Virus record (IMG/VR): IMGVR_UViG_2585427787_000010
Length of the DNA: 10,693 nucleotides
DNA from: a virus
Taxonomy: Duplodnaviria; Heunggongvirae; Uroviricota; Caudoviricetes
Reading direction: 5' to 3' (one strand)
Below are positions 1 through 10,693 of the stretch, in pieces (within the stretch, counting starts at the first letter, position 1; every line of letters starts with the position of its first letter). The position numbers were made by a program, and so were the translations under genes. Below the pieces are notes generated by a model. The model was not told the origin of the DNA and ran no database searches. It saw only the letters and a program-made list of their open reading frames with translations.

Positions 1-1119
1 TCAAATAACCAACTTAACCCATTCCTGACCTCGAGTATCGTTATAGCGATCGGTGGTTGCCTGGACTTTATGCCCCAGTAATGTTTTTGTATCGACACCC
101 TGTGCCCGGTACAGCCGTTCTGACAGGGAACGTTGTTCATGAAATGTTGGTGGTGTTTTTCCTGCTGGTGGAATTATTCCAGCCAGGTCCCGTGCTTTGG
201 CAAAGTAATCGCTCAGGTTGTCTTTACTCATCGGCTTCGGTTGTTTCTGGTGCCGACTATGGATTAGATATGGACTTAATATTCTGTCTCGGCACCCATC
301 AATAACTTCTTTTAACGTTATCCCAATGGCATCACAGCGTAGTGTAAGCGGTAACGCCAGACGCATTCCGGTTTTTCCCTGGGTGATATGCAGGTGTTCG
401 TTCCACACATCTGAAAAACGCATGTGGCAAATGTCATCACGGCGCTGACCAGTAACAATCGCAAGAAGCATTGCGTTACGGATAAAGTGTTTTTCAGGCG
501 TTGCGTTGTAAATTTTTTGCCAGTCTTCCAGGGTGAGCCTGGCTCTGGTTACTTTAGGGATCGGTTTACGGGTAGCCTCCGGAGGATTCCATCCAGGAGG
601 AACTTCCCCTGCATGCTGTGCTTCTTTATAAATATCAACCCATAATCCACGATTTACTCTCGCTGTGCTGACCATGTCTTTATCCAGCCACTCATCCAGT
701 ATTAATGCAAAGTCTCTTACTTCCAGTTCTTTCAATGGGTGGTTTCCCAGACGGGAAACCAGGTATGCAGCCATTCGGGCTTTTTCTTTGTGAGTTGTAG
801 TTGCAATATCCCCATTTTTCAGTCGCGTGTCCTGTATTTTCAGATATCGATCAACCCATGCCTTTAATCTGATACCCCGACGTTTTGTTGCTGACGGACT
901 TTCATCAATTTTGCGCATGAAATATTCAGCTTCTGCTGCAGCTATTCGCTGATTGGCTGTGGAAGCGATTTTTTCTGCTTTGCCTTTGTCTGTTCCGAGA
1001 CCGTGAAATTTTCCAGTCACAGGGTTTTTATACTGGTAGTAAACCCTGCCAGTTCTGCGATCAAACTTTTCGTAAAGACCGGTTACGTCAGTGCTGTTTT
1101 TTCGTGGCCTCGGTGACAT
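1..1119 (-). CDS. int: Phage integrase, lambda-type tyrosine recombinase (372 aa)
   Basis: Complete ORF (ATG at 1119, stop at 1-3). C-terminus ...LLGHKVQATTDRYNDTRGQEWVKLVI resembles the lambda Int C-terminus carrying the tyrosine nucleophile. The 5' end is overlapped by an excisionase-like gene, the classic xis-int arrangement. AAGGAG lies about 10 nt upstream of the ATG. Confidence 0.9.
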   Translation of the reverse strand: MSPRPRKNSTDVTGLYEKFDRRTGRVYYQYKNPVTGKFHGLGTDKGKAEKIASTANQRIAAAEAEYFMRKIDESPSATKRRGIRLKAWVDRYLKIQDTRLKNGDIATTTHKEKARMAAYLVSRLGNHPLKELEVRDFALILDEWLDKDMVSTARVNRGLWVDIYKEAQHAGEVPPGWNPPEATRKPIPKVTRARLTLEDWQKIYNATPEKHFIRNAMLLAIVTGQRRDDICHMRFSDVWNEHLHITQGKTGMRLALPLTLRCDAIGITLKEVIDGCRDRILSPYLIHSRHQKQPKPMSKDNLSDYFAKARDLAGIIPPAGKTPPTFHEQRSLSERLYRAQGVDTKTLLGHKVQATTDRYNDTRGQEWVKLVI

Positions 1120-1357
1120 GAGTTAAAATCTCCTTCAGTGCATCATCATCGCCAGTATGAATTTCCGGCGCAATTCCCGTTTCACCAGGTCCAACAAATA
1201 CTGCCCGGCGATCTATCAGCCAACGCCCACGAATTTTTTGTGGTCTTGGAACGATGTATCCTAGTTTTCCGTATTTCACCAGGGTAGTGTTTGTTATTGG
1301 GAGACTGAACCGTTTTGGTTTCCACTCATCGAGCGTTATCAGGTACTGTTCGCTCAT
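1088..1357 (-). CDS. xis: Excisionase, lambda Xis-like (89 aa from ATG 1357; the ORF extends to a GTG at 1366)
   Basis: N-terminus MSEQYLITLDEWKPKRF... parallels lambda Xis MYLTLQEW...; small basic protein; 32-nt overlap with the integrase start; GGAG 8 nt upstream of the ATG at 1357. Confidence 0.7.
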   Translation of the reverse strand: MSEQYLITLDEWKPKRFSLPITNTTLVKYGKLGYIVPRPQKIRGRWLIDRRAVFVGPGETGIAPEIHTGDDDALKEILTHVTEATKKQH

Positions 1358-1418
1358 GGCTATCACTCCGGAACGCGCCAGTTGCAGAATACCAACGACA
1401 ACTGGCGACGGTTGAACA

Positions 1419-3890
1419 TTAAAAATCAGCCTGATTCGGAATCAGTTTTTGCCAGATAGCTGAAACGTATTTTGCCTGGTAACGGGCGTCATCAAGTGCA
1501 TTATGGCGCTCACCTTCGAATGGAATAGCCGTTCTGGCATCGAAGTCTATGGCTTTCCCCAGCTCAACGATTGTGCGTACATCGCGATCGTTGTAGTAAC
1601 GCCACGGGCAGGGGATCCCCTGCCGTTCGTATGAACGGCGCAAAATCGTGTTGTCGAAGTTGGCTCCATTTCCCCAGACCTGAACAAAAAATTCACCGGA
1701 GTTTTCGTCGATAAATTCCCGCAATTGTAACAGTGCATCATCTAACGGGATTTCATCGGTCATAATGGCAGATTGCGCTTCGCGTGATTGCTTAAGCCAC
1801 CATTTAATGGTGTCCCGATCAATGACTCCGCCAGCAGTTTCCAGATCGATAGTCTTACTAAATTCCGGTCCCATATCTCCGGTTTGCGGATCGAAAAATA
1901 TTGCACCTATTGAGATAATCGGGGCATCAGGATTTTTTCCCATGGTTTCAAGGTCGATCATTAGATGGTCACACGTCCTACTGGCGGATGTGATTTCGTG
2001 ATGACCGTTCACCTTAATTGAGTGATCTGCCGTCTCGCCAGTTTCATTATCGCTATTGTGATGCTGATTGCCGCCAGTGTTCTTCTTGTTTGGATGTTCA
2101 GCGCCTTCCATTTCCTCCGGATCATCTTCCTGAACTTCAACCTGATACTCTTCATCGAATGTTTCCTGGTATGTTGCGTCGCCCATCACCGCGCCACAAT
2201 CAGGGCAGTTGCCGCCGCCGGTCTGACCGCAGGCGGTGCAGATCTTTTCCGGTTCCTGTTGCACTACTGGTTCAGGTTGTTTCGTTTCTGGCTCGTTTTG
2301 TTGCGTATTTGGGCTGTTTTGTTCCGCTTTCTGGTCGTTCTGTTCCGATTCTTGCTGGTTCTGGTTTACAGAATCGCGGGTTTCAATCCCCTTTACCCAT
2401 TTCGGATCATTCGGGTCGCTAATCCCTGCAACAAATTCTCCGCGAGAGGCAGCAAGCAACTTATCGGCGTCAGGCTGGCTGATATTGGCTGCCTGCATAA
2501 TTTTGTTTACTTCGTCAGCGGTAACTTTTACCGGCTCTGGTTGTGCGGTCGTGTCAGATGCACCAGTATTTTGTTGTGAACCTGAGTACGTGCCGTTTTT
2601 ACGTGCGAAGTATTCCTCTTTTGTGATTTCCGTAGCTCCCAAGGCTAGTGCTTTTTCCAGACCAGAAAGTTTGTTTGCGCGACCGTATTTTTCGCCATCC
2701 TTGTCGGTGAAGAGGAAGTAGAACGGCCCTTCACGCTCTACAGATGGTTCGACTTCCACTTTGCATTCGGTTTTTTCGTTGTCCGGAATTGCCGTTTCCA
2801 CTGCATCAGTTTCTGGTACTGGCGACGAGAGAGTATCAGTTGCGCTCTGATTTGTTCCTTCATCTTCAAACACGCCCTTTGTAGTCAGGTATTCAGTAAT
2901 GTATTTGTTCAGTGCCACAGGGTCTTTGTGAATGTCGATCGGACGTTCACGGACAAGGCCAAAAATAGTCTGGCGGTCGTAGCGAAGGGCATCAGGCTGT
3001 TTGCGCATTGATGCCGAGATACGCTTCCAGTCTTCGCGGTCGTTGTCGATAACTTCATTTTTTGCCCAGCGATGAATGCTGCCGTCAATGTTTCCGGCAT
3101 CCACATCACCAGGCCAGAGAGCGTAGGCCAGTTCGTCATCCAGTGTTTTCCATGTCTGCTTGTATTCGCGATGAGTGGCAGCAATGACCGGGCTGATTTT
3201 TCCTGTTGAACTTTCAGTGTTCTGTTGATTGGCTCTGGCGCGGGCGAGATCAACAACAGACGTGTATTTTCCGGTTCCCTTGCGTTCACCTTCGCGACGT
3301 TTTTTCCAGATGCGCATCTCTGCCTGAATTTCGGGCCATTTAGCTCCAGGCTTACATTTATGCTTAACCCACCCGATGGCATGCAACTTAAGTTCCGGAT
3401 ACATGGCGTTAACTTCTGGCATTTTCATCAACGCTTCAACGATATATCCGTCGAATGTTGCCATGTCTTCCTGCAACAGTTCCTGTGCACTAATCACCAT
3501 ATCAACGGTGATGTTTTCACATGTGTCGAACTTAACCATGACAGCGTTCTGTACTTCAGGGGCCAGCTTGTCAAAAGTGACGTTCATCGGATTTGATTCA
3601 GTCTCAACCGGGACAAAGGAAGCTGACTCCTCATCCCAGCGGTTTTCCCGCATATATTCAGCATCCCAGGAATCGAGGGCAGGGCGGGGTATACCGGGTT
3701 TATCCTCGCAGACAAGAAATTTATAAGCGCAGTCCTGAGCAGCCGGATATTGCTCCAGGAATTGCCAGGTAAATTTGGCACGGGCGCGGCGTTCGTCACC
3801 GGCTTCAATGGCAGTGGCTACAGCAACTGCACCTTCTTCCTTTATTGCCTGTTCGTCCGGAATGGCGGCGCAAATAAAGACTTTACTCAT
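1419..3890 (-). CDS. Large prophage exonuclease (823 aa): RecE (exonuclease VIII)-like N-terminal/central region, Q/E/P-rich linker with a Cys4 cluster, and C-terminal DnaQ-like DEDDh 3'-5' exonuclease domain
   Basis: Long uninterrupted ORF with ATG at 3890. C-terminal ~190 aa carry DEDDh motifs: Exo I MIDLETMG, Exo II GNGANFDNTIL, Exo III HNALDDARYQAKY. Central CTACGQTGGGNCPDCG has CxxC...CxxC spacing. Position beside xis/int matches a lambdoid recombination module. The RecE-like assignment of the N-terminal part is from memory and tentative. Confidence 0.8.
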   Translation of the reverse strand: MSKVFICAAIPDEQAIKEEGAVAVATAIEAGDERRARAKFTWQFLEQYPAAQDCAYKFLVCEDKPGIPRPALDSWDAEYMRENRWDEESASFVPVETESNPMNVTFDKLAPEVQNAVMVKFDTCENITVDMVISAQELLQEDMATFDGYIVEALMKMPEVNAMYPELKLHAIGWVKHKCKPGAKWPEIQAEMRIWKKRREGERKGTGKYTSVVDLARARANQQNTESSTGKISPVIAATHREYKQTWKTLDDELAYALWPGDVDAGNIDGSIHRWAKNEVIDNDREDWKRISASMRKQPDALRYDRQTIFGLVRERPIDIHKDPVALNKYITEYLTTKGVFEDEGTNQSATDTLSSPVPETDAVETAIPDNEKTECKVEVEPSVEREGPFYFLFTDKDGEKYGRANKLSGLEKALALGATEITKEEYFARKNGTYSGSQQNTGASDTTAQPEPVKVTADEVNKIMQAANISQPDADKLLAASRGEFVAGISDPNDPKWVKGIETRDSVNQNQQESEQNDQKAEQNSPNTQQNEPETKQPEPVVQQEPEKICTACGQTGGGNCPDCGAVMGDATYQETFDEEYQVEVQEDDPEEMEGAEHPNKKNTGGNQHHNSDNETGETADHSIKVNGHHEITSASRTCDHLMIDLETMGKNPDAPIISIGAIFFDPQTGDMGPEFSKTIDLETAGGVIDRDTIKWWLKQSREAQSAIMTDEIPLDDALLQLREFIDENSGEFFVQVWGNGANFDNTILRRSYERQGIPCPWRYYNDRDVRTIVELGKAIDFDARTAIPFEGERHNALDDARYQAKYVSAIWQKLIPNQADF

Positions 3891-4013
3891 TTTGTTTTAA
3901 CCTCATGACAGATTTAAGGATGAACAAATCCCTGCCATTGCTGGCATATAAGAATCAAATCTGATGTATTCATTAAGCTGAATGTCGTATTGTGGCAGTT
4001 ATTTTATTACTGC

Positions 4014-4235
4014 TCACCATGACTCTGCTTTTACAGGTAAACCATCACGACCAAGGAAGACTTTAATCATGGTTTCCTTAATACAGTGTTGTGTGGAAAA
4101 ATCACGAATATAGAGCCGTTGTTTTTTAATGTTGTTTACCGAAGCAATATATGTTCTTCCTTTATGAATAACATAATCACCGGGAGTCACGCACTGACGA
4201 GGAATCTCATCAGTTCCGAAGTGATGAGCAATCAT
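4014..4235 (-). CDS. Small protein (73 aa) at the dicB/kilR position downstream of DicF; possible KilR-type cell-division inhibitor (tentative)
   Basis: ORF begins MEIIM...; the second ATG (4235) has a good SD (GGAG, 6-nt spacer) and gives 73 aa, the size of Rac KilR. It lies immediately downstream of the DicF-like sRNA, where Qin has dicB and Rac has kilR. The sequence does not match my recollection of DicB. Function is inferred from position and size only. Confidence 0.5.
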
Positions 4236-4409
4236 AATTATCTCCATTTTTACAAATGAACTTTGTTGATGCGGTGCCTGGTGCCTCCAGGTGACGTTAA
4301 CCAGTTAACAATTAACGCCGGATACAGAGAACCCACCCATAACACTGTTTTTGGTTTTAACTGTTCCGCGTGCGCTCAGCCGCATTCACCGCATCACAAA
4401 ACTCACTTT

Positions 4410-4467
4410 AAAAAGGGCGGCAGACCAGTCACGGAGTAAAACTGATACCGCCAAACGTCACCAGAAA
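4410..4467 (-). ncRNA. dicF: DicF-like small regulatory RNA (prophage sRNA that targets ftsZ mRNA in E. coli)
   Basis: Minus-strand sequence UUUUCUGGUGACGUUUGGCGGUAUCAGUUUUACUCCGUGACUGGUCUGCCGCCCUUUUU matches E. coli DicF as I recall it, with about one difference. It ends in a GC-rich hairpin (GGCGG...CCGCC) followed by U5, an intrinsic terminator. It sits in an ORF-free region of the leftward operon. Confidence 0.75.
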
Positions 4468-4801
4468 ATTGATAACAGAGGGCGTTGCAGCGGGGTTGTC
4501 ACTTAAGCGTATGGTCAACCTGACAACCCGGTGTCCTCAAGGGGGAAGAAATACCCCCGCCATACTTACCGCCGCGCCATTTCGCGGAGTGCCACAACCG
4601 GAAGCGCACGGTCGACGAAAATTTAACGACAGGCTATCTATGAACCAGCTACCTCGCCGTGCGCTTTCGCGTTATGGTCTGACTTTTCAGGGAAATATCC
4701 TTTCAGTAAACTGTCAGTGCCGGATGCTCACCCGTGTCCGGCGCACGCACTCCACCTCACCCGTGGAGAACTCCTTAATCACCAACCCTCAGGAGGGTGA
4801 A

Positions 4802-5077
4802 ATGTCGACTGAAAATGATGAAATCATTAACTCCCTGATACGCCAGATTAATAATTTTGATAAAGCATTGCAGCATGCTGCGGCGCGTAGTGATATAACT
4901 CTTTTAGCAATTTCATTTCTTGCATCTGTAATGGATAAAAATGAAGTCGTACGACAGAGTCTTGTTGATTATATCGACTCGCTTCAACCAGGCACTTTCA
5001 ATCATGAGAGCTTCAATCATGAGAAAGAGCATGTTAAATCTGTAATTAATTCTCTTGTTTTGAATCAAAAGAATTAA
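4802..5077 (+). CDS. Hypothetical small protein (91 aa), antisense-oriented moron inside the leftward early operon
   Basis: Strong SD AGGAGGGTGAA immediately before the ATG at 4802; AT-rich coding sequence; predicted intrinsic terminator about 25 nt after the stop. The upstream in-frame extension (4469-4801) is GC-rich and Arg/Pro-rich and looks non-coding. The protein is helical with an FNHESFNHE repeat and no recognisable family. Confidence 0.6.
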   Translation: MSTENDEIINSLIRQINNFDKALQHAAARSDITLLAISFLASVMDKNEVVRQSLVDYIDSLQPGTFNHESFNHEKEHVKSVINSLVLNQKN

Positions 5078-5375
5078 TGCTTTTTGTTGCAAGGTGATTT
5101 TCAAGGGGTTCTATTCGAATCCCTTTCTTTTTCATTAACAAGCCAAACCCCTTATCAATGATGTCCATTAGATCCAGGAAGTATTTTTCATGTAAATCCA
5201 GGTTATCAGAGAGCTGCTTCTCTTCGTACAGACCGATAAAGGCACGACGCACGTTACCGGATATAGTATCGATGGTTTCTTTTTCTACGGTACTCAGGTC
5301 AAGAGTCGCCAGTTGGGAACGAACTATATTCGCTGCCATTTCCTGGAATTGCATTGGTAAATCTTTAAATTCCAT
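5046..5375 (-). CDS. Hypothetical acidic helical protein (109 aa); 3' end overlaps the convergent 4802-5077 gene by 32 bp
   Basis: ATG at 5375 with GAGG about 7 nt upstream; AT-rich composition matching the neighbouring plus-strand gene; occupies the position of the small ydfB/ydfC or ydaG-type early genes. The ORF runs through the plus-strand terminator hairpin, so the true 3' end is uncertain. Confidence 0.5.
   Translation of the reverse strand: MEFKDLPMQFQEMAANIVRSQLATLDLSTVEKETIDTISGNVRRAFIGLYEEKQLSDNLDLHEKYFLDLMDIIDKGFGLLMKKKGIRIEPLENHLATKSINSFDSKQEN
5103..5132 (+). terminator. Putative Rho-independent terminator for the 4802-5077 gene
   Basis: Imperfect stem (AAGGGGTTC / GAA(T)CCCTT) with a 5-nt loop, followed by CTTTTT on the plus strand. 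Confidence 0.45.
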
Positions 5376-5397
5376 TATTAGCCTCGTTGGTTAGCTA

Positions 5398-5616
5398 TTA
5401 ACGCGGGCATGTAATCATTCTGGCAATGCTTAATGCCGCTGCTTTTTCCAGCCTGGTGATATCCTGCTCCAGAGCGGACAGATTTTCAGCCTGCTTAGCC
5501 TTGGCTTCATTGGCCCATTTCAGATCCTGCGCTGCATTAATTTTCTGGCGCATCCACTCATAAAGTTCATCATCGGTATAGTCTGGCGCGATGATGACGG
5601 GTTCTCGTTTCTGCAT
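5398..5616 (-). CDS. Small early-operon protein (72 aa), YdfA/YdaF-like (DUF1391-type), first gene after the PL-like promoter
   Basis: ATG at 5616 preceded by GAGGAA; motif ...YEWMRQKINAAQDLKWANEAKAKQAENLSALEQDI... resembles the small Rac/Qin early proteins as I recall them. Position is directly downstream of the repressor, as for ydfA in Qin. Confidence 0.6.
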   Translation of the reverse strand: MQKREPVIIAPDYTDDELYEWMRQKINAAQDLKWANEAKAKQAENLSALEQDITRLEKAAALSIARMITCPR

Positions 5617-5812
5617 ACTGATTCCTCGCGGTGCTGTTTCCCCTTAACGCCGGGGTAGCGGAACAAAAACCTGCTGCATAGTTATTAAAGTTGAACCCTG
5701 CCGTCATGTTCTTACGCCTCGGGCTGGCTACTTAACCCCTGACCACTGCCTGGTAACTCGAAGTATTGCCCTGCATTCTGTGGGGCGGGGTGGGTTGGTA
5801 TGAAAAGAAGGA

Positions 5813-5849
5813 TACCCATAGGTATTTAAAAAGTAAATACCTATGGGTA
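5813..5849. promoter_or_regulatory. Perfect 16-bp inverted repeat with 5-bp spacer, containing two TACC-N4-GGTA dyads; candidate OL-type operator and/or terminator of the repressor transcript
   Basis: tacccataggtattta-aaaag-taaatacctatgggta is directly readable. It lies between the repressor stop (5892) and the leftward early genes, with T-rich flanks on both strands. The same TACC-N4-GGTA motif recurs in the repressor/cro divergent region. Confidence 0.55.
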
Positions 5850-5891
5850 AATTTTTGCGGTGTCTTAACTGGTGACTAGTTGTTTGGTGAG

Positions 5892-6311
5892 CTATGATGC
5901 GTTTTGTGCTTTCTTTTTACGGATTTCTTCGTAGATCATATTGTAATACTGTTTTTTCTCTTCAAGAGTTTTTAATAATTTATCCGCTTCACTTTCTGGC
6001 AGTTCGTCTAAGAGATCTAAAAAAATACGTTGTCGTGGCGTTAGAACCCTTGTTTCATAACTGGAGGCTGTGTTCGTTGATGATGAAACGATACCATCCA
6101 TCCATCCCCGGGGTAACCCAAAGGACTCTTCGATAATCTCCACCATATCATCAGCGATCCGTTTTTTTCCCTTTTTCCCCTCTGGGTACAACATTCTTGA
6201 TACATAAGAAGGCTCGCGCCCGATCTTTCTGGCCACGTTAACCGCTTTACCATCGCATTTCTCATCACGAATTTTGATGAGTTGCTGTCGTCTAAATTCA
6301 TATTTGTCCAT
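5892..6311 (-). CDS. Prophage immunity repressor, DicA/RacR-like HTH protein (139 aa), without a peptidase S24 domain
   Basis: HTH-like segment NVARKIGREPSYVSRML; C-terminal LTPRQRIFLDLLDELPESEADKLLKTL resembles the DicA C-terminus (..LELLELFNALPESEQD..) as recalled; divergent from a Cro-like gene. No Ala-Gly / Ser...Lys LexA-type cleavage motifs are apparent. Confidence 0.8.
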   Translation of the reverse strand: MDKYEFRRQQLIKIRDEKCDGKAVNVARKIGREPSYVSRMLYPEGKKGKKRIADDMVEIIEESFGLPRGWMDGIVSSSTNTASSYETRVLTPRQRIFLDLLDELPESEADKLLKTLEEKKQYYNMIYEEIRKKKAQNAS

Positions 6312-6411
6312 AGGTAAATAATAGATGCGATTACCGCAAGGTAAACAACCTGTGGGTATTGACTTTTGTTTACCTGTGGGTATTCTTTGCTGTGTTTACT
6401 AAGGAGTAGCT
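6312..6411. promoter_or_regulatory. Divergent promoter/operator region between the repressor and the cro-like gene
   Basis: Direct repeats acctgtgggtatt at 6348-6360 and 6372-6384, each a TACC-N4-GGTA-type dyad. Inverted repeat aggtaaacaa (6339-6348) / ttgtttacct (6366-6375). Candidate sigma70 elements TTGACT (6359-6364) and TATTCT (6381-6386) overlap the repeats. AAGGAG SD at 6401-6406 precedes the ATG at 6412. Confidence 0.6.
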
Positions 6412-6693
6412 ATGGAAGAATTAAGAATATTTCTCAATTCTCTTTCGTCAGATGAACAGCGTATGTTTGCATGCGAGTGTGGTACCAGCATCGGTTATCT
6501 AAGAAAGGCATTGAGTAAAGGTCAAGTGTTAGGGGCATCGTTATGTGTCCTTATTGAGCGAGCCAGTAATGGTGAAGTTACACGTCAGCAACTAAGGCCT
6601 TTTGATTGGATGAATATTTGGCCCGAGCTGGAAGATACCAAAACGTTAACACAACCACTTTCTAGGAGCTTGATTCATGAAAATCAAGCATGA
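6412..6693 (+). CDS. Cro-like HTH regulator of the DicC/YdaS family (93 aa)
   Basis: Divergent from the repressor; motif ...ASLCVLIERASNGEVTRQQLRPFDW parallels YdaS ..ERCPAIERATRGEVLCEELRPD.. as recalled; good SD. Confidence 0.75.
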   Translation: MEELRIFLNSLSSDEQRMFACECGTSIGYLRKALSKGQVLGASLCVLIERASNGEVTRQQLRPFDWMNIWPELEDTKTLTQPLSRSLIHENQA

Positions 6694-7102
6694 ACACATC
6701 CGCATGGCGATGAATGTCTGGGCGCATCCGGACGGCGAAAAAGTGCCGGCTGCGAAAATTACCAAAGCGTATTTCGAGCTGGGAATGACGTTCCCGGAAC
6801 TGTATGACGACAGCCATCCGGAAGCCCTGGCTCGCAATACTCAGAAAATTTTCCGCTGGGTGGAGAAAGACACCCCTGATGCGGTTAAAAAAATTCAGGC
6901 GTTGTTACCAGCTATCGAAAAAGCAATGCCACCTCTGCTGGTGGCCCGAATGCGCAGTCATAGCTCAGCCTATTTTCGGGAACTAGTGGAGACGCGGGAA
7001 CGACTGGTGAGAGACGCTGATGATTTTGTCGCAGTGGCGATCGCTGGTTTCAACCAGATGAATCGTGGTGGCCCTGCAGGAAATATTGTGGCTGTGCATT
7101 GA
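6677..7102 (+). CDS. YdaT-like protein (141 aa), CII-analog regulator historically annotated as a toxin
   Basis: Begins MKIKHEHI... and ends ...VAVH, with a size typical of Rac YdaT; overlaps the upstream YdaS-like gene by 17 nt, indicating coupling. Confidence 0.7.
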   Translation: MKIKHEHIRMAMNVWAHPDGEKVPAAKITKAYFELGMTFPELYDDSHPEALARNTQKIFRWVEKDTPDAVKKIQALLPAIEKAMPPLLVARMRSHSSAYFRELVETRERLVRDADDFVAVAIAGFNQMNRGGPAGNIVAVH

Positions 7103-7173
7103 CTCGCAATATTCATACCGGATCACTTCCGGCAATTTGTGAGTAAAAAGATTCGGTATCAAAAGAGGTGAGT

Positions 7174-8244
7174 ATGGCTAACGCCTGGCTCAGATTATGG
7201 CATGACATGCCAAATGACCCTAAGTGGCGAACAATTGCCAGGGTGTCAGGGCAGCCAATTGCAACAGTGATGGCAGTGTATATCCACCTCCTGGTGAGCG
7301 CGTCACGAAATGTCACGCGAGGTCACATTGATGTCACGACAGAAGATTTGGCAAGTGCGCTCGACGTGACAGAAGAGGTAATTGATTCAATTTTGCAGAC
7401 GATGCAGGGGCGGGTACTTGATGGTGATTTAATCACTGGATGGGAAAAACGCCAGGTGCTTAAAGAGGACAACGGCAATATTTCGCAAACCGCAAAATCT
7501 CCTGCAGAGCGCAAGAGGGCGCAGCGAGAGAGGGAAAGAAAGCGGGAACAAAATGGCGATTGTCACGGCGCGTCACGAAATGTCACGCACATGTCACGAC
7601 GAGTCACGACAGATAAAGATACAGATAAAGATACAGATCAAGAAGATCAAAACACTATGGTCCATGGCGTAAAAAACGCCACGAACCAGGCAGGGGATGT
7701 TCAGACCGTCAATCCTGGTCAGCCAGCAGGCACGACACCGGAAGCCGATTCAGCGTATGCGCTGAAAGCCGATTCGGGCGCTGTGCAGCAGGTGATGACC
7801 GCAAGGCCGGAGCAATCACACCAACTGCAGCAGCCTGAAGCCGATTCCGCCATTCAGCGGGAAGCCGATCGGGTAGTCCCGGAAAACACCGGGCAGCCTG
7901 TGAGACGAGTGGATTATCCGGATGTGTTCGAACAGGTCTGGCGGGAATACCCGTTGCGTGCTGGGGCAAACCCGAAGAAATCCGCTTTCAGTGCCTGGAA
8001 GGCCAGATTACGCGAGGGGGTGTCACCAGAGGCCATGCTGGATGGCGTGAGGCGTTACGCAAGATACCTTGCGGCTACCGGGAAAACGGGAACGGAATTT
8101 GTTCAGCGAGCGACGACGTTTTTTGGACCGGACCGGAATTTTGAAAACCCCTGGCTGCTCCCGGTAAGCGGCACGAACAACCAGCGTTGTGTGAATCATA
8201 TTTCTGAACCGGATACCGAAATTCCACCGGGCTTCAGGGGGTAA
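7174..8244 (+). CDS. Replication initiator / replisome organiser (lambda O-like role; YdaU/DUF1376-like), about 356 aa from ATG 7174
   Basis: SD AGAGG 5 nt before the ATG at 7174 (the ORF track starts at a GTG at 7168). N-terminus ANAWLRLWHDMPNDPKWRTIA is typical of phage replication organisers. The gene contains two clusters of GTCACG iterons plus an AT-rich repeat, as lambda ori sits inside O. It follows the immunity region. Confidence 0.75.
   Translation: MANAWLRLWHDMPNDPKWRTIARVSGQPIATVMAVYIHLLVSASRNVTRGHIDVTTEDLASALDVTEEVIDSILQTMQGRVLDGDLITGWEKRQVLKEDNGNISQTAKSPAERKRAQRERERKREQNGDCHGASRNVTHMSRRVTTDKDTDKDTDQEDQNTMVHGVKNATNQAGDVQTVNPGQPAGTTPEADSAYALKADSGAVQQVMTARPEQSHQLQQPEADSAIQREADRVVPENTGQPVRRVDYPDVFEQVWREYPLRAGANPKKSAFSAWKARLREGVSPEAMLDGVRRYARYLAATGKTGTEFVQRATTFFGPDRNFENPWLLPVSGTNNQRCVNHISEPDTEIPPGFRG
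7298..7342. repeat. Iteron cluster 1: four GTCAC(G/A) repeats at about 10-11 bp spacing, inside the replication gene
   Basis: GTCACG at 7302, 7312 and 7333, with a GTCACA variant at 7322; the first 21 bp (gcgcgtcacgaaatgtcacgc) are identical to the start of cluster 2. Confidence 0.7.
7561..7650. repeat. Iteron cluster 2 (five GTCACG repeats) followed by an AT-rich tandem repeat (gataaagataca x2); candidate origin of replication
   Basis: GTCACG at 7562, 7572, 7582, 7593 and 7604, spaced about one helical turn apart; immediately followed by agataaagatacagataaagatacagatcaagaagatcaa (7611-7650). Confidence 0.7.
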
Positions 8245-8284
8245 GTGTTGATTTCTGGTCATGAGGTAATTTTCAGGAGGACTT

Positions 8285-8707
8285 GTGGCAAAAGTTTTTA
8301 CACAAGAAGAGCGGGAAAAAATTAAAGGGCAGGTTGTTGAACTCGTACGCCAGAGTGGGCGCGAGACGTTACGACAACTGGAAACTAAAACTGGGGCAAC
8401 AAGATATCTGATGAGCGTTCTGGCCAGAGAGCTGGTTGCCAGTGGCGATGTATACAACTCTGGTTACGGGTTATTCCCGTCTGAACAGGCGCGTAAGGAC
8501 TGGCAAAATGCCCGTAAAAAGCTCTCAAGGGCAAAGCTGAAGAAACCATCTGCGGTTGATCCGGACCTTATCTGGTCATTACCTGACGGAGAAATACGTC
8601 GCTACGACAGGCGTCAGAACATAATCTGTCGCGAGTGCCGGAAGAGTGAGGTTATGCAGCGAGTGCTGGCGTTTTATCAGGGTAATTTTCAGGAGGTGAT
8701 GGCGTGA
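8285..8707 (+). CDS. Ren-like protein (140 aa); lambda Ren family, tentative
   Basis: GTG start 4-5 nt after AGGAGG; C-terminal RECRKSEVMQRVLAFYQG resembles lambda Ren ..KECRQSAAMKRVLAVYG.. as recalled; HTH-like N-terminal segment; sits after the replication gene where lambda has ren. Confidence 0.5.
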   Translation: MAKVFTQEEREKIKGQVVELVRQSGRETLRQLETKTGATRYLMSVLARELVASGDVYNSGYGLFPSEQARKDWQNARKKLSRAKLKKPSAVDPDLIWSLPDGEIRRYDRRQNIICRECRKSEVMQRVLAFYQGNFQEVMA

Positions 8708-9000
8708 GAGTGAGAGTCTATATCGCCGGTCCAATGACCGGGTATAAAAATTTCAACCGTGAGGCGTTTCACAATGCGGAAGAGGAACTGAAACGGGAAG
8801 GGCATACCGTTTTAAATCCGGCTGTGCTTCCGGATGGGCTGACACAGCCGCACTACATGGATATTTGCATGGCAATGATTCGTTGTGTGGATGCGATTTA
8901 CATGCTGAAAGGCTGGCAGCGGTCAGCAGGTGCTAAGGCAGAACTGGCGCTGGCGGAGAAACTGGGGCATGCAGTTATTTTCCAGGAGGAGGTACAGTGA
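8704..9000 (+). CDS. DUF4406-like protein, nucleoside 2-deoxyribosyltransferase-like fold (98 aa)
   Basis: N-terminal VYIAGPMTG motif and ...VLNPA...DAIYMLKGWQRSAGAKAELALAEKLG pattern are typical of the DUF4406 / deoxyribosyltransferase-like family. GTG start overlaps the upstream stop (GTGA), indicating translational coupling. Confidence 0.7.
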   Translation: MRVRVYIAGPMTGYKNFNREAFHNAEEELKREGHTVLNPAVLPDGLTQPHYMDICMAMIRCVDAIYMLKGWQRSAGAKAELALAEKLGHAVIFQEEVQ

Positions 9001-9323
9001 ATATCGACGCAACAATGACGATTGGTACGGCCCTCAATACGGGGCTGGCGCTTCTTGGTTGGTGCTACATCATGTTCTGCTCATGGCGGTGGCTGTCACT
9101 GATGTTACTGAAAGAATGGAATAAACGCTGTAAACAGACGCAGCGGCAGAAGGCAATGAATGCGTTTTTTGAGACCTTCGATATTGACAGTATAGAACCA
9201 GGAGAGCCAGCTCGCGTGATTAGCAGAGGTGACGTTGTAATTCTTGTATACCGGAGTGAAGAGAAAGCAGTAACCGGCTCATTTAAACCGTCTGGTCTGT
9301 TTCCTCCGGCTCTACAAAAATAA
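8997..9323 (+). CDS. Small membrane protein (108 aa) with one N-terminal transmembrane helix
   Basis: GTG start overlapping the upstream stop, after GGAGGAGG; hydrophobic stretch IGTALNTGLALLGWCYIMFCSW; a hairpin (tgtccat-N8-atggaca) lies just after the stop. Confidence 0.55.
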   Translation: MNIDATMTIGTALNTGLALLGWCYIMFCSWRWLSLMLLKEWNKRCKQTQRQKAMNAFFETFDIDSIEPGEPARVISRGDVVILVYRSEEKAVTGSFKPSGLFPPALQK

Positions 9324-10000
9324 TGTCCATCATTTTTAATGGACACTATCGTATGAAACACCGGACCTGGATCACTGAAGCTTTACGTCTTCACTTTGAA
9401 GAACATTTACCCCGGGTTGTGGCCGGGCGTCGCCTGGGTGTACCAAAATCAACAGTTTGTAGTATGTTCGTGCGCTTTCGGAGAGCTGGCCTTTCGTGGC
9501 CTTTGCCCGCAGGCATGTCGGAGCAGGAACTTGATGCCTGCCTTTACGGACAATTTTCCACGGTACCAGTCGTACGTCCTGAAAGCACCGTTATATCCGA
9601 AGCCCCCGTGGTAAAAAAACGTCCCCGGCGGCCCAACTTCCCTTATGAGTTTAAAATCGCCTTAGTGGAGCAGTCACTGCAGCCCGGAGCCTGTGTGGCG
9701 CAGATCGCCCGGGAAAACGGAATCAACGATAACCTGCTCTTCAACTGGCGCCATCAATACCGGAAAGGTGGCCTGCTGCCTTCCGGAAAAAATATGCCGG
9801 CACTGCTTCCCGTGACGTTAACGCCGGAGCCGGATAATAAAATCCCGGCCCCCGCACAGGAACCAGAGCAGATAAATACACCGTCCGACAGTCTGTGTTG
9901 TGAGCTGGTTCTGCCGGCCGGAACTCTCAGGCTTAAAGGTAAACTGACGCCGGCGTTATTACAGACACTTATCCGCGAAATAAAAGGGAGCAGCCACTGA
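9323..10000 (+). CDS. tnpA: IS66-family TnpA (orf1)-like protein; true start uncertain (the N-terminal ~90 codons may belong to a different, disrupted gene or be an extension)
   Basis: C-terminal two-thirds (..KKRPRRPNFPYEFKIALVEQSLQPGACVAQIARENGINDNLLFNWRHQYRKG..) has the HTH-transposase pattern typical of IS66 orf1. The N-terminal part (RLHF...GLSWPLP...) looks like a separate IS21-IstA-like HTH. A possible GTG start at 9608 has no clear SD. Confidence 0.6.
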   Translation: MSIIFNGHYRMKHRTWITEALRLHFEEHLPRVVAGRRLGVPKSTVCSMFVRFRRAGLSWPLPAGMSEQELDACLYGQFSTVPVVRPESTVISEAPVVKKRPRRPNFPYEFKIALVEQSLQPGACVAQIARENGINDNLLFNWRHQYRKGGLLPSGKNMPALLPVTLTPEPDNKIPAPAQEPEQINTPSDSLCCELVLPAGTLRLKGKLTPALLQTLIREIKGSSH

Positions 10001-10347
10001 TGATATCTCTCCCTGCAGGTTCGCGTATCTGGCTGGTTGCAGGTATCACCGATATGCGAAATGGCTTTAACGGCCTGGCATCAAAAGTTCAGAACGTCCT
10101 GAAGGATGACCCGTTCTCCGGACACCTGTTCATCTTCCGCGGACGCCGGGGTGACCAGATAAAAGTGTTGTGGGCTGACAGTGACGGACTGTGCCTCTTC
10201 ACCAAACGCCTGGAGCGGGGCCGCTTCGTCTGGCCAGCCACCCGTGACGGCAAGGTGCACCTTACTCCGGCTCAGTTATCCATGCTTCTTGAAGGTATCA
10301 ACTGGAAGCACCCGAAACGAACGGAACGCGCTGGAATCCGCATATAA
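10000..10347 (+). CDS. tnpB: IS66-family accessory protein TnpB (orf2), 115 aa
   Basis: MISLPAGSRIWLVAGITDMRNGFNGLA...HLFIFRGRRGDQIKVLWADSDGLCLFTKRLE is characteristic of IS66 Orf2; its start overlaps the TnpA stop (TGATG). Confidence 0.9.
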   Translation: MISLPAGSRIWLVAGITDMRNGFNGLASKVQNVLKDDPFSGHLFIFRGRRGDQIKVLWADSDGLCLFTKRLERGRFVWPATRDGKVHLTPAQLSMLLEGINWKHPKRTERAGIRI

Positions 10348-10366
10348 CCCGTTGTAAAGTGAGGAT

Positions 10367-10693
10367 ATGGACACCTCACTTGCTCATGAGAACGCCCGCC
10401 TGCGGGCACTGTTGCAGACGCAACAGGACACCATCCGCCAGATGGCTGAATACAACCGCCTGCTCTCACAGCGGGTGGCGGCTTATGCTTCCGAAATCAA
10501 CCGGCTGAAGGCGCTGGTTGCGAAACTGCAACGTATGCAGTTCGGTAAAAGCTCAGAAAAACTTCGTGCAAAAACCGAACGGCAGATACAGGAAGCACAG
10601 GAGCGAATCAGCGCACTTCAGGAAGAAATGGCGGAAACGCTGGGTGAGCAATATGACCCGGTACTGCCATCCGCCCTGCGCCAGTCTTCAGCC
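10367..10693 (+). CDS. tnpC: IS66-family transposase TnpC (orf3), N-terminal 109 codons only (truncated by the window edge)
   Basis: ATG at 10367 after GTGAGGA; MDTSLAHENARLRALLQTQQD...LKALVAKLQRMQFGKSSEKL is the leucine-zipper N-terminus typical of IS66 transposases; the ORF is open to the end of the window. Confidence 0.85.
   Translation, partial: MDTSLAHENARLRALLQTQQDTIRQMAEYNRLLSQRVAAYASEINRLKALVAKLQRMQFGKSSEKLRAKTERQIQEAQERISALQEEMAETLGEQYDPVLPSALRQSSA

Follow-up and report, generated by a model that had tools for sequence, protein, structure and literature searches.

The textbook example of a prophage that turns an sRNA and a small protein against one host target, FtsZ, is the pair DicF and DicB. 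The locus described herein raises the question of whether DicF can also be found with another protein partner. In a 10,693-nucleotide sequence from a virus of the class Caudoviricetes (IMG/VR record IMGVR_UViG_2585427787_000010; this whole stretch of DNA is hereafter referred to as the window), a region of about 550 bp that is rich in hairpins and poor in open reading frames had been noted from the letters alone, and the original prediction was that its minus strand encodes a DicF-like RNA with a terminator, followed by a 73-aa gene that is unlike dicB and might specify a different division inhibitor of the size of KilR. The present analysis suggests that the stretch is probably the non-coding core of a dicBF-type early-left division-inhibition operon in which kil is the cargo. 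The coordinates of its features are collected in Table 1.

Table 1. Features of the DicF-kil locus, with window positions, strand and the basis of each assignment
Feature	Position	Strand	Basis or remark
Upstream remainder of the dicF module	4604..4787	-	K-12 homology; in K-12 directly after the ydfC stop codon
Long imperfect precursor stem (predicted)	4593..4676	-	Ensemble fold; K-12 190-nt product
5' leader of the 190-nt precursor, putatively removed by RNase E	4468..4603	-	K-12 homology; folds
DicF (5' end 4467)	4415..4467	-	RF00039 match and K-12 identity
DicF terminator hairpin (predicted)	4452-4419	-	Followed by the U-tract 4414-4410
Structured spacer (leader)	4257..4405	-	STnc100-like fold and compensatory changes
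Spacer closing helix, 19 bp	4405-4387 with 4276-4257	-	Consensus structure
Spacer hairpin	4383-4379 with 4373-4368	-	Consensus structure
Spacer 3-bp helix	4367-4365 with 4322-4320	-	Consensus structure
Spacer variable loop, indel-rich	4364-4323	-	
GTTAAC helix, 10 bp	4319-4310 with 4302-4293	-	
CCUGG hairpin	4291-4287 with 4281-4277	-	Consensus structure
Exchangeable cargo cassette (here kil)	3957..4255	-	Alignment to the prophage with ydfD and dicB
kil, 73 aa, predicted KilR-family FtsZ/cell-division inhibitor	4014..4235	-	NF008465, PHROG 294, K-12 KilR identity
Short terminator-like hairpin 3' of the cargo slot	3933..3946	-	Consensus scan; block common to the kil and dicB versions

The small RNA was identified using covariance and pairwise comparison. 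The Rfam DicF model RF00039 matched the minus strand at 4466..4415 over its entire length (model 1-52 of 52) with 74.2 bits and an E-value of 2.8e-15, well over the gathering score of 48 bits, and homology to the 53-nt K-12 RNA places the ends of the element at 4467..4415. The sequence is identical to E. coli K-12 DicF at 52 of 53 positions, and UUUUU lies directly 3' (4414..4410); 14 unpaired nucleotides at the 5' end precede a 3' stem-loop and a U-tract in the form of an intrinsic terminator. The segments used for target pairing are those of the K-12 RNA, with the 5' end directed to xylR and the 3' region to ftsZ and pykA. In K-12, DicF uses its 3' region to pair with the ftsZ ribosome-binding site (PMC5069750), and the sole difference from K-12, G in place of C at nt 43 (window position 4425), falls within this region; the predicted DicF-ftsZ duplex showed no loss (-39.4 versus -38.5 kcal/mol), in a calculation that placed real and shuffled sRNAs less than 2 sd apart. 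The minus-strand RNA with a terminator, as originally proposed, is by these sequence criteria a genuine copy of the known prophage sRNA DicF.

The homology extends well beyond the small RNA. Positions 4257-4787 are 96.8% identical over 531 nt to the ydfC-dicB intergenic region of the K-12 Qin prophage (positions 2563-3092 of the K-12 locus), indicating that the stretch is the canonical dicF module and not a new structured region. Judged by this alignment, it comprises the DicF precursor, DicF together with the DicF terminator, and a spacer leading up to the following gene; at its upstream edge, the module has a mosaic make-up that differs from locus to locus. In K-12, DicF is excised from the polycistronic dicBp transcript by RNase III, which yields a 190-nt species, and RNase E, which yields the 53-nt RNA seen in Northern blots, and some transcripts stop at the DicF terminator, while others run on as ydfABC-dicFB-ydfD read-through (PMC10448788). 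For this near-identical K-12 sequence, the published Northern blots thus contradict the outcome named at the outset as refuting, a long 5' UTR from which no small RNA is processed. The corresponding 190-nt precursor stretch in the window is identical to K-12 at 184 of 190 positions. When folded as a 575-nt minus-strand RNA, the region reached -220.2 kcal/mol, compared with -188.7 +/- 6.4 kcal/mol for shuffled sequences (z = -4.9), and none of the 100 shuffles folded as well. The long precursor stem holds, in the predicted fold, a perfect 10-bp helix (4666-4657 with 4611-4602), inside which RNase III would cut at about 4603, a position obtained by measuring the length of the 190-nt RNA backwards from the 3' end of DicF.

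The 5' leader of the precursor contains the GGGGG/CCCCC and CCGCG/CGCGG motifs together with a 9-bp hairpin (4529-4521 with 4501-4493). In an alignment of 103 non-redundant DicF modules, the precursor helices were pair-compatible in 94% of the cells; the arms of the long stem were conserved with a varying apical part (98-99% of cells paired), the 9-bp hairpin was 98% paired, and the CCGCG arms were 97% paired. The covariation score over these modules was 0.033, compared with 0.034 for shuffled alignments, the sequences being too alike for this score to be informative, and the precursor helices are described here as conserved and pair-compatible only. Four motifs had been singled out as additional structure at the outset, and all four are present within 1-2 nt of the positions given for them, yet not all of them behave as local hairpins. 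In the window ensemble fold, GGGGG (4541-4545) pairs with CCCCC (4554-4558) with a probability of 0.8, and CCTGG (4277-4281) and CCAGG (4287-4291) are found in the sequence as described; CCGCG (4572-4576) pairs with CGCGG (4583-4587) with a probability of only 0.03, and the clustered palindromes, read as GTTAAC at 4296-4301 and 4304-4309 and as ATTAAC at 4311-4316, do not fold on themselves, the two GTTAAC copies instead forming opposite arms of one 10-bp helix. The region is also as poor in open reading frames as had been claimed, as the listing contained no ORF of at least 60 aa wholly within it, and the one long frame that enters it, a 202-aa TTG-start ORF at 4469-5077 on the plus strand, is a mechanical extension of a 91-aa ORF beginning at 4802.

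The gene downstream is preceded by a GGAG Shine-Dalgarno sequence upstream of its ATG at 4235. Its 73-aa product matched the NCBIfam entry NF008465, "FtsZ inhibitor protein", over residues 1-73 of 73 with 140 bits (cutoff 92) and PHROG 294, "Kil protein for bacterial septation inhibition", with an E-value of about 8e-33 (7.9e-33); it is 81% identical to KilR of the K-12 Rac prophage, and the identical protein is named kil or Kil in RefSeq and phage records. A Pfam search of the protein returned no match for Kil, and BLASTP produced no alignment with the 62-aa K-12 DicB at E <= 100. By family membership, this protein would be a KilR-family FtsZ inhibitor, consistent with both the suspected absence of resemblance to DicB and the guess that DicF is paired here with another division inhibitor of KilR size. 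KilR of Rac acts on FtsZ and blocks division (PMC10798246). A dicB remnant between DicF and kil, annotated in RefSeq as "DicB, incomplete" at the equivalent of about 4262-4345, was also considered and rejected, as it equals the spacer before the dicB ATG; since the same non-coding spacer precedes the dicB start in the dicB locus, the annotation is an artefact.

The relationship between kil and dicB became apparent from a collinear prophage that shares its integrase, excisionase, 823-aa exonuclease and DicF module with the window, and in which ydfD and dicB occupy the slot of kil. The flanks of the two sequences are identical, and the interval from about 3957 to about 4255 is unrelated, so that kil is, as read from this alignment, a swapped cargo cassette in place of dicB-ydfD. 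The arrangement is infrequent. The DicF-kil junction was detected in 148 of 5,426 complete E. coli genomes (2.7%) using a junction-specific query tuned to keep dicB-type and Rac-type loci below 80% coverage, and many O121:H19 (STEC) strains carry it at 100% identity; 4,634 of these 5,426 genomes contained some part of the query, either the DicF module or kil. The DicF core was examined in 120 IMG/VR contigs. In about 103 of them, dicB, usually accompanied by ydfD, starts 175-188 nt past DicF; kil takes this place in two contigs, at +180, two others are arranged differently, and the remainder are too short to be typed. Of the viral DicF loci sampled that extend far enough downstream, about 90% carry dicB. 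The junction is also present in phage Evi (97.6% identity), and in Salmonella a DicF element (60.6 bits) is followed by a Kil homologue of 46% identity. Behind the DicF spacer, a toxin-antitoxin-like pair and a Rha/Ant-like regulator also occur as cargo. The Shigella Stx phage 75/02 was examined as a further DicF-kil locus, given its 82% DNA identity to the full length of a kil-spacer-DicF query, and was discarded as no DicF was detected at E <= 0.1. A scan of genome contigs for the DicF core pattern returned 72 matches, of which approximately 67 were chance hits in unrelated phyla; the real matches, of little diversity, came only from Escherichia, Shigella and Salmonella. No paper linking DicF with kil or KilR was found in the accessible literature. 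The DicF-kil arrangement is apparently an undescribed minority variant of a known division-blocking operon, all components of which are known and already annotated in public genomes.

The spacer between DicF and kil is itself structured. On the minus strand, 4262-4399 aligned to positions 26-154 of 206 of the Rfam model STnc100 (RF02076) with 37.7 bits and an E-value of 2.3e-6, below the gathering score of 47 bits, and related spacers scored from 28 to 44 bits. The closing stem, the GUUAAC-containing helix and the CCNGG hairpin of the model (CCNGG-GAGGCAC-CCNGG) all align to the spacer of the window. A consensus structure was derived using RNAalifold from 14 divergent spacer copies, including those of K-12 Qin, K-12 Rac, Rac-SA53, Stx phage 75/02, phage P7 and indel variants. 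Compensatory double changes were observed in 8 of 42 pairs, compared with 1.1 +/- 0.9 in shuffled alignments, none of 500 of which reached 8, and with 0-2 in slid registers; the structure was derived from the same alignment in which it was tested, and each compensatory event occurs in one sequence only. Two adjacent changes lie in the GTTAAC helix (Rac), and one lies in the CCUGG hairpin (P7). These changes support the spacer structure. The copies of the spacer are always located directly 5' of a gene, namely dicB, kil or, in phage P7, terB, and the spacer of the window has no terminator of its own and adjoins the kil Shine-Dalgarno sequence. The early-left position and the invariable location 5' of a gene suggest that the spacer is an STnc100-related leader and not a member of the family, and a leader that recurs before different accessory genes can reasonably be proposed as a cis-regulatory or processing element.

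The origin of the variant may be read from the Rac prophage. K-12 Rac matches window 4014-4420 at 83% identity, and upstream of its kilR lies the same spacer with a degenerate DicF-like element (39.1 bits, threshold 48) that has kept the terminator hairpin and diverged in the 5' region and loop; Rac-SA53 carries a similar element (41.1 bits). The window is of the Qin type through DicF and most of the spacer, and of the Rac type from about 4256. This switch is the pattern expected from recombination within the shared spacer, and the variant most likely arose by recombination in the leader common to Qin-type (dicB) and Rac-type (kilR) prophages.

A locus assembled in this manner could also be an accidental mosaic, in which DicF and kil became adjacent by module shuffling in a decaying prophage and have no functional coupling. 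The IS66-family element in the prophage, the loss of ydfA and ydfB and the lack of a clear promoter in our scans would all fit such a history, as would the low frequency of the junction, both in complete genomes and among viral DicF loci (2 of 120), and the presence of unrelated cargo behind the same spacer elsewhere. However, all functional elements are intact, from full-length DicF and its processing stem through the helices of the leader to the Shine-Dalgarno sequence and ORF of kil, and the junction is maintained without a single difference in many O121:H19 and other genomes. Moreover, Kil homologues have a DicF-type element in front of them in K-12 Rac (in degenerate form), Rac-SA53 and Salmonella, arguing for an old and repeated association, and we regard a purely accidental adjacency as unlikely. 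The spacer alone invites another explanation, in which 4257-4405 is a free-standing sRNA of the STnc100/PasD type with its own targets and not a cis leader of kil. STnc100 and PasD are Hfq-associated prophage sRNAs (bioRxiv 10.64898/2026.05.13.724894), the match includes the same helices, and the 19-bp closing helix resembles an RNase III substrate that might be able to release the element. Against this explanation, the scores of the window and its relatives all remain under the gathering threshold, true STnc100/PasD genes belong to the late region, close to Q, lpxR and the genes for lysis, and the spacer, without its own terminator, is joined to the kil Shine-Dalgarno sequence and invariably precedes a gene. 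Thus, an independent sRNA at this position seems improbable to us, and the leader interpretation is retained.

A third explanation places the function of the stretch on the plus strand, with either a RefSeq 145-aa hypothetical protein or the 202-aa TTG-start ORF as the product and the hairpins as incidental. Such a view could draw on the presence of the 202-aa frame in the ORF list and on a 438-nt hypothetical CDS, equivalent to about 4640-5077, annotated by RefSeq in related genomes. However, the sequence from 4257 to 4787 is homologous to a K-12 region without such a gene, and this homology stops at approximately 4787, shortly ahead of position 4802, where a strong start (AGGAGG-N5-ATG) is found. 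In addition, the G/C run at 4541-4558 commonly differs by one base in length between close relatives, which would break the 202-aa frame, the 91-aa core ORF that begins at 4802 has no match in Pfam, NCBIfam or PHROG, and the fold z-score and the DicF model account better for the sequence. Coding on the plus strand is therefore considered very improbable, and the reading of the minus strand as the non-coding core of a dicBF-type operon with kil as cargo is preferred.

Based on K-12 experiments with near-identical sequence, from which processing, ftsZ pairing and read-through are taken, the following course of events might be envisaged for this operon. A leftward transcript, controlled by the prophage repressor and initiated upstream of the ydfC-like gene, would cross the module and be cut by RNase III in the long stem near 4603, and the resulting species of about 190 nt would be trimmed by RNase E to the 53-nt DicF, with the hairpin and U-tract at 4452-4410 serving as the intrinsic terminator. 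DicF, together with Hfq, would pair with the ftsZ ribosome-binding site and block FtsZ synthesis, and might also pair with other mRNAs, such as xylR and pykA. The DicF terminator would limit transcription downstream, and transcripts that read through it would continue via the STnc100-like leader of about 150 nt into the cargo gene, here kil and not dicB-ydfD, whose KilR-family product is expected to inhibit FtsZ function. In other words, cell division would be hit twice, by DicF at the RNA level and by Kil at the protein level, as in the classic dicBF.

DicF, the module and kil all lie on one strand, and a consensus scan of this strand found no promoter-like site between DicF and kil or within the module, so that kil would presumably be co-transcribed with DicF in the strain that carries the window. 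A sigma-70 consensus scan from the repressor gene to the ydfC-like gene gave nothing convincing as the operon promoter. The IS66-family element begins at 9323, suggesting that the prophage may be cryptic or silent. Furthermore, kil may rarely be made, given the terminator between the promoter and kil and the finding that kilR of Rac is silenced by NusG/Rho-dependent termination (PMC10798246).

Compared with known systems, the locus is closest in its non-coding part to dicBF of K-12 Qin, with which it shares the module, the RNase III stem, the terminator, the spacer, a ydfC-like gene upstream and the early-left arm position next to a CI/Cro-type immunity region. Qin has the gene order ydfA-ydfB-ydfC-dicF-dicB-ydfD, whereas the window retains only ydfC and dicF, with kil replacing dicB-ydfD, has an additional two-ORF insert (4788-5397) between ydfC and the module and carries an immunity region of the YdaS/YdaT (Rac-like) type instead of DicA/DicC. 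The K-12 Rac kilR locus resembles the window in its homologous Kil, in the spacer directly upstream and in the position upstream of an exonuclease/recombination gene; unlike the window, with its full Qin-type DicF, Rac has only the degenerate element, and sieB occupies the opposite strand where the window has the DicF precursor. STnc100 and PasD share the helices described above and differ in context, as STnc100 typically lies in the late region of lambdoid or Fels-1-type prophages near Q and lysis genes, whereas the spacer is placed in the early-left arm, with DicF on one side and kil on the other, as the 5' leader of a protein gene. Kil of the phage lambda pL operon is described as a 47-aa ZipA-dependent FtsZ inhibitor (PMC3961180). 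Similar to the Kil considered here, it is a small division inhibitor directed at FtsZ, and its gene belongs to the early-left operon of a lambdoid phage. To our knowledge, lambda Kil and KilR have no sequence relationship, and we know of no DicF-type sRNA associated with the former.

The overall picture of these operons is unchanged, as the parts are all known. Herein, we tentatively put forward a broader view, which we hold to be possible and still rather doubtful, in which the DicF terminator would act together with the STnc100-like leader as one portable regulatory unit that gates interchangeable cargo toxic to the host or modifying it. Such cargo might comprise dicB-ydfD, kil, the toxin-antitoxin pair and, in P1-like phages, terB; gating might depend, with the same reservation, on read-through of the terminator and on processing of the 19-bp closing helix by RNase III, and the conserved leader might conceivably double as the recombination site for cargo exchange. 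If this were true, the degenerate terminator and leader of Rac would be part of the long-known silencing of kilR. For the biology of kilR, it is of interest in any case that K-12 Rac, with a gene known to be controlled by termination, retains the leader and a decayed DicF-like terminator. The locus shows the protein half of dicBF to be exchangeable, with Kil teamed with DicF in about 3% of complete E. coli genomes, and in pathogens with multiple copies of dicF, loci counted as "dicBF" may not carry dicB. For annotation, the false DicB pseudogene of RefSeq lies over the spacer.

In the K-12 Rac prophage, a degenerate DicF-like element was observed directly 5' of kilR, with a score of 39.1 bits that lies below the threshold of 48 for the Rfam DicF model (RF00039). 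The 5' region of this element has diverged, and its terminator hairpin and U-tract are kept whole. Immediately after it comes the structured spacer, as in the window. To our knowledge, no annotation exists for this element upstream of kilR, and it may have a bearing on the known termination-based silencing of kilR.

The core of the spacer between DicF and the cargo gene (window about 4270-4393) was found again in P1-like phages at about 80% identity; in phage P7, terB is the gene that immediately follows it, and any DicF or kil is far away. A RefSeq/PGAP pseudogene has been called within the same spacer, at equivalent positions in two further loci (L001 and L200). This call was rejected as an annotation artefact because the sequence is non-coding spacer that is also found 5' of the real dicB start codon. 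In the Salmonella enterica chromosome CP191473.1, a small ORF occupies the place of the STnc100-like spacer after DicF, and a KilR homologue (46% identity) comes next.

Coordinates of the features in the window and in related loci
Feature	Location	Strand	Remarks
Two-ORF insert	window 4788-5397		between ydfC-like gene and DicF module
91-aa ORF	window 4802-5077	plus	strong AGGAGG-N5-ATG start
109-aa ORF	window 5046-5375	minus	PHROG 6937, function unknown; convergent with and overlapping the 91-aa ORF
Inverted repeat	window 5813-5849		perfect, 16 bp, 5-nt loop; TACCCATAGGTATTTA-N5-TAAATACCTATGGGTA; T-rich flanking runs on both strands
Degenerate DicF-like element	L005:2903-2958 (E. coli K-12 Rac)	minus	between sieB and kilR
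"Cell division inhibition protein DicB, incomplete"	window 4262-4345; L001:5363-5446; L200:7093-7176		RefSeq/PGAP pseudogene
Spacer core	L202:1501-1616 (phage P7)		also in phage D6 and Klebsiella phage Kp4865-4
Salmonella DicF locus	L031:3199-3695 (CP191473.1)		DicF at 60.6 bits, with diverged 5' end
823-aa "exonuclease"	window 1419-3890	minus	partial RecE/exodeoxyribonuclease VIII match; Rv2179c-like domain
IS66-family ORFs	window 9323-10693		TnpA-like 9323-10000; TnpB-like 10000-10347

Unlike the window, K-12 Qin lacks the two-ORF insert. No family match was obtained for the 91-aa ORF, and in phage Evi a plus-strand ORF begins at the same position but differs from it. At window 5617-5891, ydfA and ydfB are absent, and K-12 homology resumes at 5664-5380 with ydfC and 28 bp derived from the sequence immediately before ydfA. 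The consensus scan revealed no sigma-70 site that could convincingly serve as promoter of the early-left operon. The inverted repeat is located shortly after the 3' end of the repressor gene and resembles either a bidirectional terminator or a site of the operator type.

Two records assigned to non-enterobacterial phages contain stretches that match the E. coli prophage region of the window: MT713136.1 (Aeromonas phage AP1, 249906-250127) at 96% identity and PP818812.1 (Actinobacillus phage vB_Apl-pPE4, 5755-6004) at 89% identity. This identity suggests assembly contamination or mislabelled hosts.

In the 823-aa protein, the RecE/exodeoxyribonuclease VIII match covers residues 238-625 and falls far under the equivalog cutoff, and the C-terminus carries the Rv2179c-like 3'-5' exoribonuclease domain (E 1.6e-67). 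The IS66-family element interrupts the prophage on the right-hand side of the replication genes.

Follow-up and report, generated by a model that had tools for sequence, protein, structure and literature searches.

The locus described here lies in a 10,693-nt stretch of DNA (the window) from a virus of the Caudoviricetes (IMG/VR record IMGVR_UViG_2585427787_000010) and comprises two small convergent genes, a plus-strand gene for a protein of 91 residues (Y91) and a minus-strand gene for a protein of 109 residues (X109). Both ORFs were confirmed at 4802-5077 (+) and 5046-5375 (-), as a first-pass annotation of this DNA had placed them, together with their 32-bp 3' overlap (Table 1). The length of the overlap holds for this copy and not as a general feature, most related copies having a 106-aa X and a 23-bp overlap. 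The same annotation had described an AT-rich island at this point, and the description is borne out: the GC content is 38.1% across the 590-bp island, 34.8% in the Y91 gene and 38.5% in the X109 gene, as against 55.3% in the adjoining leader (4470-4787) and 48.5% in the whole window. The Qin prophage of K-12 lacks exactly this segment, window positions 4255-4787 and 5378-5640 being contiguous there by BLAST. Meaningful inverted repeats bounding the island were considered and dropped: by eye, the translation-initiation regions of the two genes show only a weak 13-bp resemblance, which is absent from the repeat search output.

Y91 runs antisense within a leftward early operon, as had been proposed, the flanking genes for the repressor (5892-6311), YdfC, X109, DicF and a KilR-like protein all being on the minus strand. 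Two neighbours needed renaming. The small early gene taken to be ydfA-like is really ydfC, the window containing neither ydfA nor ydfB, and the gene to the left of DicF encodes a KilR-type FtsZ inhibitor and is not dicB. The kilR-kilS region of Rac is 82% identical in nucleotide sequence to window positions 3999-4420, and the dicF leader is 96.8% identical to that of K-12. A long untranslated region inside the dicBF operon contains dicF (PMC5069750). The element that hosts both genes is a lambdoid E. coli prophage of the Qin/Rac type. Elsewhere, the slot between ydfC and the dicF leader is empty (K-12), holds X alone, or holds X together with one plus-strand ORF, which may be Y91, Y73, Y77, Y92 or Y100.

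Table 1. Features of the Y91-X109 locus and its surroundings (window coordinates).
Feature	Position	Strand	Basis and remarks
KilR-type FtsZ inhibitor, downstream cargo of the leftward operon	4014-4247	-	NCBIfam NF008465 (E 2.3e-41); phrog_294
DicF sRNA	4415-4466	-	Rfam RF00039 (74.2 bits, E 2.8e-15)
Leader of the dicF precursor transcript (long untranslated region), GC-rich and conserved	4470-4787	-	left border of the slot
Predicted sigma-70 promoter for Y91	4684-4712	+	-35 TTTTCA, 17-nt spacer, -10 TAAACT; inside the conserved dicF leader
GC-rich stem-loop, predicted 5' end of the Y91 transcript	4717-4744	+	fold of 4716-4804: -37.1 kcal/mol, z = -3.6
AT-rich accessory island, 590 bp	4788-5377		indel relative to K-12 Qin (BLAST; GC)
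Shine-Dalgarno sequence AGGAGGG of Y91	4791-4797	+	4-5 nt upstream of the ATG; read from the sequence
Y91, 91-aa coding gene, hypothetical (WP_000102679.1), predicted three helices	4802-5077	+	ATG; ORF, RefSeq CDS
15-bp tandem repeat encoding FNHES	4997-5024	+	direct repeat D2; copy number differs among strains
16+16-nt palindrome across both stop codons, 3'-3' overlap joint	5045-5078		inverted repeat I2, 88% complementary
X109, 109-aa early-left-operon protein (WP_000394533.1, phrog_6937)	5046-5375	-	ATG; N-domain residues 1-55 + C-terminal module C1
Intrinsic terminator of Y91	5103-5135	+	inside the X CDS, antisense of ...MKKKGIRIEPL...; terminator scan
ydfC, right neighbour of the slot	5398-5616	-	RefSeq annotation; phrog_1744 (E 1.4e-38)

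X109 is readily assigned to a family, residues 1-107 aligning with positions 1-107 of the 124-position phrog_6937 profile (E 1.6e-67). Its N-domain is common to phrog_1363, 2151, 9419 and 33007, and the X family as a whole, which occurs in Stx phages too, joins a conserved N-domain of ~55 aa to interchangeable C-terminal modules. A homologue search with the N-domain alone returned fragments only. The AF2 model of X109 is helical (pLDDT 64), and no membrane-spanning segment was seen on inspection of either this model or that of Y91. The palindrome across the two stop codons folds at -10 kcal/mol, and in alignments and BLAST comparisons X109 looks like X124, a longer family member, with its tail exchanged at this palindrome.

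The coding status of Y91 calls for more argument, as the ORF might be an accidental open frame in AT-rich DNA, the minus-strand gene alone being real. Y91 matches no Pfam family at E <= 0.1 and no NCBIfam family, and its PHROG match to the Y92 family phrog_18692 is weak (hmmscan E 0.018, 9-88 on 6-89 of 92), so that by sequence it appears to be a distant relative of that family and not a clear member. The frame also stays open for 111 codons further upstream, with some annotators calling a 145-aa protein. An ORF of 91 aa or longer turns up in 3.4% of shuffled islands; none of 5000 shuffles has one on each strand. Against an accidental origin, dN/dS relative to an 85%-identical allele is 0.31 in the Y91 frame, the lowest among the six frames. 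All 35 full copies have an intact Y91, indels occurring in them solely as in-frame 15-bp units, and there are two alleles, differing at 40 sites, with an open frame in every copy. The proteins of 86, 91 and 96 aa correspond to one to three copies of the FNHES repeat, the reading frame always being kept, and in the AF2 model (pLDDT 72.8; helices 2-43, 48-60 and 68-84) the repeat coincides with the loop predicted to join helices 2 and 3. Two homologues are full-length and collinear, Y92 at 28% identity (BLASTP E 5e-6) and P0199 at 38%, and conservation between Y91 and these proteins is least at third codon positions. A consensus ribosome-binding site (RBS) stands at the correct spacing, and PGAP annotates Y91 in 198 genomes. 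Judged by these signatures in the sequence, Y91 is a genuine protein-coding gene, and a chance ORF is highly improbable.

N-terminally extended versions of Y91 (202 or 145 aa) were set aside, since the extension corresponds to leader sequence that is kept even in the absence of a downstream Y gene; they are also disfavoured by the RBS and the ATG at 4802, which are common to four different ORFs. A profile built from the Y91 alignment and run against 1.84 billion representatives recovered one new relative, P0199 (E 8.8e-5); two long proteins with repeated partial matches to the profile were taken as spurious. Neither Y91 nor P0199 has a relative among GTDB species representatives, tblastn with Y91 and Y92 against 50,697 phage records gave no match, and metagenome contigs yielded near-identical copies only.

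The strong Shine-Dalgarno sequence and the dedicated terminator that had been ascribed to the plus-strand gene are both present. The junction CAGGAGGGTGA(A)ATG is also identical ahead of Y73, Y77 and Y92 in other prophages; these ORFs begin at the position of the Y91 ATG behind the identical RBS, and share its leader and hairpin as well. The terminator consists of a hairpin at 5103-5125 followed by UUUCUUUUU (-11.6 kcal/mol, z = -4.1), the T-run being found on the plus strand only, with none following the hairpin on the minus strand. The AAGGGG...CCCCTT stem and T-run also occur inside the homologous C1 module of two other loci, L003 and L161. The predicted promoter scores 9.9 with a position weight matrix, where the 99.9th percentile of window positions is 6.0, and was not listed by a simple consensus scan; both hexamers are invariant in 15 loci and the spacer is variable. 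The sequence that hosts the promoter is conserved in Y-less prophages too, including K-12. Because this leader is conserved even without Y, it could be the dicF precursor RNA that the conservation of the promoter serves. In L161 the corresponding position is occupied by a different promoter-like element, which is AT-rich. The sequence of the 5' hairpin is conserved across all loci, L161 included, and a third hairpin (4779-4800) partially covers the RBS of Y91.

Such conservation bears on the idea that the plus-strand RNA or its transcription is what matters, not the protein, with the Y ORFs merely riding along. The antisense promoter in the dicF leader might drive convergent transcription into X and ydfC and so damp toxic leftward read-through (DicF, Kil or DicB) in the lysogen, or the antisense RNA might act against related superinfecting phages; as a precedent, the antisense RNA STnc6030 of BTP1 confers exclusion (PMC7067206). 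The promoter-like hexamers and 5' hairpin are conserved even without Y, in X-only prophages and in K-12, and the plus-strand terminator within C1 is kept in Y-less X124 loci, as seen in L004, which retains homology to window positions 5056-5640. In addition, the predicted transcript, from 4719 to ~5130, would be antisense to the final ~85 nt of the X mRNA. However, Y91 is constrained at the protein level (dN/dS of 0.31, in-frame indels only, homologues at 28-38% identity), and a strong RBS is kept ahead of four different ORFs. Both the coding constraint and the RBS would be superfluous for a role of the RNA alone, and an RNA effect would therefore be at most an additional layer; as the whole explanation, it is very unlikely.

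A survey of the slot in related prophages, which the first-pass annotation had suggested, found five alternative plus-strand ORFs, X alone, or nothing. Among 5426 complete E. coli genomes, 4339 (~80%) match a query containing the leader (window 4400-5620) and so carry a dicF-type prophage region, and 1358 (25%) carry the X N-domain. Y77 is present in 650 of these genomes, the O157:H7 lineage included, Y91 in 198, Y92 in 127, Y73 in 88 and Y100 in 65; from these counts, about a fifth of complete genomes have one of the five Y ORFs, as do about 80% of those bearing X. Apart from Y92, the homologue of Y91, the slot ORFs show no detectable similarity to one another. A slot so hypervariable, with five alternative plus-strand ORFs, fits accessory cargo. 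The earlier suggestion of cargo at this position holds for the island, which is an accessory insert; the minus-strand gene is not rare, its N-domain occurring in 1358 of 5426 genomes.

The two genes had also been proposed to form a two-gene module. All five Y types converge on an X gene and overlap it, by 11-77 bp, and among X proteins whose C-terminal type is other than C1, each type comes with a Y of its own (X135-Y77, X133-Y92 and X122-Y100). On these grounds X and Y may be a functional pair, in which lysogen-made Y91 would bind and neutralise the C1 module of X, either its own or that of an incoming related phage. The pair could take the form of an antidote to leaky X resembling a toxin-antitoxin (TA) system, of homotypic superinfection immunity, or of an abortive-infection trigger on imbalance. 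Helix 1 of the X N-domain evolves fast (dN/dS 0.65-0.84), as expected under molecular conflict. Further support comes from L161, where the immunity region differs (Cox-like, HTH and integrase genes) and the gene for P0199, the 38%-identical homologue of Y91, converges on and overlaps by 41 bp the gene for an HTH protein of 214 residues. The C-terminal 36 residues of this HTH protein are 42% identical to residues 64-99 of X109 (Smith-Waterman z = 12.7), and conservation in both L161 genes is of the protein type, with third codon positions least conserved. Here too, a remote relative of Y91 converges on a protein ending in C1, which makes some X-Y coupling possible, and persistence of the Y homologue and its partner's C1 tail over such deep divergence is better explained by a functional pair than by packing at random.

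Several observations count against the pair. An obligate module is contradicted by the many prophages and Stx phages in which X stands alone, among them Stx phage PA2, whose X-like gp25 has no convergent partner, and C1-type X is found with Y91, with Y73 or without any Y. X124, which bears C1, is commonly without Y (20 of 21 IMG/VR loci) or faces Y73, for which hhalign shows no relationship to Y91. Opposite Y91 and Y92, which are homologous, stand X proteins without detectable similarity between their C-termini. Part of the C1 conservation (MKxKG....PL) is the antisense of the Y terminator stem and T-run, so that physical linkage alone could hold C1 and Y together. X and Y also lack any match to a toxin-antitoxin or defence family in Pfam, NCBIfam or PADLOC. 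A functional pair is thus possible, though unlikely. One-to-one covariation of the X C-terminus and Y was rejected outright, given the occurrence of X124 with Y73, with Y91 or with neither and the dissimilar C-termini opposite Y91 and Y92.

Searches of Pfam, NCBIfam and PADLOC with both proteins and eight allelic partners gave no functional lead. PADLOC-DB v2 returned only noise-level matches, to BrxA for Y91 (E 0.014, 12.8 bits) and to HerA for X133 (E 0.025), and nothing for the remaining alleles; no SieB model in Pfam or PHROGs matched Y91. PHROG matches for X and Y were confined to families of unknown function, and sequence-profile searches of the PDB found no match giving function. Foldseek yielded no E below 1 for either model against the PDB or for Y91 against BFVD, with models of pLDDT only 64 (X109) and 73 (Y91). 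Structure prediction and profile searches, the course recommended by the first-pass annotation, have therefore produced helical models and no function-giving match, and its exclusion or abortive-infection reading draws no support from PADLOC, Pfam, NCBIfam, PDB sequence searches or Foldseek with any allele. The literature searched by accession number contains no transcript, protein or phenotype data for either gene, and that on dicF, Qin, Rac and kilR does not mention them. Y91 and X109 are uncharacterised helical proteins encoded in an accessory slot whose contents are exchangeable; a role in defence, or one exercised as a pair, is hypothetical.

The reading that we favour, with confidence somewhat above even, is that the locus contains two separable units, a Y91 moron cassette and an early-lytic accessory gene X, packed at a recombination hot spot. 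The hot spot would be the interval that separates ydfC from the dicF leader in this lambdoid prophage of the Qin/Rac type. X109 would be an ordinary member of a widespread early-left-operon accessory family with exchangeable C-terminal modules, co-transcribed leftward with ydfC, DicF and Kil once the prophage is derepressed. Y91 would be a self-contained moron on the opposite strand, with its predicted promoter, 5' stem-loop, RBS and ORF, and with its terminator inside the last third of X. Since it points against the early-left operon, Y91 is most likely produced while the prophage is repressed and silenced by convergent transcription after induction, a lysogen-on, induction-off logic that would match that of Rac sieB in the same slot. 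Being a small, cytoplasmic, three-helix protein without a catalytic signature, it most likely works through contact with a protein partner. The anatomy of the locus, the coding status of its genes, their polymorphism and the equivalence of position with sieB are shown directly, whereas use of the promoter, lysogenic expression and any phenotype are inferred. The 3'-3' overlap would be a by-product of cassette splicing, X109 probably being an X124 in which sequence antisense to the Y91 end took the place of the disordered tail.

A bolder and quite doubtful extension would make the slot a dedicated plug-in site, in which a fixed antisense promoter, hairpin and RBS drive any small ORF that recombines into place, the Y products, a set of undescribed small proteins expressed in the lysogen, act on X C-terminal modules, and each combination of X tail and Y constitutes a phage-versus-phage exclusion or immunity pair. 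This extension counts five ORFs of four sequence types. Were Y91 and its counterparts made in lysogens, they would be candidate small exclusion or immunity factors, or brakes on the toxic DicF/Kil/DicB operon, and the shared leader and RBS would amount to a compact instance of cassettes being exchanged at one fixed expression site of a phage genome. If they are ordinary accessory genes without phenotype, the locus is one more mosaic joint of lambdoid prophages.

The arrangement resembles that of sieB, the superinfection-exclusion gene of Rac, which is also found in lambda and P22 and lies antisense within the early-left operon. The first-pass annotation had noted the equivalence of position, and it stands: sieB is on the opposite strand between small early genes and the KilS sRNA and kilR. 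In K-12 Rac, sieB (+) is flanked by ydaG and ydaF (the latter of DUF1391) on one side and KilS/kilR (-) on the other, and it converges on ydaF, the two overlapping by 4 bp; Y91 (+) is flanked by ydfC/X and by DicF plus the kilR-like gene (-), and the flanking kil regions are homologous. The likeness is one of position, however. The two genes share no sequence similarity, their upstream (promoter) regions are not homologous, SieB has 162 residues in contrast to the 91 of the predicted soluble, helical Y91, and no exclusion phenotype is known for Y91.

X and Y also resemble type I toxin-antitoxin systems and STnc6030 in being convergent, with complementary 3' ends, and in residing in a prophage, where the strand expressed in the lysogen would face a lytic-strand mRNA. 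They differ in that both encode proteins and evolve under purifying selection, neither product is a small hydrophobic toxin, and the overlap is variable (11-77 bp). A type I system is further contradicted by the Y dN/dS of 0.31, the membership of X in a protein family and the helical models, and a type II system by the convergent orientation, the lack of a TA family match and the frequent occurrence of X alone. Family membership brings no mechanism to the comparison, as phrog_6937, 1363, 2151 and 9419 (X) and phrog_18692 (Y92) are all of 'unknown function'.

Lambdoid morons are autonomously transcribed accessory genes such as bor, lom and rexAB of lambda and gp15 of HK97. The term is used here as in PMC7067206. 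The Y91 cassette departs from this type in that its border falls exactly at the start codon, Y73, Y77 and Y92 reusing the leader, hairpin and RBS, and in that its terminator sits within the CDS of the gene on which Y91 converges. It resembles morons in being present or absent between otherwise collinear prophages (198 of 5426 genomes, as against 4339 leader matches), in its deviant base composition, in having its own terminator and perhaps its own promoter, and in an orientation opposite to that of the surrounding lytic genes.

The window comprises the left arm and immunity region of a Qin/Rac-type lambdoid prophage (see the feature table). In the K-12 dicBF operon, ydfA-ydfB-ydfC precede a long untranslated region with dicF inside, followed by dicB-ydfD (PMC5069750); compared with this layout, the 590-bp AT-rich island at 4788-5377 occupies the very start of the dicF-containing untranslated region. 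Relative to K-12 Qin and to L001, the closest RefSeq relative, about 300 bp with ydfB and ydfA are missing, with a junction near 5640 (5637-5664), so that ydfC becomes the first gene after the repressor-proximal control region; the early gene previously called ydfA-like is this ydfC. In place of dicB, a Rac-type kilR lies to the left of DicF. Identity of 82% to Rac extends over 3999-4420, covering kilR and the 3' part of KilS, an sRNA, and because this homology ends at the DicF terminator, the window is a Qin/Rac hybrid with DicF in place of most of KilS.

Features of the window, with coordinates and strand
Feature	Coordinates	Strand	Remark
Integrase	1-1119	minus	
Small DUF4224-type gene		minus	between integrase and exonuclease genes
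823-aa exonuclease	1419-3890	minus	Rv2179c-like domain
KilR-type FtsZ inhibitor	4014-4247	minus	
DicF sRNA	4415-4466	minus	Rfam 74.2 bits
GC-rich leader	4470-4787	minus	adjoins island
Y91	4802-5077	plus	91 aa
X109	5046-5375	minus	109 aa
ydfC	5398-5616	minus	
Repressor	5892-6311	minus	
Cro/YdaS-like and YdaT-like genes, replication genes		plus	

Several further observations concern the prophage as a whole. Between DicF and kil (4262-4399, minus strand) lies a match to the STnc100 sRNA below threshold (37.7 bits, gathering score 47, E 3.4e-6). A perfect 16-bp inverted repeat (5813-5849, loop of 5 nt) lies shortly downstream of the repressor gene; it scores as a terminator on both strands and is overlapped by a predicted promoter-like site for the leftward operon (-35 at 5837, -10 ending 5809). 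After the replication genes, the prophage is interrupted by ORFs of 225 and 115 aa (9323-10347, plus strand) that resemble, as judged by eye only, the first two ORFs of an IS66-family element. In one relative (L010, NZ_CP195449.1, the 195-kb plasmid p23AR0151A), the whole left arm from int to the replication genes, including Y91 and X, is plasmid-borne rather than chromosomal.

Sequence comparison with K-12 Qin, in which 4255-4787 is joined directly to 5378-5640, shows that precisely 4788-5377 is lacking in that prophage. Located at a hot spot, the island represents an indel, and the same gap is filled differently across prophages (second table, with X and Y forms named by length in aa). Y73, Y77 and Y92 start at the same ATG position as Y91, preceded by an identical CCTCAGGAGGGTGA(A)ATG. 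This fixed leader, hairpin and ribosome-binding site common to Y91 and three other ORFs appear to be undescribed in the sources searched. Among 5426 complete E. coli genomes, and counting BLAST hits rather than curated types, a leader-containing query (window 4400-5620) finds 4339 and the X N-domain 1358, with Y77 in 650, Y91 in 198, Y92 in 127, Y73 in 88 and Y100 in 65. Y100 (100 aa, phrog_8894; L014 3293-3595 and L018) has its own, different ribosome-binding-site region with a strong predicted promoter-like site directly upstream, and PGAP leaves it unannotated in five of five listed genomes.

Other occupants of the slot between ydfC and the dicF leader
Content	X/Y overlap	Found in
X124 alone	none	L004, L015, L016
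X124 + Y73	11 bp	L003
X135 + Y77	23 bp	O157/O145 strains and sequenced phage Evi
X133 + Y92	41 bp	L011-13, L017, L019
X122 + Y100	77 bp	L014, L018

Several lines of evidence establish that Y91 codes for a protein. In a divergent allele (40 differences, 85% nucleotide identity) the frame stays open, with dN/dS = 0.31, the lowest among six frames, and the gene is intact in all 35 full-length island copies extracted from IMG/VR and RefSeq loci. Its length varies solely through a FNHES repeat that changes in 15-bp steps (86, 91 or 96 aa); AlphaFold2 places the repeat in a predicted loop and models three helices (2-43, 48-60, 68-84) with moderate confidence (pLDDT 72.8). Y92 is a collinear homologue (28% identity, E 5e-6), and an exhaustive profile search yielded one further family member, P0199 (38% identity), whose identity to Y91 by codon position is 0.40, 0.64 and 0.32, the third being least conserved. 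Opposite-strand ORF pairs of at least 91 aa each arose in 0 of 5000 shuffles of the island. RefSeq lists both products, WP_000102679.1 (Y91) and WP_000394533.1 (X109), as hypothetical proteins. The Y91 frame is also open for 111 codons upstream of its ATG, across the GC-rich dicF leader (4469-4801, plus strand), which is why some annotations give products of 145 aa or longer; this extension is regarded as non-coding, the leader being conserved even where no Y gene follows.

All features described in the first-pass annotation were found in the window, with three details corrected. Both ORFs are AT-rich (GC 34.8% for Y91 and 38.5% for X109, versus 55.3% in the adjoining leader), and Y91 has a strong Shine-Dalgarno sequence (AGGAGGG, 4791-4797) and its own terminator, formed on the plus strand by a hairpin (5103-5125) and a trailing U-run (-11.6 kcal/mol, z = -4.1). 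The 32-bp overlap holds in the window but not in most related copies, where a single base change, at once V86I in Y and Q107stop in X, shortens the minus-strand protein to 106 aa and the overlap to 23 bp. A position-weight scan predicts a Y91 promoter with -35 TTTTCA (4684), a 17-nt spacer and -10 TAAACT ending at 4712, scoring 9.9 against 6.0 for the 99.9th percentile of window positions; a simple consensus scan of the window does not list it. Across 15 loci neither hexamer changes, although the spacer and the sequence upstream do, and the promoter sequence is also conserved in Y-less prophages, K-12 included. With initiation about 7 nt further on, the predicted transcript would have a GC-rich stem-loop of 11 bp (4717-4744) at its 5' end. 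The matching segment of a distant locus, L161, differs in sequence, but it too is AT-rich and has good -10 hexamers shortly before this hairpin. A short hairpin inside ydfC that resembles a plus-strand terminator (TGGCAATGCTTAATGCCG with a T-run, 5421-5438) is kept in the window, L003 and L005, and could halt antisense transcripts where the Y cassette has no terminator of its own.

X109 is a mosaic of a shared N-domain and variable tails. Its full-length match is to phrog_6937 (E 1.6e-67); the first ~55 residues recur in phrog_1363, 2151, 9419 and 33007, whose C-terminal parts differ, and a ISGNVRRAFIGLYEEK core is invariant in the alignment. Within the N-domain, helix 1 (5215-5354, codons 8-30) diverges strongly between subtypes (dN/dS about 0.65-0.84), with invariant flanking motifs; comparison of the window with L007 and the protein P0077 gives two versions, MQFQEMAANIVRSQLATLDLSTVE and KEIQTIAATALGDSLVKIDPAYTK. 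Judged by sequence, X109 and X106 resemble a 124-aa form in which the antisense of the Y91 end has replaced the last ~15-18 codons, the tail joint lying within a 16+16-nt palindrome (5045-5078) that holds both stop codons. The AlphaFold2 model of X109 is helical, at low confidence (pLDDT 64). An early-operon protein of Stx2a phages, e.g. PA2 gp25, carries the N-domain at 46% identity, and there the convergent partner gene is absent.

On the two-gene module previously proposed, the evidence points both ways. Roughly four-fifths of X-bearing genomes have one of five Y types (by subtraction of census counts), and L161 retains a Y homologue and an X109-type tail together: P0199 follows the dicF-leader hairpin seen in the window and overlaps by 41 bp the convergent gene of a 214-aa HTH protein. 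The final 36 residues of this protein match X109 residues 64-99 at 42% identity (Smith-Waterman z = 12.7), and identities of 0.67, 0.61 and 0.42 at the three codon positions mark the conservation as protein-type. L161 (Logan SRR5508307 contig, 1-4029) has a different immunity region, with a Cox-like regulator, an HTH repressor and an integrase. However, X124 lacks a Y in 20 of 21 IMG/VR loci and stands alone in several complete genomes; one X C-terminal type occurs with Y91, with Y73 (unrelated to Y91 by hhalign) or with no partner; and the homologous Y91 and Y92 face X C-termini without detectable similarity. Moreover, the motif MKxKG....PL of C1, the C-terminal module of X109, is the antisense translation of the Y terminator stem (AAGGGG...CCCCTT) and T-run. 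This terminator lies inside C1 in the window, L003 and L161, and since it is physically linked to the Y cassette, part of the co-inheritance is explicable without pairing. A true X-Y antagonist pair is the less likely, rival reading. A Y terminator written into its partner's coding sequence appears undescribed in the sources searched, and the ORF overlap is probably a packing by-product.

The suggested defence or abortive-infection role finds no direct support: Pfam, NCBIfam and PADLOC scans of all X and Y alleles gave no family above noise, PDB sequence profiles and Foldseek searches (both models in PDB, Y91 also in BFVD) gave nothing with E < 1, and a literature search by X/Y accessions found no mention in the papers covered. 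Database names are all "hypothetical" except one "dGTP triphosphohydrolase" label on Y77, taken as a misannotation. Y91 is most probably a self-contained accessory cassette transcribed against the early-left operon, an antisense placement characteristic of prophage accessory loci (Owen et al., PMC7067206). From that orientation, its expression would be expected in the repressed lysogen, with convergent transcription shutting it off upon induction. That the antisense transcript itself damps the toxic DicF/Kil operon or excludes relatives, an RNA-level role, is a second rival and seems unlikely. Being small, predicted to be soluble and helical, and without an enzymatic signature, the Y91 protein most likely works through protein binding, the sole specific candidate target suggested by the data being the C1 tail of X-type early proteins. 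X109 itself probably serves as an accessory protein of the early lytic phase, transcribed together with DicF and Kil.

The Y91 and X109 proteins themselves are uncharacterised; elements of this kind, morons that occupy the sieB slot of lambdoid prophages next to a mosaic early gene, are already known. The sieB-equivalent position was correctly recognized from the outset, as the identical slot in Rac holds sieB, which has the same design as proposed for Y91, lysogen-made and silenced by convergent transcription.

Follow-up and report, generated by a model that had tools for sequence, protein, structure and literature searches.

The window, by which we mean the whole analysed stretch of 10,693 nucleotides, covers the left arm of an E. 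coli lambdoid prophage together with its immunity region. We took its gene context from the closest whole-window match (H35); the E. coli record H1 diverges from the window left of position 5700. The annotated features are arranged as follows:

1-1119, minus strand: integrase
1419-3890, minus strand: exonuclease, 823 aa
4014-4247, minus strand: Kil/DicB-type division inhibitor
4415-4466, minus strand: DicF RNA (74 bits)
5398-5616, minus strand: ydfC
5892-6311, minus strand: repressor, 139 aa, annotated as 'hypothetical protein'
6412-6693, plus strand: Cro-like regulator of the YdaS type, 93 aa, co-conserved with the putative operators described below
6677-7102, plus strand: YdaT-type cII-like gene
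7168-8244, plus strand: replication initiator

In the closest whole-window match no gene is annotated between the repressor and ydfC, and near-identity to the Qin prophage begins about 24 nt upstream of the ydfC ATG. The window also contains, at 6670-6687, an exact copy of the YdaT recognition site TTGATT-N6-AATCAA as published (PMC9986795).

The 139-aa repressor matches a PHROG family named 'transcriptional regulator' and has no match in Pfam, Peptidase_S24 (PF00717) included. It is modular: A helix-turn-helix (HTH) domain at residues 1-73 is followed by a disordered linker (about 74-91) and by a helical, DicA-like C-terminal domain (92-138). Over residues 1-73 the repressor shares 65-82% identity with the N-termini of numerous Peptidase_S24 proteins of 221-242 aa, which are of the LexA/CI type and come from Salmonella, Klebsiella, Pantoea, Edwardsiella, Leclercia and Yersinia. 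At the other end of the protein, residues 86-136 match the C-terminus of DicA in a homology search, BLASTP aligns the C-terminal ~46 aa with residues 84-129 of K-12 DicA (E = 2e-7), and the only segment matched in NCBIfam is again C-terminal, corresponding to positions 81-131 of the DicA model with an E-value of 1.9e-5, below the full-length cut-off. Outside the C-terminus, BLASTP yields no alignment of the repressor N-terminal domain with DicA. The AlphaFold model (mean pLDDT 84.5, about 90-94 over residues 1-70) is composed of four N-terminal helices with the HTH at 23-30 and 34-40, a disordered linker at 77-87 and a C-terminal helical hairpin. Its best structural match is Rep of Salmonella phage SPC32H (5d50); Xre-type and C-protein HTH domains and the lambda repressor come next. 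A sequence search of the PDB returned nothing significant (best E-value 0.08, for Z-alpha domains). As far as sequence can tell, the repressor is an HTH domain common to SOS-cleavable CI proteins joined to a DicA-like tail. Classification as a SOS-cleavable repressor of the LexA/CI type was rejected, as the 139-aa protein has no S24 domain. By its length of 139 aa, the absent S24 domain and the DicA-like C-terminus it fits the short, non-cleavable DicA/Gifsy type, with an N-terminal domain that lies outside the HTH_3/Xre sequence family of DicA-type proteins and resembles Xre-type domains at the level of the fold only.

The earlier note, which had been made from this DNA alone, described the repressor gene as bracketed by four identical copies of a 12-bp dyad, and it called for a motif search. 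In this search the exact dyad TACCNNNNGGTA (TACC-N4-GGTA) was found four times in 10,693 bp, where 0.06 copies are expected and where none of 200 shuffles reaches four; the copies start at 5813, 5838, 6332 and 6371, all within 570 bp around the 139-aa ORF. If up to two mismatches to TACCTRTGGGTA are allowed, seven matches are obtained versus 0.73 expected, and all of them are located around the repressor gene. The copy placed at 6347-6358 in the note carries one mismatch, and the exact copy at 6332-6343 had been missed. The perfect inverted repeat at 5813-5849 is as it had been described, with two arms of 16 bp (5813-5828 and 5834-5849) that are 100% complementary and separated by a 5-nt loop, and with one dyad in each arm (5813-5824 and 5838-5849). 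Direct repeats in the divergent promoter exist as well, in the form of a perfect 13-nt repeat, ACCTGTGGGTATT, at 6348-6360 and 6372-6384, although the dyad in the left copy reads AACC...GGTA. The sites and promoters, the names of which denote putative functions, are the following:

5813-5824, minus strand: OL1, the promoter-proximal dyad, TACCTATGGGTA on this strand; its last two bases start the PL -10
5838-5849, minus strand: OL2, the distal dyad, TACCCATAGGTA on this strand; the PL -35 follows directly
5813-5849: palindrome composed of OL1, OL2 and their A/T flanks, 16-bp arms, 5-nt loop
6371-6382: OR1, TACCTGTGGGTA; covers the PR spacer and the start of the -10
6347-6358: OR2, AACCTGTGGGTA (AACC...GGTA), one mismatch from the dyad; abuts the PR -35
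6332-6343: OR3, TACCGCAAGGTA, exact dyad; covers the PRM -35 and spacer
6305-6316, minus strand: candidate weak fourth site, TACCTATGGACA, 10/12, over the PRM start and the repressor ATG
6359-6386, plus strand: PR-like promoter from a promoter scan, TTGACT (6359-6364), 16-nt spacer, TATTCT (6381-6386)
6318-6345, minus strand: PRM-like promoter from a promoter scan, TTTACC (6345-6340), 16-nt spacer, TATTAT (6323-6318)
5809-5837, minus strand: putative PL read from the sequence, -35 TTTACT (5837-5832), 17-nt spacer, -10 TATCCT (5814-5809)

The three dyads of the 100-bp intergenic region (6332, 6347 and 6371) overlap or abut the hexamers of PR and PRM. An overlap of the two direct repeats with -35 and -10 elements of the cro-like promoter had been proposed; it is correct for 6371-6382, which overlaps the -10 by two bases, but not for 6347-6358, which abuts the -35 without overlapping it. 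The centre of OR2 is located 41.5 bp upstream of the predicted PRM start and only 15 bp from the centre of OR3. The PRM -10 ends six bases before the ATG, with the A of the ATG at 6311 as predicted +1, and the repressor mRNA is therefore predicted to be leaderless, as has been reported for lambda cI and for PaaR2 (PMC8630535). The hexamers of PL (TTTACT/TATCCT) are weak, matching at 8 of 12 positions and falling below the threshold of the promoter scanner. The geometry of PL repeats that of PR: In both cases a distal dyad is followed by the -35, by a spacer that contains the proximal dyad, and by a -10 that begins in the last two bases of this dyad. Transcription from PL is predicted to start near 5801-5802 and to traverse a leader of ~185 nt before reaching ydfC and, further leftward, dicF and the kil/dicB-like gene.

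We compared this arrangement with 23 loci that encode homologues of the repressor N-terminal domain and were taken from one-genome-per-species contigs. They originate from Yersinia, Arsenophonus, Edwardsiella, Klebsiella, Brenneria, Pantoea, Leclercia, Atlantibacter, Aeromonas, Izhakiella and Orbus as well as from two Betaproteobacteria, namely Ferrovum and a Hydrogenophilaceae MAG. In most of these loci dyads are found at -72/-73, -47/-48 and -32/-33 relative to the repressor ATG, and two further dyads follow downstream of the repressor gene, at a distance of 25-26 bp from each other. The layout of the window matches that of its relatives, with sites at -71, -47 and -32 and a downstream pair in which OL1 and OL2 are likewise 25 bp apart. 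Even the irregularities recur: The site at -47/-48 usually ends in GGTT in the relatives, and this deviation in an outer base, which in the orientation of the repressor gene also characterizes OR2, is conserved in 16 loci. OR3, the centre of which is not YRYR, is the counterpart of the conserved site at -32/-33; the degenerate site at 6305-6316 is found in the E. coli lineage only and is absent in distant relatives. Across the 23 loci, phage mEp043 and the window, which together comprise 195.5 kb, we counted 86 exact dyads versus ~3 expected, nearly all of them at these positions. TACC and GGTA are kept, and the four central bases vary between loci and between sites with a bias for YRYR. As the site matrix was built from sites that had been chosen by this pattern, the invariance of ACC/GGT is partly circular, and the independent evidence is the positional recurrence. 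Within E. coli most differences fall into dyad centres or spacers, as seen in 80 IMG/VR loci, the repressors of which are 99-100% identical to that of the window, and in four further chromosomal variants. Constant outer bases around a varying centre are, at the level of sequence comparison, the pattern expected of a dyad that is contacted by a protein, and the full operator site may be written roughly as WW-TACC-YRYR-GGTA-WW. The centres of TACC and GGTA are 8 bp apart, a small distance for an HTH dimer if the half-site does not include the A/T flanks.

The promoters are conserved together with the dyads. In the relatives, a -35-like hexamer with 3-6 of 6 matches to TTGACA directly follows the distal dyad, and a TAnnnT element begins in the last two bases of the proximal dyad, for PL in 22 loci, where the dyad runs into the -10 as in OL1, and for PR in 14. 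The sole exception is the PL of locus L010, which reads TTTTCT. Spacers measure 16-18 nt for both PL and PR, and the -10 of PRM is located 5-7 nt before the ATG in 22 of the 24 relative loci. The OL pair of mEp043 is bounded by the annotated N gene on one side and by cI with one small ORF on the other, the place where a PL belongs. As the hexamers keep a constant distance from the dyads, the best reading of the palindrome at 5813-5849 is OL1 and OL2 set over a leftward promoter PL.

That short palindromic motifs can recur by chance is a general point, and one might therefore regard the repeats as coincidences or as non-regulatory remnants of a duplication. We consider this to have next to no probability: Four copies versus 0.06 expected in the window and 86 versus ~3 in the wider set, together with positions that stay the same in Enterobacterales, Aeromonas, Orbus and two Betaproteobacteria although centres and flanks have diverged, effectively refute it. 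A more specific objection is that the dyads could be read by the Cro-like protein of the YdaS type only, with the 139-aa repressor binding some other sequence. This would agree with the co-conservation of a YdaS-type Cro with the dyads in 17 of 24 loci and with the finding that YdaS of the E. coli O157:H7 prophage CP-933P binds intergenic operators (PMC8630535), where, however, the footprints of repressor and YdaS overlap (PMC8630535). Moreover, no YdaS-like homologue was detected in five Klebsiella loci, Izhakiella and Orbus, yet all seven keep dyads both upstream and downstream of the repressor. The Klebsiella loci concerned retain the sites at -73 and -33 and the downstream pair, and in Klebsiella grimontii the repressor abuts an ORF of 1,179 aa, which is too large for a Cro. 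As loci devoid of a YdaS-like Cro retain the dyads, it is the repressor N-terminal domain that the dyads follow, and the intergenic region between repressor and cro contains no other repeated motif to which the repressor could be assigned. A role of the dyads for Cro only was rejected on these grounds as very improbable. Part of the conservation signal in the 17 loci could be Cro's.

A different question is whether the palindrome at 5813-5849 serves, besides or instead of its operator role, as a bidirectional intrinsic terminator. Such a terminator would stop transcription of the leaderless repressor mRNA from PRM before it reaches the toxic dicF/dicB-kil operon. Several arguments from the E. 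coli lineage speak for this. A terminator scanner calls the palindrome on both strands, and no other hairpin is present between the repressor stop codon at 5892 and PL. The RNA hairpin of the repressor strand has a centroid energy of -22.5 kcal/mol (z = -5.9), and its -21.7 kcal/mol compares with -9.9 ± 3.5 kcal/mol when centres and spacer are shuffled, with none of 200 shuffles being as stable. A hairpin of at most -17 kcal/mol is kept in all 80 E. coli-type IMG/VR loci, among which the perfect palindrome of the window is a minority form (about 12 of 80); the commonest variant, CATG/TATG, differs from the window by a transition that gives a G·U pair on the repressor strand, and some variants alter both arms jointly (CATA/TATG here versus CATG/CATG elsewhere). 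Other features speak against a terminator: The tail UCCUUCUUUU is a poor U-tract with one U in its first three positions, and only 5 of the 16 stem pairs are G-C. The flanking A-tract and T-rich run are explained as the upstream flank and the initially transcribed region of PL, and they are conserved in loci that have no strong hairpin. Outside the E. coli lineage, to which the strong hairpin is confined, hairpin energies in 22 loci are typical of shuffled controls, and in the Yersinia locus L002 the two sites are direct repeats. Dyad centres in the 22 loci are pairable in 46 of 88 cases versus 46.3 after permutation, which indicates no covariation in a test that has little power, given that centres of the YRYR type are pairable by chance in about half of all cases. 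Termination as the sole function of the palindrome is excluded, as the same dyad recurs in OR. On this comparative evidence we take the operator/promoter role to be the conserved function of the palindrome, and we regard an additional terminator role as a possibility specific to the E. coli lineage, one that we think rather less likely than its absence.

The dyads are accordingly best understood as the operators of a lambda-style immunity switch with an OR and an OL, a reading to which we assign a probability of roughly 0.85 and which is carried by motif statistics, positional conservation, promoter geometry and domain relationships. From these we infer repressor binding, an order of site occupancy, activation of PRM and control by an antirepressor. 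The earlier proposal of an OL-like and an OR-like operator set is strongly supported by the comparison with the 23 loci and mEp043, except that OR would comprise three sites (6371, 6347 and 6332) and not two. In the proposed mechanism, each dyad is probably occupied by a dimer of the 139-aa repressor, which makes contact via its predicted N-terminal HTH. Occupied OR1 and OR2, which cover the -10 and spacer of PR and abut its -35, would shut off the ydaS-type cro-like and the ydaT-type cII-like genes. From its position 41.5 bp upstream of the start, OR2 could at the same time stimulate PRM, as lambda CI does from OR2, whereas OR3 over the PRM -35 would mediate negative autoregulation, to which the weak site over the ATG may add. 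As OL2 and OL1 are set around PL in the same way as OR2 and OR1 around PR, repressor bound there would keep the ydfC-dicF-kil/dicB-exonuclease-xis-int operon silent. Repressor and Cro-like protein probably share their sites, by analogy with the overlapping footprints of PaaR2 and YdaS in CP-933P. Because a DicA-like tail replaces the S24 domain, de-repression would need an antirepressor instead of RecA-stimulated self-cleavage; the repressors DicA and those of Gifsy are controlled by antirepressors (PMC10448788, PMC3121763), and no antirepressor gene was identified within the 10.7-kb window. The searched literature yielded no published binding data for the 139-aa repressor or any homologue, and queries for the operator sequences, for the accession of the protein and for generic spellings of the motif brought up only papers on other subjects, with no description of this operator among them.

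The lambda switch consists of divergent repressor and cro genes, three operators over PR/PRM and operators again at the leftward PL; its operators are 17 bp long, adjacent ones are 24-25 bp apart, one site lies ~42 bp upstream of PRM, and OL and OR are separated by 2.4 kb. The window resembles this system in its divergent genes, in three putative operators over PR/PRM that are repeated at PL, in the spacing of 24-25 bp, in a site about 42 bp upstream of PRM and in the predicted leaderless repressor mRNA. It differs from lambda in that the sites have a 12-bp TACC-YRYR-GGTA core instead of 17 bp, OL has only two clear sites, the distance between OR2 and OR3 is 15 bp, and the repressor has no S24 cleavage domain. 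Moreover, OL is located 42 bp after the repressor stop codon, so that OL and OR are about 0.53 kb apart versus 2.4 kb in lambda. The distance of 15 bp between OR2 and OR3 could mean that binding to the two sites is mutually exclusive.

The closest relative among isolated phages is mEp043, the only named phage that has the repressor N-terminal domain at >70% identity. The N-terminal DNA-binding domain of its cI is 65% identical over residues 1-86, and the segment REPSYVSRMLYPEGK-GKKRIADDM is identical except at the position written as a hyphen (G in the window, S in mEp043). mEp043 also has a YdaS-type Cro, dyads at the same offsets and an OL pair ahead of N. In contrast to the window repressor, its cI carries a Peptidase_S24 domain and is presumably SOS-cleavable, and its cII is of the lambda type (PF05269) whereas that of the window is of the YdaT type. 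Judged by titles and abstracts, the 10 papers listed of the 14 that name mEp043 do not appear to treat its operators.

With the Qin prophage the window shares a short non-cleavable repressor, the C-terminal ~46 aa of which resemble DicA 84-129, and a gene order of repressor, promoter and ydfC-dicF-dicB; in Qin the order is dicA-dicBp-ydfABC-dicF-dicB, and DicA represses dicBp (PMC10448788). The N-terminal DNA-binding domains of the two repressors are unrelated at the sequence level, and the operators therefore differ from those of DicA. CP-933P of E. coli O157:H7 (PaaR2/YdaS/YdaT) is built similarly: A cI analogue is transcribed divergently from ydaS(cro)-ydaT(cII), the repressor transcript is leaderless, and OL-type sites accompany a PL promoter with hexamers that resemble those of PR (PMC8630535). 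Its operator consensus, GTTTAGTAA (PMC8630535), is not the TACC-N4-GGTA of the window, and the window has no paaA2-parE2 toxin-antitoxin pair downstream of the repressor; the CP-933P specificity was rejected on account of the differing operator sequence. SPC32H Rep (PDB 5d50/5d4z), the best structural match, is another short repressor from a phage that has its HTH at the N-terminus; according to the title of the PDB entry it was solved in complex with its antirepressor. The resemblance is limited to a Foldseek E-value of 8e-4 with 16-22% identity and a large full-length rmsd, and there is no match at the sequence level.

As yet another lambda-type switch, the locus represents an advance in annotation and specificity and not in mechanism. 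The earlier note had assigned the immunity specificity to this prophage, which proves too narrow, as the half-sites and the predicted recognition segment are common to a wide family. DNA-binding domain, operators and Cro may in fact constitute a single immunity specificity across Enterobacterales, Aeromonas and Betaproteobacteria, within which the repressor C-terminal domain may have been swapped between a SOS-cleavable S24 protease and a non-cleavable DicA-like tail. If this is true, a resident prophage of the window type would give SOS-proof immunity against mEp043-like phages, and co-resident mEp043-like prophages could stay repressed even after their own CI has been cleaved. In the E. coli lineage, moreover, one palindrome of 37 bp may combine the operators and promoter of PL with the terminator of the repressor transcript. 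We put forward these two readings, a widely shared specificity with swapped C-terminal domains and an OL remodelled into an operator-promoter-terminator palindrome, only tentatively and as less probable than not.

The DNA-binding domain, for which no Pfam model exists, is delineated here as a unit fused to either an S24 protease or a DicA-like tail, and these alternative fusions allow a direct test of whether inducible phages and cryptic prophages are cross-immune. The proposed switch would govern the cell-division inhibitors dicF and dicB-kil, and the consensus WW-TACC-YRYR-GGTA-WW together with the promoter map provides a concrete, testable description of a widespread E. coli immunity type: Of 5,426 complete E. 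coli genomes, 822 (15%) contain the OL-to-OR segment (5780-6420) at a coverage of at least 80%, among them strains of ST131, O157:H7, O26 and O111.

The N-terminal DNA-binding domain of the repressor (residues 1-73; gene at 5892-6311, minus strand) matches no Pfam model. We nevertheless found this domain to be widespread; across the window and the comparison loci L002-L025, its C-terminal partner is either a Peptidase_S24 domain or a DicA-like tail. Judged from these sequences, the repressor family is a clean case of C-terminal domain swapping in which the predicted operator specificity stays fixed. Moreover, the repressor domain, Cro and the dyad layout recur together in three loci, all from outside the Enterobacterales:

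L019, Ferrovum myxofaciens (Betaproteobacteria)
L021, Hydrogenophilaceae MAG (Betaproteobacteria)
L022, Aeromonas

For a single predicted immunity specificity, this host range is unusually broad. Within Klebsiella, the loci L005, L007 and L009-L011 carry a homologous S24-type repressor without a YdaS-like cro: In L009, the repressor is adjoined by an ORF of 1,179 aa, which is too large for a Cro. These five loci retain the dyads at positions -73 and -33 relative to the repressor ATG as well as the downstream OL-like pair, lack the dyad at -48, and look like a differently organised element.

On the far side of the candidate OL sites, the following features were located in the window:

4014-4247, minus strand, Kil/DicB-type septation-inhibitor ORF
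4415-4466, minus strand, full-length DicF sRNA (74 bits)
4469-5077, plus strand, 202-aa ORF with a TTG start

DicF and the Kil/DicB-type ORF would lie within the operon driven by the putative leftward promoter PL, and consequently the candidate OL sites would guard host-toxic functions, a trait that the window shares with Qin. The start of the 202-aa ORF directly adjoins DicF on the opposite strand, and its product has no match in Pfam or PHROG. Because the closest annotated genome contains no feature that is clearly equivalent to it, this ORF is probably not a gene.

Comparison with the Qin prophage of K-12 (L026) revealed a sharp mosaic junction at approximately 5617-5640: From about 24 nt before the ydfC ATG onward, the window is near-identical to Qin, and the preceding sequence is unrelated. 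Other E. coli variants of the module carry ydfA/ydfB, which are missing from the window, between OL and ydfC. A further variant is found in E. coli JNEC-KY180 (L030), where GGTTGTTT forms a short tandem expansion of about four copies between the repressor stop codon, which it directly follows on the 3' side, and OL, whereas the window holds about one copy (5879-5889).

The YdaT recognition site has been defined as TTGATT-N6-AATCAA (PMC9986795), and an exact match to it, TTGATTCATGAAAATCAA, is present at 6670-6687, covering the start codon of the ydaT-like gene (6677) together with the 3' end of the cro-like gene. This exact copy suggests that the cII-like, YdaT-type protein binds at the start of its own gene.

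Follow-up and report, generated by a model that had tools for sequence, protein, structure and literature searches.

A replication gene that contains clusters of short repeats raises the question of whether it also contains the site at which replication starts. In the 10,693-nucleotide stretch of viral DNA analyzed here (the window), a sequence-only reading had pointed to two groups of GTCAC(G/A) repeats and an AT-rich tandem repeat inside the gene at 7174-8244, and had proposed that they form a prophage origin mirroring that of phage lambda. We examined this proposal by sequence comparison and structure modeling.

The initiator gene and its repeats

Over its entire length, the open reading frame matches phrog_3729, 'replication initiation protein' (E = 7e-257), and near-identical genes of E. 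coli carry the RefSeq/PGAP name 'phage replisome organizer'. Because the homologues begin with MAN..., the ATG at 7174 was taken as the start codon. The gene order is lambda-like, with a repressor gene, a cro-like gene, and a cII-like gene followed by the rep gene (Table 1). The rep region (7100-8300) is 97-99% identical to those of phages Tritos and Evi and several vB_Eco isolates (99.2% for Tritos), and the host element is a Qin/Tritos-like lambdoid prophage of E. coli, which also carries DicF. The 5' half of the gene, including both arrays, was found in 2078 of 5426 complete E. coli genomes. The complete Tritos genome lacks a loader/helicase gene, and the window likewise has no replication gene after rep.

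Table 1. Coordinates of the initiator gene, its neighbors, and the repeat elements within it (positions in the window)
Feature	Position	Strand	Remarks
Repressor gene	5892-6311	-	
cro-like gene	6412-6693		
cII/YdaT-like gene	6677-7102		
Replication initiator gene	7174-8244	+	356 aa; phrog_3729; PGAP name; AF2 models
Iteron cluster 1 (array 1)	7302-7338	+	four direct GTCAC(G/A) copies, starting at 7302, 7312, 7322, and 7333
Fifth site of cluster 1, inverted	7365-7370	-	about three turns of the helix (33 bp) from the fourth copy; codons 65-66
Iteron cluster 2 (array 2)	7562-7608	+	five direct GTCACG copies, starting at 7562, 7572, 7582, 7593, and 7603
21-nt unit, copy one	7298-7318	+	identical to 7568-7588
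21-nt unit, copy two	7568-7588	+	identical to 7298-7318
A-rich, purine-rich tract (candidate DNA unwinding element)	7609-7652	+	(ACAGATAAAGAT)x2.9, then CAAGAAGATCAAAAC; GATC at 7636 and 7645
Imperfect inverted repeat	7658-7688	.	core TGGCGT-aaaaa-ACGCCA, 13 pairs when G-T is counted; shortly after the A tract
DUF977 gene	8285-8707		next gene after rep

The earlier count of nine GTCAC(G/A) repeats in clusters of four and five holds for the direct copies, but a tenth copy, inverted and belonging to array 1, had been overlooked. The spacing of about one helical turn was borne out by measurement, with intervals of 10/10/11 bp in array 1 and 10/10/11/10 bp in array 2. The 21-nt unit GCGCGTCACGAAATGTCACGC shared by the two arrays, which lie about 260 bp apart within the single gene, comprises two iterons and a spacer and corresponds to 7 codons, or about two helical turns. 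While its two copies are exactly identical, they had been described as the common start of the clusters; the identity in fact begins at the second, not the first, iteron of array 2 because a further copy precedes it at 7562. The clustering is not random. Ten of the 16 GTCACR matches of the window are packed into 307 bp, and 1000 dinucleotide-preserving shuffles of the whole window gave at most five matches in any 310 bp (10 observed) and at most three in any 60 bp (five observed). In the complete 46-kb Tritos genome, only the two rep-gene arrays have three or more sites per 60 bp. No DnaA box was found near the repeats. The sequence TATCCAC at 7281-7287, just upstream of array 1, was rejected as a candidate element, its synonymous sites (codons 36-38) not being conserved. 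An Rfam scan of the window returned DicF only, located elsewhere than the repeats.

An AT-rich tandem repeat in two copies had been reported after the second cluster. The repeat is present, but it comprises 2.9 copies of ACAGATAAAGAT (7609-7643), and 'A-rich and purine-rich' describes it better than 'AT-rich'; the tract as a whole is 70% A+T and 72% purine on the + strand. No 40-mer of the gene is less stable than the one from 7613, which ranks fourth in instability among non-overlapping 40-mers of the 10.7-kb window; the three that are less stable lie in the G+C-poor early region at 5.0-6.0 kb. A DnaA-trio-like reading of the GATAAA repeats was set aside as a poor match to the motif. The inverted repeat that follows the tract might conceivably be a third origin element.

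Conservation of the sites in related genes

About 800 relatives of the N-terminal 160 residues were present in the protein collection, and DNA was compared among phage homologues and 52 loci, one genome per species. A scan of viral contigs with the N-terminal peptide had returned 80 loci that were all 100% identical over the query and offered no diversity, and it was replaced by an alignment-based scan of genome contigs. The earlier reading had called for a comparison of iterons across homologous prophages. The GTCAC layout proved to be common to 21 species of gamma- and beta-proteobacteria, a set that includes Shigella, E. albertii, Serratia, Rahnella, Scandinavium, Superficieibacter, Pseudomonas, Entomomonas, Gilvimarinus, Stenotrophomonas, Bordetella, Acidovorax, Aquitalea, Chromobacterium, Aeromonas phage pAEv1818, and Pseudomonas phage phi1. 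Copies are kept at nt 129, 139, 149, and 160 of the gene, with the inverted copy at 193 in most genes and the second array at about 380-430. The conserved core, taken over 182 sites, is GTCACG, an asymmetric 6-bp word with variable flanks, and the intervals are 10 bp (91 cases) or 11 bp (28 cases). Absence of the repeats from otherwise homologous functional genes, which would have spoken against the proposal, was not what we observed, since the viable phages Tritos, Evi, pAEv1818, and phi1 all keep them.

To score conservation at the DNA level, we used the frequency with which sequences sharing an amino acid also share its codon, over codons 5-120 of 20 GTCAC-type genes; the compared sequences are related, so that counts are not independent events, and codons outside the iterons, taken from these same genes, provide the internal control. 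Synonymous codon identity was 0.95 for the nine codons with their third base in a core and 0.42 for the 87 codons elsewhere (Mann-Whitney p = 6e-7). Val47 was encoded by GTC, Thr48 by ACG, and Gly50 by GGT in all 20 genes, and Val65 at the inverted site by GTG in each of the 16 genes that have Val there, while the codons of Val32 were spread over GTT (7), GTC (6), GTG (5), and GTA (2). These comparisons indicate that the repeats are under selection at the DNA level.

The arrays also shape the protein. ASRNVT occurs at residues 43-48 and again at 133-138, and an acidic DKDTDKDTDQEDQ stretch is present in the translation, as had been read earlier, but array 1 lies within the coding sequence of the folded N-terminal domain in the AF2 model, and not between two domains as then supposed. 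The repeated peptide and the low complexity of the linker would suit an explanation in which a peptide (ASRNVT, DKDT) was selected, or the linker slipped neutrally, with the DNA having no function of its own. We find this scarcely credible. The period of 10-11 bp is not a multiple of 3, so that copies fall in different frames and are read as S-R, V-T, or C/G-H; ASRNVTRGH in the domain and CH..SRNVT in the linker arise because one DNA word is read in several frames, and the repeated peptide is best regarded as a by-product of the DNA repeat because sites at 10-bp spacing fall in three frames. Moreover, the synonymous sites of the cores are nearly frozen, Arg45 is replaced with Gln in some genes with the GTCAC core kept, and the positions of the copies are stable across genera. 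The A tract argues in the same direction. Array 2 runs directly into C(A)GATAAAGATAAAGA, CAGATACAGATA, or CAGAGAAGAGAAG in every repeat type, and the translation of the tract is TDKDKD in some genes and QIREEEI(REE) in others; because it is read in different frames among genes, the A tract, too, is conserved as DNA. Taken from the sequence comparison, a protein-level or neutral source of the repeats is contradicted.

The low stability of the tract is also kept among relatives. In 33 of 39 loci it holds the least stable 40-mer of the first 850 nt of the gene, and in 20 of the 39 it holds that of the whole 4-5 kb locus, with a mean z of 3.4, a mean A+T content of 68%, and a mean purine content of 75% across the 39 loci.

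The gene is a clear natural case of a single piece of DNA that obeys two codes, for a protein and for a predicted binding site. The traces of dual coding are frozen synonymous sites, one word in three frames, growth in steps of 21 bp, and avoidance of the stop frame of GTAACG, the word of one group of homologues described below. Such a growth step is seen in E. albertii and O157 relatives (L086), in which a 21-bp insertion adds two more iterons and 7 aa in the loop.

The N-terminal domain and the repeat types

In the protein, a winged-helix-like N-terminal domain (about aa 1-95) is followed by a basic helix (aa 110-127); beyond this come a linker of low complexity and, at about aa 250-320, a helical C-terminal domain. 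The AF2 model of residues 1-128 (pLDDT 81.5) has helices at 3-14, 16-25, 29-45, 56-63, and 67-77, a beta hairpin at 78-88, a disordered segment at 98-104, and the long basic helix at 110-127. In this model, array 1 (codons 43-55) encodes the end of helix 29-45 and loop 46-55, and the inverted copy encodes the turn joining the next two helices. Array 2 lies in the linker after the basic helix and encodes CH..SRNVT.MSRRVT; together with the A tract it encodes the linker peptide CH..SRNVT..DKDTDKD. The SRNVT-containing peptide is nearly invariant among relatives and the rest of the linker is variable.

With the whole protein, Pfam gave no family at E <= 0.01 and none above its cut-off, and NCBIfam had no family for the N-terminal domain. 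The best Pfam match was Phage_rep_org_N (PF09681), whose score of 16.6 bits (E = 0.008) falls short of the cut-off, 23.3. Its alignment is colinear, placing residues 5-123 on profile positions 1-119 of 121, and just two of 62 relatives matched PF09681 at E <= 0.1. A distant kinship to this family is possible. At a relaxed threshold of E <= 10, weak matches to Phage_rep_org_N and HTH_Crp_2 were all that the N-terminal part gave. A profile search of PDB sequences gave no relative at E <= 10, and Foldseek matched the N-terminal domain weakly (E > 0.1) to generic winged-helix regulators. Rep_3-type (WH1-WH2) initiators of iteron plasmids showed neither a sequence match (Pfam, PDB) nor a fold match. 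The C-terminal part may be a DnaD/DnaB_2-like or DnaT-like recruitment domain; it matched phrog_1701 'DnaD-like helicase loader' (E = 8e-63), frameshifted fragments from the search for its homologues having been dropped before modeling. The final 24 aa resemble the C-terminus of DnaT (E = 0.0015, far below cut-off), and a true DnaT domain (PF17948) is present instead in 18 of the 62 relatives.

The N-terminal domain and both arrays are joined to unrelated C-terminal domains, helical and possibly DnaD-like here and different in others; relatives in O157, Enterobacter, and Klebsiella have a C-terminal DnaT domain. The gene after rep encodes a DnaC-like loader in phage pAEv1818, a primase-helicase in phage phi1, and a DnaB-like helicase in Ralstonia phage Firinga. 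Across these arrangements, the repeats and the N-terminal domain travel as a unit.

Distant homologues (about 35-55% identity) are without GTCAC and carry different 6-mers at the same two places. The GTAACG type was found in four loci (L103, L105, L112, and L121), the CGAACG(C) type in about 15 loci including a metagenomic podovirus (L003), and the GCAACG type in phage Firinga (L004). Both arrays of each genome carry the same word, and all four words end in ACG. Such concerted change of the arrays is expected if one protein reads both.

The putative recognition helix of the N-terminal domain (aa 67-77, EEVIDSILQTM) is acidic, which would be compatible with repeats that bind another protein, such as a host factor or one acting in packaging or partition, and form no origin. 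We regard this as very improbable. Repeat type follows initiator subfamily, and the repeats accompany the N-terminal domain from E. coli to Ralstonia while the neighboring genes differ, a conserved tract of the unwinding type adjoins the sites, and the terminase genes of Tritos are at the far end of the genome from rep. On the AF2 model, candidates for the DNA-reading surface of the initiator itself are the conserved DPKWRTIAR helix, Arg49 in the loop, the wing, and the basic helix.

The loop at aa 43-56 is the part of the N-terminal domain that varies most between repeat types, and the flanking helices are conserved. It is therefore conceivable, albeit doubtful, that the bases of array 1 encode part of their own reader, with this loop as part of the DNA-reading surface. 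If so, a change in a site would alter the reader at the same bases, coupling switches of specificity in origin and initiator, and the loop differences among the GTCACG, GTAACG, CGAACG, and GCAACG subfamilies would be explained. A comparison of L112 (GTAACG) with L093 (GTCACG) as proteins differing in the loop alone was weakened, as the basic helix after residue about 100 differs too.

The proposed origin and known systems

The sites are present, non-random, conserved as DNA, co-varying, and linked to the N-terminal domain, and they lie beside a conserved stability minimum. The two arrays and the A tract very probably constitute a prophage replication origin within the gene of its own initiator, of the kind known from lambda and SPP1. 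The layout, the synonymous conservation, the concerted change, the modularity, and the stability minimum all lend support to the origin proposed by the sequence-only reading. We infer that the initiator is the binder and that looping, melting, helicase recruitment, and origin firing would follow from its binding. The N-terminal DNA-binding part of the 356-aa protein would bind the GTCACG sites, which lie on one face of the DNA because they are spaced one helical turn apart, in two arrays of four direct copies plus one inverted copy and then five direct copies. Proteins on both arrays would probably interact and bend or loop the DNA between them, the resulting strain would melt the adjacent tract at 7609-7652, and the C-terminal, possibly DnaD/DnaT-like part would recruit the host helicase machinery.

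The main alternative is that array 2 and the A tract alone are the origin and array 1, with its inverted site (7302-7370), is a control element, at which the same protein would autoregulate, block its own transcription, or pair origins (handcuffing), in parallel to the incA iterons of plasmid P1 and crr of phage P4. Array 1 is about 270 bp from the stability minimum and has an inverted copy, which array 2 does not. Two iterons beside the AT-rich tract of lambda were reported to be sufficient for unwinding and in vitro replication (PMC7466680). However, nearly all relatives retain both arrays, and the two switch specificity in concert, as would suit a single cooperating unit; Stx phages still require their additional, weakly bound iterons in order to replicate (PMC7466680). 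On balance, we consider a separate control role for array 1 rather unlikely, and return to the reading of both arrays as parts of one origin.

In lambda and Stx phages, ori lies in gene O and consists of iterons and an AT-rich tract, and in Stx phages two additional iterons go with 13 additional aa in the protein (PMC7466680). The putative origin described here is similarly placed in the initiator gene, with repeats followed by an A/T-rich tract and then by the C-terminal coding part. As in Stx phages, the repeats impose amino acids, 21 bp here being equivalent to two iterons and 7 aa, and as in lambda, the rep gene comes after cro- and cII-like genes. Lambda also has a palindrome after its A tract, at the position corresponding to that of the inverted repeat here. 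The iterons of lambda are about 19 bp long with internal dyad symmetry, whereas the present ones have a 6-bp asymmetric core every 10-11 bp, without internal symmetry. Further differences from lambda are the two arrays, one of them within the coding sequence of the folded N-terminal domain, and a DUF977 gene in place of a P-like loader gene next to the initiator gene. The comparison with lambda made earlier can be retained for function and layout, that is, repeats and an A/T-rich tract in an initiator gene, but not for descent, as the initiator has no homology to O (Pfam gave nothing above cut-off).

A second parallel is oriL of phage SPP1, which lies in gene 38 (encoding G38P) and comprises AB boxes and a DUE (PMC5737612, PMC6316719). 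In both cases, direct repeats, which in SPP1 are bound by the organizer, are located in the organizer's own gene beside an AT-rich DUE or candidate DUE and the initiator is without an AAA+ domain (PMC5737612, PMC6316719). The two systems also have in common two separate repeat regions and the name 'phage replisome organizer' (PGAP). In SPP1, however, oriR is about 13 kb off (PMC6316719), compared with the 260 bp between the arrays here. Genes 39 and 40 of SPP1 are an adjacent loader and helicase, whereas the window is without such genes, and the PF09681 match of the present protein is below threshold. In the PF09681 family, the low-complexity region after the domain reflects DNA direct repeats that serve as the origin. 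The window fits this description in that array 2 and the A tract encode its low-complexity linker.

RepA_N plasmids such as pSK41 likewise have the origin inside the rep gene. They and lactococcal phage TP901-1, whose rep has A-rich repeats mid-gene, resemble the present gene in having mid-gene repeats between a DNA-binding N-terminal domain and a C-terminal recruitment domain. The fold resemblance to the N-terminal domain of RepA_N proteins (4pql, 4pta) is weak and at chance level (probability 0.14-0.23). The Rep protein of TP901-1, which consists of HTH_36 and DnaB_2, was rejected as a relative (hhalign probability 1.3%).

The element is thus of an ordinary kind, mechanistically unsurprising and widespread, and it leaves the general view of phage origins unchanged; for its initiator family, we found no published description of such an element. 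In a literature search of incomplete coverage, neither GTCACG iterons nor this origin turned up, and an earlier account is possible. Knowledge of the origin and its specificity types may help in predicting which prophages remain able to replicate and which would compete or prove incompatible, and could be of practical use for origin-specific vectors and for blocking induction. Relatives of the gene are found in prophages of many proteobacteria.

Array growth and reading frame

We examined the repeat arrays of the phage replication initiator (rep) gene across homologous loci, and the arrays appear to grow in units of 21 bp, a length that spans seven codons, holds two repeats and makes about two turns of the helix. 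Growth in such steps fits the 21-nt unit that array 1 and array 2 of the window share, the two copies by which the window's array 2 exceeds that of three-copy relatives (last copy at gene nt 430 vs 409), and a 7-aa insertion (TCHGVSL) in array 1 of E. albertii and O157 relatives, which results in two added copies (gene nt 149-181 of the homologue L086). In the subfamily with the repeat word GTAACG, where a TAA stop would arise from the repeat in one of three frames, we followed the reading frame over gene nt 130-460 of three loci. All seven copies in L112 keep to the two frames that avoid this stop, and their spacing alternates between 10 and 11 bp. L103 and L105 show 21-bp spacing with the gaps filled by inverted copies (CGTTAC).

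Table. Positions of features in and around the rep gene
Feature	Window position	Strand	Remarks
RecE-like exonuclease gene	1419-3890	-	823 aa
DicF antisense sRNA	4415-4466	-	Rfam RF00039, 74 bits
21-nt unit common to both arrays	7298-7318; 7568-7588		
Strongly basic helix AERKRAQRERERKRE	7501-7554		aa 110-127, just before array 2
GATC (Dam) sites	7636-7639; 7645-7648		distal A tract
Inverted repeat	7658-7688		after A tract
Three small genes of no assigned role (DUF977, DUF4406, DUF4752)	8285-9323		after rep gene
Two IS66-family reading frames (HTH_Tnp_1 orf, then TnpB_IS66)	9323-10347		after DUF4752 gene

Basic helix, A tract and inverted repeat

The basic helix of the initiator is a candidate DNA-contacting arm: R113, K114, R118 and R120 are invariant within the GTCACG subfamily, and the other repeat types have a different sequence there (RAKRWRE, RVRRYREKK). 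Where the window has its two Dam sites, in the A-rich tract that directly follows array 2, AAAGATCTAAAAGATAAAAC is found in relatives from enterobacteria and Aeromonas phages. Through these sites methylation or SeqA could possibly act on origin firing. A homologue subgroup with the loop sequence ...SEERG... (L108, L110, L122, L123 and L135) keeps a (GATAAA)n tract, with at least eight copies in L122, and has no obvious repeated 6-mer at the array 1 position.

Beyond the A tract, the hairpin was stronger than at least 90% of control windows in 12 of the 39 loci, and an inverted repeat lies ~30 nt past array 2 in L087, L101 and L093. The loop TCACT(A/T)CGTTC is common to three loci, whose stems are very different and each mutually complementary (CACCTACC/GGTAGGTG, ACCCACC/GGTGGGT, and CCTCCTCT/AGAGGAGG, the last pair spotted by eye); such differing stems around one shared loop look like compensatory change. 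In many relatives, CCCCC-n3-4-GGGGG encodes a conserved 'PPxG' peptide.

Prophage surroundings

Phage Tritos contains the same DicF region, together with dicB and ydfD homologues, and this common region assigns the prophage to the Qin/Tritos group. The DUF977 gene, whose product has the PHROG label 'Ren-like exclusion protein', holds the position that P occupies in lambda, and no helicase or loader gene was found in the complete Tritos genome. The DUF4406 product is nucleoside 2-deoxyribosyltransferase-like. The E. coli genomes that match best do so only as far as 9266, so the prophage appears to be broken by an insertion sequence at the IS66-family reading frames. Separately, the RecE-like exonuclease gene includes a 21-bp tandem repeat of four copies (73% matches) at 2277-2360.

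Follow-up and report, generated by a model that had tools for sequence, protein, structure and literature searches.

Three overlapping accessory genes with a repeated ribosome-binding element between rep and an IS66-family insertion in a probable Rac-like prophage of Escherichia coli

Genes and features of the locus

The window, the whole 10,693-nucleotide stretch of DNA analysed here, carries three small genes on its + strand, g1, g2 and g3, preceded by a replication initiator or replisome-organizer gene, rep, and followed by the left part of an insertion element (Table 1). The gene order is int, exo, repressor, cro, a YdaT-like gene, rep and g1-g2-g3, with the late antiterminator gene Q next in intact relatives, which places the region between the replication gene and Q. 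The start of g1 lies 40 nt after rep, and the last 20 rep codons are part of a conserved block that also holds the upstream copy of the repeated 16-mer described below; rep residues 339-358 keep 95-100% identity even between loci that otherwise have different upstream genes. No promoter-like or terminator-like site was found on the + strand between a pR-like promoter at 6359-6386 and position 9500, and the three genes would be transcribed within the rightward early operon from this pR-like promoter before cro. The locus very probably opens the variable accessory region, the counterpart of ren plus nin in lambda, of an E. coli prophage of the Rac-like lambdoid type. The arrangement is an ordinary one that is already annotated, with 95-99.8% identity in 22 complete E. 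coli genomes.

Table 1. Features of the rep to IS66 region, in window coordinates.
Feature	Position	Strand	Evidence
rep, replication initiator / replisome-organizer gene	7168-8244	+	phrog_3729 'replication initiation protein', 7e-257; RefSeq 'phage replisome organizer'
U, upstream 16-mer copy; intergenic U-rich tract and AGGAGG; RBS of g1, 4 nt before GTG 8285	8265-8280	+	exact match
g1, DUF977 / Ren-like, 140 aa	8285-8707	+	ORF list; Pfam PF06163, phrog_142
D, downstream 16-mer copy, in the g1 3' end; AGGAGG 7 nt before the g2 GTG	8681-8696	+	exact match
g2, DUF4406, 98 aa, minimal NDT/DNPH1/MilB-like alpha/beta fold (predicted)	8704-9000	+	ORF list; Pfam PF14359
Third, degenerate 16-mer copy; SD for g3	8974-8989 (8974-8992 with AGG)	+	3-mismatch match
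g3 open reading frame	8997-9323	+	ORF list
g3 native part, DUF4752, 91 codons; GTGA overlap with g2	8997-9269	+	Pfam PF15944
IS66-family (ISCro1-like) element, left part	9270-10693	+	homology to intact prophage stops at 9269-9273
IS genes: tnpA, tnpB, start of tnpC	9323-10000, 10000-10347,	+	Pfam HTH_Tnp_1, TnpB_IS66

The label Ren-like, given to g1 in the initial annotation, is borne out by profile searches: g1 matches PF06163 at 6e-32 (110.9 bits against a cut-off of 22.1, residues 1-136) and phrog_142, 'Ren-like exclusion protein', at 1.2e-48, and lambda Ren itself matches phrog_142 at 1.6e-41. In a direct BLASTP comparison only g1 residues 112-131 align, to Ren residues 73-92, with 11 of 20 positions identical (E = 2e-6, a single-comparison value), and the N-terminal similarity is visible only through profiles and the winged-helix fold. 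The protein is built of an N-terminal winged helix, a long helix and a C-terminal motif that it has in common with lambda Ren. Its AF2 model, made from a shallow alignment, has a pLDDT of 79, with values of at least 87 for residues 10-80 and low confidence in the C-terminal third; the best Foldseek matches of the model are MarR/GntR/IclR winged helices, and searches of PDB with the g1 sequence and profile gave nothing useful. The start at 8285 is confirmed by relatives with an ATG at the same position, and identity among the best 120 matches is 88-97%. We consider g1 a probable Ren-family winged-helix protein, presumably replication-associated. In lambda, the ren phenotype is protection from Rex exclusion. 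The DUF977 body is present in 76% of complete E. coli genomes.

For g2, the proposed nucleoside-deoxyribosyltransferase-like and DUF4406 label holds on two grounds, the match to PF14359 (128.8 bits against a cut-off of 22, profile positions 2-91 of 91) and the NDT/DNPH1-like predicted fold. The match to the Pfam family Nuc_deoxyrib_tr (PF05014) stays below threshold, at 13.3 against 28.8 bits, and a PDB search with the g2 sequence and profile found no match. The AF2 model has a pLDDT of 91.1 and a pTM of 0.84, and in a Foldseek search against PDB its top 40 matches are almost all NDT, DNPH1 or MilB proteins (probability 1.00, TMq 0.70-0.78). All 30 homologues compared share Y6, D53, S74, G76 and E80, which lie on the expected structural elements of the model. 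We regard g2 as a putative minimal NDT/DNPH1-like enzyme, probably a nucleotide or nucleoside N-glycosidase. Translation could begin at GTG 8704 or GTG 8710, and many homologues start two codons later; the start at 8704 is favored because of its spacing from the SD. A frameshift has made g2 a pseudogene in ATCC 43896, the closest relative.

The third gene matches PF15944 with 145 bits (cut-off 27) over residues 7-90. The initial annotation made it a single-pass membrane protein. Residues 7-38 are moderately hydrophobic, with a 19-residue Kyte-Doolittle mean of 1.2-1.4 that falls short of the classical 1.6 or so, and a +5 charge cluster comes after them; g3 is probably a small membrane-anchored protein. 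Intact relatives end in ...GAGAAAGCA TAA. Here an IS66-family element has inserted at the target site AGAAAGCA (9262-9269) and replaces the stop codon, so that positions 9270-9323 add 17 IS-encoded residues. The element is 99.8% identical over 1.43 kb to annotated IS66-like elements; the copy in E2865 starts with GTAACCGGCTC, ends in ...CGCTTAC and is flanked by an 8-bp duplication. The initial annotation, which extended the phage locus over 8265-9345, overlooked this element, and because the DNA from 9270 on belongs to it, neither the last 17 codons of the g3 open reading frame nor a hairpin at about 9316-9345 is part of the phage gene. None of the complete E. coli genomes in our collection spans the g3/IS junction. 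Insertion exactly before the g3 stop codon alters the C-terminus of g3 and would separate the early operon from Q by about 2.7 kb, and it probably leaves this prophage copy defective for late gene expression.

No informative NCBIfam match was found for any of the three proteins, and a search of PADLOC-DB 2.0 defence models returned no family at E <= 0.1. A literature search on DUF977, DUF4406, DUF4752 and LygF found no functional study, almost all matches being unrelated uses of the string. DUF977/Ren, DUF4406 and DUF4752 are all biochemically uncharacterised, though they are very common families.

A repeated SD-bearing element at the gene starts

The exact 16-mer GGTAATTTTCAGGAGG reported in the initial annotation occurs on the + strand as U and D, as sequence matching confirms. 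Allowing three mismatches at most, the window contains four matches where 0.09 would be expected, and no shuffle out of 200 gave as many as four. We reject a chance origin of the identity in view of the shuffles, the 11 identical nucleotides beyond the SD and the scarcity of the 16-mer in unrelated contexts noted below. One of the two further matches, at 5093-5108, is probably fortuitous. The other, GTTATTTTCCAGGAGG, is a third copy that precedes g3 and is absent from the initial list; it lies in the g2 3' end, in codons V-I-F-Q-E-E, and D encodes ...Q-G-N-F-Q-E-V within g1.

The claim that each copy supplies the SD for the next gene, with the second copy inside g1, agrees with the spacing between the end of AGGAGG and the GTG start, which is 4 nt for g1, 7 nt for g2 and 4-7 nt for g3; the motifs inside the upstream genes lie at 8691-8696 and 8984-8992. 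The stop/start overlaps are likewise present at both junctions, as GTG 8704 with TGA 8705-8707 and GTG 8997 with TGA 8998-9000, so that the stop/start overlap (GTGA at 8704-8707 and 8997-9000) and the SD inside the upstream gene that characterize a translational chain are found together at both junctions. Folding of the 91-nt segments around the starts gave no advantage over shuffled sequence (z = -0.26, +0.80 and +0.35), and we found no RNA structure masking the SDs. The start sites look open, so independent initiation is possible; given the GTGA overlaps and the strong AGGAGG, ribosomes could either reinitiate after termination or bind afresh. We infer translational coupling, each gene being translated from a GTG start that overlaps the preceding stop behind a strong AGGAGG in a U-rich tract.

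Among the 80 closest DUF977 loci in IMG/VR, a sample of redundant E. coli prophages, a rep-type or YdaW-type gene precedes DUF977 in every case, and the rep-U-DUF977 junction occurs in 50 of them, seen only where the upstream gene encodes a rep protein of the same C-terminal type. The D region of DUF977 is kept within two mismatches in 76 of the 80 loci, whichever of at least six different genes comes next, and an overlap between the DUF977 stop and the following start recurs with at least four different kinds of downstream gene. The third-copy sequence is similarly kept at DUF4406 3' ends regardless of the following gene, with homology ending right past the SD. Only three of 141 IMG/VR occurrences of the 16-mer lie in unrelated contexts, and on these sequence comparisons each copy is widespread on its own.

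With high confidence we regard the 16-mer as a translation-initiation element, a U-rich tract plus SD, at mosaic gene boundaries. Two copies occupy the closing codons of the gene before (...F-Q-E = TTT/TTC CAG GAG G), and one is in the spacer after rep. As such the locus offers a clean example of a strong SD within the last codons of a gene, fixing a C-terminal ...F-Q-E and marking prophage mosaic joints. The 11-nt identity of U and D beyond the SD exceeds what ribosome-binding function alone explains. Compared by eye with DUF977 3' ends, of which it might be a relic, the U flank shows no convincing similarity past the 16 nt unless ad hoc gaps are allowed.

Linkage of the three genes and rival readings

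Across 5,426 complete E. coli genomes there are 6,283 places with the DUF977 body, 1,482 with DUF4406 and 178 with DUF4752, and 22 of the genomes contain the contiguous trio. Among the IMG/VR loci (closest relatives only), DUF977 is followed by DUF4406 in 16 of 80, DUF4406 by DUF4752 in 22 of 80, and for DUF4752 the gene before is DUF4406 in 34 of 79. The neighbors found instead are PHROGs of unknown function, Ead-like proteins, a TraR zinc finger and MarR-like winged-helix proteins. A contig search with g1 using one genome per species yielded 12 loci, too few for statistics. DUF977 lies directly upstream in 69 of the 80 closest DUF4406 loci; this one-directional linkage is stronger than full independence predicts, and it is gone in more distant homologues. 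Those with 59-64% identity are found close to int, next to DNA methyltransferases and with no DUF977, and in an Edwardsiella prophage DUF4406 and DUF4752 are one gene apart. A database protein of 169 aa, P0012, has both a DUF4406 and a DUF4752 domain, a fusion that an artefactual frameshift in the GTGA overlap could have produced. Mosaic breakpoints fall at about 8575-8605 and about 8965-8995.

The initial annotation had suggested that the three proteins could form one anti-exclusion, nucleotide-modifying or exclusion cassette rather than replication genes. Both kinds of observation that it named as refuting this idea were made. Across other prophages the genes are not consistently adjacent; they occur independently, each with alternative neighbors, and they sit between the replication gene and Q, as ren and nin do in lambda. 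A cassette selected as a unit would be consistent with the tight GTGA coupling, the conservation of the trio in the 22 complete genomes, the presence of the same g2-g3 pair behind three diverged DUF977 alleles (99%, 68% and 55% identity) and the proximity of DUF4406 to DUF4752 in Edwardsiella. However, the copy numbers of the genes differ about 35-fold, the same overlap architecture connects each gene to several alternative neighbors, an unrelated D5-like HTH gene is also found ahead of DUF4406, and distant DUF4406 homologues lack both partners. The missing PADLOC matches and the g2 pseudogene in ATCC 43896 also argue against a cassette, which we consider extremely unlikely. A narrower proposal, that only g1 and g2 are a functional pair in which the Ren-type C-terminal motif would move and work with the NDT-like enzyme, draws on the frequent placement of the closest DUF4406 genes after DUF977 and on a high-identity block with DUF4406 that begins about 100-130 nt inside the DUF977 3' end, so that the Ren-like C-terminal motif moves with DUF4406. 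It is very unlikely in our judgment, since the converse linkage holds for only 16 of 80 DUF977 genes and is possible for at most 24% across E. coli genomes, in 11 of 80 cases the gene before DUF4406 is a non-Ren HTH gene, the DUF4406 genes beside methyltransferases manage without DUF977, and homologous recombination alone would give a crossover in the best-conserved part of diverged alleles. A fuller version, with the repeated U-rich SD element setting the stoichiometry of the pair and DUF4752 as an occasional third partner, is slightly less probable again. Were such a pair real, a winged-helix replication-associated protein might, for example, recruit or regulate a nucleotide N-glycosidase, which might counteract a host exclusion or defence system or clean the nucleotide pool.

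The 16-bp direct repeats could also be mainly recombination substrates, serving module exchange or DUF977 excision rather than ribosome binding; conserved boundary sequences of this kind were reportedly proposed for lambdoid phages by Clark et al. in 2001. Both copies do lie at module boundaries and are about 410-419 bp apart in 21 of 120 IMG/VR loci, U marks the point where homology of the rep-type and YdaW-type left flanks of DUF977 begins, and sequences diverge at once past the SD at DUF977 and DUF4406 3' ends. Yet the left breakpoint of the g2 block is about 100 nt upstream of D and not at D, and the deletion product rep-16mer-DUF4406 is absent among the 141 occurrences of the 16-mer. U hardly varies between loci whereas D does so with codon changes, and the two therefore show no trace of having exchanged sequence; 16 bp is also very short for RecA-dependent recombination. 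We judge a primary role in recombination unlikely. Apparent 'rep-g2' loci, examined as candidate deletion products, in fact have the two genes separated by about 2 kb and a different HTH gene.

Taken together, we favor the reading of the three proteins as separate 'moron'-type accessory genes, which would be shuffled independently by recombination, with mosaic breakpoints probably at or near the SD-bearing gene boundaries.

Comparison with known systems

For lambda it has been known since the 1980s that overlapping accessory genes form a chain behind the replication genes. The lambda ren and nin genes, the 'chain of interlinked genes' from P to Q, stand at the corresponding point of the rightward early operon, directly behind the replication genes and ahead of Q; there too a Ren-family gene comes first and small genes are linked by 4-nt stop/start overlaps, P and ren themselves overlapping by 4 nt. 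Apart from the Ren-family gene the content differs, with no NinB-NinI set in the part seen here; g1 has 140 aa and Ren 96 aa, with BLASTP similarity confined to a 20-residue C-terminal stretch, and the starts here are GTG (in GTGA) whereas those of lambda are mostly ATG. The lambda ren and nin genes are non-essential and polar on Q (PMC10695390).

Rac-type prophages provide a closer parallel. Phage Rac-SA53 has the order lygF (DUF977), rac19 (DUF4406) and ead, with 92.7% nucleotide identity across g1 and g2, the same GTGA junction and a D-type sequence. It differs in its upstream genes, ydaU/ydaV/ydaW in place of the single rep gene, in the RBS of lygF, which lacks a U copy, and in its third gene, which is Ead/Ea22-like where the present locus has DUF4752.

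The g2 model shares the Rossmann-like fold of the NDT / DNPH1 (Rcl) / MilB superfamily, and g2 retains, besides an invariant Tyr following strand 1, a helix 2 Asp and an S-x-G-x-x-x-E segment; we take these Tyr, Asp and Glu residues to resemble the catalytic Tyr, Asp and Glu of the NDT, DNPH1 and MilB enzymes. At 98 aa, however, g2 is shorter than those proteins, which have 125-160 aa. The insertion element shares with ISCro1 its near-complete sequence identity, the tnpA-tnpB-tnpC order and the terminus, while its insertion site here, just before the stop codon of a DUF4752 gene, is new.

A Shine-Dalgarno element repeated at the gene junctions

The three genes that follow the replication gene, g1 (DUF977, Ren-like), g2 (DUF4406) and g3 (DUF4752), had been described as linked by GTGA start/stop overlaps and as carrying a duplicated 16-bp ribosome-binding segment. 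The overlaps are seen at the g1/g2 and g2/g3 junctions, and GGTAATTTTCAGGAGG occurs exactly at 8265-8280 (upstream copy) and at 8681-8696 (downstream copy, inside the 3' end of g1). With up to three mismatches allowed, the window contains four matches where 0.09 would be expected, a number not reached in any of 200 shuffles. An additional match, GTTATTTTCCAGGAGG at 8974-8989, lies before g3, and therefore the same type of element precedes all three genes; the remaining match, at 5093-5108, is probably a chance occurrence. The AGGAGG ends 4 nt before the GTG at 8285 and 7 nt before that at 8704, while AGGAGGAGG terminates 4 nt upstream of the GTG at 8997. An ATG at the equivalent position in relatives confirms where g1 starts. 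As many g2 homologues begin two codons further downstream, GTG 8710 is an alternative start for this gene; the Shine-Dalgarno spacing favours 8704. A two-codon mini-ORF flanking the upstream copy (ATG AGG TAA, 8261-8269) overlaps the start of the 16-mer, lacks an obvious Shine-Dalgarno sequence and is probably meaningless.

Features of the prophage region, in the coordinates of the window
Feature	Position	Strand	Remark
int	1-1119	-	
large exonuclease gene			between int and repressor in listed order
repressor	5892-6311	-	
pR-like promoter	6359-6386		
cro	6412		
YdaT-like gene			between cro and replication gene
single replication/replisome-organizer gene	7168-8244		followed by the trio
g1 ORF	8285-8707	+	
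g2 ORF	8704-9000	+	
g3 ORF	8997-9323	+	final 17 codons are IS DNA
IS66-family (ISCro1-like) element	9270-10693		part inside the window

In IMG/VR the exact 16-mer is present in at least 120 contigs, and two contexts account for 138 of its 141 occurrences. The upstream copy is found 20 nt ahead of the start of DUF977, within a block that begins in the final 20 codons of the replication gene on that side, and these codons are common to two otherwise different replication proteins; when a YdaW-like gene precedes DUF977, this copy is absent and a different ribosome-binding site is present (…GCCGGAGGCGCTT ATG). The downstream copy is the 3' end of DUF977, encoding …Q-G-N-F-Q-E-V. Among the 80 closest DUF977 loci in IMG/VR the upstream copy is exact in 50, the downstream copy in 31 and both in 20, and the downstream copy is within two mismatches in 76, regardless of the gene that follows. 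In every downstream context the DUF977 stop codon either overlaps the next start or lies immediately beside it. DUF4406 genes end in GTTATTTTCCAGGAGG or GTGATTTTTCAGGAGG whichever gene comes next, with the sequence diverging directly past the Shine-Dalgarno. This recurrence at gene ends identifies the motif as a U-rich tract plus Shine-Dalgarno sequence, reused at three successive boundaries, at two of which it doubles as F-Q-E codons.

The 16-mer copies share 11 identical bases that extend past the Shine-Dalgarno, which argues for descent from a common source or recombination rather than chance. The upstream copy is nearly invariant and the downstream copy changes with its codons, a pattern that gives no indication of exchange between the two, and no product of a deletion between them was found among the IMG/VR occurrences. 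The g2 block has its mosaic breakpoints at ~8575-8605, within the conserved 3' portion of DUF977, and at ~8965-8995, at the g2/g3 junction.

No promoter-like or terminator-like site was found on the + strand between the pR-like promoter and 9500. We propose that the trio is transcribed on the pR transcript after induction, and that each GTG start would be served by a strong Shine-Dalgarno sequence in the tail of the preceding gene, through reinitiation after termination, direct ribosome binding, or both. The RNA at the trio junctions is no more structured than in shuffles, so strict coupling is not required.

Protein families and their distribution

The Ren-like label for g1 holds: the protein matches PF06163 (DUF977) at 6e-32 and phrog_142, 'Ren-like exclusion protein', at 1e-48, and lambda Ren also matches phrog_142 (1.6e-41). 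By BLASTP only a 20-residue C-terminal stretch of g1 aligns with lambda Ren (11/20 identical). Its AF2 model (pLDDT 79; shallow alignment) comprises a confident winged helix (residues 7-63) and long helix (67-84) with a low-confidence C-terminal part, and Foldseek returns MarR/GntR/IclR-type winged helices with weak E-values. The nucleoside-deoxyribosyltransferase-like label for g2 agrees with a DUF4406 match at 1e-37 and with the fold of the predicted model (pLDDT 91), whose best PDB matches are nucleoside 2-deoxyribosyltransferases, DNPH1 and MilB (TMq 0.70-0.78); the Pfam NDT model gives only a below-threshold match. Residues Y6, D53, S74, G76 and E80 are invariant across 30 homologues, a pattern of conservation that we take to fit the Tyr/Asp/Glu catalytic set of the NDT/DNPH1/MilB superfamily. 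The DUF4406 gene is intact in the window and is annotated as a frameshifted pseudogene (6460-6755 of the prophage locus) in the closest complete genome, E. coli ATCC 43896. The g3 protein belongs to DUF4752 (7e-43); a moderately hydrophobic stretch (residues 7-38) precedes a +5 charge cluster, and a membrane anchor is plausible. All three are annotated families in RefSeq, and the same trio occurs in complete E. coli genomes at up to 99.8% identity.

The initial annotation had suggested that the trio forms a single anti-exclusion, nucleotide-modifying or exclusion cassette. At megablast sensitivity, in 5,426 complete E. coli genomes, the body of DUF977 is found in 6,283 places (4,097 genomes), that of DUF4406 in 1,482 (1,223 genomes) and that of DUF4752 in 178 (178 genomes); the contiguous trio, at ≥80% of the 1,101-nt query, is found in 22 genomes. 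For the 80 closest IMG/VR loci per gene, a redundant sample of the closest relatives, the neighbouring genes were defined with an ORF heuristic combined with BLAST clustering. DUF4406 follows DUF977 in 16 of 80 loci, and at least five further small genes (phrog_4030, phrog_1621, phrog_4659 and others) occur in its place. Upstream of DUF4406 stands DUF977 in 69/80 loci and a D5-like HTH gene in 11/80; downstream of it stands an Ead-like gene in 51 and DUF4752 in 22. Before DUF4752 (79 loci) stand DUF4406 (34), a MarR/Ren-like 96-aa winged-helix gene (31) or a TraR-type zinc-finger gene (13). DUF4406 genes at 59-64% identity lie in the int-proximal region of Enterobacter, Klebsiella and Edwardsiella prophages, with no DUF977 found near them there. 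PADLOC models gave no match to any of the three proteins. The distribution is mosaic; independent occurrence, which the initial annotation had itself named as evidence against its proposal, and nin-type placement are both found, and the single-cassette reading is therefore not supported. The sole notable association is directional, close DUF4406 genes being usually preceded by DUF977, and it is very improbable that the two form a functional pair. The three proteins would instead provide separate accessory functions.

The Enterobacter and Klebsiella DUF4406 genes (L376-L379, L381-L382) directly follow Dam/C5 or MT-A70 methyltransferase genes near int/xis, an adjacency that could point to some involvement with modified nucleotides. 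In an Edwardsiella prophage (L380, 2501-3685) DUF4406 and DUF4752 are one gene apart, separated by an Rv2179c-like exonuclease gene; this is a second, independent proximity of the two families. A 169-aa database protein (P0012; three member sequences, one short contig) contains both domains, and may be either a genuine fusion or the product of a single-base error at the GTGA overlap.

An IS66-family insertion at the end of g3

Homology of the window to the intact ATCC 43896 prophage stops at 9269-9273. In that prophage the antiterminator Q gene comes after the DUF4752 gene, which encodes 91 aa and ends in ...GAGAAAGCA TAA. The sequence of the window from 9270 onwards (GTAACCGGCTC...) shares 99.8% identity with IS66-family/ISCro1-like elements; the element in strain E2865 starts with identical bases and has an 8-bp duplication at its flanks. 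The end of homology and the start of the IS match therefore place an insertion between g3 codon 91 and its stop, at the target site AGAAAGCA (9262-9269). The g3 ORF now extends 17 codons into the element, crossing its left inverted repeat. The end at 9345 formerly given for the trio and the hairpin there are both IS DNA; the insertion had not been spotted. The element parts the early operon from the Q gene known from intact relatives, so that late functions are probably defective in this copy of the prophage; the insertion would change the C-terminus of g3 and, through polarity and distance, probably blocks expression of Q and the late genes.

The final A of the present g3 stop codon, TAA, is also the first base of the start codon ATG of the transposase-accessory gene tnpA (TAATG, 9321-9325), a gene that ribosomes of the phage operon could in principle reach after induction. 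In a group of IMG/VR relatives (downstream cluster 10, for example L346) DUF977 is followed by GTGAGCCAAATTAACAATCGG…GTGAAGAGAAAGCATAA, the start of an Ead-like gene fused to the final codons of DUF4752. This junction looks like a deletion scar and illustrates how frequently the region is rearranged.

Comparison with lambda and Rac

The ATCC 43896 prophage is 95-98% identical to the window outside the immunity region (~3960-6670; repressor, cro and small ORFs nearby), where the match is limited to two short patches, and their immunity modules therefore differ. The final 20-24 residues of the replication protein (8176-8244, residues ~335-358; …RCVNHISEPDTEIPPGFRG) recur at 95-100% identity in a 325-aa replication protein of other prophages that is otherwise different. 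They weakly match the C-terminal end of DnaT, a primosomal protein of the host (NCBIfam PRK02854, E 0.0015), and may be a shared docking tail for a host protein.

The trio occupies the position held in lambda by ren and the nin genes, and the region works like lambda ren-nin and is its positional homologue. In lambda, ren overlaps P by 4 nt. The nin genes, described as 'a chain of interlinked genes', are dispensable, and their disturbance has a polar effect on Q (PMC10695390). A 2021 preprint considers ren likely to be involved in replication and describes the Rex proteins as interacting with O and Ren in two-hybrid assays. The corresponding Rac region, lygF-rac19-ead in Rac-SA53, is likewise a positional homologue of the trio region and works in the same way.
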